The translations under genes and the position numbers were made by a program. The notes under the pieces were generated by a model, which saw only the letters and a list, made by a program, of their open reading frames with translations, searched no databases and was not told the DNA's origin. From Epithemia pelagica (lineage: Eukaryota > Protista > Bacillariophyta): 64,000 bases of DNA. The DNA is taken from positions 620,001 through 684,000 of the forward strand of contig OX337239.1 in assembly GCA_946965045.2 (NCBI GenBank), in the 5' to 3' direction. Below, in pieces: positions 1 through 64,000 of the stretch. How positions within the stretch are numbered: position 1 is the first letter of the stretch; each line of letters opens with the position of its first letter.

Positions 1-929
1 TTGCAAAGGCCAATAATTGCCAATTGCCAAAGTCCAAAGGAGTCTTTCATCTCTGCTGACTTTCGACCCAAGGATCTTCTTTTTTCGCCTCCGTTGTCTT
101 ATTCCAGCAAAAACAAGTTCGCAAGGTTTGAAAGTGTACATTAGTCGTTAAGATACCCATTGATTTCCCCTGACACAACTACGAAGACTTTCGAAGCCGG
201 GATTGATTCTTTGTTCTCGACGAACAACATCTGGGAAGGACCGGTGGCCGCAGACTTGGTCCATTGCGAACTTCCGTTGCATTATTGCAGAGTCTCGTGA
301 TTTTGCTCTTTGTAGTTGGGGTTAGCCTAAGGATATGTGAACGAATGGATGCGTAGGGAATCTTTGTGCACATCCGGCCAGTATGATTTGTGTGGTGGCA
401 CTTCAGCACCACTTCAGTTGTTGCGACCAACGTTTCTAAATCATGGGATTTGAATTGTTGGAGAGCCAATGTTTCACGATCTGGGTCGGTGTTGAAACAA
501 CAAAACTTCCAAAATCATGTCGATTAGGGTAATAGGTGTATTGAAAATCATGTCTGCTAGAAGTTAGGAGTAGAATCCGTAAAGTGCCATCAGTGTCTTC
601 TCGAGTGCGTTCGGGCTCTTCTTTGACCCCGTTCTACCGTAAATACGGTAGTCTGTGTTTCGTGGATAAGAAGGGATCTACCCGTTGCGCTGCCTACCTC
701 TACGACGGTAGAGCATCTTTCTATGCTGCTAGAGGTATGCTAGCTGATGACCGGCCTGCCATTGACTCTTGTAGTCACGAATTTGCCTTTTGCCTCCACG
801 TGGCAGGAATCTTCTGTCGGTTGAATCGCTGTTCAACCGTCAAGGCTTAATTGATAGTCGCATTTGTAGAACTCGCTTTCCTCTCCATCTCAATCGCCCT
901 CCTCGGACTCGGACCTCCTACCTCGTCTC

Positions 930-2099
930 GAGGGGAGTGAAATGACAGACTTTCATGACAGACTTTCATGACAGACTTTCGGATAAACTTTCAACTCTAG
1001 AGGGAATTTCGGCCCAACGAGATTCACTCTATACATTTTCCCGAAGTAAAAAACTAAGATGAATTGCCCCTCATCCCTCACATGGACCGACCGATCAATG
1101 AGATGCTCAATCTCAAGATATGCAAACTATCCTCACACACACCATGGCGAGGAGGCTCTAACACAACAGCAATCAACCCGCCTCCTCTACTTGTATGAAC
1201 ATGACTAATTGAGTGTGAGCATGTACTAGTTAGCTTTGTACATACTTGTATGTGTCATACTCGTAGGCAATCGTTTCGTCCATCCATCCTCGTTCACCAT
1301 CCTGTCTTTTGCCTGCATCGATCCATTTGTCTTTGTCTTTGTTTATTGTTGTTTCACCATCCAGTAAGAGTGTCAAGATTCGATAAGGTGCTCTCGTTTA
1401 CGGCGTCCACTCCTTCTTCCACTCGAACTGTGTTATCGGAAGCAGCCGAATGGTGCTGTTGCCATGCCGTCATCGCCGATTGTTTTGCCGTTGGGCAGAA
1501 ACGAGGAGTTGATTGTTGAGTATGTTGTTCTTGTGGTTGTAGCCGCATGTTGTTGTTGTCGCTGTCGTTGTTGTAGCCGCATGTTGTTGTTGTCGCTGTC
1601 GTTGTCGACGCTTGCTGTCTTGTCGCATGTCGTTGCTGCAGTCGCCGCATGTCGTTGTTGCTTCTTGTTGTCATTGGCGGGCACAGTCTCGTGCACTGGG
1701 TTCGGTGACAGCGAGTAGTTGATTGTTGCGTGCGGGTTGTTTTTGTTGTTGTTGCCGAGTGTTGTCATTGTTCGTTGTTCGTTGGCAGCGAGAAATTGGT
1801 AGGTGATTGTTTGCTGCTTCCTTGGCGTGGTTGGTTCCATCATTGTTGGGTCCAAACGAGCAGTCTGATTACGGGAAATCAAGACACTAAAAGGCAATAT
1901 TCTCTCTATCATGTGTAGATATGATGTTGGTTGGGAACATTTTTTTGTATTGTAAATAGAAGATACTACAAAAATAAAAAGTTTTCCCGAATGTCTGTCA
2001 AAAAGCTACCTGAAACTCCGAATGTCTGTCAAAAAGCTACCTGAAACTCCGATTGTCTGTCAAACAACTACCCCGAAAGTCTGTCATTTCGCTATTCCC
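930..2099. mobile_element. Non-autonomous Mutator-like (MULE) DNA transposon, 1170 bp, 9-bp TSD
   Basis: CCTCGTCTC is repeated directly at 921-929 and 2100-2108. Imperfect TIRs: left GAGGGGAGTGAAATGACAGACTTTC; right end reverse-complements to GGGAATAGCGAAATGACAGACTTTC. Subterminal tandem repeats: 13-mer ATGACAGACTTTC x3 (942-980) and a 31-mer x~2.5 (1989-2070). The interior is low-complexity and has no transposase. Confidence 0.8.
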
Positions 2100-2424
2100 C
2101 CTCGTCTCCATGCCCGTGTGGCAATGATGACGAAAACAATTGATTAATCACAGAAGAGTGGGCGAAAACGAACAAACTTGCTCCTGTTGCAGCGTTCTCG
2201 ACAGAGGTTCCTGATTTCCCCGTGGATCATTGGATATGTTCTAGTCTGCATGAGCTCAATCGCAAAATCTGAAGCTGTTTGAGTGTTTCTCTTGTGAAGA
2301 ATTTATTGCGCAAAAGGGTTTTGAAACACTCTTCTTCACTGAAACAAGGTCGCGCCGAACAATAGTTTTCATATAGTGGAGTGAGAACGAGTGCAAAAGA
2401 AAAACAAATTGATTTTTAGCCAGC

Positions 2425-4797
2425 ATGGCTTGGCCTACACCCATTGCTGAGACATCGGTGGTCCAGCAAAAAACTTGTAAGAAAACACAGAGACTGTCAA
2501 GTCTTTATCATTGTTGTGGAGACTCATGATATAATCCTTTCTCTTGTGCTTTCGTGCCTCGGTTATTAAAATGCTGTTTCTGCAAACAATTCAGTGGCAA
2601 TTGTTCCCAAAGTTTTGGCCATGCTGTCCTTTCTTTGTTCCTTGTACATTGTCGCCGATGTTTGGAGATTACCAAAACCGAAACGAAAAGTCTATCATCG
2701 AATTTTGCTCGGCATGAGTGCCAGTGATTGTACATCGTCCTTGGCGTGGTTCTTTACGACCTGTAAGTTGCTGCGGTGGGTCGTCTTTTGTTCGATCCGA
2801 TAGTTCTATATACATGCCTCCCTCCTACTGCCTTTATCTGGCGTACACTCAATCACTGTTGGGTTTCTTGTTTGCAAATGCCATGGTACTACACAGGGCC
2901 GATTCCACCCGAAGTCTTGCCCGTTTGGGGTGCCAAGGGTACACAAACCACGTGCTCGGTGCAAGGCTTCTTTGCCCAGACGAGCATTGCGACTGTATTG
3001 TACTCGGGATCTTTGTCCTTTTACTACTACCTCGTGATTCGATGCGGATGGACTCAATCTCGTTGGGATCAATCGAGGATTGAATGGCTAATGCACATTG
3101 TTGCCTTGGTCTTTGCCATTGGAACATCGTCCGTGTCGGTTGGCATGGGGTTGATGAATCCAATTGGATGGGATTGTTGGATCGCCAGTGTGCCCATTGA
3201 ATGTCAAGAGTCGTGGCTGAATGGCGGCAAAACCGATTGTGAACGAGGGGACAATGCGAATTTGTATCAGTGGCTCTTCTTCTACATTCCACTGTGGATA
3301 ACGATTTTTGGAGTCACCGCGATAATGATGTCCATTGTACACAAGGTATGGGTTCAAGAACGTCGCAATAAAGTTTGGAGACGAAAATCCGTGGGCATGA
3401 CCTCTCGGTCCTTTCGAAAAACCTTGGGACGATCGACAAGCGGGTCCAACGCGGCGGCTGCTCAATATCTTCGTGGCGGACGAGTCGAAGAAGTGGTTTG
3501 GCAATCCTTGTTCTATGTCGGTGGATTTTACTTTGCCTGGACGTTTCCCACCATTTTGCGCATCACGGAAGTTGCCGGTGATGTGGTGTATTATCACTGG
3601 GTCCAGTTGTCGGCCACCTTTATTCCCACACAGGGAATTTGGAATTTGTTTGTCTACCTACGACCTCAATATCAACGCATCAAAACGCAACGACGACGAC
3701 GCGAACAACAAAAACAGCATCAACAAGAATTGGAATCGCAACGCAAGAGTGCAATGGAACAGGAAGAGGTCCTCCAGACAAATTCAGGCCATGGAGAATC
3801 TAACGGTATTGCCAAAGATATGACAGACAATGGTGTACGGCTTTCATCGAGGACCATTGGTGCTGTTGCGTGTGGTACTGCGGCCAAATGTACCGTGACA
3901 ACGACCGATCTTTCCGAGAATGACGCAGATGAAGATGATATGCGGTCTCCAATGTTTCTTGGAGATTTGTCTGATACAGAACAGGATCAAGTAATGGATA
4001 CCATAGACGACGACGATGCAGGTCGGCACAAGCATGAAATCGTGGACGAAGAGGTTCCCAAATCAGCGTTGACAGCAGCACGTGTTTCCTTTGCCCATGA
4101 AAAAGGTACCATGGTGAATGAAAATACTACGAACAGCACGAGTCTCCCAGCTTCGATGGTCGCGCCGCCATCGCCATTGGCAATGGCGTCTAGCAATCAC
4201 GTCCATGGCCATCAGGACAGTGGAAGAAGCACTGTCGCAGACCCGAATGGCGATGTCAGTAGCAGTACGCCACGACGAGGACGATTGAGTACGAGTAGCC
4301 ACCGACGTCGTTTGTTCCGTCGGAATCCGGACCGATCCACAACTTCCAATGGCGCACTCTCTCAAAACTCCTCATCGGCCGCCATCTCCAAATCAGCCTT
4401 GTCGTGGATGACTCATTGGGTTCAAGGAGCTGTTCGCGACATGGGCAATGCCATCCGTAAGGGTGATGCTGGTGATGGTGGTAGATTGTTTGCGGTCCAT
4501 CCTGGGAGTGGTCGGAGCATGGGAGGCCGACGAGGACCGCGAATGGTTAATGGTGTGTTTCATTCCAATGTGGAGAGTAGCAGTGCCCACGTGGAGGATG
4601 GAACGAACAATCAGGAAGAAGACGAAGTCATCTCCGTTAGAGCGGCTGCGGCATCGGTGGCCGCTGCCGTATCGGAGGAGGAAGAAGAAGGAGAAGAAGA
4701 AAAGTTGGAAGACTTGGAGGACATGGGTGTTCCAAGTTTTTGGGAACCGTCGTCGCTCGCACCATCGCAAAACACGGCCACTCCGACAGGAACATGA
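2425..4797 (+). CDS. 7TM G-protein-coupled receptor (cAMP-receptor/Git3-like diatom family), 3 exons: 2425-2476, 2595-2762, 2897-4797
   Basis: Two GT-AG introns (2477-2594, 2763-2896) join the frames into MAWPTP...YHRILLGMSASD...FFTTWPIP...CSVQGFF...YYYLVIR...GWDCWIA...QGIWNLFVYLRP. Seven hydrophobic segments are followed by a long acidic, low-complexity C-tail. Confidence 0.88.
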
Positions 4798-5885
4798 GTT
4801 GAGCATTGCGAGTGGGTTTGCAATGTGTGATGATCCATTTCTTCTCTGGTCTATGGTATCGTCTCGGCATTGCCGTGATGAATTCCTGAGGGCCTATCGC
4901 TGAGATGGCAATCCATTCACGGTGCCATGTAGCTTTCGTCGAAGGGGAAGTGGTCCCGAATATCGGGTCGCCCAACAAGCCACGGTGCCATGGAACGGAC
5001 CACCCAAGAAGCCAATCCTTGGCGTATTGTCTGGATTTCGGATGAATGAACAATGAATGAATGTCATGTCGATTCCCTTTTTTGTTGTTGTGAACGTGGG
5101 AGTTTCCATTGTGTTTTGCGTTGTTATGGTTGCAATGGATCCAAGCACGATTTTCTCGTAGTGGTGTATTTGTGATGGATGGGATCTCCAGTTTTTGTTT
5201 GTACAAAGAAAACGTGCAAGTTTTGGGAGTGGCAAGGACCGAATGGAATCGAGGCTGTAGGATGATACCGAGAGAACACTCTCCAACGACGAATGCCATC
5301 TGACTACAGGTGTCGAATGTTGCTAGGTAATGTGTTGTCACTCTTTAGTTGTGTTTATTTTTGTGCTGTTGGAGTATGATTGTGTCGGCATCATTTGGAA
5401 CGGTTTTGTTGTTGTCCAAAAGAATGTTCGAGGAATTTTCGGAGTGCAGGACTTGTAATCGAGTTTTTGTATAGAGAGCGATGCCTCATGCGAGGAATGT
5501 CACCTGACTAATATACCACTGTTAGTTAGCAAATGGGTTGTCATTCTTTCGTTGTATGGTCATTCTTTAGTTGTAGGTTATGCTTGTGTTGGGCCATGGG
5601 GAGTGTCACAATTCGGAATGAGTGTTCCCGATTGGAAACGAAACCTTGAATGTCATCCATTTCAAAATGAGACAAACGTATTCAAACCCTCGTGTGACAC
5701 TATATCATCGCAGAGGTTGTGTCTCGAACAATCCCCTTCAATGATCCAATCATTACAGGGTGGATCCAGGCCCCAACGCATCGACCAGTTCGTCCATCAC
5801 TCACGCGAGTAGGGAACCAAAGCGTGTGATTCTCCTTTGGTGTGTGTGTGTCGGTCGACCTGCCTTGTGTGCACTTCTTTTTCTT

Positions 5886-6416
5886 TTAGACTACCACAGT
5901 GGTACATGTCGAGGGACGGCACATGATCCTCCTGGTGTGGGGATCGGACCGTGGCCCACATCGACCACCAGTCGTAGTCGAAGTACGAGCACAGACGTGC
6001 CGCCATTCCTCTTCCTCGGCGGCTGATTCATGTTTCTGAAAGGAGTATTCGGCCCGTTGGTCCTGCGCTCGATCCCACCACGATCCATGTCGGGCCACGG
6101 CATATTCCACAGCCGCATCGTCCGTTTCTTCTTCTTCGGTGTCGTTGTTGTTGTTGTTGTTGGTTTCGATAGGATGATTGTGATTGTGGACCAAGGCTAC
6201 CAGAGGCCGTGATTTGGAAATGTGTGTCCGGCTCTCCGTCAGACTTTGTCGTGGTGGTGGCAGATTCCATGCCGTGGGAGAGGCTGCGTCCACGACGAGA
6301 ACAACCAGGGAAAGCGTCATTAGTAGTGCCAGGAGGAGAGAACAAAACGAAGGAACTGGCGTTCGAGTAGGATTCGTCGACGACATGTTGTGAGGATGGT
6401 GTTGCGCCATTGCCAA
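5886..6416 (-). CDS. Possible small secreted hypothetical protein
   Basis: The ORF has a hydrophobic signal-like stretch (FCSLLLALLMTLSLVVLVVDA), poly-N and acidic tracts, and Cys near the C-terminus. No recognisable domain. Confidence 0.35.
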   Translation of the reverse strand: MAMAQHHPHNMSSTNPTRTPVPSFCSLLLALLMTLSLVVLVVDAASPTAWNLPPPRQSLTESRTHISKSRPLVALVHNHNHPIETNNNNNNDTEEEETDDAAVEYAVARHGSWWDRAQDQRAEYSFQKHESAAEEEEWRHVCARTSTTTGGRCGPRSDPHTRRIMCRPSTCTTVVV

Positions 6417-7020
6417 TTCTCAAGTGCACAGGAGAAGAACTGCAAGAACGTTGTGTTGTTGGTGCAATACTGCGTGCACAGAATATTTATGGTGAACGGA
6501 GATTGATTACACTGACTTGTGATGGTGATGACTGATGACATGGAAAGCGGTGTTGGCAAGCAGAGACTGGTTTCTTGGCCATCTCTTTTCCACTATTGTC
6601 TCCAAGCCAAAGACACTGTGTCGTTGTTGCATCTCGAATATTGCGTGGACGATCGGTTCGAACGTCGTACTTGAATGACGTGGCCAACCGATGGGTGTCG
6701 TTTTCCCCCAAGGAAGTTTGATCTTGGTCTTGATCGTGCTCTCTTGTGAGGCGACCAATTGGTCGCGGATCAGTCCACAATGACCTCGCGATGGGCACCA
6801 TGGCGCAAGAATGACCCTCCCCATCCATTGCAGTCTTGAGAGATTCGCTAAAGACGCATGACAAAACCAAGAACAACCTATTCAATTCAAGAGATCAAAT
6901 CCCAATACAGCAGAATCATACGCACAGAGTTTGGTGTGGTCCAAGTAGCTGTCCAGCAATCCGCACTCGAATACAAGAATAGCTTCTTGTGGTTGTTTTT
7001 TTCTTGTACACAAACGAACG

Positions 7021-8957
7021 ATGCAGTCGCGAACGACGGCCCGCAAACAAGCGGCTCCAGCCTTGCGTCGCAACAAGAAAAAGAGTGGAATGCGAATAAC
7101 ACCGCAATTGCAAATGATTGCCTTGGTGGTGGGTGGCTTTATGTTCGTTGGTCTGTTGGGATTGCTCTATGAGTTTTCGCAAACCACCACCACCACCAAC
7201 GACTCGTCGTCGGGCAACGGAGACAAGGAAGTCAACGAAAAACATGGGGACAAGGACTATTTGACTCCGGTTGTTCCCGTCCTTCCCATTTTTTCGCCCG
7301 TCCCCGGTGGCCCCGAGGCGGCCAAAGTCTTGAGGGAGGATACCATTCATCATCACCAGGCCACCATGGGTGGGGTCATTAGTATTTTGCAAAACTTTTT
7401 GAACCAATTGCATCAACACAATCGGGCCTTGGCGGCCCAAAAGCACGTGACGGAAAAGACGGTCATTAACGACTTTGTCCAATTGGTCCAGACGGAATTG
7501 CAACCCTTTGAAGATGCCTATCGAGACGAAACCATTTTCCCCGTTCGGGACGACGACAGCATCTTTTTGTCCCTGGCGGCCTATCGGGAACATTTGTTGG
7601 CCGATACACTGCGCTATGCCTTTTCGCATGCCAAACATCCCGAAAAACTCTACGTCGGTGCCGTTGTTCAAAATTGTTTTGGCAAAGTGGGAGACGATGG
7701 CGTCACGATTGACACGTCCGGGTTGCCCTGTCGCACCGGTCACGTCGTGGTGGGCAAGGACCAGAATGGCCACGATACGACCAAAGTGTCGGATGCGCCG
7801 GTGGATCCCAATGGCATTGCCGATTTTTGTGCCCTGCCCGACTATCAACAGTATTGCGCCAATGGACAAGTTCGAGCCTTGTATGTGCACGAATCGGAAA
7901 GTCAAGGACCGGCCATGGCCCGATACTATGCCTCCAAATTGTGGGGTGGCGAAACCTACTTTGTCCAATGCGACTCGCACTTGCAATTTGCCGAGCACTG
8001 GGATGCCAAGTATATTCAAGAATTGCAAGCGACACGAAATTATCCCAAATCCGTCCTGAGTTCCTACCCACCGGGGTTCCAAGAAGGAACTTCGGATGGG
8101 ACGGTCCATGAATCCATGGGAGCTCGCTTGTGTAGTTGTTCCACCAACGCTTTGGATCCCAATCCCATTTTGCGCATCAATGTGGGCCGTGGCTATCGAG
8201 GCGACGAACCTCGTCCCACCCAAATTCCCTTTATTGCCGCCGGCTTTTTCTTTGCCCATTCCACCTTTTTGAAGGACGTACCCTTTGATCCGCTCTTACC
8301 CTGGTGCTTTATGGGAGAAGAAATTGCCCTCTCCATGCGGGCCTGGACGCATGGATGGGATATCTATGCACCCCGCCGCAATCTCATTGCACATCAATAT
8401 CGACCCGGACGGTACGTAGAAACAAACACACAAGAGAGAGAGACTGGAATGCACGCCAGTCTGTGTGTTGGGGGGAGGTTGCGGCCTTTCATTCCTGATG
8501 TGCAACGGCCTCCTTTCTCCTGGATCCATGAGTTTCGTCCATGTTTCGCACTTGCTTACAACTGCCTGTTTCGTCTCTCACACAAGCGCTTTCCTTTTCT
8601 TTTTTGGTGTTGACACACGTGACTGTTGATCGAATCGTTCATCTCTCCCTTAGAATGGGCCTTCCCAAGTTTTGGGAGACGGTGAATCGCTTGTTTCGGG
8701 GTGCCACGGGCTTGAATCAAATTCAACATATCATGATTAATCGCATCAAAAATATGGTGGGCTATCCCGATGCCACCCGAGAAATCATTGCTCGCGATGG
8801 CAATGAAATTATTTTAACCGACATTGAACACTATGGGTTGGGTACGGAACGAAGCTGGGAAGACTATATGGAATTTGCCAATTTGCACATTAATGAACAA
8901 CACAATGTCATTGACTGTTCCGCAATTTCATGGTGTAATCATGGTACCAAAGATTAA
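7021..8957 (+). CDS. GT60 family glycosyltransferase (Skp1-hydroxyproline/polypeptide GlcNAc-transferase-like), type II membrane; exons 7021-8411, 8654-8957
   Basis: Motifs SIFLSLAAYRE, QGPAMARYYASKLWGGETYFVQCDSH, FIAAGFFF, FDPLLPWCFMGEEIALSMRAWTHGWDIYAP. Intron 8412-8653 (GTACGT...TTAG) restores HQYRPGRMGLPKFW. N-terminal TM helix present. Confidence 0.9.
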
Positions 8958-9357
8958 ACCTAAAACTTGTGTGTTCTGTACCAAACGCTTTCTACATTCC
9001 ACTGACTGGAAAGAGAGAATCGATGGTCTCAAGATATCCACGTGTGTCAATGGTGTGTTTCCAGTTTCTTAGGAATATGCCTCTCTGGGTGAACGTACAC
9101 ATGTCTTTGTCATGGGGTTTCCATACAGATGGACAAATTGGAGGATGGCATGCAACTCTATACACAGAGACTGTTTCGTTGCCTCCCGAACGAGGTCCTC
9201 TTCTTCATCTAGAAGAAACAGCACAGAGATGAATCCAAGCATTTCTAATTATGGTACATTCATTTCTCTCTCGTGTTCTCTCTCTTTTTTTAGTGTTTGT
9301 TTGGGATCCTCTTTGGAGCCGCTGTCTTGAGGGCTTTGGGGTGTTGGGGTCTCTTTT

Positions 9358-9950
9358 TTGTTTTTCGATTGTGTGAGAATCGTATGGGATGCTGTCCTCG
9401 AAAAGGGCCTCCTCCCGCGTCTCTTTGTAGGCTGGCACGCGATTCTATATAGGAATGAAGTAGTGTCTGTCTGTCGATCACCCAATGGGCGCGCGAAGAA
9501 AGGGAATGGCCGGCTCTTGAGGATTCGATGCGTCAAAAGATTTTTGGATCTTTGCTTTTCTGCACCCATCAACTTCTCCTTTGAAAGAGAGACTTTGTTG
9601 GCAACAGCACTGATGCGTAGTATCGGAACTCTTGGGTCTATGTGCGCAACAGATTAGCGTTTCGGGCGGGTGGAAGCAATTTGACATTGCACAGGGCGAC
9701 GCCGCACAAGAGTCCTTTGACAAGGAGGTTGCGGCGTATCGGACCTTGGAGTCTGTGTGGGTGTGGCATCCCCTGTTTTTGTCCGAGTTTTGGTCTGGCT
9801 GGATCCAGTCCACTATGGAGAATGAACATTCGTCACGAGGATGCCGAGGTTAATGATGATTGTTGTCCGGGAATGAGAATACCAGCAACACGGAGAGGCT
9901 TGCGGTCTGCCATTGATCGTGGATCGCACACAATGAAAAGAATCCTACCA
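9358..9950 (+). pseudogene. Degenerate protein-kinase-like fragment
   Basis: Fragments in shifting frames: KQFDIAQGDAAQESFDKEVAAYRTLESVW (VAVK/alphaC-like), HEDAEVN (catalytic-loop-like) and AID. Multiple stops and frameshifts. Confidence 0.35.
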
Positions 9951-10104
9951 AGACGAGAGCTGCCGCTTACTGGGGGTCTCTTGCTCTGGTAGAAAGAATA
10001 AGTACCTCTCCATTCCACTGTTTTTATCCAGTGATTTCCCTGCCCCTGAGAAAAAGAAAACGAAGAAGGAAGTGTAGCTTTTTGGTCGACTCGAGAGCAA
10101 GCGT

Positions 10105-10650
10105 ATCATTTTCTCTTTTTATGAGCTGTTCTCGTTTCTTCTTCCGTTCGTCTCATGACTTCGTAAGATGGAACGAAGAGATGAGACAAACGAAAGAAGA
10201 AATAAGTAAAGCTTTCCATCTAGAGACATGAAAATGTGGAACCAGTGCACTCTCGAAAAATGACGCAACCTGTCGATCGATCGACGATCTATTGGAGCTA
10301 TGATTAGGCATCTCACACGATTTCTCTTGTTTATGAGCTTTTCGCGTATCTTCTTTCGTTTCTCTCATATCTTCTTTAAGATTGAACAAGGACGAGATGA
10401 GCAAAGCAAAAGAAGAAATGAGTGAAGCTTTCCATGAACACGATTACTCGGCATCTCACACTATTTCTCTTTTTTTATGAGCTTTTCGCATATCTTTTCT
10501 CTCATCTCTTCTTTAAGATTGAAGGAAGGCGAGATGAGCAAAACAAATAAAGAAATGAGTGAAGCTTTCCATGAATACGAAAAATGCGGAACCAGTGCCC
10601 TCTCGAAAAATGACACAACCTCTCGATCCATCGACCCTTCATTTTTTAGC
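10105..10650. repeat. Three imperfect tandem copies of a ~140-210-bp unit
   Basis: TTTCTC..TTTATGAGCT...GAGATGAG..AAA...AAGAAAT.AGT.AAGCTTTCCAT recurs, with the ATGAGCT anchor at 10121, 10333 and 10477. Confidence 0.75.
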
Positions 10651-10680
10651 AAATCATTACACAAAAGGTAACAACTCCCT

Positions 10681-11824
10681 CTATTCTTGATTGCATTCCA
10701 ACAAATGGGACTTTTCTGACAATCGCTTGAAAAGAGCCGAGTTCTTGTCGATCAATGACAGAATTTCACAGGAATTTGGGCTAAATCCTGAAATAGTAAG
10801 AATACCATTGGACAGAGCAACCATGCTGTGAATGGATCGTGACACATTTGTTTGGGGAGGAAGTACCCAGACCTTGTCGTGGTTCGTATCCAAAATCTCA
10901 ACTGACCGTGGAAAGGGACCTCCCACGTTAATGAGATCATTGTGCCCACCGGAAACGATCAGACATGATCCAACTCTGACCACAACATGATCAAAACGGG
11001 GCTCGGAAAGTTTCAACTGTTTGTGTTTGGTCCATGACAAACCTGACCAATACACAGATGCGTTCATTTGGCCAGAATCGCTGAGATCTAGATACTCGAC
11101 CGAGATATATGTATAATTCATATATATTATGTCCCCAGCCACCAACGACATGGACGCGCTGACCAATGAGTTCCATTCCAAACTGTTCACGAGCAACCTT
11201 CAAAGGTGGGCCCGAAAAAACTACACGGTTGATGAGTGGTTGTATCCAAAATGTCAACCGAGGACAAGGTAAAATTGACGGAACGTCGTCCACCAACGAC
11301 AAGAATGTACCTTTTGTGAACCGCAACAGCGGAACAACTGGCCCTCGGAGCCGATAGACGGCATTTCAATGTCTTCCACAGTTCGTCTTGTTTCTCATGA
11401 TTGTCCCTCAAAGTAGTACTATTTCTCGTACAGGAAGAAATCAAGTCCACAAGACCAATCCGTTCAATCGTGTCGAAACACTCATGGTTATTGGTTCCTC
11501 CAATCGCTTACACATGGCTGTTACAGACTACGGCAGATAGACTGTACCTTCCTTGATTCAACGGTGGTCCTTCGAGCCAGTGCCTGCCTTGTCCATCCTC
11601 ACCTTTCAACAGAAGCACTGAATTGAGTTTACCGTGCCTACAACGACTACCACCATTTCCTCCTTGGGATTGTTGGGAGGATGCACCACCACCGAGGCAT
11701 GGTCATCCGGAAATCCACCCTCAACTCGATGCCATTCTTCTTCACTCGATATCCATTCGGGTGGTCTGCCTGGGCTTTCCCCCAACACAAGTCCAGAAAA
11801 ACGAGCTTGCTCCAAACAGTCCAT
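10681..11824 (-). pseudogene. Kelch-repeat beta-propeller protein, frameshifted
   Basis: Kelch blades are split over several frames: WKTLKCRLSAPRASCSAVAVHKRYILVVGG..SVDILDT; GPPLKVAREQFGMELIGQRVHVVGG; LSEPRFDHVVVRVGSCLIVSGG..SVEILDT. Paralogous to 41791-42702. Confidence 0.8.
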
Positions 11825-12173
11825 TGTAGTTTTTTATTGTTGTTCTCGGCCTCCTCCTATGTATACAATCTATAATCCCAGAAGAGACAAGAGCCCATCG
11901 TCCACCAAACATCAAACCAAAAGAATCTGGCGTAACACACGAAAACGCCAATCTTCACGAAAAATTGTACTTGTGGGATGATGGCACGGATCTTTACGCG
12001 CGCGACCCACAGTTTGCGTGATACTGTGGATAGTACCAGCCATTCATTTCGGATTTGCAGGTAAGTCTGAAATCGCCGTGCTGACAACAACGAGGCACCT
12101 TTTGGATCTCATTCTTTGTGCGCACCGGCTATTTGCTATCGAAGGAAAACAAAGCTGCAAGAAAATACAAAAC

Positions 12174-14227
12174 ATGGCATTTCCTCCAAAATCGTCTCCA
12201 TCCACCAAACAAGAAGATCCTTCAGTTGTTCAGTATTACGATGTGGAGGAAAGTCCCGCTGTTCCTCCAAAATCATCTCAGTCCATGAAACAAGAAGATC
12301 CTCCTGTTGTTGAGTATTACGACGTGGAGGAAAATCCGGACCTTATCTCCCCAAAGAAGAATGCCCCTCCCACTCTCGCATTGTGTGAAGGTAAGTCTGA
12401 AATCGTCCAATGACAACAGGAGGAATGATACCACCGTTCCACCGCCTGGATCTCATACTTGGTGTCTTTGTCTCTTCCACATTTACCACTTTGTGCTGTC
12501 GGGTGTTTCGCCGTACAGAAGACGAACAAAGCAGTGCAAAACTGCAACAAGAACCACACAAAATGGCTCCTCCTCTTCCATCGTCTTTGGCCGATAAGCG
12601 AGAAGCTCCGCCTGATCATTACTATCACAATGCCGAGAAAAATCCTGACCTAATTTCCCCCCAAGAGAGGAATGTTCGTCCACGAGTCAAGGCGAATACG
12701 GCAATAAGCCCTCACATTTGTTTGGTCCAACGCCGATTCTTTACTCGAACGGAAACCGGAAACCGCAAGAATCAACCCTGGGAACTCTTGTGTCATCGCC
12801 AAAGCCCAGAGTTAGTACAAAACGGCTTTTACGACCTGCCCTTCAGTCGAGGTGGATCTCTTCGGATTTGGACCAACTTTGTGTCGACCAGTCGACTGGG
12901 TTTGCTCAATCAAGAAATGCGGCAACGAGTCCAGTATCGGCAATACAGGATTCAAAGCGAAAACGAACCGCGAATTCATGCCCTCTATCACGAACAATCG
13001 ACACCTCCTCCCTCTGCCTCACCCGTGGGCGCCGATGCCCTGAACAATCGGCATCATGTCGTGCCAGGGTACCGCTACGCTCAAGTTACCATGAAATCGC
13101 GGCCTCTCTCCGATTTGCCCCACATTGCCTCCTTTTGCAATACCATCAAGCCCATCTGTGGTGTGGGAGAAGTAAACGACGCCAGTGCCTGGGGCATTGG
13201 CGTCAATCTAATATATTACCGCGATGGCAAGGACCGCATGGGCTTGCACGCGGACAATGATCAAGGCGAACAAAAGGTGGTGACCGTCTTGGTAGATGGA
13301 CCCCCACAACCCCGCCAAGTCTTGGTCCAAACCAAACGAAAGGACGTGGACAATGACAATTTGGAAGAAGAATTTCGCTTGTTTTTGCGTCCCGGCGATG
13401 CCTACTGCATGGACGGCGTCATGCAAGACTTTTATTTGCACGGCGTTCCCCGAGACGGTGGTCAAGTGGGAGGCGGCTACGAACGCTTGGCCATTGTCCT
13501 CCGGGCGGGTATATATTGCGAATATACTAAGGATTCGGGCCGTCCCGTCATCAATTTGACCCCACCAACTCCCAAACCCCTTGTCTTTGGTTCCATTGCA
13601 GAACTCTGTTTGGGAGGCCGTTATACTCGAGGCCAATTGGTTGACACGGGTGGCCATAATGGACGCCAACGAGGAGTTTGTGGCAATCAAGAAGAGGGAT
13701 GTTTCGCCCTCATTTCCTCTGGCAAGCAAGATAATCGATTCGAAGACTTTTGTCCCGATTCTCACTATATGTTGTATGCCGTACGCAGAGAAAAGGGCGG
13801 CCAGGCTGCCATTACCTCGGCCCTGAAGAATGAATCCATTCGAGTCTTTGAAAAACTCTTTACGGGCCTCCGATTCATTTATGAGTACAATGGACTATAT
13901 GATATTGTGGCTGTGGATCAGGATGACGACAAGGTACTTGTCGTCTTGAAACCATTCAAGACGCGCTGGGTCCAGTACTCATCGGCCACTCGAGACCCCG
14001 AACGAATAGACATCACAGACCGGGCACAAAAGAATCAGCGGATTATCAAGCTTAAAAACATGTTTTCCACCTTTGTCAATATGAAAGGAAAACCTCGGAG
14101 CTATTCCCTCATTCGGTCCAACTGCCTCCCCGCGGCACATTCTATATTCTATCTTGAGGAGGAGGAGGAGGAGGAGGAGGAGGAGGATGAACCGGAGTAC
14201 ACTACAACACACACATCGGAAGAATAA
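12174..14227 (+). CDS. AlkB-type 2OG-Fe(II) dioxygenase fused to a C-terminal SRA/YDG-like domain; exons 12174-12390, 12519-14227
   Basis: AlkB motifs: NLIYYRDGKDRMGLHAD (HxD), FYLHGVP (distal His), RLAIVLR (RxxxxxR). SRA-like: VFGSIAELCLGGRYTRGQLVDTGGH..RQRGVCGNQEEGCFALISSG...SIRVF...YEYNGLYDIV. In-frame intron 12391-12518. N-terminal PPKSS..KQEDP.VV.YYDVEE repeats and a poly-E tail. Confidence 0.78.
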
Positions 14228-15061
14228 ACACCAGGGCCAAGGTGTCCGAAATCTCACACATGGCTTGATTCTGAGACTCCCCTTTGAAGACAAACTTCCC
14301 AGACTCCATTTCTAAAACTTATTAGTCGACATATTTCACTTCAATATCCTAATTACTCTGGATGCTGCAAGTTTGTAAATGTCTCTGGATCTTTGGAACG
14401 ATATTGTGATCGGCTACATGGGTCTCGGGAGGGCAAAAATGACCGCTGACAATGCCATGTTGATACTTTCCACAACGACCAAGTTCGTATTTTTCTTGGA
14501 CGTCAAGGTGGTGATACGGCATATCGATTGGCCAACAAAACAACTGAGTTAGACAGTCGTACTGTAATCCAAGGTTTTCTGCGCCCAACTGACGTAGGAC
14601 AGAGTGTTGATTCAGCTAGAAGACACATGACGACGACCACGACAACATTGCCTTCGAACTCTCCTTCTCCCAAGTAGACTCGGAGGATCCGGTAGAGGCG
14701 ACGAAGGCGCCAGTAATCTCTTCGTGGTTGCCGGGTTCTTCCCTAATGGAATAGTAGTAGTCCGCTAGTAGCAAGAACCTTCTCTGCCACAACGATTGTA
14801 GCGTCGCTATTGTTGTTGTTTTGCGACGTGGAGGGTTGTGCCCTTCTTCTTCTGGACTGTCCAAATGATACCATGCCAACAACGACGACGACAGGTCGGG
14901 GACTCCCATGGTCACAGTGTCCAATGACGACATGAACGGTTCACTCCATGCAGAAGCGGCAGTGGTCGCATCGTGTTGCAAGGCTCGTTGTCTCGCCGAG
15001 AAGTTACGGAGAGTGGGACAACGAGAAGCGGTCTGGTTGTGTTGCGGTGGAAGGAATATGC

Positions 15062-17178
15062 TCATGGAGAAAGCGGAAACAGGCTGTTGCTCCTTTTTGC
15101 TGGTTCATGCTCCCTCTTTAGGTCTTTTCCCGATGGGAACAAGTCCTTTCGTTGGGTCGGAGACATCAATAAACAAGTACGTTCGGTTGCAACGGGAGGT
15201 GCGCATTCTGATGGATCCGTAGTGTTGTTTTTGTTCCTCTGGTTGCCACACTGTCGTTCTGGTCGTGCCACGGAGGAATGATACATGGTACTGGGCTTTT
15301 CTTGATTGGTAGTTTCTCCCATTGCGATCATTTCTTGTTCCGCCTCGTTTGTATGATTATCCGGTGGCTGGAGAGCATGAGTCACGTACAAGTGTCCCAC
15401 CAATGTGAGTAAGGATAAGATGGGTGCATACAAAGCCCATGGTGATAAAACGCGATGTACGCCTCCTCCCAACCACGACGACGACACGGCGGCGGAGGCT
15501 TCTTGCAGGGGAGATGAGGACGACGGTGAACCGACCAGAACCCGTTGGGCAATGAAGTTCGGTGCCACAAATCCGGCAATACTCGCATCCATGGACAAGA
15601 GAGCTTGCATCATTCCGGGATAATGTCGCAAACGAGGACTGCGATTCACAGCTTGTGTATACAAACATCGACTCGTGGTGGTGGTCAAGGGAAATCCCAG
15701 ATTGGCCACCACGAGTGGGATGACAAACAAGGCCCAGGAACGAACCACTGAGAGGTTGTGGTTGTTGTTGTAAGTCGTTGGCGAAGGGATTGCTCAACAG
15801 GGGTAGAGTGCTCCATGTCCGACTATGGACAAGACCAATCCATAACTTCACAGTGTGGACTCGGAACAGCCTCGTCGCGACAATGTCCAGGTGGCCACAA
15901 TCGCCACAAAGATCGTTCCAGCTTGAATTCCAAACAAGCCCGAAGTCCCCACGGGCCCTACACCCAAAACGTCATGGGCCGCCGCGGCGCCAGAGCCGTT
16001 TCCAAGAGCTGAAAGTTGGCATTCAGTTGAAAAATGCTCAAAACAGGAACCATGAGGGACAAGAACAGCAGGTATGTGCCAAAGCCTCTTTCTTTGGTTT
16101 CCTCATCCTTGGTGGGAATCGTTTCTTGGTCGGATACATTGTCAAATTGATTGCACCAGCTCGTCTTTTCCACGTCGTAATTCTCGTCAGCAATCTCCTC
16201 GTTGACTGTTGCTTTGGCGGCATCCTTGGACATGGACAATCGACTAATAGGACCTTTGGGTTCGACCAAAAAGACATCAATGACAAGGACTGCCAGTAGA
16301 TTGGCCATGGCCATGAACAAACCCACGACATTGAGAGGTGTCACGCGAACCCATACGGTCCATGACGACGACGACGACGACGACGAAAAGCCAAATGGCA
16401 GGGTCCCCTGCAAATGATGGAATACCAAGGAGAGCGCTGGTGCTGTTGTCATACCAATCACACGAACCATGGACAAGACGGCTGTGGCTTGTGTCAAAAG
16501 TCGAGTCTTACCAGAAGAATCATCGCCACCACACACATGCTGCGCCACATAGGTAAATCCCAAGGTGCTATTGGCGGCACCCACTCCCCCCAAGAAACGA
16601 CCCGCAAACAAGAGTACCATGGCATGGTTGGGTTGGGACGTGAGGCTGGCGCCAAAGTACAAGAGTCCACCCGCTGCAACCACATACAAGGAAACCAGGT
16701 AGGGACGGACAAAGGTGTGGCACTGATCGCACCAATATCCCAGGACGGGTTTGAACAGGAAACTACTCAACGAAAAGGCTGCCACGATCCAGCCATAGGA
16801 ACGGTAGGAACCACCATTGTCCAAGACATAAAAGACGAGTGAAGGAGCCGTTACCATGTAACAAAGGGCATCGACCAAGCCCACAAAGGCCAGAGGTGCC
16901 AGCAAGCGGTAAGGGATGGTGGGAAGAGGATCGTCCGGCCCACTTTCTGTGAAGCTTGTGCGAGACCAAGAACTTGTGGCAGAAGTGACGCTCTTTCGAA
17001 GTTTGGGCGGAATGTCTTTAAACCTTGCGGGAGATGATGTGCTGTTAGGAGAACTCTTCTCGTCGTTGACACTAGTAATGGTGGGAGTCTTGCACGCCAT
17101 GATATAAACTTGTCCACAAAGACGCGCGTCGTCTTGGTGCTGTAGTTTGGATAATGAATGTTCGATATTGCTCTTTGG

Positions 17179-17209
<31 letters not shown>

Positions 17210-17214
17210 GGCAT
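15062..17214 (-). pseudogene. Major facilitator superfamily transporter, disrupted by one frameshift and two in-frame TGA codons
   Basis: MFS motifs (LGYWCDQCH; LLFAGRFLGGVGAAN) lie in ORF 15958-17214. After a frameshift near 15985 the frame continues AAHDVLGVGPVGTSGLFG...STL*SYGLVLS...YPC*AIP into ORF 15062-15748 (MMQALLSMDASIAGFVAPNF). Confidence 0.8.
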
Positions 17215-19180
17215 TCACAACTTGTGAGAGGACTTGCCACAACATGTATCAGCTCCGTCCAATGGACCATTCTGGCTGGTTGCCATCCAAGCATGCTCCG
17301 TGGTTTGCAATAATCCGGAACATGGAGTCCATAGTATGGTTCAAGGAATGGCGACGACGCCGATGGCACTTTTGGTTCTTCAAGTTGAGGAATCTGGAGT
17401 CCTAGTCTTGGCAAACTTTTGTCAGGATTGGATCCAAGACCTCTCGTTGGCTACTGCTGCTGGAACTCCTCTCCAAAACGATTGGAGCGAAATTCCATGA
17501 ATCCCCAACCACGGAACAAACATTTACCTTTTTAGTCTCCAAGACAAGGCTCCCAGCAAGACGACTCTCCATCCTCTCCATCGTGTCTCTTTGAATACCC
17601 AGCACAAGATGTTGATGTTATATTGGAAGCATTTCGAACAGCGTCGATCCGGAAGTGATCGGCAGCGCGCCGCATCTGCGCGATTTGTCGGTCGCCTTTT
17701 ATTCGCTTTCCGGACAAAATCGCATCTTGGACGATCACCTCTCTCTCGAGAGATGCTTTCCTGGTGTAGCATGACAATGGCAAAAGCCGACCAATTCACA
17801 TTGTCCTCAATGCGAGCAGAATGCCGTCTTTTCCCCTCATTACCAAGAAAGAATTGGCTGTAGAGAACGATTTCTTCTCTCCCGTAAACGGAACGACAAA
17901 CGCATCAATTTTTGCCTCCAGAACCATGACAAACCCATGCCTCGCCATCCCCAAAAAGAGAGCCGTCTAGGAGTATCGGGCGTCAGAGACAATGTCCATT
18001 TCCAACCATGGTCCATGGGGGTATCATCAAGGCACGAGCCAGTTGTTTCGGCGTGATACCCCATTTCCTTTGACATTCAGCCTCGCTGTTGTGAAAGTCT
18101 CATCATGTGGAGAAGATGGAGGGGGGACTTGTTTCGTTTTCGTATGTGTTGGGATACAGTATATAGGTTCAATTCTTTTGTTGGTGATCGTTCTCCTCCT
18201 GTACATGTGCCGAAATCAGAAATAGCATGCACTGGGAACAAATCCTGCATGCCGTAATGAATCAACAACCGTCGTTTTTCTGGACAGTCTCATCTACCAG
18301 TGAATTATCAGAGTCCTTCCTGCCAGGTGCTCATCAAGATTGCTCCGTAAAATCATTTTTCAAAGGTCATTCTTGTGGCCACGCTGAGATTCTGGCGGTT
18401 CGTGTCTCGTCGTCGGATAGGCTTGATTTGGGATCTTCCCAGACCAAGACTTTCATTTCATGTTGGTTTTCAAGCACTCTTCTGGCTGTGAACGACGTGA
18501 GACACACCAAAAGAAGCAATCATTAACACACTAATAACACAGGTCATTGGCTCTACACCATATGGAAAAACATCAGATTGTGCAAAGATTCGAGTGTCGC
18601 CCGAGAGATGATTCTCAGCCCCACCACGACCCCACCACGACCCCACCACCACCTTCCCGCCCGTCCGCATTGCTTCACGCGCGCCGGGTGGCATTCTGTT
18701 GTGTCATCTCGACAGCCCCACATGTTTTTGCATTCTCTGTTTTGCCTTGTTTCTCCGTGGATAGCGGTCACCACTGTCTGCGTTGTTCTTCTGGATCGAC
18801 CGAATGACCATATGGGGTGGTAGAACGACACCCCCTTGCAGAACCACTCTCGTGAAGCAGACGGCACTGCCGGCCTCTCCTGATTGGCATCTCTCCTCTC
18901 TCGGCGATGAATCTATAACGGCCTTGTTCTTTGTTGGGGCCCATCTTTGATGGAGAGGTGTGTTGGATCTAGACGACAAGTGGTAACCCTATTGTTGTCG
19001 TTGTCATTTTCTCTTTTTTCCAGGCCGAATAGTTCACTCGACAACATGATGCACCGCATCACAATGTGCATTCGTGGCGGTTGCGTGGAAAAAGCTCGAT
19101 TTGTGGAACTCACTCTCTCTGTGATTTATCCGTATCACCAGTATTGATTGTTGCCAAACAGAAACAGAAAAGTATCAATG

Positions 19181-19183
<3 letters not shown>

Positions 19184-19216
<33 letters not shown>
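19184..19216. repeat. (TA)n microsatellite
   Basis: Uninterrupted TA run of about 16 units. Confidence 0.95.
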
Positions 19217-19220
<4 letters not shown>

Positions 19221-19239
19221 CATATCGAGAAATTCTACT

Positions 19240-22200
19240 CTATACATTGTTGAGGCTGTGTGAGGAACCACCAAACGACGACAGCCGACGACGCGCCTTG
19301 TCCAGTTGCTGGACACTGCTGGGATCCAAAAAGTGTGCCCGACGAAGCCGCAACAAGACATATTCCAGGACGACCAACGAAACATAAATGCCCGTCAAGA
19401 CATATAATGCCATGCGAGCATTGGCAAAGGGCCAAAAACCGGCTTGGGCGGACAAAAAATTGCCATTGTACACAATACAAGTGGCAAAGCTGCGACAGGG
19501 CGTTTCCCCAATGTTTCGGTTGTACTCAAACTGATTCGTCAAGACACCGGTAAAGGCCCAAAAGGCAAAGGACAAACCAAACAACCAACGAGCACCTGGT
19601 GGCGCTTGGCTCGGTGTACCCAAAAAGCCGGCAAAACAAACGTTGAGAAACAAACACAACAAGTAAACCTTGAAGAATGCGTGTTTTCCCTTGAATATCA
19701 AACTGAGACAACGACCAAAGGTGACAATGACCATCAAAAAGACACTTCCAAACAAGAGCTGATTGGGAAAGGAGGTCCATTCCCATCCCAAAATGACATA
19801 TGCCAAGGACAAGGAGATAGCGGTCGAAACAAAGGGAATGGAAAGCGAGTAGGAAAGGGTGGCAATCTGATAGGACAGCAAAAAGATACGGCGGTCGTCC
19901 AGCTCCCAGCGATGAGCAAGCCACATTTGCGTTCCCAACAGAACATGGTGTTGAAAGATTATAATGGGAATAAAGAACAACATCATGCATCCCAAAAACA
20001 CCGTCGTGGGAGAGTTGGGATCAAAGCTTAACACAAAAGACATGATGGCAAAGCAAATGGGCAAGACCACCAAATCAGACAGGTTCCATCCATATTCCAG
20101 GCAAAGTCGTCGACCCAGTGCAACGACTTGACCCAGTGGGTTTCGCTCCGCCTTGGAGGGTGTCATGCGTTCATGAGGGATGGCCAAGCCGTGTGTCGAC
20201 ACTTCCCGTTCTTCTCGACAATGAGTCAGATGGCGATCCATGGAATGGGAAATGGTTCCGTGTTTCACGAGGCTATGGACAAAGTCCGAAATTCGGTCCG
20301 TAACGACTCCAACCTCTTCCTCCATGTCCAAAGCGTTTTGAATCACTTCACGATTCTCATCAAACACCACTCGTCCGTGCATCATGACCATCAGCTCATG
20401 AATGTACCCCAATATGCTGTCAGACGGCTGGAGAAGCGTCACCAAAATGGTACGATCCTGTTTCTCGGCCACAGTTTGCAGCAATTCCATCAAACGTTCA
20501 CTGGCCACACTGTCCAATCCGGAAAGAGGCTGATTCAAGAATGCCAAGAATAACGTACGTATAATGAGTGAAAAGACATCAGTTGTCTCAATATTATTTG
20601 TGGGCGACTCCAATCGAAAACATACCTCATCCAGCAACAACACGGATGGATCCGTCAACAACGCCGCGGCCACGGCCAACACACGTCGCTGTCCTCCGCT
20701 GCACATGCTGATCTTATTGCTTTCAAACGGTTGCACCACGTCAATCTTGTCCGTCGTTGTGTACAATTCACTTTTCGATTGTGGATCGACCTCAGACACA
20801 AGTGGCATGGTCGCAGTTGTTCGGGCTGACAAGGCTGCGATAAAAGGCGATTCGATGGGGCTCACCGTGTCGTCGTTGGAAGGTTCCTCTATCTTTGATA
20901 ATGTCTCCGAAGGTGAAATATTGGTAATATCTTCTTTCTTGACCTTGAGAATGGATCGCACCGCCAATGTCCTTCTTGAACCCTCTCCGTCTTTGTCGCT
21001 TCTCTCATCACGAGAAATTTCGTCTGGTGGTAGCAGTTCCGAGGATTGACACTCTTCTACTGGTCTACTTCTCTCGCCCGAGGATCGTGTTGGTATCAAG
21101 TTGACATTCTTGTTTTCTGGGATGTCTTCATCACTGTTGTCAAGAAGAGTATCATCAAGTTCTTCGTTTTCTGGTCGTGTCACAAAGGGGCTCGTGACTC
21201 CACCACGAGGGATTGCCTGCTCCTTGTTTCGCATGTCCCACTGATTTCTTGGAGTCATATTGGTCGATGGTCGATCGCCAACCGAAAATGCCGCACTGCA
21301 ATTGCCATGCTGACTGGAATCTGCATCCATGGGTTCATGGGAGGCTGGAAAAAAGGGCTGGACAAAGCGTTTGACTTCATTGAGTTGTTCGGGATTGGCC
21401 CCATACAAGGCTGCACAGGATTCCAAATACAAGGCAGGCGTCAAGTTGCCCATGGCCACCATATCGTGTTGTCTCAAGTAGGTTGTTCCTTCAATGTTGA
21501 TTTTGATATCACTCTCAGGGTCAACCTCCACTCCTGAACGCATTTGACCACTAATGGCTCTCAGCTATGGTGTGTGTGCCGAAACAAAACAAAAAGACAA
21601 ACATGAATCAGTTAAGAATGTGCCAGCGACCAACGTGTGCTGCAGTGACATGGGGGAACGTACCAAGGTTGATTTTCCGGCTCCCGATCGTCCCATGAGA
21701 CCATTGACCGTTCCACGCTTGAGATGCAAGTTGACATTGTCCAACAATTTTTGACCCGTGGATTTGAGATGGACCGTCAATTGTGCCATGCGAACTCCCA
21801 CGGGACGGGGTCGTTGTTGCAACCGACGCCGAGCACTCCCCAAACTTCCCAGACTTTTGCCACTGGATACCGACGATTCGTCGTCGTCGTCCTGGGCATG
21901 ATTGGGGTCTACCGCCGTATCACATCCGAACAAGCAGTCCATAATGACACGGATCAGACAGTCTCCCGCACTCGCCAATGGACTACAGATTCCCGTCACA
22001 AACTTGCCCCCTCGTCTGGATCGAATCAAGATACCCAACAAAATAAACAAACCAATATATCCAAACCAGACCATTCGCAAGACCTCGTTGACTTCCTTGT
22101 ACGTGTTTTCTACTTCAAACAAGGCTTGGCAAGCATTTGGTTCTGCTTCGTTTCCAATTACACAATTGGGTCCAGCGCAATCGTCCAATACCAAGCCCAC

Positions 22201-23937
22201 TGGTTCGCCCTCGGGCAAAAGTGCCGCGACACCGTCCGTAACAAACAGACCAATGGAATCGCGAATCGAGGTACCATTCACTGTGGCATAGTCCCAGGCA
22301 TGGACGTCAAACCACACTGCCATGCCCAAGTTATTGGGCAATTTGGTCGTCAAGCCATAGCCCGAATCCCGGCAGACGGGTGGAAAGGCGGCAAATACAC
22401 CTGTTTTGGATTCTGCTCCCAGATCGGCGCACGACAAGTGCACGAGTTCAATAGATGGCATGACAAAGCCATGTGTCACACACGATGGCATGATCCAGGC
22501 CAAGGAGGGCAATGCTGATGGTTCTGGCAAATTATTGCCGTTCTCCAGACAGGTTTCTGGTTGGTGTTGTTCGCCTCCCAAGAGGTTCCAAAAGACAGTT
22601 TCTTGGACGGCTCGTATGCGAGAGCCGGTCAATTCTCCCACCGCACTGGTCCGTTCCACATGGTCACTGGGACGAGCAGCCTACGTGGAACTGCTACTGC
22701 CGGCATACATGTCACTCAAGGAAAAGGTGAGGGTATTGATATCGTGTGTGGAATCAATCAAGAGAAAGGATTCGTCCAGCACCCAACTAGTACTACTACT
22801 CGTTGCTGTGGTGGTGTTTGTGGCTGCTGTGGATGGAGTAAAGATACCATGCCGCGCGAGACAATTGGTGGACGTACAACAGGGCAATTTGGAGAGTTGT
22901 TCATGATGGAGGGAATAGGCAGTGACATTGCACAAGGGATGGGTTGTCATATTCACAGCCGTCAGACTTCCCTCTTCAAATTCAATCCGATCACTGACCA
23001 AGGAGGAATCGGCCACAATTTTGAGTTGACGAGCTGCCATGGTCTGGGCCATTTGACGGAGTTGCGGCAAGTGATTCAACACGCCCAAGGCTCCCGCCGA
23101 AACACCCGTTACCACCAATTGATTCACCAATCCAACGACTGCTGGTTGCTCGTTGTCGTCTTGGTGCGTGGTTCCCTGCGTTGGGACGACAAAGGCATCT
23201 TGTTGTTGTTGGGGTTCCACAAGGGCTGTTGTCCGGCGTTGCTGTACTTGGTCGACGAGGTAGTCGAGGACGGCTTGAAAATGAAGGTCCCCCTGTCGAA
23301 TAATGCCGCCGCCATTGGTAGTCGTCTTGCTGTCACTCGATGACGAGGATCCCAAATACAAGTCTTGGGACCAATAATAGACGGCAATCTTGACAAAGTC
23401 ATGCAATACAGGATTGATTAGTGGATCGTTGGAAAGGACCGTATGGCCTTTGATTTGGCGTGGCACATAGTGGGACGACAAGCGAAAGGGTTCCGTATCC
23501 AAGACCGATTGACATTGGTCGTCGGTACCACACGAGCCACCTCCGGTAAATAACAAGAGAATATTATTCGTGTTCGTGTTTGTGTTGTTGTTGTGGTGGT
23601 TTGGTACGGTCAGAGAGGAGGACGACCAGGAGGACCAATCTTGATACAAGCCCACGGGAGATCCATCGCCGCATTGGGCACCTTCCAGAGGGATCCAATC
23701 CAATGGCATTGTTATTACAAACTTGCTTGGTATAGGAAGGAGGAGAGAAGGGGATTCTGGACGCGTTGCAACAAGAAGCACACAACAAAAGTACCTCCGA
23801 ACCAGACCAAGTCTTGTTGTCAGGATGACGACGGCAACAACAACAAGGGGAATGCTACGACTGCGTTGTTGTTGGATCTGAGAAGCTTTGGATCCGGCGG
23901 AGACTGCCAGAGATAGTGAGAGAGGGAGAGGCGACAA
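19240..23937 (-). CDS. Pectin-acetylesterase/Notum-like ectodomain + TM + ABCG half-transporter (NBD-TMD); one in-frame TAG at 22681-22683; introns 21663-21565 and 20625-20530; start uncertain
   Basis: PAE: AQCGDGSP, LLLFTGGGSC, YWSQDLYLG, VVTGVSAGALG (GxSxG), WIMPSCVTH. TM helix VWFGYIGLFILLGILI. Walker A GRSGAGKSTL, signature CSGGQRR, Walker B/D-loop VLLLDE|PLSGLD, then about 6 TM helices. ORFs 22681-23937 and 21565-22659 are in the same frame, separated only by TAG. Confidence 0.78.
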
Positions 23938-24155
23938 TGCTTGGTCGTTGGTTCGAGAGTGCGAGTGCGAGTGAAATAAAGCAATCTAGCAATCCGTTGG
24001 TTGTTCTTTGGTGGTATTTGCCTCTACTAGGTATTAGTGGCGCGTTTGTTTTGGATTCGTTCGCGTTGGAGTGGTTGCGTCATGTTACGGTGCATCTTGG
24101 GTTTGTGTCGCAACCAGCACCAAGGAGCTATAGAGATCTTTTGTTGTGTTATTGT

Positions 24156-25011
24156 ATTCCCGAGTTGACGACGAGACACATCATCAATCACTCATCACCC
24201 CGAGAAACCCCGAAACCATCATCTACCTCTACAATCTATCTTCTCTAGAAACTAGAGAGGTGGACATTCTTTTTGTTCGTCCAAGGTCCAAGTTGCGAGC
24301 GAAGAAATAGGAGTTAGGAGTTAGACACTCCAATAAATGATAGTGTACGAACTGTGAATAGTTCTGTTGCCGGGAATTGTCGTTCAACTGGGACTGATTG
24401 AATGTTTACTCCTACACTTGAGTGGTTTTCGCCTGCTTCCCCCTCTTTCCAGACAGCGATGATTCCAAACGAGTCGATGAGTAGTTTTGCTTCGAGAACC
24501 CTTTCCAAACGCGACCTGGGACCTGACGCACATGATGAGGTCTGTCCGTCGACCCATTTTAGAGCGAACAAAACGCGACAGAGTAGGGATCGTGACCCAA
24601 ACAAAGATACCCCCGGCTTTTCTGTGGTGAGAGATCTTCTGGTGTGTCCAGCAAAAGAGAGACTGTCGACCATTGACGAACAACCGGAGACCACCTCCAC
24701 CAAACGTCCAACACACCACCGACATAAGCAACTGCATTCATCGTGACCACCATGACCCTGTTCTTTAGGCGTGCCGTAGGATCGTGTCGTGCCTCCCGCA
24801 TGCTCGAAACGACTCGTATGCTACGGAGTAGTGCAACGACAACGACATGGTGGCCCTCCTCGTGTTTCGACCACCACCACCATACAATCACCGCCAACAC
24901 TACCCTGCAGCAACAGCATCGGGCCATGAAAAGTTTGGCTGCACCACGTCCTCGTGCCGAAAAGAAGACCAAGACATCTTCGTCCTCGGGCACTCCTCCT
25001 AGTACGACTAC
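24156..25011. repeat. Local segmental duplication, copy 1 (copy 2 at 32382-33270): upstream region plus 5' end of a DUF3727-like gene
   Basis: Colinear similarity from ATTCCCGAGTTGA through CTAGAGAGGTGGACATTC and MTLF(F/L)RRAVGSCRASRMLETTRMLRSS to AGTACGACTAC. Confidence 0.9.
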
Positions 25012-25366
25012 AACACCTGTCCTTTACCACCACAATGACGACGGCACCCACCACTGCCATCACCTCCGCTCCAAACCAGACAAATGACGACAACGACGAC
25101 AACGACCATGGCAAACCCAAGATGGAACCAACCACCACAACAACAATTTGTACGGAATCCTCCAAGTCGGAACGAGAGTCGATACTACTTATACGACCAC
25201 GGCTGAAGAGACCACGCCGAAGAACCCAAACCACAAGAAGAACCAAAATACTACGAATCACGAGGATGCCATGGTGCTGGTAGATGTCGTCTCCACCAAA
25301 CAAGCCATGAACCAGAACGAGGACAAGGACGAGGTGACGCAAACCAACAAGGACGACGACAAGTAG
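24752..25366 (+). pseudogene. Truncated, frameshifted 5' copy of the DUF3727-like gene at 32984
   Basis: The N-terminal ~85 aa are nearly identical to 32984+. The sequence then diverges into low-complexity, frameshifting ORFs with no conserved domain. Confidence 0.65.
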
Positions 25367-26248
25367 GACACCAAGACCCACACGGAGAAGGACTATCAAG
25401 CCTGGAAACAAGCCTATGTGCCACCCCACTTGGATCACGACGACGACGACGACGACGACGATGAGAACGATGCGGACAACAACAATAACAAGGATAAGAA
25501 CAAGAAGAAGGAAACAACCAACACTAGAGAAAAGAAATGAGTCACAAAACTGGGCGCATGCAACCTAGTATGCTCACAAAACTGAGCACATGCAACCTCT
25601 AGTATGATCTACCGAAATATACTTGCCTGACGAAGTGGAGGTCATGGAAGTTCAACTCTTGACCCCCCAGACGTGGAGAGTCAATCCACCCACGGTCATG
25701 GTCTGCTCGTACGACACTAGAGTGGTATTGATCCCGTCTCTGTGATCTTGTCCAATCCCGTTGTTTGAGGAGTCGGCGAATTCGTTCAATCTTGGCATGA
25801 ATGATTTTATAACATATACCAGCGGCGTCGTGTTTCCCCTACAGTGTTTTTGGTAACCCGTCCATGCGAATCAAGTCAAAGATAAAAGAAAACCACGCCC
25901 TTATCGCGTGCCTTATTCAGAGCGAAATTGCTCCAATAACTCACAGAATAAGAGGTTTCCGGGTTCATTTCAACTACTATGCACCCATGAAGAATCAGCG
26001 AGCACAAAGAATCAGGGAGCACCTGTGTGCTGTGTGCAATCGCTGTATCATCAGAGGAATCAAGCCTGTCCTCACAATGCATGCCCATGGCCACCACTTG
26101 CGCAACTTGGGCGTCCATGACTCGAACCACGAACGAGCCGTCCTGTTGGAAGTGGAGACTGGGAGAGGACGTACCACGGACACAAAGCTAGCGGAGTACT
26201 CGAGTCTACACATAATCTGTAGTTGAGTCCTTTCTAAGTTCAAGATAA

Positions 26249-28887
26249 TTACTGTACGACAGAGACAGCTTGGATCAAGGCATGACCGAAGAGTGCCGTG
26301 AAGAGGAGCATGGACATGTAGATGAGGACAAGTAGAAGGAAACGGAGGTAGTGGCTGTATCTAAACTGGTGACCCACAAGTTTCCGAAGGGGAAGCACAA
26401 AAACAATGATAAAGGCTAAAACCGACACGGATCCAAAAAGTCGGGTGCCCGTCGTAGTATCACCGGGCAAGGGTGCAAGACGCTCTCGAATCATGATGGG
26501 TGGAGTCCAAAACATCGTCGCGGTCAAGGCGAGGTATGGTGCAAGAAAGTCCCTGGATTCGCTTAAGGGCTTGGCACACTCTTGGGGATCCCTGGGCTTG
26601 GGTAGACGCATCAAATTATTCTGAAAGATTGTCTCACGGAGGAGCGGCGAGACGGAAGCCTGCATCACTTCAACAACGCACATGCAAAACAGTTGGACAA
26701 TGACCATGTACACTGTGAAACGGACCTGGGCACTCAAATCCGAAGGGAAGACTCGATAGAGGAGTGACTCGTTGAGCTTAAAGTAATAGAAGATGCTCAC
26801 AAAAGCATAAGAGTAAAGACCACCAGAAACGACGTCTGAGAGAAAATGAGCTCCTGTCTTGACACGCTCAATGGCACACACGGCAATAACCAGCAAGATG
26901 ATCACTGTATGATCTGCAAACAAGTCGGGTTCACGATAGGCCACAGTTGCAATGAGTGCCAGAAAACCCGTGTGACCACTTGGAAAGGATCCATCCGCTT
27001 GAATGTCGGAGACACCGCTCTTGATACCCATATGAAGGGGTAACCACACCGGACGAGCTCGACGGACAATGATCTTGACTAGAAGAATCCAGTAATGAGC
27101 CAATGCTGTCATTTTTCCAAGCAGAAAAATTTGCGTGCTCCATCTTCCTGAGCCGACAAGAAGAACAGCGACAAGAATGAGGTTCTTTTCGAGCAGGACG
27201 AAGTGCATCAGTTTACCGATGTAATTGAAAACGACAAAGTCCAAATTCTTTTGAACCCATTTTGCCAAGTCGGCTTCAATGGCGTCAAGTTTGGAGCATC
27301 GTGCATGGATCATGGGTATATCGTAAACCGAGGCAAGCATCTCATCCGCCATTGTCTTGGGGTTGAGAAGGGCGATTTCGTTTGGCATCAAGTCCTTGAA
27401 CTTCCCGAGGCCCTCGTTTCCGATAAGAGAAGAAGTAAGGACTCTTGTTTCAACAGGAATGCGAGCCATGATGGATTCGTCTGGAGCGTGCGAAATATTC
27501 ACCAGGTTAGGCGTTGCAAGGCGATCCGTCGGAAATTCAGGAAATTTCACATATTCTCCCTTCTTGATGTACTTGTCCATCTTTCGACGAAGCTTCTGAG
27601 TCCATTCGCCAGCAAATACTTTCCCGTGTTTCTCCTCGTACACAGACTTGACAAGCTGGTTACATTCTTCTTGGGACGTGATGGGGGGATGCTGATCAAC
27701 CGCGTCAACATGGTAGGTAACGGAAGCCTTCATATACGGCATCATGAGTGTCAGTATTTCCGAGACACCAGAACTGGCCGTAACGGTTCGTAGGTTTACA
27801 CCAAAGGGATTGGTCATATTCACGTTGACCATGACTTTAATTACATCAGGAACAGCGAAATATTCCCAATACATGGGAGTGATGTACTTTTCATGCGTTG
27901 TCATCCCCGAGGGGGCCAAACTTAAAGAACAGCGCGTACCAGATTGGTTGGACCCGACGACCCACTCCTTGAAACCTTCAAGATAAGAAACGCCCTTGCG
28001 TTTGGTGGCAAGAAGCTGGTCTCGCTTCTCGCCAAACATGGCCTTGAGAAAGAAACTATTGTATACCTTGGGATGGACCAACGTCTTGGGGATTATCCCA
28101 TAGTGATGACGTGTGGCATATGTGAGGACGCCCAAGTCATAGGTAATCTGAATGCATAAGATACCAGCGGAGAGTGTGAGTTCTTTGTAGGACCAAAAGG
28201 TTTCAGAACAGCATAGGCAAGATGATTTTTACGTGAACTTACATGGTGATTCGAGAGAAAAACAATAGATCGAGTGTCAGAGGGCAAATTATCGCCTTCG
28301 ATCCAAACAATCCATCCAAGGAGCACACTCAAACTTGACACAACAGCACTTGGACCACAGAGAAGGCATACCAGCATACAAAACAAGACGCGAAGAATCA
28401 TAAACAACGGTCCAACGGTGAGCACCCAGAGAGTGAAGGCGACGCGGTTGACAAAGGGCACGCCTTCGAACAAGTCGGTGTGGAATGGGAGTTGAAACGC
28501 AGTGACAGGATTTTTGTCCACCGACTGCTCCTCCTTAATGTCGGACGAGATCACAGGACACCTTGACGACGATCCGAGCTGGGACAACGATGATGAGGAC
28601 GCCGTAGAAGAGGTTGCTTCCTTTTCAGAGGTCAAAGTTGCTGCAGTATCTTGTCTGTCCATGACGTCTCTTTTAGTCTCTGTCTTGGCGGCGGCGGTGT
28701 TAGCAGCAGGCCCACCAGCCGTCTTGCACTTGTTCTTGAGAATCTTGATCACCTGAAAAAGGACAACTACGAATGCAACGCCCACAAGGATTGCAGCAAC
28801 GCAAATGAATACCATAGCAGTAACCTTGTCAAAGGGTTCGTCAAAAACAAACGACGTCGTAGCGGTGATGCCCTCGGCCTCCGTCAT
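26249..28887 (-). CDS. Membrane protein: AUP1/LPLAT-like acyltransferase domain fused to PAP2 (type 2 phosphatidic acid phosphatase) domain; exons 28887-28243, 28147-26249
   Basis: Intron 28242-28148 (GTAAG...TTCAG) creates IVFLSNHHITYD (HxxxxD) and LAPSGMTT (degenerate FPEGT block). PAP2 motifs: KIIVRRARP, FPSGH, ERVKTGAHFLSD. Multiple TM helices. Confidence 0.75.
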
Positions 28888-29083
28888 GATTATGCTTCTT
28901 GTTTTCTTGAAGTGGAGCGGAGATGAGCTCGAGCAACGGTTGCTTCCGATGGAATAGAAACTGCTTCCAATCCGAGTGTTGAGGTCGATGCGACTGAGAT
29001 GAGCATAGAGCGTGGGTCAACAACAATAACAGAGCTTTTACTCTCCTGCCTTTTGGCCACTTTTCAGTTCGCAATTCGTGTGC

Positions 29084-30034
29084 TTGTCCACTTGATGTGT
29101 TTCGACGACAGTCGAGAAGAGAATTTATGAACTGGGTGGGAGATTGAGCAAGCATTGCGTTGAATCGTTGGTGGAGACGTTGTATCACCAATTTGGGCGA
29201 CGAGATGTGTTATGGACGGGCCTGCCACCGTTCGTGGGATATCGCTGCCTCTAAGTACTTAGGGCCATGGACCGTTATGACAATGGTCATGGGATCCCGT
29301 CCTTAAGAACAACAATGAGATTGAGCAAGCATTGCCCAAGGCAGATATCATGAATCATGAATCATGACATCACGTCACGACACCACGTGAAAATCCTTAT
29401 CGCCAAATTGAGAGTGCGTGGTCGGTGGTGTCCATCAACACGTTGGATCCTATTGTCCACGTGGGTGAACTGACGTCACATTCTTCATTCTAATGATGCC
29501 TACAGTGGCCAAACTCTTATTGTTAGCTGGTTCGCGAATGCGTTCATTTCCTTAACGCCATACGTAGGGAAGTTGTGATTGAGGGATCAATTGCCCAGAA
29601 GACACTGAACTATCGTCGTCGTCTTCATTTGGGTTGGGTGGGGCTTTTTTGGCTGGTGGAAGATGAGGTCTGTCGGTTTGTGTAACTGCTCGCGTATCAT
29701 CCTGCATCGTTACTCTTTGTCTACCAATTGGCCGAGTGTTGTTGGGTTCCGTCGGAGGATTCTCTTGATTGTCCACTTGATGTGTTTCGACGACAGTCGA
29801 GAAGAGAATTTATGAACTGGGTGGGAGATTGAGCAAGCATTGCCCAAGGCAGATATCATGAATCATGAATCATAACATCACGTCACGACACCACGTGAAA
29901 ATCCTTATCGCCAAATTGAGAGTGCGTGGTCGGTGGTGTCCATCAACACGTTGGATCCTATTGTCCACGTGGGTGAACTGACGTCACATTCTTCATTCTA
30001 ATGATGCCTACAGTGGCCAAACTCTTATTGTTAG
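29084..30034. repeat. Direct duplication: 29084-29526 recopied at 29769-30034 with a 177-bp internal deletion
   Basis: The 19-mer GAGATTGAGCAAGCATTGC occurs at 29140, 29317 and 29825. Copy 2 joins the segment before the first 19-mer to the segment after the second. Confidence 0.9.
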
Positions 30035-30291
30035 CAAATGGAGCTTCAATGTTTTTTATTATTGTATATATGCATTTATTTCGTGGGCTCTATTATGGAT
30101 CATATAATATTGAACCGCGTGAATATATATGGTCATCGGGTGTAATTATTTTATTATTAAAAATGGGAACTGCATTTACTGGTTATGTTTTACCTTGGGG
30201 TCAAATGAGTTTTTCGGGAGCGACTGTAATAACAAGTATGCTATCAATTTTACCAAAAGGTCAAATTATCGTTGAATGGTTATGGGGCGGC
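30034..30291 (+). pseudogene. cob: Mitochondrial cytochrome b fragment inserted in nuclear DNA (NUMT-like)
   Basis: An AT-rich island encoding [24 protein letters not shown]...[15 protein letters not shown](S)GATVIT...VEWLWGG, flanked by unrelated sequence. Confidence 0.92.
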
Positions 30292-31081
30292 AAATTCCAG
30301 AATCCTTGGAATCCTTGGAATCTCCTCCAGCAGCTGGTCTCATTTTCAACAACACACCCACAGTATTCTTATTTTTATTTGGAACACTGTGGTCTATTGG
30401 AATGCACAAACCACAAAGGTGATGGAGCATTGGATGTACCACAATGGTCGTCTCACCCCGTGTCTGATGGTGCTCAGTGTCCTGCTAAGTCACTTGTTGG
30501 TGCCGTGGATCGACTCCTTGTGGAACCTGGATCCGTGTCGTCACACGACGGACCATCCGAATCCCTTTGTGGCACTGCACATGGAGGATCCCACAACCGA
30601 CTTGCATCTCGTCAAACAAGCTATCGCAAACTCTCCCTCCTCTATCATCCGGATTTTTATTCCGAGTAGTTGTGTAGTCTATAAAAAGACGTTTCGCCTG
30701 TACTAGAGAAGTACCTCCCAAAGTCCGACCATTTCCAAGAGATATCATAATAGATGAGGAACCAACGACGAGCACTTCTCCTTTTGTCTCGTTCGAGTTT
30801 GTCAAACGGCAATCAACTCCTCATGGTGAAATCGACTCTCGGGGCTGCTGTGAGTATGACGTACCTGCATGGAGTCGTTCTTGGGTCGCTGAAAGATCCC
30901 GATAGAAAATTGGACCGCTTCGCGGTAAAGAGTCGACTAGGTTTAGTATCTGTTATCTGTGCAGTGGAATCCGTGACTGAACGAACCAGAAGTACTGAAA
31001 TATGTAGACTACTTAGGAGTGAGAATAATGAGAGACGGTGTAACTGAACTTGCTCTGTACTCCTGGGAGTAGTTATGGAAT

Positions 31082-31605
31082 TCTAGTATCCACAGGTTTC
31101 GGAATGTTAAAATGTTGTCACTTATATTCCACGCCATACGATATCTGATGATGCAATGCAATTTGGGTTCAGTAACTTTGATGGTATACTTGTTCCTGTT
31201 CGACTTGAGGCTATTGTACTACAAGATTTGTCGCCATTTGTTTCGCGTGAGAACAACTCTAGTATCCAAAGGTTTTGGAATATGAAACTGTTGTCACTTA
31301 TAGTCCACGCCATAAGGTAGCTGATGATGCAATGCAATTTGGGTTCGGTAACTTTGATGGTATACTTGTTCATGTTGGACTCGAGGCTATTGTACTACAA
31401 GATTTGTCGCCATTTGTTTCGCGTGAGAACAACTCTAGTATCCAAAGGTTTTGGAAAAACGAGAACAATTTTGTGATGATATTCGAAATTATTTGGTATC
31501 CTCATTGCTCGAATACGTCTTGTTGACTTAGTGGCGGGAGAGCTATTGTGTATCCTCATTGCTCGAATTCGTCTTGTTAACTTAGTGGCAGGAGAGCTAT
31601 CTTAT
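31082..31605. repeat. 176-bp tandem duplication (x~2.1) followed by a 54-bp tandem duplication (x2)
   Basis: CTAGTATCC anchor at 31083, 31259 and 31435; GTATCCTCATTGCTCGAAT at 31496 and 31550. Confidence 0.88.
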
Positions 31606-32983
31606 ATGCACAAAACAAAAGGTGTAATGTCGGCAGCGTTGTGGCGATGCGTTGATCCGAAGTCCAAAGACGAGAATGCTTTTGTAGTCCCTGTGTTCGC
31701 AATTCGGAAACTGCTTATTGGCGGGATGCGGGATATAGCATATAGCTTTACTGTTTATACTGAGTGCTGAGTGATGATGGTTCTCGTGAGAAAAAGTGAG
31801 ACAGCGAGCCAACCAAAAAACCAAACCGACAACCACAATCAGAAATGCATTGCACCTCTTTGGCATAAATGGTGGTTTGGTCACGAGCTTGTTGGGCAGT
31901 CCAGGATATAAGCCCAGTCGTCGACCTCGCGCGTTGATATCACCGCTTGATCATGGCCCATGGGCGACTGAAAAAGATCCGAGGCCGGGGAGATCGCGTG
32001 CGGTTCTCGCAGCTCGCAGGGTGCGCAGCGGAAAGAACCCGAACCCAGAGGTGCTGTTCACCAAAGCAACAAACAATCCATCACGTTCACAGGGAGTCCT
32101 CCAAGGCAGTCACAGTTCCATCACGCATCGCTACGCCTAATCGTTGCCGAGAATGAGTCTCTGGAGAGGACATTGGCAGCCGTTTGAGATATCACGCTGT
32201 TGGGGCTTGGTTTTTGGTATCGGCTCACTTTTTGGTCTCTTCTAAAGACACACAAAACGAACCAAAGCCAAGGAGCACGTTCCCACGTCGATCCGAGATC
32301 CGAGACCGAGAATGGAACGCTTTTTTGACTTGTGTTTCTCGGATTTTGGATTATTGGGTTACATAACGTAAAACATAAAACATTCCCGAGTTGATGACGA
32401 GACACGAGACACATCATCATCATCACTCATCACCCCGAGAAACCCCGAAGCCATCATCTACAATACAATCTATACTCTAGAAACTAGAGTCTAGAAACTA
32501 GAGAGGTGGACATTCTTTTGTTCGTCCAAGGTCCAAGTTGCAAGCGAAGAAATAGGAGTTAGAGACTCTAATAAATATGATATGATAGTGTACGAAGTAC
32601 GAACTACTCACGAATCATAAATCATCATCTAATTGTGCATGCCACTTCGGTTGGCGGGAATACAACACCCACTGTCGTTCAACTGGGACTGAAACTACAC
32701 TTGAGTGGCTTTCGCCTGTTTTCGCCCCCTTCCAGACAGACAGTGATGGTTCCAATCGAGTCAATGAGTAGTTTTGCTCTTCCAAACGCGACCTGTCGCC
32801 CTTGATGAGGTCTGTCCGTCGACCTATTTGAGAGCGAACAAAACGCGACAGAGTGCGGATCGTGGGCCATGCACACCCAAAAGATACGATTCTTCTGTTT
32901 GAGTCGACCATAGACGACCACTTCCACCCAACACAACGTCCAACACACCACCGACAGTACCAACTGCATTCATCGTGACCACC

Positions 32984-34369
32984 ATGACCCTGTTCTTGAG
33001 GCGTGCTGTAGGATCCTGTCGTGCTTCCCGCATGCTCGAAACGACTCGTATGCTACGGAGTAGTGCTGGTCCATCCTATGCGACAACGACAGCAACGACA
33101 ACGACATGGTGGCCCTCCTCGTGTTCCGACCACCACCACCACCAGACAATCACCACCACCCTTCAGCAGCAACATCGGGCCATGAATAGTTCGGCTGCAC
33201 CGCGTCCTCGTGTTGTCGAAAAAAAGACCCAGACATCTTCGTCTTCGGGCACTACTCCTAGTACGACTACCACGCAAAAAACGACGGACGAATATGCCGT
33301 GGCGGTTCCCAAACCAAAATTGCAACAAATTTCCCAAGACTTGGAAGGCATTGCGTTGCCCTTTATTCATGTCCCTCGTATGAAACGATTGAAACAATTG
33401 CAACGTCAACAACAAGCACAGGGTCAGCCGTTGTACGATGAAACCTTTGCCGTCTTGCCCTGTTTGGGCTTGTGGACCCTCGAATATCGCAATGTGGAAT
33501 TCATGGTGGCCTGTCCGGCCGAAACACCGGTCCTCTTGGTGCGCCATGCCCCCGAATACGAAGGCAATCCCCACATGTCATCCATGATTCCCATTCAATG
33601 GGATGACGATGCCGCCCTGGATGAATTGGTCCCCGTCGCCCAACAAGCCTTGGATGATCAGTACAACAACAACAACAAGCAGCAACCAAAAAAGAAGAAC
33701 AAGAAGAACAAAACCCACCACCAGAGTAGTAGTCGTAGTGGGCTTGGGACTCCGGAACAACAGGCGGCCGAATTCATGAGCATGTCGCAAGAGCAACGCA
33801 ATGACTATGGGGACCAGGTCAAGGACAAGACTCACGAGCCACCACCCGAGCAAGACGATCCCTTTGGTGCTGGTGATGCTGGTGGTGGTCCTTCCTTTTC
33901 GGCCGATGCTCCCACCTTTCAAGAACCGGTCAAACTGTTACGGACACCGGAATGTTTGACCGTGACGGGTCGATTTGCCGATGCCCAACATCCCGATCAA
34001 CCGGATACGAGCGACATGCAAGAAATGATGGAACAAGGCGATCAAATCATGAATGGGACGGCCACCAACAACAAGTTGAACATTACCAATGTCAAGGTTC
34101 GACCATTGGTCGAATTTACCCACAAGAATACCAATTACTTTGTGTGCAAATGGATGGATTCGCCCTTTTTTATTTCCCGCAAAGATGCCAGCAAACCACA
34201 AGCGCCCCGCATTTTGTTAAGTGTCAAGGAACATGAAAGTCTCTTGCCCATTATGGAACGAGCCGAAATGGAACTCTTGTCCGATGAAGATATGGAACGA
34301 TTGGAAAAAGAAGTCGATCAACAACAAAAGGAAATGACGGAAGAACGACACGTCAAGGCACAAAAATAA
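32984..34369 (+). CDS. DUF3727-like protein, paralogue 1, with Arg/Ser/Thr-rich presequence-like N-terminus
   Basis: EFMVACPAETPVLLV, DELVPVAQQAL, KLLRTPECLTVTG, PLVEFTHKNTNYFVCKWMDSPFFISRK and LLSVKEHESLLPIME follow the order of motifs recalled for cyanobacterial/plastid DUF3727 proteins. Confidence 0.65.
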   Translation: MTLFLRRAVGSCRASRMLETTRMLRSSAGPSYATTTATTTTWWPSSCSDHHHHQTITTTLQQQHRAMNSSAAPRPRVVEKKTQTSSSSGTTPSTTTTQKTTDEYAVAVPKPKLQQISQDLEGIALPFIHVPRMKRLKQLQRQQQAQGQPLYDETFAVLPCLGLWTLEYRNVEFMVACPAETPVLLVRHAPEYEGNPHMSSMIPIQWDDDAALDELVPVAQQALDDQYNNNNKQQPKKKNKKNKTHHQSSSRSGLGTPEQQAAEFMSMSQEQRNDYGDQVKDKTHEPPPEQDDPFGAGDAGGGPSFSADAPTFQEPVKLLRTPECLTVTGRFADAQHPDQPDTSDMQEMMEQGDQIMNGTATNNKLNITNVKVRPLVEFTHKNTNYFVCKWMDSPFFISRKDASKPQAPRILLSVKEHESLLPIMERAEMELLSDEDMERLEKEVDQQQKEMTEERHVKAQK

Positions 34370-35039
34370 CTATCCTCCTCATCATCCTGATAAAACGAAC
34401 GAGCAACCACTCACACCATCCGGACAGAGGGTGGAGAGACGCGCACCAAGACTCTTGGGAAGCGTACGTGGAACCACAATCCTAGAGAATGAAACATAAC
34501 TCGGTATTAGACATTCAAGAGTACTCCCGTCTTTCCAAAGACTCCTTGTGCTACAGTACTTCGTTTCGGTCATCGATCCATACATATAGAAAGAGTCGCC
34601 CAAGTCCCAAGGTGGTGGTATGTCCGGCGATGTCGTCTCCATCTTTCTGGTGTAGAGTATGTGATTGGGTGTGTGTACTCTAGCCTAGTAGGTCTCCAAG
34701 AACAGGTACTCACGTTGAGGCGATCTTGGAGTGGAACGAATGAAAAGCGCGCGCGAAACTTTGACACATTCGTTAATGCAATCATAGCAAATCAATTGGT
34801 GGGCCATTGGCATTTCGTCGTAGCATGACCCTACAACGTATATTTGTAAATGTATAGGAATAGCTTTCGTAACCATCGGTCGAAGCGCGCGACTGGAAAA
34901 CGCGATCCAGTCGCCTATATGGAAGGGGGTATCTTTTGTTAACCACAGAAATTGGGGTGAGACGACAAAACCACACTGCCGCCATTGCCACCGTCGAGAT
35001 CCAATTCCCTGCAAAACAAAAGCAAACCAAGAACACAGA

Positions 35040-37622
35040 ATGATGAGGATGATAATAATGACACCAAAAAGAGTCGTGAGGGGTATCGCCTGCAGCAGCA
35101 CCACCACCACCACCACCACCATGAGGACAAGACACAACAGGGAGTACCATGGAACTACTACGATTCCACCGTGCCATCCAGGACCACCACCAAGACGACA
35201 ACTCCTTCCTCGGTTCTTTCACACAGCAGGCGGTTCGTCTTGTGGGAAGCTACGACAGTACCAGCTTCCACAACCGCAACAACAACGACTCTTGACCACT
35301 TCTCCAAAAACGAAGAACCAGAGTAGTAGTCCTGGTGGTTTGCGACGACGACGTCCACCCTTGATTTCCTCCTATGCCTTGGACTACTACAATTTGACGC
35401 GAGACTCGACGACAACGACGACGACAGACGACGAGACGATGGAGAATCCCGACCCAACTCCAACGAGTACTACTACGACCACCGAGGAACCCTTCTCCAA
35501 CAACAACATCAAAAACAACCACGATAGCCCTTTGGCACCGACCAACCAATCACCATCACGACACTCATCCTCACGACACTTTTCCAATCAAACGTTGTCG
35601 TTCCAACCCACGGAGAAAGAGGGCCTTGCACTACTATCATCCTTACGGTTTGGGAACCACACTGCTTGGCGACCATCACCACAACCGACATGGACATTTG
35701 GCAGGAGGACCATCACCACCATGCTCCCAAATAGCAACCACGTATTGCTCTCCACCTCCACCTCAGTGAATCCAAATGCTACGATGCGACCACACACCCC
35801 TCCTCTTGCTGTTTTGGCATTCCGTGGGGTGCAGCCGCAACGGCGCAGCCTTTCCTCGCACGCCAAACCTCAAAAGAGGACGAAACAGACGACGAAAAAC
35901 AAGAAGAAGCAGCACCAACCAACATCCAAACAGTCCCAACCAACCACAACAGCAACAAGGACCACCCATGGTAGCCATGACCAGGTCAATGACAATCCTA
36001 CAACCACGACTCCCATGGACTCTTCGAGCAGCAGCAACAACTACCTGTTTCGTCCGCGTCATGTGGTCCTTCGTCCTTTTTCCCCACACTGGCAAGGACG
36101 TCCGATTCGGTTTGTGGATTCGACCGCCATTACCCGGAGGATTGCGGACGGTGCGGCAGCCGCCCGGCCCCCACGACGACCAAAACAACGACAACGACGA
36201 CGAGGTGCCAAGGAGGAGGAGGAAGCCCCACCCGTCTTGACGGAAATTGCCTGTTGGGGCATTTGGCGGACCCTCCTGTATCCCCACGAACTCGTGCCTC
36301 CCACCGACCCGAAACAGTCCTACCACCATTCTCCAACAAAACCACCACAACCACAAGACGACGACGAACGCCTCGAACTTGTCATGGGCTTTCCGGTCGA
36401 TACCCCCGTTGCCATTTTGCACGATACAGGCAAACATTTGCTTCCCGTACAAATGCACGATGTCCGAATGAATGGATTGGTGGCCGTGGCACACGAGTAC
36501 ATTCAACACCACCAACACGAATTGGCACCACACCATGAAGAAGAAGACGAAGATCCAGCCAAACCGACGCCCCGCCAACCAATGGTCATTTCGGGATGGG
36601 GTCCTTGTCTGGAAGAACCAGCCGTGAATGATACTAGTACTACTACTACGGACCCACATCCCACCACAGCCGCCTTTGTCTTGCTCCAAGACGACACGGA
36701 CGACACCAACAAGAACCAAAAGGAACCAGTCGTTCAATTGAAACGAACTCCCGAAATGCTCACCATGACGGGTCTGTCGCGATACAATAATCAGAATGAA
36801 ACACCAAACGAATCCGCTCAATCACCACAAGATTCTCCCAGTGCAACGGGAGACCGTATGGACGACGACGATGAGGAGGAGGAGGAAGAAGAAGAGGATA
36901 CGTTATCCATTCCAGACTTGATGCAGGAAATTGATCAAGAAACCAAACAACTTCAACAACAAGAAGAACAACTTTTGGAGGAGGAACAATCACAATCACC
37001 GACCAAACCCAAACTGAGTTATACACAACGATTCAAGGAACGGAAACGACGCAAACAATTGCTACGACAACAACAACAGCAGACAAAAGGACAAGCGCAA
37101 CCCGATGATAATGGTGGTAAATCAACCAAGCAATCGTGGGCCAAACCCATGGTCAAGGTACTCTTTTCGTTTCCCTACAAGGGACAAGACTATCATTTGG
37201 CCCAATGGTTTCCCTCCCTTTATCTCTTGGCCTATCGCAAGTTGCCACCTTCCAACCGTGACAACAACAACAATGACATTGATGATGACGACGAGGAACC
37301 ATACAATCGGGATCGTTCGTGGACCTTGGTGACAGATGCCGAACACGAACATCTCATGGCTCTGTTGGATATTTCCGTCATGGATCCTCGCATGCCATCC
37401 GATCTCGACGACTGTACCAAACCGTATGAGGCTGGCAAACCAAAACAAAATGGACATCCAGGCGAATCCATCACCCATTCAAACCAGGAGAAGGATGGCA
37501 AGGATGAGGATGATCCGGAGCGAGAACGGATTCAAGACATGTTGCGTCATGAATGGAAAGCCTATTATGAACAAAAGGAGCAACAACGACAAGAATCGCA
37601 AGCACAGTCCCCCACACCTTAA
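35040..37622 (+). CDS. DUF3727-like protein, paralogue 2, with long low-complexity insertions
   Basis: LVMGFPVDTPVAIL, VQLKRTPEMLTMTG, KVLFSFPYKGQDYHLAQWFPSLYLLAYRK, TLVTDAEHEHL. 860-aa uninterrupted ORF. Confidence 0.62.
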   Translation: MMRMIIMTPKRVVRGIACSSTTTTTTTMRTRHNREYHGTTTIPPCHPGPPPRRQLLPRFFHTAGGSSCGKLRQYQLPQPQQQRLLTTSPKTKNQSSSPGGLRRRRPPLISSYALDYYNLTRDSTTTTTTDDETMENPDPTPTSTTTTTEEPFSNNNIKNNHDSPLAPTNQSPSRHSSSRHFSNQTLSFQPTEKEGLALLSSLRFGNHTAWRPSPQPTWTFGRRTITTMLPNSNHVLLSTSTSVNPNATMRPHTPPLAVLAFRGVQPQRRSLSSHAKPQKRTKQTTKNKKKQHQPTSKQSQPTTTATRTTHGSHDQVNDNPTTTTPMDSSSSSNNYLFRPRHVVLRPFSPHWQGRPIRFVDSTAITRRIADGAAAARPPRRPKQRQRRRGAKEEEEAPPVLTEIACWGIWRTLLYPHELVPPTDPKQSYHHSPTKPPQPQDDDERLELVMGFPVDTPVAILHDTGKHLLPVQMHDVRMNGLVAVAHEYIQHHQHELAPHHEEEDEDPAKPTPRQPMVISGWGPCLEEPAVNDTSTTTTDPHPTTAAFVLLQDDTDDTNKNQKEPVVQLKRTPEMLTMTGLSRYNNQNETPNESAQSPQDSPSATGDRMDDDDEEEEEEEEDTLSIPDLMQEIDQETKQLQQQEEQLLEEEQSQSPTKPKLSYTQRFKERKRRKQLLRQQQQQTKGQAQPDDNGGKSTKQSWAKPMVKVLFSFPYKGQDYHLAQWFPSLYLLAYRKLPPSNRDNNNNDIDDDDEEPYNRDRSWTLVTDAEHEHLMALLDISVMDPRMPSDLDDCTKPYEAGKPKQNGHPGESITHSNQEKDGKDEDDPERERIQDMLRHEWKAYYEQKEQQRQESQAQSPTP

Positions 37623-37982
37623 TATGTGGAATGTGGAGCCTTCATTTGGCTGTACAAGGAGGAGTTTGTGTGGGTGTGGGTGGTTGGGTGTCAATGATCG
37701 GAACAGGGTCTCGACAAAGCAAACACGAAAACCCCAGACGCGTGCGCATGTTTTATAGGTAGTAGTCTCTCCAGAGATCAACCCATACAGGCAGAGTACG
37801 AATATATTCTGTACGAGTCGTTTACCGTGTTGGTTATAGTGTATTAAGGTTAGTATTGTGTCCTTGTCGTCATCAAGCTGGCAGTAGTACCGAGGTGGTG
37901 AGCTTCTGGTGGAGGAGTGGTGGCCATTCCTCTTCTGGTATCGATTGAATGAAACATGGCTTTCTTCCTTCTCTATAGCATT

Positions 37983-38911
37983 CTAATGATGCCGTAAGAG
38001 CGACATGATTTTCTTTTCTTGTCTCTTTGATTGAAAGCCCGTCGATTTTCCCAATTGATTGGACTGGTATCGTGGTTTGTTACCCTTGAAATGTCGATTG
38101 CCTTGTTTCCAACTGTTTGTTTGGTTGTCATAATAGTAGAATCATGGAATAGAGGAGGAGGACCGACACACCCAGGCAACCGTTGTTGCACAAAACCAAG
38201 AAAACCAAAAGAAAAAGTATCCGTTTGGTGGAACTGTGTGAGTCTCGGGAGTCGGGAGGAAAGACCAAAACCCATGTGCTTCGAGGAGAAAGCGAGAGAG
38301 AACCCAGTTCTTCGTATCCCTCCAAGAACACTAAAGAATAGTTTTCTCCTCCTACACAACTCCACACAAACCTACAACTCCACACTCTTTACGTACCGTT
38401 TGAGTTTGCCATTGCCCTTGACTCGAAATCGTGCGGCGACGGCCTTGTTGGTTTTCAAGCCCGACTTGTACTTGGTTCGAATCGTTGTCATGTTCAGGGG
38501 GTCCACCACTCCCAATCGAATGGGTTGCGGTTGTTGCTGTTGTGGAACCATAGTGGTCCTGTGCTGCGGATTGGACCCCAACACGGACGACAAGGGCGAC
38601 GACAAGGAGGAGGAGGAGGAGCAGGACAACAGGGTGGAGAAGGCATGGCGGTGACCAATGGGCAACGTGCTCCAAGAATTGCGAGTCCTTGTTGGGGTCG
38701 TGCTCCATTCCAGGGGGCCTGGTTGTTGTTGTCGTAGCGACGATTCAGGGAGGAGAACTCGTGGAAAGGATGATTTCGAGGATTTGAACGGTACGGTTGT
38801 GCTGGTTGCTGTTGCTGTATTGGATGGCATTGTCGAGGCATGCCATCCACGAACCAAAGATCGGAACGTGACCATGGGTGGTTGCCGATTCATCATGCTC
38901 CAGAGACTCAT
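37983..38911 (-). CDS. MRPL35: Mitochondrial ribosomal protein bL35 with N-terminal presequence; exons 38911-38397, 38112-37983
   Basis: Intron 38396-38113 (GTACGT...AAACAG) gives KSGLKTNKAVAARFRVKGNGKLKRWKQGNRHFKGNKPRYQSNQLGK, matching the bL35 pattern KTxKxAAKRFK..GxGK.KR...G.RH. Confidence 0.85.
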
Positions 38912-39376
38912 ATTTGTTCGTTTCAATTTGGTTTGTGGTTCTCTTGACTTGACTAGTGCGTTTTTTGTGTTGAGATACAAACTGTGATGGAAGATTCCAA
39001 CGTCGAGAGATCTTTGGGTACACCTTCACCTTGTTTCGGTGGATGATGCGAAGGACGATGCTGATGCTGATGGTGTCGATGCTGTGTCTGTCGGCCATCT
39101 GGAATCTGGATGGTCCATCATGGTCCACAGATTGGAGGGTACCTCGCGAACCGCAACAACAATCTCTATCGGTTAGGAATTGATAAATATTGAATTTTTC
39201 TTTAATTCTTCAGTACTCGCCGACTGGTAGTGTGCTCTGTCCTTCTCCCCTATCCGCGACCCAACTCCTATATCCCAAAGATTTCGTTCACCAAAGGATA
39301 CCATGACAATGATGAGGATGAGGAGGATTAGAGCAAGAAGGACCAACGGCTGTCAAGTTCCTTACAAGACCGATTG
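38309..39376. repeat. Local segmental duplication, copy A (copy B at 43951-45106): bL35 exon 1, shared promoter and DUF3727-like 5' end
   Basis: Colinear from TCTTCGTATCCCTCCAA through CAATCTCTATCGGTT and CCCTATCCGCGACCCAACTCC to ACAAGACCGATTG. Confidence 0.88.
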
Positions 39377-39378
39377 GT

Positions 39379-41327
39379 ATGATGTATTATGAAAAGGCAC
39401 TCCGGCTTGTGACAAACCTCGAGCGGCTCGATGAAGACTCGACAGACGACCTTCTTTGCAAAAAGTTTGGGTATGTTGTGTCATGCCAAGTCTACGGAAA
39501 CATGAAGAGAAACCAAGACTCGAAAGCGGATGACATCAAAGCTCTCATGCACCGTTTCCTGCATTTGCGAATCGCGTACCATGACAACGTAAGAATAAAC
39601 CGTTCCGGAGCGTCCGCGTTCTATTCCGTCCTGGTTAAGAGCGACGGAAAAGGATCTATCAAAGAGATTTACCGCGTGCGTCTCCCAGGCAATCTGATTA
39701 TTGGTTAAGGGAAGCCTGAAAACCAGAACCATGTCATGATCTTCACTCGAGGAGAGTTTGTTCAAACAATCGCTATGAACCAGGAAGGATACTTTGAAGG
39801 AGCCTTGAAGATGCGAAACTATTTGCAAGAGTTCGCGAAACGAGAGGGGCCGCTTCCCACCACGATCCTGGGTTTTCGCGAGCACATTTTCACTGGAAGT
39901 GTCAGCTCATTGGCCAACTACATGGCGTTTCAAGAAATATCCTTTGCGACGCTGGGCCAAGGTGTGCTTACGCGTCCATTGCACATATGTCTCCACTATG
40001 GTCATCCTATATATTTGACAAACTGTTGAGGAGGAGAGTCAATAAAGCATCCAAAGGTATCAAGTCGGGAAATGCTGTGATGTTGGTATGAGCAGATCTA
40101 CAAATTCGAAGCGAAATTGAGCCAAGGAGCCGAAGAACAAAGTCATTCTCGAGATGTTAACCGAATGTGCCATCGTTTGGATTTCTCCGGATTGAACTCG
40201 TTCTACTACGGAGATATAGGACATTACTTCTCAAATGTTCTCACGATTTTCCAGGTGTACATTATTGTGTATTTGATGGCGGCCCTGGCTGTGTGTTTGA
40301 GCTTGAGCGAATTGGTACCCGAAACATTACTCCCCTGGGAACTATTCAGATGCTTCTTGGTGGCCTTTGTCTGCTGCAGACAATCCCTCTGTTGGCCACG
40401 CCCGGTGTGGAACGCGGCTTGTGGGCAAGTATTCCAGAAATTTTCTTGGTGTTTGTAACAGGTGGTCCTCTTCATTTCATGTTCCACATCCAAACAAAGG
40501 CTACGTACATGGTACAAACCATTTTCGTAGGCGGAGCAAAGTACCGACCAACTGGACCTGGCTTTGTAACGCAGTACACTCCGTTCGACGAGCCATCTAT
40601 ACCATGGCGTCGAGCTTGCGGCTGGTTTGATCTTTGTTGCGATATACATCGATGCTGGACAGTATTTCGGCCGAACATGGTCTCTGTGGTTAGCTTCGAT
40701 GTCTTCCTAACAAGTCCTTTTTGGTTCAACCCTCTTTCGTTTGAGTGGCGAGTTGTCCTTGAAGATTACAACATTTGGCTCGAGTTGATCCTTGGAAGTA
40801 CCGGAGGAGCTTCGAAGAGCTGGTCTGTGTGGTGGAACGAGGAAAACGCCTTCTATAAAGGTATGCCTTTGTGGTCAAAGGTGATCTATTTCATGAAGGC
40901 GGTCCTTTTCGTCTTACTGGGCGAAGGTATCCGTCGATCAAGCCTTTTCCGATCTGACGTTGGTCTGTACCACCCCATGTTCCGTATTGGACACGTTCTT
41001 ATCGCCGTTGTTGTTCTTATCGCCGTTGTTGTCCTGGTGTTTATTAGCCGCCTCTTCTCTGCCACTGAACGCTCCATTCCGTACCCTGTCCGTCGCACTA
41101 TTGGTATTCTGCTCTTTGTTGTGGAAGACACCTGTCCTCGGCGGGTGGTGGTGGCAGTGACTTTTCGTTTAGTCAACCCGAAGCCATGCCAACAAGATAT
41201 TCATGATGGAATTAGCGAAAGAAATATCAATGTCGCTGCGAGGATGACAATGGTTGAGATCAATATACATGGGTCTGTCCAATTATGGACCTTACGAGGT
41301 GTCATCCCCTTCTTGTCTCGAAAATAG
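39379..41327 (+). pseudogene. 1,3-beta-glucan (callose/chrysolaminarin) synthase, GT48, internal fragment with stops and frameshifts
   Basis: MMYYEKALRL, KFGYVVSCQVYG, YRVRLPGN.IIG*GKPENQNH..IFTRGE..QTI.MNQ, FREHIFTGSVSSLA, LHYGHP, GGPLHFMFHIQTKA. No 5' part of the gene. Confidence 0.92.
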
Positions 41328-41790
41328 TGATGAAGCGACCTTTCCCTAATACGCCCAGCAGGGTGAGTGATTCTTTGTAATGGGTTAACGACTTAATGCA
41401 TTCTATCGTTATCTCGCCTTTCGAGTATTCTAGCCTACACTCCTCTAGTAGTAGGCCGACGTCGTCGCCACCACCAGTCTGTGGGAGTTCGGGCTTCGGA
41501 CATATCCCTAACTGGCCTTGACTTTGACCTGGCCGTGATTGCACCATCACATGTGAATGGTCTCTGTTGTTCCAGCAGGTTGTGCAAGCAACTACTCCTA
41601 CTCCTCTAGAGTAGGACCTACCCCTGTAGGATAACTACGTACTCCTTATTCCCAGTTCAAGAAGGGGTCGCCCGGCGCGAAGGGAGCACAGGGTGGCTCC
41701 GTTTCAAAACTGTGTTTTCGCAGACTTACTTTTACCAACCAAGCTGACATTCAAGAGGAGCCAAGTTGGCGCCCAGCTGAATGGCCTCCA

Positions 41791-42702
41791 TTGCCAGGAG
41801 GTGGGCGAATAAATCACGCCTCCGTTGTTCTGGAATATCCCAACGAGAACAAAGAAGAGATTGTTCTTGTATTGGGAGGTAGTGATGAGTATTCGCAGCA
41901 TTACTTCAATTCCGTCTTCCTTTTGAATCTTCGCGATAAAGTGTGGCGAGAAGGACGCGCCATGAAAGAAGCACGAGAAGCGTGTGCAGCCGTGGTATGC
42001 CATGGGGCTGTTTACGCCATTGGAGGAGAGCGGAATCGCAGGATGTTGTCCACCATTGAACGAATTCTCATTGAAGACTTGGTCTCTTCATCATTTGCGA
42101 GCAATCAAGATCATTATCAATGGTCCACGTTGAAATGCCGTTTGTCGGTCGAAAGAAAAGGGTGCGCCGCAGCCGTTGTGCATGACAGATTCATTGTCGT
42201 GGCGGGCGGAGAATTTGAGTATGAAAAAATGCTCTCTACAGTTGATATAATTGACACGTGCTCCTCAAGCACATGCATTGTTGTATCTGGGCCACAGATG
42301 AATGTGCCTCGAACTTGTTTTGGCATGGCCGTGATTGGTTCACGCATTTATGCTGTTGGTGGTGGGTTATGTGCAGTTGGTGATGGAGAAGATGGAGAAG
42401 ATGATCCATACGAAATTAAGTCTGTCGAGTATTTGGATGCAGACAACTGGCTGCAAGAAGGAACATCCACCAAGTCGTGGCAAATTGAAGAGAATCTTGT
42501 TCTTGGTTCTCCTCGATACAATCATGGTATGGTCGCAGTGGGATCATGCCTTGTCGTTGTAGGAGGGTCGACATTTGAGGATCCGAATTCTTCTGTGGAG
42601 GTCCTCGACACAGAACGCAACATTGTATGGAAGCTGCCTGAACTACAAGGATACGTATTCGGAGCTTACAACATCGATCCAAGTTTGGTATGCCGAACAT
42701 GA
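41791..42702 (+). pseudogene. Kelch-repeat protein fragment (likely 5'- and 3'-truncated)
   Basis: About five Kelch blades (VLVLGG..FNSVFLL; AVYAIGG; WSTLKCRLSVERKGCAAAVVHDRFIVVAGG; GPQMNVPRTCFGMAVIGSRIYAVGG; GSCLVVVGG). No clear ATG start; the last blade is cut off. Confidence 0.75.
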
Positions 42703-43488
42703 AGATGATCCAGATCCAATTTCTCAAGTTTCGGGTGAAACCCTGTCTCTTGTGGACAGCAACTCTTTTTGTTTCACTCGATTGATGGCTCTGAATCCAG
42801 GCCAACTGAAAGTATTGAGACAATATGCCGAACCGTCGATGACGCTGCCGCAATCAGTGCGAGAGGAGACAAACGAAGGGATAGAGGTGAAGGCGACATG
42901 GGAAACCGGTTGTTGCTGCTGTGGCGGTGGTGGTGGTGGTGGTGGTGGTGGTGGTGTGGTTCTTCTTCTCTTTGTGGATGCGGTCGTTGTACTCCTGCAA
43001 GTAGAACCAACTCTTGTGGGCGTCGATTCAGTGCTGGTTCGGTTGTTGCTGGTGGTTTTGACACGACTTTCATTCTTGTTGCTGTTGTTGCTTCGTCGTG
43101 TGGCATCTCGTTTGGGTTGCTTTTGTGGTCCAGTGTCTCGTGTTTGTTGCTTTTGTGGTGGTGTGGTCCTGGTGGTCGTTCTTGTCGTCGGCCGCAGCTG
43201 CGGTGGCTGCTCCTGGTCATTGTCGTCGTCATGGTTGTTGTCTTGGGGCACCACGGGATGATATTGGTACAACCATTGCAGCAAGTCCCATCAATACGAA
43301 GCAAAGAAATGAATGTGAGGTTGTGACCGTTGTTTCTACCTATAGAATCGGTCCAACACAGCGACACACACAAACACGACATGTAGAAGCGGGAGATCCT
43401 AATCAGTTTCATTAGATTTCATATGATTTTTATTTCTAGTTAGGAAGAGAAGATCGTGGACGATCGACTTTCGTGGACCATATGGCTA

Positions 43489-43950
43489 GTAAAAACCCAT
43501 TAGGGCGGCACGGCCTTGGTTCAATTCACTAGCACACTTGGTCAACTTGGTCTCTTCATCGAAAGAGTCCCAGCCAAAGTCAATGGTGCCGCTGCGGAAG
43601 TCACCAGGGAATTCACCGGGTTCGGCATCGTTGGCTTGATCCATCATGATGCAGGCTTTCAACGAACCAACGAACAACAACAATTGCACAAATCCACCAG
43701 TGGGTATGGCCTTGAAGCCGTTGGGGATGGAGGCAAACAATGTGCCAGAGTAGTCAATGTCTCCGAGAAGACAAGTTTTCCGATAACACCCCCAACATGC
43801 AGATGCGACCGTTGTCAGCCGTGCTTCAATGCGACGTAACAAAGGCGGTCGAACTTTTCTTGGTAAACCGTCAGCGACAAGGCCGAGGGGATCAAACAAG
43901 TTAAGAGGAGGCTGGGCACCCAAAGCATCTTCACAGCAGGCGTTCCAGGC
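43489..43950 (-). pseudogene. Lhcf: Fucoxanthin-chlorophyll a/c binding protein (Lhcf-type) fragment
   Basis: LGAQPPLNLFDPLGLVADG, GDIDYSGTLFASIPNGF, GDFRSGTIDFGWDSFDEETKL..ELNQGRAALMG. Helix-1 EIKHGR region is frameshifted and the signal peptide is absent. Confidence 0.92.
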
Positions 43951-44560
43951 TCTTCGTATCCCTCCAACAACACTAAAGAATCGTTTTTCTCCTCCTACAC
44001 AACTCCACACAAACCTACAACTCCACACTCTTTACGTACCGTTTGAGTTTGCCATTGCCCTTGACTCGAAATCGTGCGGCGACGGCCTTGTTGGTTTCCA
44101 AGCCTGACTTGTACTTGGTTCAAATCGTTGCCATGTTCAGGGGGTCCACCACTCCCAGTCGAATGGGTTGTGGTTGTTGTTGTGGAACCATAGTGGTCCT
44201 GTGCTGCGGGTTGGACCCCCACACGGACGACAACGACAACGACAAGGAGGAGGAGGAGCAGCAGGACAACAGAGTGGAGAAGGCATGGCGGTCACCAATG
44301 GGTAACGTGCTCCAAGCATTGCGAGTCCTTGTTGGGGTCGTTCTCCATTCATGTTGCTGTTGCTGGTGTCGTACTAGGAGCGACTCGTGAGAAAGGCTGA
44401 TGGCGAGGATTGGAATCGTACGGTTGTGCTTGTTGTTGCTGTTGCTGTAGTAGGAGAGTGATGCTGTGTGAATGGTGGCATTGTCGAGGCATGCCATCCA
44501 CGAACCAAAGACCGGAACGTGATCATGGGTGGTTGGCGATTCATCATGCTCTAGAAACTC
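43951..44560 (-). pseudogene. Pseudogenised copy of bL35 exon 1 plus partial intron
   Basis: ATT CGA in the intact copy is ATT TGA here (44120-44122). Exon 2 is missing and is replaced by the Lhcf fragment. Confidence 0.85.
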
Positions 44561-45037
44561 ATATTATTTGCCCCTTTTTCGTTTGTGGACACACTCAGGT
44601 TCTTGTGACTTGAATAGTGTCTTGTGCGGTCACTTCAAACACTGCAAGATCACGGTTGACGTTCGATAAAGTATATATGGATCGTTTGTTGAGACAAAGG
44701 GTGATGGAACCTCCCAACAGTGTAGGAAGATGTCGAGATCTATGGGTCAAATAATAGCACCTTGTTGTTTTGGTGCTGGATGATGCAAAGGATGATGGGA
44801 TGATGATGGCTTTCCTGTTTTGGTGTGTCGATGCCGTGTCTGTCGGATGGATGGTCCATCATGGTCGAAGGAAACTGTAACAATCTCTATCGGTTCAGAA
44901 TAGATATAAATAAATTGTATTACGAATTATCGATTTCTATCTGATAGGTAGTGGTATCTTTGATCTTTCCCCTATCCGCGACCCAACTCCTTTGGCGTCG
45001 CCGAAAGATTTCACAGAAAACCACTCAAAGATATACC

Positions 45038-46903
45038 ATGAGAACGATGAAGATGAGGATGAGACAAAGGACCAACGGCCTAGCAAGTTCGCTACAAGAC
45101 CGATTGCTGCATTCAATCCATGGGAGTGGTCCTTGCCTTCCAACAAGTGTGTTTCCTTTCCAAGGAAACGGAACAACCACAAGAACAACAAGAAGGGTGA
45201 CTCATCCTCGCACGGGGCCACCACAACGACGGCTGTATCATGCTTCTACCAATTCGCGTCGTTCCTCATCGTCGTCGTGCTCGTTGGATGCCTTGTTTAA
45301 GAATCATTCAGGACCTGCCGCCATGGTGAATGAAACTACCTACGCGGCGCAATGGTCGGCAGCGCAAGCAGCCGCGCAAGCGGTCCAAGTGGACACGGCT
45401 CCTCTGCAACAAAAGCACAACCTAGACGACGGCGACAAGAACAAGTCGGCGACGACGGCACAACAACAACAACAAGACGAAGAAGAAGAAGACTATGAAG
45501 ATGAGGATGAAGAACACGAACCCTACTTTAATACTCACGAAAAGCCCTTGCTGCGACGATTGCCCAAACGATTGCGCCACAAAATGTTGCCCTTTTTTGA
45601 TCCCACGAGTAGCCATAAATACCCCTTACGGGCTTGCGACAACCACAACCACCACAACGACCAGGAACCACCCGTGTCGTCTCAAACCTTTTTGGCCTGC
45701 TGGCCCTTGTGGATGGCCGATTATCAAAACGTTCGCTACATTATTGGCAAACCCGTCCATACTCCCATTGCCATTTATCGACAAGTCACGTCGGTACCAC
45801 AACCTACCCAACAACAACCCTATCCGGAAACGGCCACGACGACTTCCCGAAAACGTAGTAGTAGTACCACAACAAAAAGCGGCAGCGGCCGCCCAAAGGA
45901 GGACGATGATTCGCAATTGCCGGCTCCAGAATTTTACAATTATCGTCAAGACATTACTTCCCAGAATGGCGGCTTTTTTGTCCAAGACTTGTTGCCCGTC
46001 TTGCGTCATCACGTGACACAGTCCAGTCAGGGTCGATACCAATTGCAGTGGCAATCCGTCTACAATCCTACCCTGCGGCTCATTGATACCTGGGATCAAC
46101 CCACACCGACCATGGATGAAGTGGAACGAGAAGCCAAGATTCATGCCCGACGAGCACATGAATACTACAAACAGCAGCAACAACAGAAAACGAAAACGGA
46201 GACGAATCCGGACAGCAAGGAATCTTCCACCAACGCATCAGCACCATCATCCTCCTTTTTTACCAGTCCTCCCTTAGTTTTGGATCGAAGTGCAACTCGG
46301 TTGCTTTGCAAGGTCCGACATGGTTCACATTGGTACTATGTGATACAACCCCTGTATCCAGTCTTGCATGCGGCGGCCTGCATTCGTCATTCCGTTCAGC
46401 ATACTACCGACCAGGAAGATGACAACAACAGCAGCAATACTGTTCCACTCAGTCGTCGTCATCAAACGCACCAAACCTCCTATTGTTTGTTGACTCCGGC
46501 CGAATGTCAAGCCATTTTACCACAATTGCGCAGTCAAAATACGGCCGGTCTCTCCAATCTTGTACCCGACCAGGAATTTGACAATTGGTTCACCAAATAT
46601 GGTGGCACGGACTATCTGGTCAGTGGCAGCAGTACGGCCGCAGCCGTGCAACCGCACGTCGGAATAGGCGTGTCGTCGTCGTCGTCGTCGCACACCGAAT
46701 TCAACAACCACAACAAGAACAAGAACCAGAACAGGTCCGAAACGGACGACGCCAATCCCCAAAGTCGCATTTTTACTACGCATCGTCCCTTGACTGCAAA
46801 GGCACCGACGACCACGACACCCGTTTCCTCCGTCGAATTGCCTCGGCCACCGTCCTTGCCTCCAGAAGGAGGACGAGGACGACGACGCACACGACATTCC
46901 TAG
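45038..46903 (+). CDS. DUF3727-like protein, paralogue 3 (most divergent)
   Basis: WPLWMADYQNVRYIIGKPVHTPIAIYR, QDLLPVL, RLLCKVRHGSHWYYVIQPLYPVLHAA and LLTPAECQAILPQL mirror the blocks of paralogues 1 and 2. Basic, Ser/Thr-rich N-terminus. Confidence 0.55.
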   Translation: MRTMKMRMRQRTNGLASSLQDRLLHSIHGSGPCLPTSVFPFQGNGTTTRTTRRVTHPRTGPPQRRLYHASTNSRRSSSSSCSLDALFKNHSGPAAMVNETTYAAQWSAAQAAAQAVQVDTAPLQQKHNLDDGDKNKSATTAQQQQQDEEEEDYEDEDEEHEPYFNTHEKPLLRRLPKRLRHKMLPFFDPTSSHKYPLRACDNHNHHNDQEPPVSSQTFLACWPLWMADYQNVRYIIGKPVHTPIAIYRQVTSVPQPTQQQPYPETATTTSRKRSSSTTTKSGSGRPKEDDDSQLPAPEFYNYRQDITSQNGGFFVQDLLPVLRHHVTQSSQGRYQLQWQSVYNPTLRLIDTWDQPTPTMDEVEREAKIHARRAHEYYKQQQQQKTKTETNPDSKESSTNASAPSSSFFTSPPLVLDRSATRLLCKVRHGSHWYYVIQPLYPVLHAAACIRHSVQHTTDQEDDNNSSNTVPLSRRHQTHQTSYCLLTPAECQAILPQLRSQNTAGLSNLVPDQEFDNWFTKYGGTDYLVSGSSTAAAVQPHVGIGVSSSSSSHTEFNNHNKNKNQNRSETDDANPQSRIFTTHRPLTAKAPTTTTPVSSVELPRPPSLPPEGGRGRRRTRHS

Positions 46904-48122
46904 AGTGTGTCGTGGAATGGGTCATTGACGGAATGTCCTCCTATCCGAGTAGCACCCCAACACTCACCAATAGGAGAGGGAAGATGGATTTGGTTTTCAA
47001 ACACTGTATTCACCGGACCCTCCCTGGAATGGAGTGCTCGCTGGTCAAGGCTCTCTTGTTGTTGGTGTTGTTGGTTCTTGTTGTTGTTGGCTGTGGTGGT
47101 ACTGGCTGTTTCGGGAGCCTGGTGCCATTTATTCCATAGTTTGGTAGTGTAGTCCGTGCTTTGGTACTTGGACGTTGAATGTCGAATCTTGGTGATTTGT
47201 GAGTTCGGAACTCGGACGATGATCCACCAACCAATCGCTGAAACATCTTTACGCCTTGTTGCAAACAACATATGCCGTACTAATCCCAGACATGGTTGCC
47301 GGGGGCCGATCATGAGAGAACATTTTTTATCTCCCAACGTGAAACCTTGCCCCGTCCCATGGACAATGAGTTTTGCGCTCTACTACTCTGTACAGACCAT
47401 ATGACCCACACTGTACATCCAACTGACGAAACGCGTACACGTTTTTATAATCCATTCAGAACCATAAATTTCAAAAAGTATCTCAGCTACTCGTTATTCA
47501 AAATGTCAGATACTTGTTTCTGACTGGAACAAGTTCACGCCTCGCTTTGTCTTGTCGTCAGGAATCCGAACAAAAGTAATGTTGGCCTTTTCCACGTCAT
47601 CTCTCAACATCCAAAGCAAACAATGACAGGCCACCCAGAGATCAGGACGAAGCATGTCTTGTCTATCTTGCGTCCAAACAATAAACTCGAAATCCAAATT
47701 CGAAAACAGAGGTTCTCTCCAATGGAAAGAGGCTGTGTTTTGTTTTTCTTACTACTGGTGTCCTGTCTAAATTCAATGATCAATTTAGAGAGACATCGTG
47801 GAAGGTTGGTCTATATTCGCAGTAGAGGCGTTGCGAGAGTTGCCTTGCACAGTCTCAACCTCTGGTTTGGTTCTTGTCATCCAACAAGGAAATTCTGGCG
47901 TTGCGAACCAATGGTTGGTCCAACGGAATGTCCATCTTTGTTTTGCCATCTTTGGTTGGTGGTGTGTTTGTGTTTGCTCTCTCTAGAGGTGGCATGAAAC
48001 CCCCGGACGAGTGGTTCCATGGAAATGGAGGCCAACCACCAAACTACACCAAGTGAAGTAGCCGACCTTGTTCGTTCGTACTGGCCTTGTTCCGCAAGGA
48101 CATCGTCACTCTTGTTTCCGTT

Positions 48123-48911
48123 TTAGTCCACGTCCAAATACAGTAGAACGTCCTGTGTAGGACTGTCCGTAAATGTCACTGCATTGCATGTCTCTTCTTG
48201 CTCGTCCTTGGTGGTTGTTGCGTCATGCTCTTTCTTGTGATCCTCGACAGGATCGATGTTGTTGTTGTTGTTGTTGTTGTTGTTCAGTGGTTTATGGGGC
48301 TGTGATTGTGGTGAAGGTACAAAAGTACGAGTCGAAGACTCCTTCGGTTTCCGGGTCGTTTTGTCGTCTGGATCCAATGGATGGTTGTCATTGTCGTTGT
48401 CATTGTCGGGCGATGGATCAATGCTCAACTCTTCCAACAAGTAGACCAAGGATGGATTGTATCGATACAGGCGCATCATGGCATGCAATTCTCCATCACT
48501 GTACCACAACCGGTGCCGTTCCATGTCGCTCAAGACATTGTAATTGTTGGTTCGGTTCAAGTCATCGTCTTCGTACTGTTGGAGTTTGTCCTGGAACCGC
48601 ACCCTACGGCGTCGTCGTCGTGGTCGTCCGGGACGACCATGCCGTCGTGGACCGGATCCATGACCCAGGAGGTACCAATGGAGACGTTGTTCGGCTGTGG
48701 GAGAAGGAGTCGGCGTAGTAGTACTAGTACTCGTGTGTTTCAGAATGGAGGTAGTTGTGGTGGTGGTGGTCACGACGGTGGTTGCCATAGCTTGTTGGGG
48801 TTCCGCCTCATTATTCTTAGTCTCTCGCACCACCATCCTTGTGTGTTTCGAATCATCATCATCATCATCATCATCCTCTTGGTCACTGCGCGAATCATGC
48901 GATTCAGCCAT
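48123..48911 (-). CDS. Hypothetical low-complexity protein with RVRF...LWYS motif
   Basis: RRRRVRFQDK...HRLWYSDGELHAMMRLYRYNPSLVYLLEEL, shared with the C-terminus of 50364-52262. Confidence 0.6.
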   Translation of the reverse strand: MAESHDSRSDQEDDDDDDDDSKHTRMVVRETKNNEAEPQQAMATTVVTTTTTTTSILKHTSTSTTTPTPSPTAEQRLHWYLLGHGSGPRRHGRPGRPRRRRRRVRFQDKLQQYEDDDLNRTNNYNVLSDMERHRLWYSDGELHAMMRLYRYNPSLVYLLEELSIDPSPDNDNDNDNHPLDPDDKTTRKPKESSTRTFVPSPQSQPHKPLNNNNNNNNNIDPVEDHKKEHDATTTKDEQEETCNAVTFTDSPTQDVLLYLDVD

Positions 48912-50363
48912 CAAAGTCAATCCAACGTTGCAAGAATAATGAGAGGCACAATGTGGGAAAAACGTGCAACAACATGATATAACACGCCAATGGTTTGAGT
49001 CTTGTCGTCTTACCGTTCGCTTCGACTACTACTACTACTGCTACTGCTGCTGCTGCTCATGAGCCCCGAATCCACCACCACGGCACTTGTTGTTTGCGAG
49101 ACCCACCAAAAGGGCCAGGGTCGACGCCGACGACGGGTTCCCACCGTGGATCCGTCGTGGTGGTGATGGTGGTTGGGACCATGGCGGCGGCCTTGTTGGT
49201 ACTCCTGGGCCACCGACACGGGATCGTAGTAGGTACAGGGCAAATCGGTATAAATCATACTGCCAAAACACAATCGAGGTAGGTAGTACGTCGGTTGTTG
49301 TTGTTGTGTCCAAAGAAGAAGAAAAACAACAACGCAGTCCACAGAGACACATCCAAAAATAATAATGCCAATCCATCAAGAGAGCATCTCCAATATCCAA
49401 CGGGAAATGGGCGATGACATGGGAGAGGGGAGAGGGAGGCCACACCAACCACCATCCACCACAAACAGAATCATACAATACAAAATACCACTCTAAAAAT
49501 CGTTGGGTATCCTGTTGAGGGAGAGAAGACACGAAGGAGACCTCGGAAGTCCCAAGAATTTCATACATACTCTCAGCTAGTAGAAACTGAAAGCATGTCA
49601 GTGATCTAATAAAATTTATCTGACTCTACTCCTGAAATCTCTATTATCTACAGAAAAATAGAATAGCAATACTACTGTCTAAGTAAATATCCTTTTATTC
49701 TAATCAGAAGCGATGAGTTGACTGGAATGCTTGTGACAAGATTCTTTTCCTTCTCTTGTCGTTTGTTTCTTGGATTCCCCCAATGAAATTTCGCGCACGA
49801 CGACACACGTCATAGTCAATAGTAAACCGTCAACACTCTCCTACCTAGAATCTCAAATTATTCCAATCTCGCCCCATCACAACCATGACATGGATGATGA
49901 TTGATGATGTCTCCGGGGGGAGAATCTGTCAAGGGAGGGAGAGAGACGACATCCAAAAGTCAAACACGGAATGAAACTACACACCTCCTATTCCGAATGG
50001 GGTAATCTCCCCCCACGACCACGATGCATGTGACTCGCAAACTGGCAACTCCATCATGGGCCATGATGATGATGATGCGCAAGTACGTGCGTACGATGGA
50101 CGGAATGGAGAAACGATACAACTGCAATGGGTCCAAGAGGAAGTGTCGATTGAGGACGGAGGAGGGCTCCGGACTACTGTCTACTCTAGTAGTAGGTAGC
50201 TATAGCTACTAGGATTGCTGTGCGTAGAAGGAACGTCCACCCCGAATCGCGATTCTGTGCGCGCAAGAGTCCACACAGAGTCGATGCCTCTTGCTGGTGG
50301 CCCTTTGCCAATCCACCACTGGGCCATTGTGTCTGTTCTTGGGTTTGGCGGGAACCTCTATAC

Positions 50364-52262
50364 CTAATCCACACCCATGGCAATCTTTTCCAACACCCAG
50401 CTCTTTTTCGGTTTCGGTTTTGGAACTGTTGTCGAGTCTTTCGTGACTGCTTGTGGTTGTGGTGGGTCATCCGAATCATCACTATCCTCCTCGGCCTCCA
50501 CCACGAGTTCTTCCAATAAAAATACCAAGGGCGATCGATACAAGTGCATCATTTGGCGAACTTCCATGGACGAATACCACAACATGTTATCGTCGTCATC
50601 GTCCCGCGTCTGCATGGGAGGATCCACAGCCACGACGGCTTTTTCGGTATCGTCCTGGTCGTCCTCGTCCTCCGTGTCGGACGAGGACAATCGAGGAAGG
50701 ACACTTGCCTCGGCAGTAGGTTTGGGTGGTGGTGGTGGTGTCGTGCCAATGTACTGCGTCGCGTCCAAATTGAAGCGAACCCGGGGATGACGATGGTGAC
50801 AACAACCACAGTATCGACCCCCACAACCGAACCAAACCCCACGCAACGGTGGAGGTCCTTTTCGTCTCCCGGTAGTCGGTCCCGACGGATTGGACCGTGG
50901 CGTGCGTTTGGTAGTCGTCGTGACTGGCTGGTTGGCAGTGGAACGACGACACCAACCAAAACAAGAGGCCCATAGGGCCAGACACCACAGTCCTTGTTGA
51001 ATGGTACGACACAGTACGTGTGGCACAGACAAACAAGACCACCGTGTCTTGTCGTCCTCCGGGTCACGACTACTACAGGCTGCCGATTCTTGTTCCGTCT
51101 CGTCCGACTTTTCCTCCGACTCTGGCATGGGTGCTGCTGCTGCTGCGGACGCGCTCTCGTCGTGAAGCATGGGCTCTGCCAATTCCTGGAGCAATGGTTC
51201 AGTCCGGTCATGGTGTTGAGGTGGTGGTGCTTGTTGTGATTTGGGAAGCAAGGCTTGGGCTGCCGTCTCGGTCTGTCCTCGCTCGGTCCATGGCGATTCG
51301 CGATGGAACAAGAGCCATCGGCGTCGTGTGCGCCGGTGATTATGGACATTCCAAAAGGATGATACGGCAAAAAGAGCCGTCGAAAGTGTTGTTCTTGTCG
51401 TTGTCGTTGTGGTGGGAGAAGGACAGGTTTGCACCGATTTCCACGAGTCTTTCCAACTAGTCGTCGTCGAGGATTGACACGTGGTGGTAGTACTGCTGCT
51501 ATCGGCACTCGAGGAGGACGCGGACGATGTCGTTTTGGTCCACAAGGTTGCGGTACGGGGGTGTGGTGGTGGTGGTGGCGACGAAGAAGAGGAAGCAGAG
51601 GGGCCATCCTGAAAGGCCAGCCGAGAAGAACCAAACAACAAGACCAGAGACCGCCTCCAGGAAGATAATAGTTGTGATTTACTGGACGATGGAATGGTGA
51701 CAATGACAAAGTGAGGTTGATCTTGGTCGTCCTCGTCCTTCTTCTTCTTCTTTTTGCGTGTGGCAGAGAGTCGGCGAGCCGGCACTTGGATTGCTCGTGG
51801 TCTTTTTTTACGGCAACTCAAGCACCAGTAGGACCTGCTAGAGGATTGATGTAAAACTCTATTTGGTGGATCGAGAGGTTCTGCCGTTGTAGAAGAAGGA
51901 GCATGGTCGTGATCTGTGCCAAGAGGAGGCAGCGTTTGTTGTTGTTGTTCTTCTTCTTGTTGTTGTTGAATCGAAGGCGCTTGTCTCATGTTATGAATGA
52001 TTGACTGCTGGTTGGCATTGGATTCGAGAGATTCGCTTAGTCTTGGTCTTTCGTCCGTGTCCACGTGAGAGTAAATACGCCATTGACCATCCTTGCTCAA
52101 GCGACAACTGCTGTTGCTAGACTTGGTTCGCCACCAGAGGCATCGGCCCACCATGCTCTGGCACGACGAGGATGATTCGTCCTTCACTGTCATTGCTGCT
52201 GCTCTACAACTGGAGACTGATTGGTGTGCCAGCCACACGAACCAAACAGTAGTTGGGGACAA
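50364..52262 (-). CDS. Hypothetical low-complexity protein with RVRF...LWYS motif (start uncertain)
   Basis: 632-aa ORF containing PRVRFNLD...MLWYSSMEVRQMMHLYRSPLVFLLEEL. Confidence 0.6.
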   Translation of the reverse strand: MSPTTVWFVWLAHQSVSSCRAAAMTVKDESSSSCQSMVGRCLWWRTKSSNSSCRLSKDGQWRIYSHVDTDERPRLSESLESNANQQSIIHNMRQAPSIQQQQEEEQQQQTLPPLGTDHDHAPSSTTAEPLDPPNRVLHQSSSRSYWCLSCRKKRPRAIQVPARRLSATRKKKKKKDEDDQDQPHFVIVTIPSSSKSQLLSSWRRSLVLLFGSSRLAFQDGPSASSSSSPPPPPHPRTATLWTKTTSSASSSSADSSSTTTTCQSSTTTSWKDSWKSVQTCPSPTTTTTTRTTLSTALFAVSSFWNVHNHRRTRRRWLLFHRESPWTERGQTETAAQALLPKSQQAPPPQHHDRTEPLLQELAEPMLHDESASAAAAAPMPESEEKSDETEQESAACSSRDPEDDKTRWSCLSVPHVLCRTIQQGLWCLALWASCFGWCRRSTANQPVTTTTKRTPRSNPSGPTTGRRKGPPPLRGVWFGCGGRYCGCCHHRHPRVRFNLDATQYIGTTPPPPPKPTAEASVLPRLSSSDTEDEDDQDDTEKAVVAVDPPMQTRDDDDDNMLWYSSMEVRQMMHLYRSPLVFLLEELVVEAEEDSDDSDDPPQPQAVTKDSTTVPKPKPKKSWVLEKIAMGVD

Positions 52263-53327
52263 GGAAGGAGTGTGCCTTGCGTTTGGTTTGTCGTCTCTTT
52301 GTTGAACGGCAATGAATCAACGACAAATGGTGAATCGTTGGGATTCGTGTTGGTTTGTAAAATGAAAGGGAGAGCGAGGGATCTGACAGAGGGAACCGAA
52401 TCTCCTGTGCTTTGTTCTTTGTTGGCTGGTCAGATCGCGGATGAGAACACGGCAGGTTGGTAGTCCAAAAGGCGAAGCCTCTTTGCCGAAGCGAGTGGAT
52501 TCGTGGAACACGAGGGAGCTTAGAGTTGTGTTGGGACAAGAGATGAGAATGCACTCTGCTTTGTTGTTGTAGTGCTGGTTTCTCTCCCTTGTGTGTGGGT
52601 TTGTGAGGGATGATGATGATGATGGCAATGGCATGTGGAACAAGGAAAGAAGACCCATAGAACGAACCTTGGTATGATGGAGGCGCATGCGTGTCCCATG
52701 GCGTTTCAGAACTATCCATCGGTGGCAAGTGGACGAATCTCCATACATGCCTTCTGTTATTGAAGGCAACGAGCGATGAGGTTTGGTCCCGTTCTCCGGG
52801 TTTGATTCTTCGCGTCGCGTTCGTCGTGTTGTGCGTTGAATCCCCTTTGGGTCGCTGTTCCATCTCACGATCTCTCCACCGGATCGTAGTCCCGCGGCAG
52901 CTCTATCTATCCGTACCGTATCTACATAGACGCCATGGCAAGTGGCAAGTCCATTATTTGTTCATGACTGGGTCGTCTCTATTTTATTATGATTATATAA
53001 ATATAGCACATGGAAAGACAACTCGTGTGCGCCTTCCGCAAAAGATTCCGATCGTCGTAAAGAATGCAAAAGTCTTGTGTTGTTCGTCCCCAGCAGCAGG
53101 GAGACACACCGTTTGGTTTTCGGTTTTGTCACACTCCAACAACAGCGTCCTGTGGTTTCTCATCCCCTCCTTTCCCAGTGGCACAGTTTCCTCGATTCTG
53201 GTCGTTGGTTTCGAGAACAATGGCACAGTCTTTCATAGCTCATCGACATGCCGTTTGTTTCTCGACACACAAACACACACACACACACTGAAACCAACCG
53301 CATGGTTCTTGTGCGTGGTGCAACTAA

Positions 53328-54620
53328 CTAGGCGGGTGAAAATTCCTTGTTTCGACGTTGGTGCTCTACCATGAAATAATCGGGTTGGGGTGAAACAGTG
53401 GTGGACAGCTGTGGAGAGGGTTCTCCTCCTCCTCCTCCTGTCAAGGGTGGAGACGACGGTGGTGTCGCATAGGTATCCAACCCGCCCAGGACAGTCCTGG
53501 CTTGAATGGGGCTTCCATGATAGGGATCAACTTGGGACCGTACCGTTCCTCGGCCTGTGGATGCGGGATACTGGAATTCGTCGTCTTGATGGTGGTAATA
53601 GGCATTTTGATATTCCGGGTCAATATCGCCATGATTGGCATGGACGACTTCGTAGGAGGTTAGCAGCATTTGCCAAATGGGTACCGATTTGGGTGATTTG
53701 GTCCATCCAGCTTTCCAGGCCACCAAACAATACAAGAGCAAGACCATTGCTTCTACCATACCATAGTAAAATGGAACCGCCAAGGCGCGAGCTTGTTCTT
53801 CCCCATCCAACATGGTCAACGCCAAGGACGTGGCAATGCCCACGTTTTGGTACCCGCATTCAATACTCACCGTCACTCGTTCTGGTTTGTCCAGTTGCAA
53901 GGCGGTCGTGACAAGATTGGCCAACCCCAGCGCCATGACACAGGGCAGGGGGACACCAAAATAAAATTCCCATTCACGATTCCATAACCGTGCTTCCTGT
54001 TCCATGTTGCTCAAGATTGCCGATACCACAATCAAGGCCAGACCCGCAAAGTTGCCCAATTGATTCATGCGCAAATTAAAGTTGGCTTCTCGAAAAGTGG
54101 CTGAGGCCAACAATCCGAGACCAATCGCCAAGAGCACCACCCCCAAGGCACCAAATACCGAAGACCATCGCAACAAGTTTGCCGTATCTTCCACAAACAA
54201 GTCGTCATTGTTCTCGTTATTATTATTTTGGGCTTGGTTGGCAGGATACGCCCAATGGTAGTAGAAATAAAGATTGAGAGGCATGAGCACCGTTGAGGCC
54301 ACTGTCGAAACGGCTGTCATGGTGACACTGAGCGCCAAGTCGCCATTGAACATGCTACACCACCAATTCGAATAACTCCCACCAGGACTGCTCGTCAAGA
54401 CCAACAGCAAGAGTCCGGTCGTAGCATCCATTTGTAGGCCCACCACGACGCCAAAACCCAAAAGGGGCAAAATGCCAAATTGCAAGAGCAACCCAGTTAG
54501 AATGGCCTGCCGATTCCGTATTTGTTGTTTCAAGGCTGCCATATCGACCGTTGCCGACATGCCAAAGACCAAGGCAAACAACAACAGTATGCCAAAACAT
54601 TCCAACCAACGATTCCACAT
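53328..54620 (-). CDS. Bile acid:sodium symporter family (BASS/SLC10, SBF) transporter
   Basis: LVFGMSATVD, GLLLQFGILPLLGF, SSPGGSYSNWWCSMFNGDLALSVTMTAVST, TVSIECGYQNVGIA. About 9 TM helices. Confidence 0.92.
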   Translation of the reverse strand: MWNRWLECFGILLLFALVFGMSATVDMAALKQQIRNRQAILTGLLLQFGILPLLGFGVVVGLQMDATTGLLLLVLTSSPGGSYSNWWCSMFNGDLALSVTMTAVSTVASTVLMPLNLYFYYHWAYPANQAQNNNNENNDDLFVEDTANLLRWSSVFGALGVVLLAIGLGLLASATFREANFNLRMNQLGNFAGLALIVVSAILSNMEQEARLWNREWEFYFGVPLPCVMALGLANLVTTALQLDKPERVTVSIECGYQNVGIATSLALTMLDGEEQARALAVPFYYGMVEAMVLLLYCLVAWKAGWTKSPKSVPIWQMLLTSYEVVHANHGDIDPEYQNAYYHHQDDEFQYPASTGRGTVRSQVDPYHGSPIQARTVLGGLDTYATPPSSPPLTGGGGGEPSPQLSTTVSPQPDYFMVEHQRRNKEFSPA

Positions 54621-55275
54621 GATGCAATAGCTTTTGCTTCAGATGAAGGAGAATGAAATGTCAATGAAAAAAAGACTCTATGCACTTGTTGTTGTTGTTG
54701 TCCACCGTAGGCAAAAGTACCAGTGGCCGAGTGATGATGCTCTATGTCAATGACTGTCGGACCTCGTCTCTTCCACAAAAAACTTTCGATCAATGGCAAG
54801 AATGATATCGGAACGAAGAGGCAAGCCGAATGCTTCAATAATCTCTGCACGAGCAACGATCAAAACGCAACTACAACCAGAGAACGTCCAAACAACTAGG
54901 AGTACAGAGGTAGGTGGACATTGCCTAAGGAAGAGGTGCACCTTCCTCCTCTGGTTAGTGGCCGCAACGAATGTTGTTCCTCCTTCCAACGCAAAAGAAA
55001 GATGTAGGGGAGTGCTTGCGGAAAATGGACAGAGGTCAACGCAAGTTTAACGGAGACATGCCGCCTCGCGTCATAATCAACGGACATGCTTGGTGGTAAA
55101 TAATCGGCGTGACTTCGCCGAACTAAAAATACTTAACGACAGACCGGCGGGCGTGGTACGTTGGATGCGGACATGCGGAGGGAGACGAGTCCGGGTGTCT
55201 GCTCGTCGATCCGTCCACCCTTCCAGGCTATGTCCAAGAACCGAGTCTCTGCTAGTGTGTAGGAGAGGTTTTAGT

Positions 55276-56016
55276 ACCCCCCAGCGGGGGTGTTTTTGAG
55301 GGAGTAATTTCGTTGAAACACCCCCTTCTCTGTTCGCTGGATCTTGACGGTAGGCATATCTCATTTCCTCCACCACGATAACAACACGACAATCAAACTT
55401 TGTTGTTGCTGGTGACCTCCAATGGCCACCCCATCATGATCTGACCATCATATGCTTCATCTGGGTACCATGGCAGTGCATTGTGAGGGACACAGTGGAT
55501 TCGGGCCACTCTAGGAAATGACCAATACAGTGACGCGTAATACAGGAACAATAGGTGACCATGATGGCATGAAAATACATGAGAGTTGATGTTTTGCTAT
55601 CAATGCAGCGCGTAACTACTACTGTTATGTGTATTGTAGATCAATAGGTGTTCAAACAATGCAAGATAAGAGCCATATTGTCCCTTTGAGTTGCTTCGTT
55701 CGAAATTGTGAGACGTCGCGTCCGTGCCTGTGCCACGAGGTATGGCGCCTATGAGTCTGATGCATAACAGCCTTAACCTTTAAACTTTGGTGATGCAGAT
55801 ACATTCTACACTATTGGTTTGAGGTCTATGACTGGGAAGACAGGTTTCAAGAGTCCAAATAGGTGCACAACAACCTGTGCAACACCATGGCCCGTGTTGC
55901 TATCGTGGTGGAGGAAATGAGATATGCCTACCGTCAAGAAATAGGTTATTATTTGCTCTTAGGGAAGGGAGTGGCTACACGAAATTACACCCTCAAAGCC
56001 ACCCCCGCTGGGGGGT
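55276..56016. mobile_element. Non-autonomous TIR element, 741 bp, ~115-bp TIRs, 12-bp TSD
   Basis: AGAGGTTTTAGT occurs at 55264-55275 and 56017-56028. Termini are ACCCCCCAGCGGGGGTG...CACCCCCGCTGGGGGGT. The inner TIR block CTTGACGGTAGGCATATCTCATTTCCTCCACCACGATA is inverted at about 55900-55940. Confidence 0.88.
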
Positions 56017-56582
56017 AGAGGTTTTAGTCTCATTGGGGTGCTCTATTCGCTTTGCCCAGTGTTATTGACACAAAATTTCCATATCTTGCATCTCCGTCTG
56101 CATTCATTGTTTTGGATGATGCGGTGATGACAAAGGAAAGCTCGTTTTTTGACTCGTTTTGCTACTACATCACAAGATGCATACCTCTAAAGGCAATATC
56201 ATCGTCAGCACCTTTTGTCGTTCCACTCTGGAGGTAGAGCGTAGAAAAACAGTCCATCTTCAGAGGAGCCACTCTTTTAGATGTTTTTGGATGTCTTTCG
56301 TAGAAAATTCAGACTCAACGTGTGTCGACAATCCCGGAACCCAGTCGGAGCCCTGTGACTACGATACGGCATTGATTTTAGTCAGAGGGTGCATGATCTT
56401 CGTTTTGGTGCTAAGAATGATAACAACAGAAGAGCAATAACAACAGACTGGCATTTGACTACGATACGCAGTTGATTTTCTCATATCCCACTCCCGATTA
56501 AACACACCCAGTTTTTCAATCCCATTTCCTTTTAAAACTCCGGGTACCCTTCCAATCACGCACGCCCCCCGGCCAAGGGCTA

Positions 56583-57016
56583 CCGTAATTTGCGCATTCC
56601 TGTCCCCCCTATAGTCCTGTCCCCCCCACTCCCCTTAAACCATACATGGCCCCCTAACTTTTTATCTGTAGGTTCTTTCTGGGCTTATGGGTTACCCCCA
56701 CATTCCTCACGTTCCGAGCTTTCTATCGCACTGCCTGACATTACATGGGAGTGAATCAAAGAGGAGAAACAAGAGATAAAGCATGATGGGTATTATGATT
56801 AGGGTTAAGGCTACGCATTGAAGCACGGTCTTTCCCCTGACTGGAATTGTGCGACCAAACCTTATCTACAACCCCGAGGTTGAAAATTAATTTACTAAGA
56901 AATTAATTGTACTGTGTGAATGGAATCTTAAGAAAAATTATCAAAAATTGCCTAGTCCTGTCCCCCTCCTCTTGATTTTTGTACATTCCGGGGGGACAGG
57001 AATCCGCAAATTACGG
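56583..57016. mobile_element. Tc1/mariner-type MITE, 434 bp, TA TSD
   Basis: TA|CCGTAATTTGCGCATTCCTGTCCCCCC ... GGGGGGACAGGAATCCGCAAATTACGG|TA; subterminal AGTCCTGTCCCCC repeats. Confidence 0.88.
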
Positions 57017-57444
57017 TAGTCGCCTATGTATTCCAAAGAGCATTGGATATATATACAAACAACACGCTTTCATCGTGACCATAAAATTGGCCACCCCGCG
57101 CTGGACAAATTCAAATCCATTTCCAGTTCAAAAACCGTCACATAGTTTGCATCCTATCATGGTGGACAATGACGCTCAGCCCCTATCTGAGGATAACCTG
57201 GTTCCTATCCAAGATCTAACACAACAATACCTGGATGATCTCTTTGCATCATTGGACAAAGAATGGCACTCGCCACTACAATTCCAAATGCATGTAGGCA
57301 ACAATTGTGCCAACAGTGACACAACTGTGGAACTGGACATTTGTGCCTTCTTTGGCCGACTACAAGCAGCGAATGGCATCAAGGGCAAGTACGCATACTT
57401 TGATCGTAGCACATACCCTCCTCTCCAATCTGCAGATGAACTCT

Positions 57445-58095
57445 CAAACCAAACAAGATATCGTTTGAACCGTCTCAAAAAGGGCTTTCCAACGAGCCAT
57501 TCAATGTTGAAATCCGACTTACATGTAGAAAGTTATCAAGGGTAGTAGGAGAGAGTGCTGGAACAGCCACCAAAAAGACCCCAAATTCCAAAATCAAATC
57601 GCTTCTGAAGGACCAAAGCAATCAAACCAAACAAGGTATCGTTTGAACTGTCTCAAAAAGGGCTTTCCAACGAGCCATTCAATGTTGAAATCCAACTTAC
57701 ATGTAGAAAGTTACCAAGGGTAGTAGGAGAGGGTGCTGGAACAACCACCAAAAAGACCCCAAATTCCAAAATCAAATCGCTTTTGAAGGACCAAAGCAAT
57801 CAAACCAAACAAGATATCGTTTGAACCGTCTCAAAAAGGGCTTTCCAACGAGCCATTCAATGTTGAAATCCGACTTACATGTAGAAAGTTATCAAGGGTA
57901 GTAGGAGAGAGTGCTGGAACAGCCACCAAAAAGACCCCAAATTCCAAAATCAAATTGCTTCTGAAGGACCAAAGCAATCAAACCAAACAAGGTATCGTTT
58001 GAACTGTCTCAAAAAGGGCTTTCCAACGAGCCATTCAATGTTGAAATCCAACTTACATGTAGAAAGTTATCAAGGGTAGTAGGAGAGAGTGTTGG
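57445..58095. repeat. 178-bp tandem array x~3.7 with ABAB higher-order structure
   Basis: CAAACCAAACAAG anchor at 57445, 57623, 57801 and 57979. Copies 1 and 3 share GATATCG/CCGTCTC/CCGAC; copies 2 and 4 share GGTATCG/CTGTCTC/CCAAC. Confidence 0.95.
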
Positions 58096-59196
58096 AAAAG
58101 GAAGGGAAGGCTGTGAGAGTGGGTTTTTTGGCCCGTCTCATGCAACATGCAAGTACAAAGGTAGTAGGTGATTTTCTTCGGGAGACCGTTGGAAGAGGGG
58201 ACAGTTGATACACGTGCCTTGACACGTGCCTGGAGCGGCAGCATGGGGTGCTGACAGGCGTGGGAATGCAGATGGGGTCAGTTCTTATGCGACTGAAAGC
58301 GACCAAAAAACTGGGTGTGGTTAATCGGGGATCTCATGTCTCATTACAACAAACTGCTGCACCTTTTCACTTTTTGGACAAATAATATATCATGAATATA
58401 GATCATGAATTGTATGCTTTGTGCTTTGTCGTCGGTATACATCTTGCTATGATCTCTGGGTTCTTGTTAAAAGTGTTATGGATTGTCGAAGACCTTGACA
58501 AAATTGACAAAAAATAATAATGTCAAACGATCTGGAATCTGGACGATTCGTCATGGTCGGGAAAAGGCTTTAGTCTGAAAGGATACGAGTGAGGTCATAG
58601 TCATTGATAAAGTCATTTAAGTACGAGAGTAGGAGATCAAGAATGTTATTGGGCTTATGCTCATGAGAAAGTGGTAGGGTCCTTTCATATGATTGTGGTT
58701 TGTGATGACTGATGACTCATCTTCTGTTGCCGATGTTATCAAAAAGTAAAAACTGTCTTGGGTCTCGGGCGTCTGGATTAGACATTCCAAGTTATGGGGA
58801 TGTTGTTGAATTTTCCACAGCCGATTGTCGATCTCTTGTTTGCCGATGATTCACTGTTTGAGCACAATATTCCTACTTCTACCTCTATTGTCAATTGAGA
58901 AGCGGGCTTGTTCGATTTCCTCCAAAGAGCATTGTTAGCAAGGTCACAATGACCAGATGGTTCCAGAGAACACTTCTGGGTTTCTCCTTCTCTTTTGTCT
59001 TTTGCCGAGCTTTTGCGATTTGCGAACTTGGACTCAGAGTGGTATCACTCCTTTGAGGTTTTGAGAGTTGAGACCCATCATGACCAGCACACAGCGTCAA
59101 CAACCTGAACCGGTCTCATAAAATCTGCTTTTTGCAGTTTGCAGTTTTCGAAGCACCAATACGACCAACGTTAAGTTGCATCCATACAAACCGAAG

Positions 59197-59829
59197 ATGA
59201 AGTTGTTTTCCAACGTCCGACGATCGAAAGACACGAAACAAAATGGGGAAGTGATCGTTGACGATCAGCAACCGCATTTGTCTTCAAGTAATGCGTTGAG
59301 AATGGGTGTTACACAGACCATAACAGAAGTTCAAGAATCGCTCAACAACGATCAAGTCCAAGACAGCCAAGAAGAAAATCGAAGCAGCACCCATGTCGAC
59401 AGAAGTGACAGTCGTCTCGAGAATACACCCATGTCGATCCAAGAACCAAGTTACACTCCACCCGCGTCTGCAGATGCCATTGTCAACCTTCCTAATCTAT
59501 GCGTGTACTCCCACAACAAGGAGAAGATAGAGCGGACCTTGAACGGTTTGGAGTGTGGTGTTTGTTTTGATCCCCTGTCAGAAGGGGTGGCCATTACAAG
59601 ACTACCATGCGGACACATGTATCATGTGAACTGTATCATCGGTTGGTTGCTGCAGAACTGTACATGCCCAGAATGTCGGTATGAACTCCCGACAAACGAC
59701 AAGCTCTATGAAATCGGAAGACAGAAACGCATGAAGAATCGTGTTGAGCAATCCTGTTCGTGTCGACCTCCCTATCACGATTGCTTCCTTCTCCCAAAGA
59801 CTGACATGACGAATGAAAATGACAGTTAG
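59197..59829 (+). CDS. RING-H2 zinc-finger protein (putative E3 ubiquitin ligase)
   Basis: CGVCFDPL...LPCGHMYHVNCIIGWL...CPECRYELPT (C3H2C3 spacing). Confidence 0.9.
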   Translation: MKLFSNVRRSKDTKQNGEVIVDDQQPHLSSSNALRMGVTQTITEVQESLNNDQVQDSQEENRSSTHVDRSDSRLENTPMSIQEPSYTPPASADAIVNLPNLCVYSHNKEKIERTLNGLECGVCFDPLSEGVAITRLPCGHMYHVNCIIGWLLQNCTCPECRYELPTNDKLYEIGRQKRMKNRVEQSCSCRPPYHDCFLLPKTDMTNENDS

Positions 59830-60099
59830 GGTGCCGATTGACAAACCAGGGCTATCTTATAGCGACGGATGGGAAACGACTGCATAACTTTTTGCTACAA
59901 CTATCACTATAATTGTCGTACTAGTATATTCTTCTTTTATATTAAGAAACTCCTCTAGTCTCCAAATTTGATGACATCCTTATCCCTAAGCGCGACTATA
60001 TGTCGCACTGCGGCTCCACTATCACGTGAGGCATCCGAACTCTGAACCTCCTAGGAGTAGAAGTGACTACTCTTATGCTTCTAACATTGTGTTTTCTAT

Positions 60100-61329
60100 T
60101 TATTCTTTCCTAGGTATTAATCTGACAACATGTTCACCCTCCAACGATCCCTCCAACGATCCTAAGAACAAATCATGATCATATTCATAACCCCCATCCA
60201 TTGCGTCGTGGACCATGTCATAGTTGGAACCCACACTGCTCAAGTCGCTGGAGCTGTCATCGTCCCAGTCACTTTCATCATCATCGTCGTCGTCGAGCGT
60301 GGTAATGGTGTCGGCCACGGTTTCCTCGTCTTCTCCTCGATTCGCAATCTCGGACATTACCCGTGCTTCCCTCGGACTCAACGCACCCTTGGCTACCATT
60401 TGGATTAGTTCCACTGATAGAGGTTCCAGTTTCATCAAAGATGCACTGATCGGCGCGGATACTGATAAAGGCGATATGCCCCTGCTCTCGTTCTGTGGAT
60501 GGACCAACAAGAGTTTATTGGTCACAGGGTTGGCATGATTATCAGCACAATGCATCGGCGGGAACATGCTGTCCATGTGTGCATCGAGCCAGTCTTTCCA
60601 TTGCTTCACGTGGTCCTTGTCTACGCAGGATAGGGGCAAGGCACCACGAGAATCTTTGAGAAACCACATGCAACGATCGCAGTCCACTGTGAGTTGGTGG
60701 ACAATGTCCAGAGCCGGTTGTGCTGCACCAGTCCAACAGGCATCATGTAGGGGTGTCCTTCCATAGTCATCGCAAATTTGCAAGGCGGCCCCGGCATGGA
60801 CCATGAGATTTAACAGTTCGGTATAACCACGACGACAGGCCATGTGGACCAAGGATTCGCCGTAGGCATTACAGGGGTTGGGCGAGAGTCCTGTAACCGT
60901 CAAGGCCTCATACATTCCTGAAATATTGTTGGTTTTAACAAGTTCCAACACTTTTGGCCCATAGCTGGCGAGTTGGAGCTCGGTCGGTCGATGGTAGTAT
61001 CCCGTGGAAAGCGTGTCGTATGTTCGGACATTATGATATCCTCGTTCTCGTAGTAGGCTGTCGAAATAGTCTTGTAATTCGCTTGCCGATGTCGGTTTGT
61101 GTACCTGACGTGTACTTATCGCAGAGTTTCGTTCCTCTTGAGCATTTTCGTTGCTGTTCCTGTTGACTTGACTTGTGTGATGGGTTGAATCCTCTGAAGC
61201 AGTCCGACAATTCTGAATGAACAAGGCTTGAAGGGAGGCTGGCACTCGTCCTTTTTGACGCAATGAAGTGGATGTATCTTCGCGACTCGGGCGCATGTGT
61301 TCATTACCCACAACTGCTCTTGCTTCCAT
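60100..61329 (-). CDS. Ankyrin-repeat protein
   Basis: GLSPNPCNAYGESLVHMACRRG, CDDYGRTPLHDACW, DSRGALPLS; acidic tail. Confidence 0.9.
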   Translation of the reverse strand: MEARAVVGNEHMRPSREDTSTSLRQKGRVPASLQALFIQNCRTASEDSTHHTSQVNRNSNENAQEERNSAISTRQVHKPTSASELQDYFDSLLRERGYHNVRTYDTLSTGYYHRPTELQLASYGPKVLELVKTNNISGMYEALTVTGLSPNPCNAYGESLVHMACRRGYTELLNLMVHAGAALQICDDYGRTPLHDACWTGAAQPALDIVHQLTVDCDRCMWFLKDSRGALPLSCVDKDHVKQWKDWLDAHMDSMFPPMHCADNHANPVTNKLLLVHPQNESRGISPLSVSAPISASLMKLEPLSVELIQMVAKGALSPREARVMSEIANRGEDEETVADTITTLDDDDDDESDWDDDSSSDLSSVGSNYDMVHDAMDGGYEYDHDLFLGSLEGSLEGEHVVRLIPRKE

Positions 61330-62942
61330 TGTTCGTCCCCTTTCGTAATCCTTTTTATATTTCCGATGGAGGTTTCACTTTATGAGAATTTGATGTCAAA
61401 CAGACTTTGTTTTGAGCTTTGTGGTGTGACGAATGACGAAAGCATTTTGTGAAACGAGGTCGGAGAAACGTGGCATGGGCAAAGGGCATAGATCACAGAG
61501 TACTATTACTCGTACACTGATTATATTCTCGAGATTGTTAAGTGTTTGGCTTTGTCACCCGCGTGACAACTCAGATTTTGGTTGCGCTGGTTCCAGGCAT
61601 GCGTTTCTCTCGAGCGAGCGACTGCCACAAGAGCAACCCAAAGCGAGCAAGAAGAACGACGGGGCCAGAAACCATTCCTCAGATTCCAAAGGATTCCCGC
61701 CAGATCACAGATCATGCAACACACTTTGGCAAAGCCGAGTCTTGCGTCTCGTCAGCACACTGGGTACGACTTTTTCATCGCTGGGCTTCCATGCAGTGCC
61801 GTCTCCTGCACACGTACTTTTGAAATCCAGTCTTGTGATTCGGAACCACACAGACAATCTTGGACCAAGACTGCATGCCGCCCTGCGAGATCGTTGAATA
61901 ACTGGGAAGGCAATTCGCCACCTGGTGGTTTTGTGTGTGGCTCGCGGCTACACCCTCATGGCACGAATCCATCCATCACCGTACCCTATAAAGAATGTAG
62001 AATATTGAGTTGCTGGTAGAGAAACTATTCCAAGGATACAAGTTACAGACAACAGAATCACACGCCAACCATGGAGATGGATTGCAATAGCACAGGTTAC
62101 TGGTGCTTTCGTATGAGAGTCCAAAATAGAAAGAGACAAGTTCTATCTACTAGGCTAGGGACACACGCCGACTGCAATTTTATTTTATTTCATGAATTCA
62201 GGATGAAGACGAAGAAGAAAGGCTTGGTCATGTCCCTCCCTGTTGAGAGAGTAGGAGTGGTAACATGGTGATGGACAAGGAATGAAACTCTAGGAGAACC
62301 TACCTACCTATCAAGAAAGGTAAAGGTGCAATGGTGTGGTGCGTCTTTCTTCCAATTTGTGAGGGGACGTTGGGGGATGAGAAGCGGTGTTAGGATTCTA
62401 TTGATTCTGGTAGGGATCTATCATGAATTCTAGATCGCGCCAGAAGACCTCATGACCACGTACGTGGTTGTCGGGAATTCTCCGAAGCCCAAGTAGAATC
62501 CTTTTACCCTACCAATATCCAGGTCGGCATGGCAACTCGCCACATCAGTCGCAGTCGCGGAAAGCGGCCACGTCTGTGATCGACTGTCACTGTTACAGTA
62601 CACAAACATCTGGGACTGATGCCCACGATTTGCCAAAAAATCTCAAGACGTCTTTCGGTAGTGGGCGCCACGTTGTCTTGGACGATGGGGCCTGCAAAAC
62701 GTGTGTGTGTGTGTGTGTTGTTTGTGCGAACCGGTTCATCTGTTTCGTGACACTCCCAGCAAGAGTCAGTATTGAGACCAGAGAGCCGTTCGGGAAAAAG
62801 GTGCTTTGAAGTGACACAAAAAGTCAATCCACAATCCACAATCCACTCTTTTGGTTGTCGCTTCGCTTGATCCATTAAGCCATAGATCCGTGTCAAACGT
62901 CTCTCGATCCTCGTGTCGCCTGGAGCCGCCACATCTCTCAAC

Positions 62943-64000
62943 ATGACAACCACCATGTCGCACCCCAAATCCAAGACCGATTCTGCTGAAATTTCCGCCA
63001 TGTGCAACAAGACCAGCCGTATTCCCTTGTCGGTTCAATCACTATTCCTTCAGTGCAATCTCGACGAGCCAACGGTAGACAACCACGAAGAACAACCACA
63101 AGAAGCACCTCAATCGTTGGCCCAAGAAATCAGCTCATCGACGGTAAGCTTGCCTTGGTTCGTTTCCTTTGGAGTGGTGTTGTCATGTCTCTTTCCACTC
63201 AATCATCCATTTCTCGTCCCTTCTTTGTGACTCTATCAACAGGCTAGTCCTCGTCCATCGACTTGCACCTCGACCTGTACCTTGCATGACTTTTTGGTTC
63301 AATTGTTGGAAGAACGTGGCTACACGGCACTTCCCACTTACGATACCTTGAAGACGAGCTACTACAGTCCTCCCACGGCCTGGCAATTGGCGAGTCATGG
63401 TCCCAAGGTTGCCGAAATGCTCAAAACCAACGACGTGGTGGGCATGTGCGAAGCCTTGGCCGTGGCTGGTTTGTCGCCCAATCCTTGCAATTCGTACGGC
63501 GAATCCTTGGTCCACATGGCCTGTCGTCGAGGACACGTGGTCTTGTTGCAACTCATGGTGGACGCGGGGGCCAGTTTGCAAATTTGCGACGATTATGGCC
63601 GCACACCCTTGCACGATGCCTGTTGGGCCGCCCAACCAGCCTTTGACATTGTGAAACGACTCACCTTGGATTGCGATCGAGCCATGTGGTTCCTCCGAGA
63701 TACCCGCGGATCCCTGCCCCTCTCCTATGTCCACAAGGATCATGAAGCGGAATGGAAATCGTGGATGGAGGCCAATATCGATGCCATGTTCCCCGCCTTG
63801 TCAACCAATGGCGAGGATGCTTGCCAAACGGTGATTCAAGAAATGGCACGGCAATTGTTCCAATCGGACGACATTCCACCACCTCCACAAGATGGTAGAC
63901 ATGTCGTCGTGGTCAAGAAACCGGTGGAATCCGCCAATGTTTCCTTGGAACTCATCAAAATGGTGGCCAATGGCAAAATGACGCCGTCCGAAGCCCGTCT
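62943..64000 (+). CDS. Ankyrin-repeat protein, paralogue of 60100-61329; exons 62943-63143 and 63243 to beyond the window end
   Basis: Intron 63144-63242 (GTAAG...AACAG). Exon 2 translates as LEERGY..YDTLKTSYY.PPTAWQLASHGPKV...GLSPNPCNSYGESLVHMACRRG...CDDYGRTPLHDACW. It is absent from the ORF track because there is no stop within the window. Confidence 0.9.

Follow-up and report, generated by a model that had tools for sequence, protein, structure and literature searches.

A putative AlkB-SRA dioxygenase of the diatom Epithemia pelagica with a conserved catalytic domain and a remodelled SRA domain

Human ALKBH3 and ALKBH2 (PDB 8jnr, 8jnk, 2iuw, 3btx) are dioxygenases that repair 1mA and 3mC. 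One source of 3mC is the action of DNMTs, and these enzymes co-evolve with ALKB2 (reviewed in PMC9246332). Proteins in which an AlkB domain is joined to an SRA (SAD/YDG) domain are known computationally. The main text of Iyer, Zhang and Aravind (2016; PMC4738411) describes AlkBH3-SAD/SRA fusions as well as divergent SAD(SRA)-AlkB proteins in several fungi. According to the same text, AlkBH3-clade proteins fused to SAD/SRA could conceivably demethylate m6A in DNA, and the divergent SAD/SRA domains of the fungal AlkB fusions might have m6A, not 5mC, as the base that they recognise. A diatom example was not found in the main text of that paper.

The window analysed here, a stretch of 64,000 nucleotides from the genome of Epithemia pelagica, contains a gene for such a fusion protein (Table 1). 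On balance, the gene probably encodes a nuclear, DNA-directed enzyme of the AlkB family (ALKBH2/3 type), an oxidative demethylase or a repair dioxygenase, held by a conserved linker beside a base-flipping SRA domain. Its most likely function is that of a chromatin-targeted N-demethylase or repair dioxygenase, with 5mC erasure a less likely possibility. The AlkB-SRA architecture itself is not a discovery: because AlkBH3-SAD/SRA fusions are described in the main text of the 2016 paper (PMC4738411), the combination was already known, as the preliminary description of the locus had also pointed out, and members are already entered in public databases as “YDG domain-containing protein” or “AlkB”. 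What appears to be new from the alignments is a pair of sister paralogs in which the hallmarks of the SRA domain are replaced while all AlkB positions are kept.

Table 1. Features of the AlkB-SRA gene, in positions of the 64,000-nucleotide window
Feature	Positions	Strand	Basis or remark
Putative first coding exon	12174..12390	+	ATG 12174, open frame, GTAAGT at 12391; inferred
Putative phase-1 intron	12391..12518	+	GTAAGT...CCGTACAG, GT..AG, phase-compatible by sequence reading
Main ORF	12410..14227	+	605 aa; exon 2 from 12519 if the putative splice holds
AlkB-type 2OG/Fe(II) dioxygenase domain, ALKBH3/ALKBH2-like	12860..13504 (aa 151-365)	+	Pfam PF13532
HADND, Fe(II) ligands H280 and D282, acidic D284 at the HxDx(D/E) position	13247..13261	+	aligns with ALKBH3 HSDDE
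Third Fe ligand H344 (YLHGVP, nt 13433-13450) and 2OG-binding R359xxxxxR365 (nt 13484-13504)	13433..13504	+	motif reading
Conserved inter-domain linker with KDSGRP	13505..13582	+	D375 and G377 invariant or nearly so
SRA (SAD/YDG) fold domain, derived version	13583..13969 (aa 392-520)	+	Pfam PF02182 sub-threshold; profile; model
Predicted base-pocket segment SSGKQDNRFEDFCPDSHYMLYA	13715..13780	+	HMM alignments to UHRF1 and TagI; column composition
Altered hallmark motifs IRVFEK and YEYNGLY	13841..13900	+	alignment
C-terminal tail, low confidence	13970..14227	+	pLDDT <50 beyond core residue 380; poly-Glu run

The AlkB domain is canonical in its catalytic residues. The complete metal/2OG motif set (HxD...H...RxxxxxR) read in the preliminary description is borne out, as all of its residues are present and the Pfam domain 2OG-FeII_Oxy_2 (PF13532) is matched well above its cut-off, with 59.5 bits against 31.2 bits (E 6.6e-16) over profile positions 2-194 of 194. 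Among 53 relatives, the Fe(II) ligands are conserved in 96% (H280), 96% (D282) and 100% (H344) of the sequences; H344, R359 and R365 are invariant in 55/55 family sequences, and the window protein keeps every AlkB position that is conserved in the 55-sequence alignment. Profiles rather than a single sequence were required for PDB matches: the whole protein, searched as a single sequence, had no PDB match at E<=1 (a scan against NCBIfam gave no match either), while the family profile has ALKBH3 as its best match for this domain (E 2.8e-7) and as the sole one at E<=0.01. With the predicted structure, Foldseek ranks 1-25 are filled by ALKBH3 (TM 0.77-0.80) and then ALKBH2, the TM by target over these ranks being 0.72-0.80, with E. 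coli AlkB, FTO, ALKBH7 and ALKBH6 ranked below them. The invariant GYRYA of the family aligns with the base-stacking Tyr of ALKBH3 (YTYS). By alignment and model, the catalytic domain belongs to the ALKBH2/3 type, with an intact Fe(II)/2OG set and an ALKBH3/2-like fold.

The second domain is far less obvious in a Pfam scan. SAD_SRA (PF02182) matches aa 394-508 with E 3.3e-5 and 24.1 bits, under the cut-off of 30.7 bits, and the paralog scores 27.4 bits in a protein scan, which is also below the cut-off; it reaches 32.8 bits only when neighbouring in-frame matches are added. The other relatives tested all reach 33-57 bits. In a search with the family profile, TagI is matched with E 2e-17, followed by UHRF1/2 and SUVH5, each at about 1e-10. 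An AlphaFold2 model of the domain has a pLDDT of 91.7 (the model of both domains together reaches a pTM of 0.85), and the best 50 Foldseek matches of the SRA model are all SRA domains, with TM by query of 0.68-0.77. VIA-align gives Z scores of 16.4 for TagI, 16.1 for SUVH5, 15.8 for KRYPTONITE and 13.8 for UHRF1 (NP95), the SRA domains ranging from 16.4 to 13.5 and unrelated rows lying at about 6. Despite the weak Pfam score, these profiles and models identify aa 392-520 as a genuine SRA fold. The preliminary description had placed an SRA-like region directly after AlkB while allowing for a C-terminus without an SRA/PUA-like fold; since Foldseek, VIA-align and the family profile all give SRA and an SRA fold is predicted, the assignment holds.

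Within this fold, several hallmark residues of SRA domains are replaced. The canonical 5mC pocket consists of two stacking Tyr and an Asp (UHRF1 Y466, Y478 and D469). The equivalent of Y478 is kept as Y456, while the Y466 position is occupied by Q440; relatives carry R, S or D there, and the whole family is without an aromatic residue equivalent to Y466. A 2-aa insertion in the pocket, common to the window copy and its paralog, leaves the register of the family's near-invariant Asp ambiguous in the HMM alignment. The NKR finger, a loop of UHRF1 that lies between the pocket strand and the next helix, is also absent from the family, with alignment gaps that leave about 6 residues where the UHRF1 loop has more than 30. 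The unusual strings singled out in the preliminary description, SGKQDNRFED (aa 437-446) and the YNG of YEYNGLY (aa 491-497), are exactly as it gave them. IRVFEK stands in place of the family VFRS, in which R is 100% conserved, and YEYNGLY in place of YRYDGLY (R 96%, D 96%); TagI, UHRF1 and SUVH5 all keep VRVxR and YDG. Across the two paralogs the substitutions are R481E, S482K, R492E/K and D494N/C. With two conserved Arg and the Asp of YDG gone, the window copy may bind DNA less strongly. It still has a thumb-like H416...Q420-R-G, whose Q420 aligns with the Gln of SUVH5 HRPSQSG.

These replacements bear on the function first suggested for the locus, in which the SRA domain would recognise 5mC and the AlkB domain would oxidise it to 5hmC, 5fC or 5caC, as a substitute for TET in the active demethylation of diatoms. 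For the ALKBH2/3 clade, to which the catalytic domain is assigned, N-methyl lesions are the natural substrates, and 5mC is oxidised only as a weak side activity in vitro. In addition, the family has neither the Y466-equivalent Tyr nor the NKR finger, the window copy has lost R481, R492 and D494 and has gained the pocket insertion, and a single base cannot sit in both pockets simultaneously. In favour of 5mC, canonical SRA domains, including those of the closest structures TagI, SUVH5 and UHRF1, read 5mC or 5hmC; C5-DNMT homologues are present in the genome; and ALKBH2, ALKBH3 and AlkB do oxidise 5mC in vitro (PMC6582317). The window protein has no Tet_JBP (PF12851) match at E<=1, and the lack of a Tet_JBP match in the genome also fits this reading, although it is a weak test because its control was silent. 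Taken together, the proposal of a 5mC reader-eraser is weakened to the point of being improbable.

The non-canonical composition of the pocket would also be compatible with a different base, and in one such reading the enzyme would demethylate N6-methyladenine in DNA or RNA, with an SRA variant that reads m6A. Against it, the known m6A erasers sit in other AlkB clades, namely ALKBH1, ALKBH4/NMAD-1, ALKBH5 and FTO. The histone-reader domains found in some family members suggest chromatin but leave the base unspecified. This reading goes back to Iyer, Zhang and Aravind and draws on both proposals in the main text of their paper (PMC4738411), demethylation by AlkBH3-SAD/SRA and recognition of m6A by SAD/SRA; for the present protein it is regarded as doubtful.

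The altered SRA domain can be set beside those of its relatives. The two sister AlkB-SRA paralogs are the only Pfam SRA matches of the genome. VFEK is identical in both, whereas YRYDG has become YEYNG in the window copy and KYCG in the other. The sister clade, also from Epithemia, keeps VFRR and YRYDG, and the motif losses of the window copy are lineage-specific. The identity between the paralogs is 45% in the SRA domain as against 18-29% in the tails (18% in the C-terminal tail), a pattern which indicates that the SRA domain of both is still constrained and under purifying selection. As the domain is remodelled yet under such selection, the specificity of the reader in the window copy is probably shifted or weakened relative to relatives with a canonical YDG.

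A weakened reader may have lost its function in reading altogether. The SRA domain of this lineage would then be a structural or non-specific nucleic-acid-binding appendage that no longer reads a modified base, attached to a plain alkylation-repair AlkB. The charge-reversing R481E and R492E affect residues that are 96-100% conserved, YDG has turned into YNG or C and the pocket has an insertion; both SAD_SRA scores lie under the cut-off; the branches of the paralogs have about twice the length of those of the sister pair; and the SRA/AlkB identity ratio of the window copy is the lowest of the 55 sequences (0.79 against 0.93 +/- 0.05). This is countered by the constraint on the domain between the paralogs, by the VFEK common to both, by the predicted fold with its high confidence, and by the thumb-like H...QRG kept in the window copy, and a mere appendage is considered unlikely. 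There is a similarly slim chance that the remodelled SRA domain of both paralogs, with its VFEK and pocket insertion, has switched to another modified base, such as 6mA, 4mC, 3mC or a hypermodified pyrimidine, in which case the pair would be a lineage-specific reader-eraser of a DNA mark other than 5mC, in a diatom without a TET match.

The 5' end of the gene is less certain than its domains. The ORF reads as a single open frame of 605 aa plus a stop codon from 12410, where the public gene call P0001 also begins. The ATG at 12174, at which the preliminary description had started the gene, lies in a different frame, and joining it to the main ORF needs the inferred intron of Table 1. A model of exon 1 joined to exon 2 was translated for a check of the phase, while all searches used the single ORF. 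The putative exon 1 encodes two copies of a repeat of about 27 aa, PPKSS...YYDVEE(N/S)P, which is also found in frame within the main ORF at 12570-12645, and the putative intron lies within a tandem duplication of about 330 bp of the 5' end of the gene, with the donor TG(C/A)AGGTAAGTCTGAAATCG present at both 12056 and 12386. This recent duplication with its uncertain start could point to a non-functional gene, either a decaying duplicate or an annotation artefact. However, the 605-aa ORF is uninterrupted, all catalytic and family-conserved AlkB residues are intact, and the same ORF exists in a second assembly or haplotype with differences that are all conservative: P0001 (603 aa) is 100% identical to the window protein over the searched aa 140-560 and differs over its full length by 3 substitutions and 2 short indels. 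The poly-Glu run (nt 14156-14185) varies in length between haplotypes or assemblies, with 3 Glu fewer in P0001, and the genomic contigs aligned to the locus, from three sequencing runs of one study, are unspliced, have no joints and break at 14148-14197. A relative from Seminavis, P0063, carries the source annotation “expressed unknown protein”. Given the intact ORF, the full set of catalytic residues and the constrained SRA domain, a pseudogene is very improbable.

Contrary to what the preliminary description had implied, the fusion is no rarity. An exhaustive profile search recovers 331 sequence clusters at E<=1e-30, of which dozens span both domains, and a word-index homologue search with a 55-sequence profile found nothing beyond this first search. 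Named members are known from four diatom genera, Cylindrotheca, Seminavis, Epithemia and Fragilaria, and from the pelagophyte Aureococcus; hundreds of proteins belong to the family, from diatoms and at least one pelagophyte, and the same genome holds a second copy. This large ochrophyte, mostly diatom, family has the same two-domain core as the window protein. Some of its long members add PHD, Tudor-knot or chromo domains, fusions which point to chromatin as the place of action. A literature search found no biochemical or expression report for the window protein or any family member. Two further genes of the genome encode stand-alone enzymes, one ALKBH2-like and the other ALKBH3/2-like, which rules out the fusion as its only enzyme of the ALKBH2/3 type and means that bulk repair of 3mC and 1mA needs no fusion.

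A chromatin-targeted N-demethylase or repair dioxygenase could work in the following way. The SRA module would dock the enzyme on chromatin DNA by engaging a flipped base, probably a modified one. The AlkB domain would then oxidise an N-methyl group on a different base, nearby or on the opposite strand, given that one base would not fit the SRA and AlkB pockets at the same time. The most likely substrates would be those of ALKBH2/3, 3mC and 1mA, for example 3mC that C5-DNA methyltransferases leave behind as a by-product in methylated DNA. The gene has been duplicated in this genome, and the SRA domain is remodelled in both copies.

The removal or repair of DNA methyl marks in diatoms and related algae is poorly understood. 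A dioxygenase tied to a base-flipping reader, and sometimes to histone readers as well, is a concrete and testable candidate from a large and conserved family. Two copies with an intact catalysis set and an altered SRA domain, next to the canonical relatives of Epithemia and Cylindrotheca, amount to a natural experiment, and comparing altered with canonical copies could reveal the contribution of the SRA domain.

Among the known systems, the fusions of PMC4738411, as its main text presents them, are like the window protein in their two-domain architecture, AlkB clade and non-canonical SRA domain, and all are known computationally. A structure search of the atlas returned no two-domain twin, and its feature search gave sub-threshold leads (0.82-0.83) to Ascomycota AlkB clusters of about 590 aa. 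With ALKBH3 and ALKBH2 the window protein shares the double-stranded beta-helix, the HxD...H triad, RxxxxxR, the acidic residue of HxDx(D/E) and the aligned base-stacking Tyr. In contrast to them, at 14-18% identity, it has large in-domain inserts and a C-terminal SRA domain attached via the conserved DSGxP linker. TET and JBP, the 5mC oxidases, are likewise Fe(II)/2OG dioxygenases with nucleic-acid bases as substrates and offer a conceptual parallel of oxidative methyl removal, but they form a different family to which the window protein, with no Tet_JBP match, does not belong.

For the SRA domain, the closest relative by both profile and structure is TagI, a bacterial modification-dependent SRA-HNH endonuclease (PDB 6ghs; rmsd 2.5 over 125 residues), and the structural neighbours in the atlas are bacterial SRA or SRA-HNH clusters. 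Both domains are compact and lack the long finger loop of UHRF1. While TagI keeps GGY..DD, VRVIRG and YRYDGLY, the window protein has SGKQDN, IRVFEK and YEYNGLY, and TagI couples its SRA domain to a nuclease instead of a dioxygenase. The SRA domains of UHRF1/UHRF2 and of plant SUVH4/5/6, which read 5mC or 5hmC, share the fold, the thumb-like H...Q/R-G and the second pocket Tyr (Y456). Unlike these, the window protein has no NKR finger, a non-aromatic residue at the Y466 equivalent, and replacements of the YDG Asp and the VRVxR Arg. The partner domains differ as well: RING, PHD and TTD or SET accompany the SRA domain in the UHRF and SUVH proteins, while in the window protein it is joined to AlkB.

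The gene at 12410-14227 truly belongs to a large AlkB-SRA family, already predicted, whose members come from diatoms and related algae. The preliminary description, which proposed a fusion that reads and erases 5mC or another modified base, holds in its observation, the AlkB-SRA fusion itself, while its interpretation is only partly supported. The AlkB motif set, the YNG variant and the pocket segment SGKQDNRFED (SSGKQDNRFED in the protein) all lie where that description placed them, in the one long open frame of this region. The AlkB-type 2OG-FeII_Oxy_2 domain spans aa 151-365 with 59.5 bits against a cut-off of 31.2 bits (E 6.6e-16). When the catalytic-domain profile of the family is compared with solved structures, human ALKBH3 is the sole match at E ≤ 0.01. 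This is also the nearest structure (TM 0.77-0.80) to a two-domain model (pLDDT 88.5), followed by ALKBH2, with E. coli AlkB, FTO, ALKBH7 and ALKBH6 farther away. Of the AlkB-domain positions that 80% or more of 53 relatives share, all are kept except for L145F near the N-terminal edge and F364L, both conservative, and the enzyme looks catalytically competent.

Coordinates of the AlkB-SRA gene, its motifs, neighbouring frames and related loci in the same genome
Feature	Position	Strand	Remarks
GlcNAc-type glycosyltransferase ORF	7021-8613	+	PF11397, E 8e-66
Weak Kelch-repeat ORF	10681-11450	-	
AlkB-SRA ORF	12410-14227	+	605 aa
HADND motif	nt 13247-13261	+	H280 and D282
Third metal ligand motif YLHGVP	window protein		H344
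RxxxxxR motif	window protein		R359xxxxxR365
YEYNGLY motif	window protein, aa 491-497		
MFS transporter ORF	15958-17214	-	PF07690
AlkB-SRA paralog	G000:C13:276349-277461 (L002, ORF 1039-2937)		identical to public protein P0002; VFEK, KYCGLY
Stand-alone ALKBH2-like	G000:C17:1785385-1786011 (L006)		E 4e-16
Stand-alone ALKBH3/2-like	G000:C3:1863455-1864021 (L010)		E 4.5e-9
Stand-alone ALKBH1-like	G000:C5:980197-980880 (L005)		E 8.5e-27

The start of the gene was originally placed at an ATG at 12174, which is in a different frame from the main ORF and could be joined to it only via a putative phase-1 GT..AG intron (12391-12518). Such a model of an additional exon and intron is plausible because the 5' end carries a tandem duplication of ~330 bp (12056-12700), with a donor-like GGTAAGTCTGAAATCG at both 12056 and 12386, and a peptide repeat of ~27 aa, of which the putative exon 1 holds two in-frame copies and the main ORF a third. 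A 76-nt coding repeat is present in three copies (12181, 12262 and 12570) and the ATG context is doubled (12174 and 12563); the repeats of 12056-12700 suggest that the gene has alternative starts or that a 5' exon-intron unit was duplicated. In the public annotation of this protein (P0001, 603 aa) the start lies at 12410 and not at 12174, and the only sequencing runs found are genomic DNA, without joints. The single ORF, not the joined exon model, was the query for all searches. The DNA runs show two substitutions, each heterozygous or a strain difference: T>C (12348) and A>G (13550), of which the second produces the I381V change also present in P0001. The C-terminal poly-Glu run (14156-14185) is length-variable, with 10 versus 7 Glu, and contigs end there. 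The neighbouring ORFs have no evident functional link to the gene.

The C-terminal domain is an SRA domain, as evident from homologues, the family profile and structural comparisons. Pfam SAD_SRA matches aa 394-508 at E 3.3e-5 with 24.1 bits, under its cut-off of 30.7 bits. Both Pfam domains are found in eight homologues from the first search, six of which reach 45-57 bits on SAD_SRA and have the canonical YRYDGLY. In a search with a profile of 55 SRA domains of the family, the restriction enzyme TagI is matched in its SRA at E 2e-17, and UHRF1/UHRF2 and SUVH5 at about 1e-10. A confident AlphaFold2 model of the window copy's domain (pLDDT 91.7) retrieved only SRA domains among its 50 best Foldseek matches to the PDB, and an independent all-against-all structural search gave Z-scores of 16.4 for TagI, 16.1 for SUVH5, 15.8 for KRYPTONITE, 15.2 for SUVH6 and 13.8 for NP95/UHRF1, versus about 6 for unrelated folds. 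The lack of an SRA/PUA-like fold, which would have counted against the preliminary description, is thus not what the model shows.

The genome (60.5 Mb, 23 contigs) contains a second AlkB-SRA copy ~356 kb upstream on the same contig, with 49-54% identity to the window protein (BLASTP, six-frame match). These two genes are the only SAD_SRA matches across the assembly in an exon-by-exon search, which can miss short pieces, and that search showed no SRA protein of the UHRF1 or SUVH type. A maximum-likelihood tree (55 family members) pairs the copies as sisters (support 100/97); their sister clade, the Epithemia proteins P0016 and P0021, retains VFRR, YRYDGLY and the near-invariant pocket Asp of the family. 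Both copies have VFEK (R481E, S482K) in common, as well as two inserted residues in the pocket loop, and YRYDG was changed separately, to YEYNG in the window copy and KYCG in the paralog. Measured against the other family members, their ratio of SRA to AlkB identity ranks lowest among the 55 sequences (0.79 versus 0.93 ± 0.05). Between the paralogs, AlkB identity is 55%. We read the SRA of both copies as a remodelled module that would still be functional, neither decaying nor dead, since its identity between them is 45% compared with 18-29% for the N- and C-terminal tails, and VFEK is identical in both.

This lineage-specific change of the SRA hallmark motifs is the sole new element, as the architecture is already known as a prediction, of which the window protein is a new member. 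Fusions of AlkBH3 to SAD/SRA are stated by Iyer, Zhang and Aravind (Bioessays 2016, PMC4738411), who describe several fungi in which a divergent SAD(SRA) is joined to AlkB and suggest that such fusions may demethylate m6A and that the divergent SRA may read m6A rather than 5mC. An ALKBH12 group common to fungi and diatoms has been placed inside the ALKBH2/3 supergroup (Mielecki et al. 2012, PMC3265494). Our literature search turned up no experimental work on AlkB-SRA proteins. A profile search run exhaustively against 1.84 billion representative proteins gave 2693 matches at E ≤ 0.001, of which 331 reach E ≤ 1e-30, and dozens of the best matches cover AlkB and SRA in one stretch. Members occur in Cylindrotheca closterium, Seminavis robusta (labelled "expressed unknown protein" or "YDG domain-containing protein"), Epithemia clementina, Fragilaria crotonensis and the pelagophyte Aureococcus anophagefferens. 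P0142 (A. anophagefferens) and P0186 (F. crotonensis) bear the NCBI name "SET domain-containing protein"; Pfam at E ≤ 0.001 detected no SET domain in either, finding AlkB and SRA in P0142 and SRA only in P0186, and the naming appears to have been transferred during annotation from SRA-SET proteins of the SUVH type.

Several long members carry Tudor-knot, MSL3-chromo or chromo domains (P0066, P0080, P0196) or PHD/ePHD fingers (P0092, P0109) beside AlkB and SRA. These added histone-reader domains argue for a chromatin, and hence DNA, context for the family, and such multi-reader architectures tie a nucleic-acid dioxygenase to histone marks. For the window gene, we lean towards a DNA-directed demethylase. 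A conserved DSGxP linker joins the two domains, whose relative placement is confident (pTM 0.85). The SRA would anchor the enzyme to DNA through contact with a flipped base, with the AlkB domain oxidising the methyl group of another base, nearby or on the opposite strand; both domains bind extrahelical bases, so no nucleotide could sit in both at once.

Within the demethylase reading, our rough estimate gives the largest share, short of half, to the ALKBH2/3-type substrates 3mC and 1mA. The 3mC could include the off-target product of C5-DNA methyltransferases, which co-evolve with ALKB2 (PMC9246332) and have matches at at least six loci in the genome. Oxidation of 5mC, as performed in vitro by ALKBH2/3 (PMC6582317), and demethylation of 6mA are improbable by the same rough estimate, each to the same degree. 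Tet_JBP had no match across the genome, which is weak evidence as the control of that search was silent too. PF13532 matches ten loci in all, among them stand-alone ALKBH2-, ALKBH3/2- and ALKBH1-like genes, which would make the fusion dispensable for bulk repair and a targeted role more likely.

The predicted pocket also differs from that of known 5mC readers. According to HMM alignments, the GG-Y-xDD segment of UHRF1 and TagI lines up with SG-x-(R/S/D) in the AlkB-SRA family. The first stacking tyrosine of UHRF1, Y466, is non-aromatic in the family (Q440 in the window copy), whereas the second, Y478, is kept as Y456 in the window copy, and the long NKR-finger loop of UHRF1 is missing in the family. 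A thumb-like H...Q-R-G is conserved, with Q420 aligning to the Gln of HRPSQSG in SUVH5; this SUVH5 thumb Gln occupies the space that the flipped base vacates. In both sequence and structure the nearest SRA domains are the compact bacterial ones, namely that of TagI and the SRA or SRA-HNH clusters of the ESM Atlas.

What the first reader, a model, noticed from the sequence alone, without database searches (positions are those of the whole stretch)
19240..23937. Esterase-transporter fusion: pectin-acetylesterase/Notum ectodomain on an ABCG half-transporter
Seen in sequence: one reading frame carries a PAE/Notum-type alpha/beta hydrolase, a single TM helix, an ABCG NBD and a TMD. The nucleophile GVSAG lies before the internal TAG and the His-containing PSCVTH lies after it, so both ORFs belong to one domain. 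Established knowledge: the ectodomain-TM-NBD-TMD layout is known for yeast Adp1-like ABCG proteins, whose ectodomain is EGF/Cys-rich rather than catalytic. Inference: this may be a coupled export-and-deacylation module, for example for lipids or acetylated extracellular polysaccharide/mucilage. I know of no characterised example.
Basis: partly seen in the sequence, partly recalled or inferred. Interest (0 to 1): 0.75.

Follow-up and report, generated by a model that had tools for sequence, protein, structure and literature searches.

The report
Damaged diatom esterase-ABCG transporter fusion gene
This diatom gene joins a Notum/pectin-acetylesterase-type enzyme to an ABCG membrane pump in one protein; the fusion family is found across diatoms and I found no paper on it, but this copy carries a stop codon and two damaging substitutions and is probably a dead allele.

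Summary
On the minus strand, 19240-23937, one reading frame carries a PAE/Notum alpha/beta-hydrolase, one TM helix, an ABCG-type nucleotide-binding domain and a six-helix ABC2 membrane domain. Two of the apparent interruptions are short GT-AG introns (21565-21663 and 20530-20625).

The fusion is a conserved diatom family. There are at least 15 full-length representatives, in Fragilariopsis, Seminavis (4 paralogues), Amphora, Epithemia, Corethron and Skeletonema. They include one intron-less 1108-aa ORF and a complete MMETSP transcript. Most members have a signal peptide before the esterase, an invariant Ser-Asp-His triad and intact ABC motifs. The modelled ectodomain of a homologue matches Notum (Z 33.8) and its transporter half matches ABCG25/ABCG1/ABCG2. 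Four literature searches found no paper on this architecture.

This copy looks damaged:
- The TAG at 22681-22683 lies in coding sequence, not in a credible intron.
- A Cys that is invariant in the family (39/39) is Trp here.
- The ATPase H-loop His (40/42) is Leu here, while another haplotype has His.
- An alternative haplotype carries a 1-nt exon deletion.

No RNA data were available, so a 42-nt intron cannot be excluded. The scan had already noted this family elsewhere in the same genome (s1-232890, s1-230547). Coupled export and deacylation remains inference.

The parts
23710..23937 (-). In-frame upstream extension of the ORF (76 codons, no ATG). It contains a hydrophobic, signal-peptide-like stretch and ends in a pyrimidine tract plus AG. 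It is either 5' UTR, or first-exon/intron sequence. Unresolved.
   Evidence: another haplotype has a 12-nt (in-frame) deletion near 23879
23707..23709 (-). First ATG of the frame, right at the start of the esterase domain (MPLDW...). The closest relatives also begin here.
22684..23709 (-). N-terminal 342 codons of the PAE/Notum-type hydrolase domain (CGDGSP, GGGSC, nucleophile, Asp motif)
   Evidence: Pfam PAE 1.5e-17; alignment with relatives
23371..23373 (-). TGG (Trp) at the position of a Cys that is invariant in the family (YYCSQD; 39 of 39)
23092..23106 (-). GVSAG nucleophile elbow. The Ser is invariant in the family (40/40) and aligns with the GSSAG nucleophile elbow of human NOTUM in the homologue.
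22741..22764 (-). LLIDSTHD, carrying the presumed catalytic Asp (family motif YD, 37/37)
22681..22683 (-). In-frame TAG inside the hydrolase domain, in a variable loop 7 codons before a conserved block (HVERTSAVGELTGSRIRA)
   Evidence: present in contigs of two runs
22667..22708 (-). The only conservation-compatible candidate intron that would remove the TAG (42 nt, GTATGC..CCCAG). Unverified and unusually short.
21664..22680 (-). C-terminal part of the hydrolase domain, Cys-rich CAGPNC module, TM helix, linker and Walker A, all in one uninterrupted 339-codon stretch
22471..22488 (-). PSCVTH, carrying the presumed catalytic His (38/39 in the family)
22024..22080 (-). Single hydrophobic TM helix between the esterase domain and the NBD
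21667..21693 (-). Walker A (GRSGAGKST)
21565..21663 (-). Intron, 99 nt, GTACGT..ATAG. Its last three bases are the second in-frame 'stop'. The position is shared with L002 and Epithemia.
20626..21564 (-). Exon carrying LRAISGQ, the Q-loop (YLRQ), a disordered acidic/Ser-rich insert of about 200 aa, the signature CSGGQRR and Walker B LLLDE
21533..21534 (-). Site of a 1-nt deletion in an alternative haplotype (about 45% of depth in X1 and X2). It would shift the frame just after LRAISGQMR.
20530..20625 (-). Intron, 96 nt, GTATGT..ATCAG, between LLLDE and PLSGLD. The position is shared with L002 and with the NCBI model of Epithemia clementina.
   Evidence: 4 of 9 haplotype substitutions in 19800-21024 plus one indel fall in these 96 nt
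20431..20433 (-). CTC (Leu) at the H-loop His position (TLLQPS against family T[LV]HQPS, 40/42 His). The haplotype in X3 and the metagenome fragments in X4 have CAC (His).
19243..20529 (-). Exon with the D-loop, H-loop and the six-helix ABC2-type membrane domain
19240..19242 (-). Terminal stop codon of the gene (TAG)

Best explanation
The locus is one copy of a conserved, uncharacterised diatom gene family. Its product is a single polypeptide: an N-terminal Notum/pectin-acetylesterase-fold Ser-Asp-His hydrolase, one TM helix, then an ABCG-type half-transporter (NBD followed by a six-helix TMD). In most family members a signal peptide precedes the esterase. The inferred topology is therefore esterase outside or in the lumen, NBD in the cytosol, as in Adp1-type ABCG proteins. 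Like other ABCG half-transporters it would work as a dimer. The most likely working model for the family, which is inferred and not shown, is this: the ATP-driven pump delivers an amphipathic or acylated substrate (a lipid, or a precursor of acetylated extracellular polymer) to the outer face, where the tethered esterase removes an acyl or acetyl group. Alternatively, the esterase acts on cell-surface material next to the pump. The copy in this window is probably a recently disabled allele. It has a nonsense codon inside the esterase domain, Trp in place of an invariant Cys (a candidate disulfide partner, given the many conserved Cys of the ectodomain), and Leu in place of the ATPase H-loop His. 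It is otherwise intact: it has no frameshift, and the other catalytic and ABC motifs that I checked are present.
For: Architecture: Pfam PAE, ABC_tran and ABC2_membrane lie in one frame, and the locus is collinear with the fused homologue P0002. One uninterrupted 339-codon stretch holds the His motif, the TM helix and Walker A.

Family: phmmer against 1.84e9 representatives gives at least 15 full-length fused proteins of 1064-1554 aa. All three domains are confirmed in 7 of 7 tested. P0002 is a single intron-less ORF. P0058 is a complete MMETSP transcript ORF. All named members are diatoms.

Fold (on the homologue P0002): the ectodomain model (pLDDT 87.5) matches Notum with Z 33.8 over 325 residues. 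The transporter half matches ABCG25/ABCG1/ABCG2 with target-normalised TM-scores of 0.65-0.76. The best NCBIfam match is TIGR00955, the White/ABCG family.

Activity-competent family: Ser 40/40, Asp 37/37, His 38/39; Walker A, Q-loop, signature, Walker B and H-loop are near-invariant. Signal peptides are seen in most members.

Damage here: the TAG lies between blocks that are coding and contiguous in L002, P0064 and P0002. Cys->Trp and His->Leu are unique to the window among close relatives. The His codon is still present in another haplotype. TAG is an ordinary stop in this window and ends this gene itself. The TAG-bearing 2-kb contig is identical in two runs from two samples, at depth close to the summed depth of the two arms at the nearby haplotype split. 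An alternative haplotype has a 1-nt exon deletion.
Against: No RNA run was found, so splicing and expression at this locus are unobserved. A 42-nt GT-AG intron (22708-22667) would remove the TAG while keeping the conserved block. The two runs that confirm the TAG may be the data the assembly was built from. The state of the TAG and of the Trp codon in the divergent haplotype of run X3 was not displayed. Apart from the three lesions, the copy deviates from family-conserved positions no more than its intact-looking relative L002 does. Haplotype differences still show constraint: 14 of 30 exon substitutions are synonymous and the introns are far denser in changes. Any inactivation must therefore be recent. 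The window copy and its closest relatives show no signal peptide after the first ATG, so the topology of this subclade is not settled. No substrate is known, and the coupling of export and hydrolysis is inference.
Confidence: 0.6

Rival explanations
1. The gene is functional: a very short (42-nt) GT-AG intron at 22708-22667 removes the TAG, and the Cys->Trp and His->Leu changes are tolerated.
For: The donor GTATGC resembles the two confirmed donors (GTACGT, GTATGT). The length is a multiple of 3, and removal keeps the conserved DHVERTSAVGEL block. The rest of the 4.4-kb gene has no frameshift.
Against: The two confirmed introns are 96 and 99 nt long and pyrimidine-rich; this candidate is less than half that length and GC-rich. 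The relatives L002, P0064 and P0002 read straight through this region with no intron. The other two lesions hit residues conserved in 39/39 and 40/42 members.
Confidence: 0.13
2. The TAG is an assembly or sequencing error and the real gene is open.
For: A single base change would open the frame, and the flanks are conserved in frame.
Against: Contigs of two runs from two samples reproduce the window exactly over 22142-24216, at depths 141 and 96. They may, however, not be independent of the assembly.
Confidence: 0.05
3. The TAG is read through or recoded, so a full-length protein is still made.
For: The frame and the conservation continue directly after the stop.
Against: TAG ends this gene itself and 8 of the 23 long ORFs in the window. 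No other TAG-only interruption of a conserved gene was seen apart from the intron end. No readthrough signal was tested.
Confidence: 0.04
4. There are two separate genes, a secreted esterase and an independent ABC transporter, merely adjacent in the same frame.
For: An in-frame stop separates the first ORF from the rest.
Against: The stop falls inside the hydrolase fold, between the Asp and the His. The next ORF carries the His motif, the TM helix and Walker A without interruption. Relatives encode everything in one ORF or one transcript.
Confidence: 0.02

Closest known systems
NOTUM (Wnt palmitoleoyl-protein carboxylesterase) and plant pectin acetylesterases (Pfam PF03283)
   Same: Same alpha/beta-hydrolase fold over the whole domain (homologue model against Notum: Z 33.8, rmsd 2.7 A, 325 residues). 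GxSAG nucleophile, Asp and His motifs, many conserved Cys, and a secretory-pathway location implied by signal peptides in the family.
   Different: About 20% identity. Only the first half of the Pfam model is matched by sequence. The domain carries an extra Cys-rich CxGPNC module and is covalently tethered by a TM helix to an ABC transporter. Notum and the PAEs are soluble secreted enzymes (my own knowledge). The substrate is unknown.
ABCG half-transporters (White/WBC type: ABCG1, ABCG2, ABCG5/8, AtABCG25)
   Same: NBD-then-TMD order, six TM helices, an ABCG fold (target-normalised TM-score 0.65-0.76 over about 600 columns), and best family matches to TIGR00955 and ABC2_membrane.
   Different: The sequence is divergent: 17-22% identity, far below the TIGR00955 cut-off, and ABC2_membrane is only borderline. 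The signature is CSGGQ in this subclade. There is a disordered insert of 40 to about 750 aa inside the NBD, and an N-terminal catalytic ectodomain plus an extra TM helix.
Yeast Adp1-type ABCG proteins
   Same: Layout: N-terminal extracytoplasmic domain, one TM helix, NBD, TMD (layout of Adp1 from my own knowledge). PMC6112666 only confirms that ADP1 is a WBC-type half-transporter.
   Different: The Adp1 ectodomain is EGF-like and Cys-rich and not catalytic. Here it is a Ser-Asp-His hydrolase. No EGF domain was found by Pfam. Common descent of the two layouts was not tested.

Membership tests
PAE/Notum alpha/beta-hydrolase (PF03283) | Significant match to the family profile | tested here: met
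   Window 22684-23937: 64.2 bits against a cut-off of 26.6, E 1.5e-17. The match covers only profile positions 33-146.
PAE/Notum alpha/beta-hydrolase (PF03283) | Whole-domain fold like Notum | tested here: met
   Shown for the homologue P0002:1-455 (Z 33.8, 325 aligned residues, model 1-445). The window protein itself could not be folded because of the stop. It aligns to P0002 over the whole domain.
PAE/Notum alpha/beta-hydrolase (PF03283) | Ser-Asp-His catalytic triad | tested here: met
   GVSAG, THD and SCVTH align with columns that hold S in 40/40, D in 37/37 and H in 38/39 family members. The nucleophile elbow aligns with the GSSAG elbow of human NOTUM by sequence. The geometry of Asp and His was not measured.
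PAE/Notum alpha/beta-hydrolase (PF03283) | Uninterrupted coding sequence with conserved structural Cys | tested here: not met
   TAG at 22681-22683 between the Asp and the His. The 39/39-conserved Cys is Trp here.
ABCG half-transporter | NBD precedes a six-helix ABC2-type TMD in one chain | tested here: met
   Order seen; six hydrophobic helices in 19243-20529; ABCG fold for the homologue.
ABCG half-transporter | Complete ATPase motifs (Walker A, Q-loop, signature, Walker B, H-loop His) | tested here: not met
   Walker A, Q-loop, CSGGQ and LLLDE are present. The H-loop His is Leu in the window haplotype and His in another haplotype.
ABCG half-transporter | Scores above curated family thresholds (ABC2_membrane PF01061; TIGR00955) | tested here: inconclusive
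   Window ABC2_membrane: 20 bits, below 26.9. Homologues: 25.6-36.9 bits. TIGR00955 is the best hit but scores 138 bits against a cut-off of 736.
Adp1-like ABCG (ectodomain-TM-NBD-TMD) | N-terminal extracytoplasmic domain plus an extra TM helix before the NBD | tested here: inconclusive
   A TM helix is present. Signal peptides are present in most family members, but none is seen in the window copy or its closest relatives.
Adp1-like ABCG (ectodomain-TM-NBD-TMD) | EGF-like, non-catalytic ectodomain | tested here: not met
   Pfam finds PAE and no EGF in the window pieces or in the homologues scanned at E-value thresholds of 0.01 or lower.

The most novel reading that the evidence does not exclude
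The family is a natural enzyme-transporter machine. An ABCG exporter hands its acylated cargo (a lipid, or an acetylated precursor of an extracellular polymer) directly to a covalently tethered Notum-like ecto-esterase, so that export and deacylation are obligatorily coupled. I know of no described ABC exporter that has an extracellular catalytic domain acting on its own cargo. The family may bear on how diatoms build or remodel mucilage, their surface, or lipid signals.
Probability: 0.25. Interest if true: 0.8.

Novelty: new variant of a known kind. Interest (0 to 1): 0.58.

Why it matters
ABCG transporters and Notum/PAE esterases are both well studied, but I found no paper describing them fused. 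The family runs from centric to pennate diatoms with its catalytic residues conserved, which argues for a selected, shared function at the cell surface or in a secretory compartment. That gives a concrete, testable entry point into substrates that diatoms export and modify, such as lipids or acetylated extracellular polymers. For this genome in particular, the copy is an example of an allele caught early in decay. This matters for annotation: it should not be called as an intact gene, nor split into separate 'esterase' and 'ABC transporter' genes, as appears to have happened in the Epithemia record.

Tried and rejected
1. RNA evidence. The look-up of sequencing runs (kind any) returned only DNA-like contig runs, so read laying could not show splicing, transcript ends or expression. 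Its table also cut off the substitutions of the divergent X3 haplotype before the TAG region.
2. Word-based protein search with the esterase ORF gave only one weak hit. It missed even the close relative L002, probably because low-complexity words filled the candidate list.
3. TAG reassignment: rejected. TAG is the gene's own terminator and a common terminator in the window.
4. Longer in-frame GT-AG introns across the TAG (63 nt and more): rejected, because they would delete residues conserved with L002 and P0064.
5. Two-gene reading: rejected (see rivals).
6. The hits of about 1300 aa just below the family in the big search were checked as possible other ectodomain-ABCG types. They are ordinary full-size PDR/ABCG proteins.
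7. The first fragment-merging alignment gave spurious mismatches and was redone.
8. A search for an upstream ATG-initiated signal-peptide exon found none.
9. Exons were searched by reference. The one read-through used X at the stop, in a local alignment only.
Full report
WHAT IS THERE

On the minus strand three long ORFs lie in the same frame: 22681-23937, 21565-22659 and 19240-21543. Pfam finds PAE (PF03283, 64.2 bits against a cut-off of 26.6) in the first. It finds the first 32 positions of ABC_tran, with Walker A, at the end of the second. It finds the end of ABC_tran plus a weak ABC2_membrane in the third.

Reading the DNA shows that two interruptions are introns:
- GTACGT...ATAG, 99 nt, at 21663-21565. 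Its last triplet is the second in-frame 'stop'. Removing it joins GAGKSTL to LRAISGQ.
- GTATGT...ATCAG, 96 nt, at 20625-20530. It contains no stop. Removing it joins LLLDE to PLSGLD.

Both intron positions recur in the orthologous loci L002 and L003. The NCBI model for Epithemia splices the second one. Haplotype differences pile up in them: 4 of 9 substitutions plus an indel within 96 nt.

The model has 1423 sense codons in four blocks: 22684-23709, 21664-22680, 20626-21564 and 19243-20529. Hydrophobicity gives one TM helix at 22024-22080 and about six in the last block.

IS THE FUSION REAL?

Yes. One uninterrupted 339-codon stretch (21664-22680) contains the His motif PSCVTH, a Cys-rich CAGPNC module, the TM helix and Walker A.

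A word search with the last ORF found P0002, a 1108-aa protein with PAE, ABC_tran and ABC2_membrane. It is encoded as a single intron-less ORF on an 84-kb eukaryote-like metagenome contig. P0002 aligns collinearly to the window (E 9e-89 and 3e-102), to L002 and to the Epithemia clementina locus L003.

An exhaustive phmmer search with P0002 against 1.84 billion representatives gave 83 proteins at E<=1e-30. The top of the list holds at least 15 full-length fused proteins of 1064-1554 aa, plus many fragments. Pfam confirmed all three domains in 7 of 7 tested, and PAE plus ABC_tran in two more distant members.

Named members are all diatoms: Fragilariopsis cylindrus OEU07413.1, four Seminavis robusta proteins, Amphora coffeiformis, Corethron pennatum, Skeletonema marinoi and S. 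dohrnii. One is a complete ORF of an MMETSP transcript, and several sit on transcript-sized contigs of 3.4-5.5 kb. Their source names are generic: hypothetical, ATP-binding protein, transporter G family member, even 'lantibiotic transport'. Four literature searches found nothing on this architecture.

WHAT THE DOMAINS ARE

The N-terminal half of the ectodomain aligns by sequence to human NOTUM (E 1e-12). The alignment includes the nucleophile elbow.

An AlphaFold model of P0002:1-455 (pLDDT 87.5, pTM 0.92) matches Drosophila and human Notum with Z 33.8-31.5, rmsd about 3 A, over about 325 of 349 residues. It spans model residues 1-445.

The full-length model (pLDDT 86, pTM 0.78) matches AtABCG25, ABCG1, ABCG2, ABCG5/8 and ABCG16 over about 600 columns, with target-normalised TM-scores of 0.65-0.76. 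PDB sequence hits and TIGR00955 (the White/ABCG family) agree.

Across the family the key residues are invariant or nearly so:
- the Ser (40/40), Asp (37/37) and His (38/39) of the triad;
- the conserved Cys positions checked (two at 36/36, one at 39/39, and the two of the CxGPNC module at 38/38 and 34/34);
- Walker A, Q-loop, SGGQ, Walker B and the H-loop His (40/42).

Both the esterase and the ATPase are therefore expected to be active in intact members. Most members carry a clear signal peptide directly before the esterase domain. Together with the conserved Cys, this places the esterase outside or in the lumen and the NBD in the cytosol.

THE WINDOW COPY LOOKS DAMAGED

1. The TAG at 22681-22683 lies in a variable loop between the Asp motif and a block conserved with L002, P0064 and P0089. 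That block (HVERTSAVGELTGSRIRAVQETVF) starts 7 codons after the stop, in the same frame. The relatives read straight through. Only one candidate intron would remove the stop without deleting conserved residues. It is 42 nt long (22708-22667), less than half the size of the two confirmed introns. TAG is not reassigned: it ends this gene and 8 of the 23 long ORFs in the window.
2. The Cys of YYCSQD (39/39 in the family) is Trp here, TGG at 23371-23373.
3. The H-loop His (40/42) is Leu here, CTC at 20431-20433. The haplotype seen in run X3, and metagenome fragments in X4, have CAC.
4. An alternative haplotype, at about 45% of depth in X1 and X2, has a 1-nt deletion at 21533-21534 in the exon just after LRAISGQMR, with no compensating indel down to 21197.

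The TAG-bearing contig (22142-24216) is identical to the window in runs from two samples. Its depth is close to the summed depth of the two arms at the nearby haplotype split.

Against long decay: there is no frameshift in the reference haplotype. Deviation from conserved columns is otherwise similar to L002. Haplotype differences still show constraint: 14 of 30 exon changes are synonymous, including 6 of 7 in a TMD segment. I therefore read this as a recently disabled allele (about 0.6). The main rival is a tiny intron (about 0.13).

LIMITS

- No RNA run was found, so splicing, expression and the 5' end are unobserved.
- The first ATG (23707-23709) sits exactly at the start of the domain, as in the closest relatives, and no signal peptide follows it.
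- The frame is open for 76 more codons upstream and holds a hydrophobic stretch but no ATG. A pyrimidine tract plus AG lies just before the ATG. The true N-terminus, and hence the topology of this subclade, is open.
Structural statements rest on the homologue P0002.

MECHANISM

All of this is inferred. The protein would be a dimeric ABCG half-transporter in the plasma or a secretory membrane. Its tethered Notum-like esterase would deacylate either the exported amphipathic cargo or nearby surface polymer. The substrate is unknown.

EARLIER NOTES OF THIS SCAN

Two notes describe the same family elsewhere in this genome: s1-232890 (a head-to-head pair judged to be decaying pseudogenes) and s1-230547. 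I did not examine those loci.

VERDICT

This is a new variant of a known kind: an ABCG half-transporter with a catalytic ectodomain. It is present but unnamed in public diatom proteomes, and this particular copy is probably non-functional.

Noticed in passing
window 19174-19225: A (TA)n microsatellite lies directly downstream of the gene's stop codon. Contigs of all runs break there.
   Followed up: no
window 23710-23937: The reading frame stays open for 76 codons upstream of the first ATG and encodes a signal-peptide-like hydrophobic stretch, but it holds no ATG. A pyrimidine tract plus AG precedes the ATG. Another haplotype has an in-frame 12-nt deletion here. This may be a lost or spliced signal-peptide exon.
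   Followed up: partly
window 19000-24400 (runs X1-X3): At least three haplotypes occur in two samples. Indels within the main ORF frame in 22142-24216 are multiples of three (+3 nt behind 22559, -12 nt near 23879). The two intron indels are 1 and 2 nt.
   Followed up: partly
window 20419-21808 (run X4): A biofilm metagenome holds low-depth fragments 95-99% identical to this gene, including the His version of the H-loop codon. The organism or a close relative seems to live in biofilms.
   Followed up: no
L002 8879-11230: In the closest relative, the disordered acidic insert inside the NBD (between the Q-loop region and the signature motif) is about 750 aa long, against about 200 aa in the window and about 40 aa in P0002. 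There is also an extra intron after MVAMGKL.
   Followed up: no
L003 7749-11399 (Epithemia clementina, GCA_051400955.1): The deposited annotation splits the orthologue into two ABC fragments (214 and 444 aa), and no called gene covers the esterase part.
   Followed up: partly
P0046/P0199 (Fragilariopsis cylindrus) and P0050: Some family members carry a further domain of about 370-470 aa between the N-terminus and the esterase domain (after a signal peptide in P0046). Its nature was not examined.
   Followed up: no
window 21724-23343, + strand: Long antisense ORFs (264 and 260 aa) overlap the gene. They look like shadows of the coding strand.
   Followed up: no
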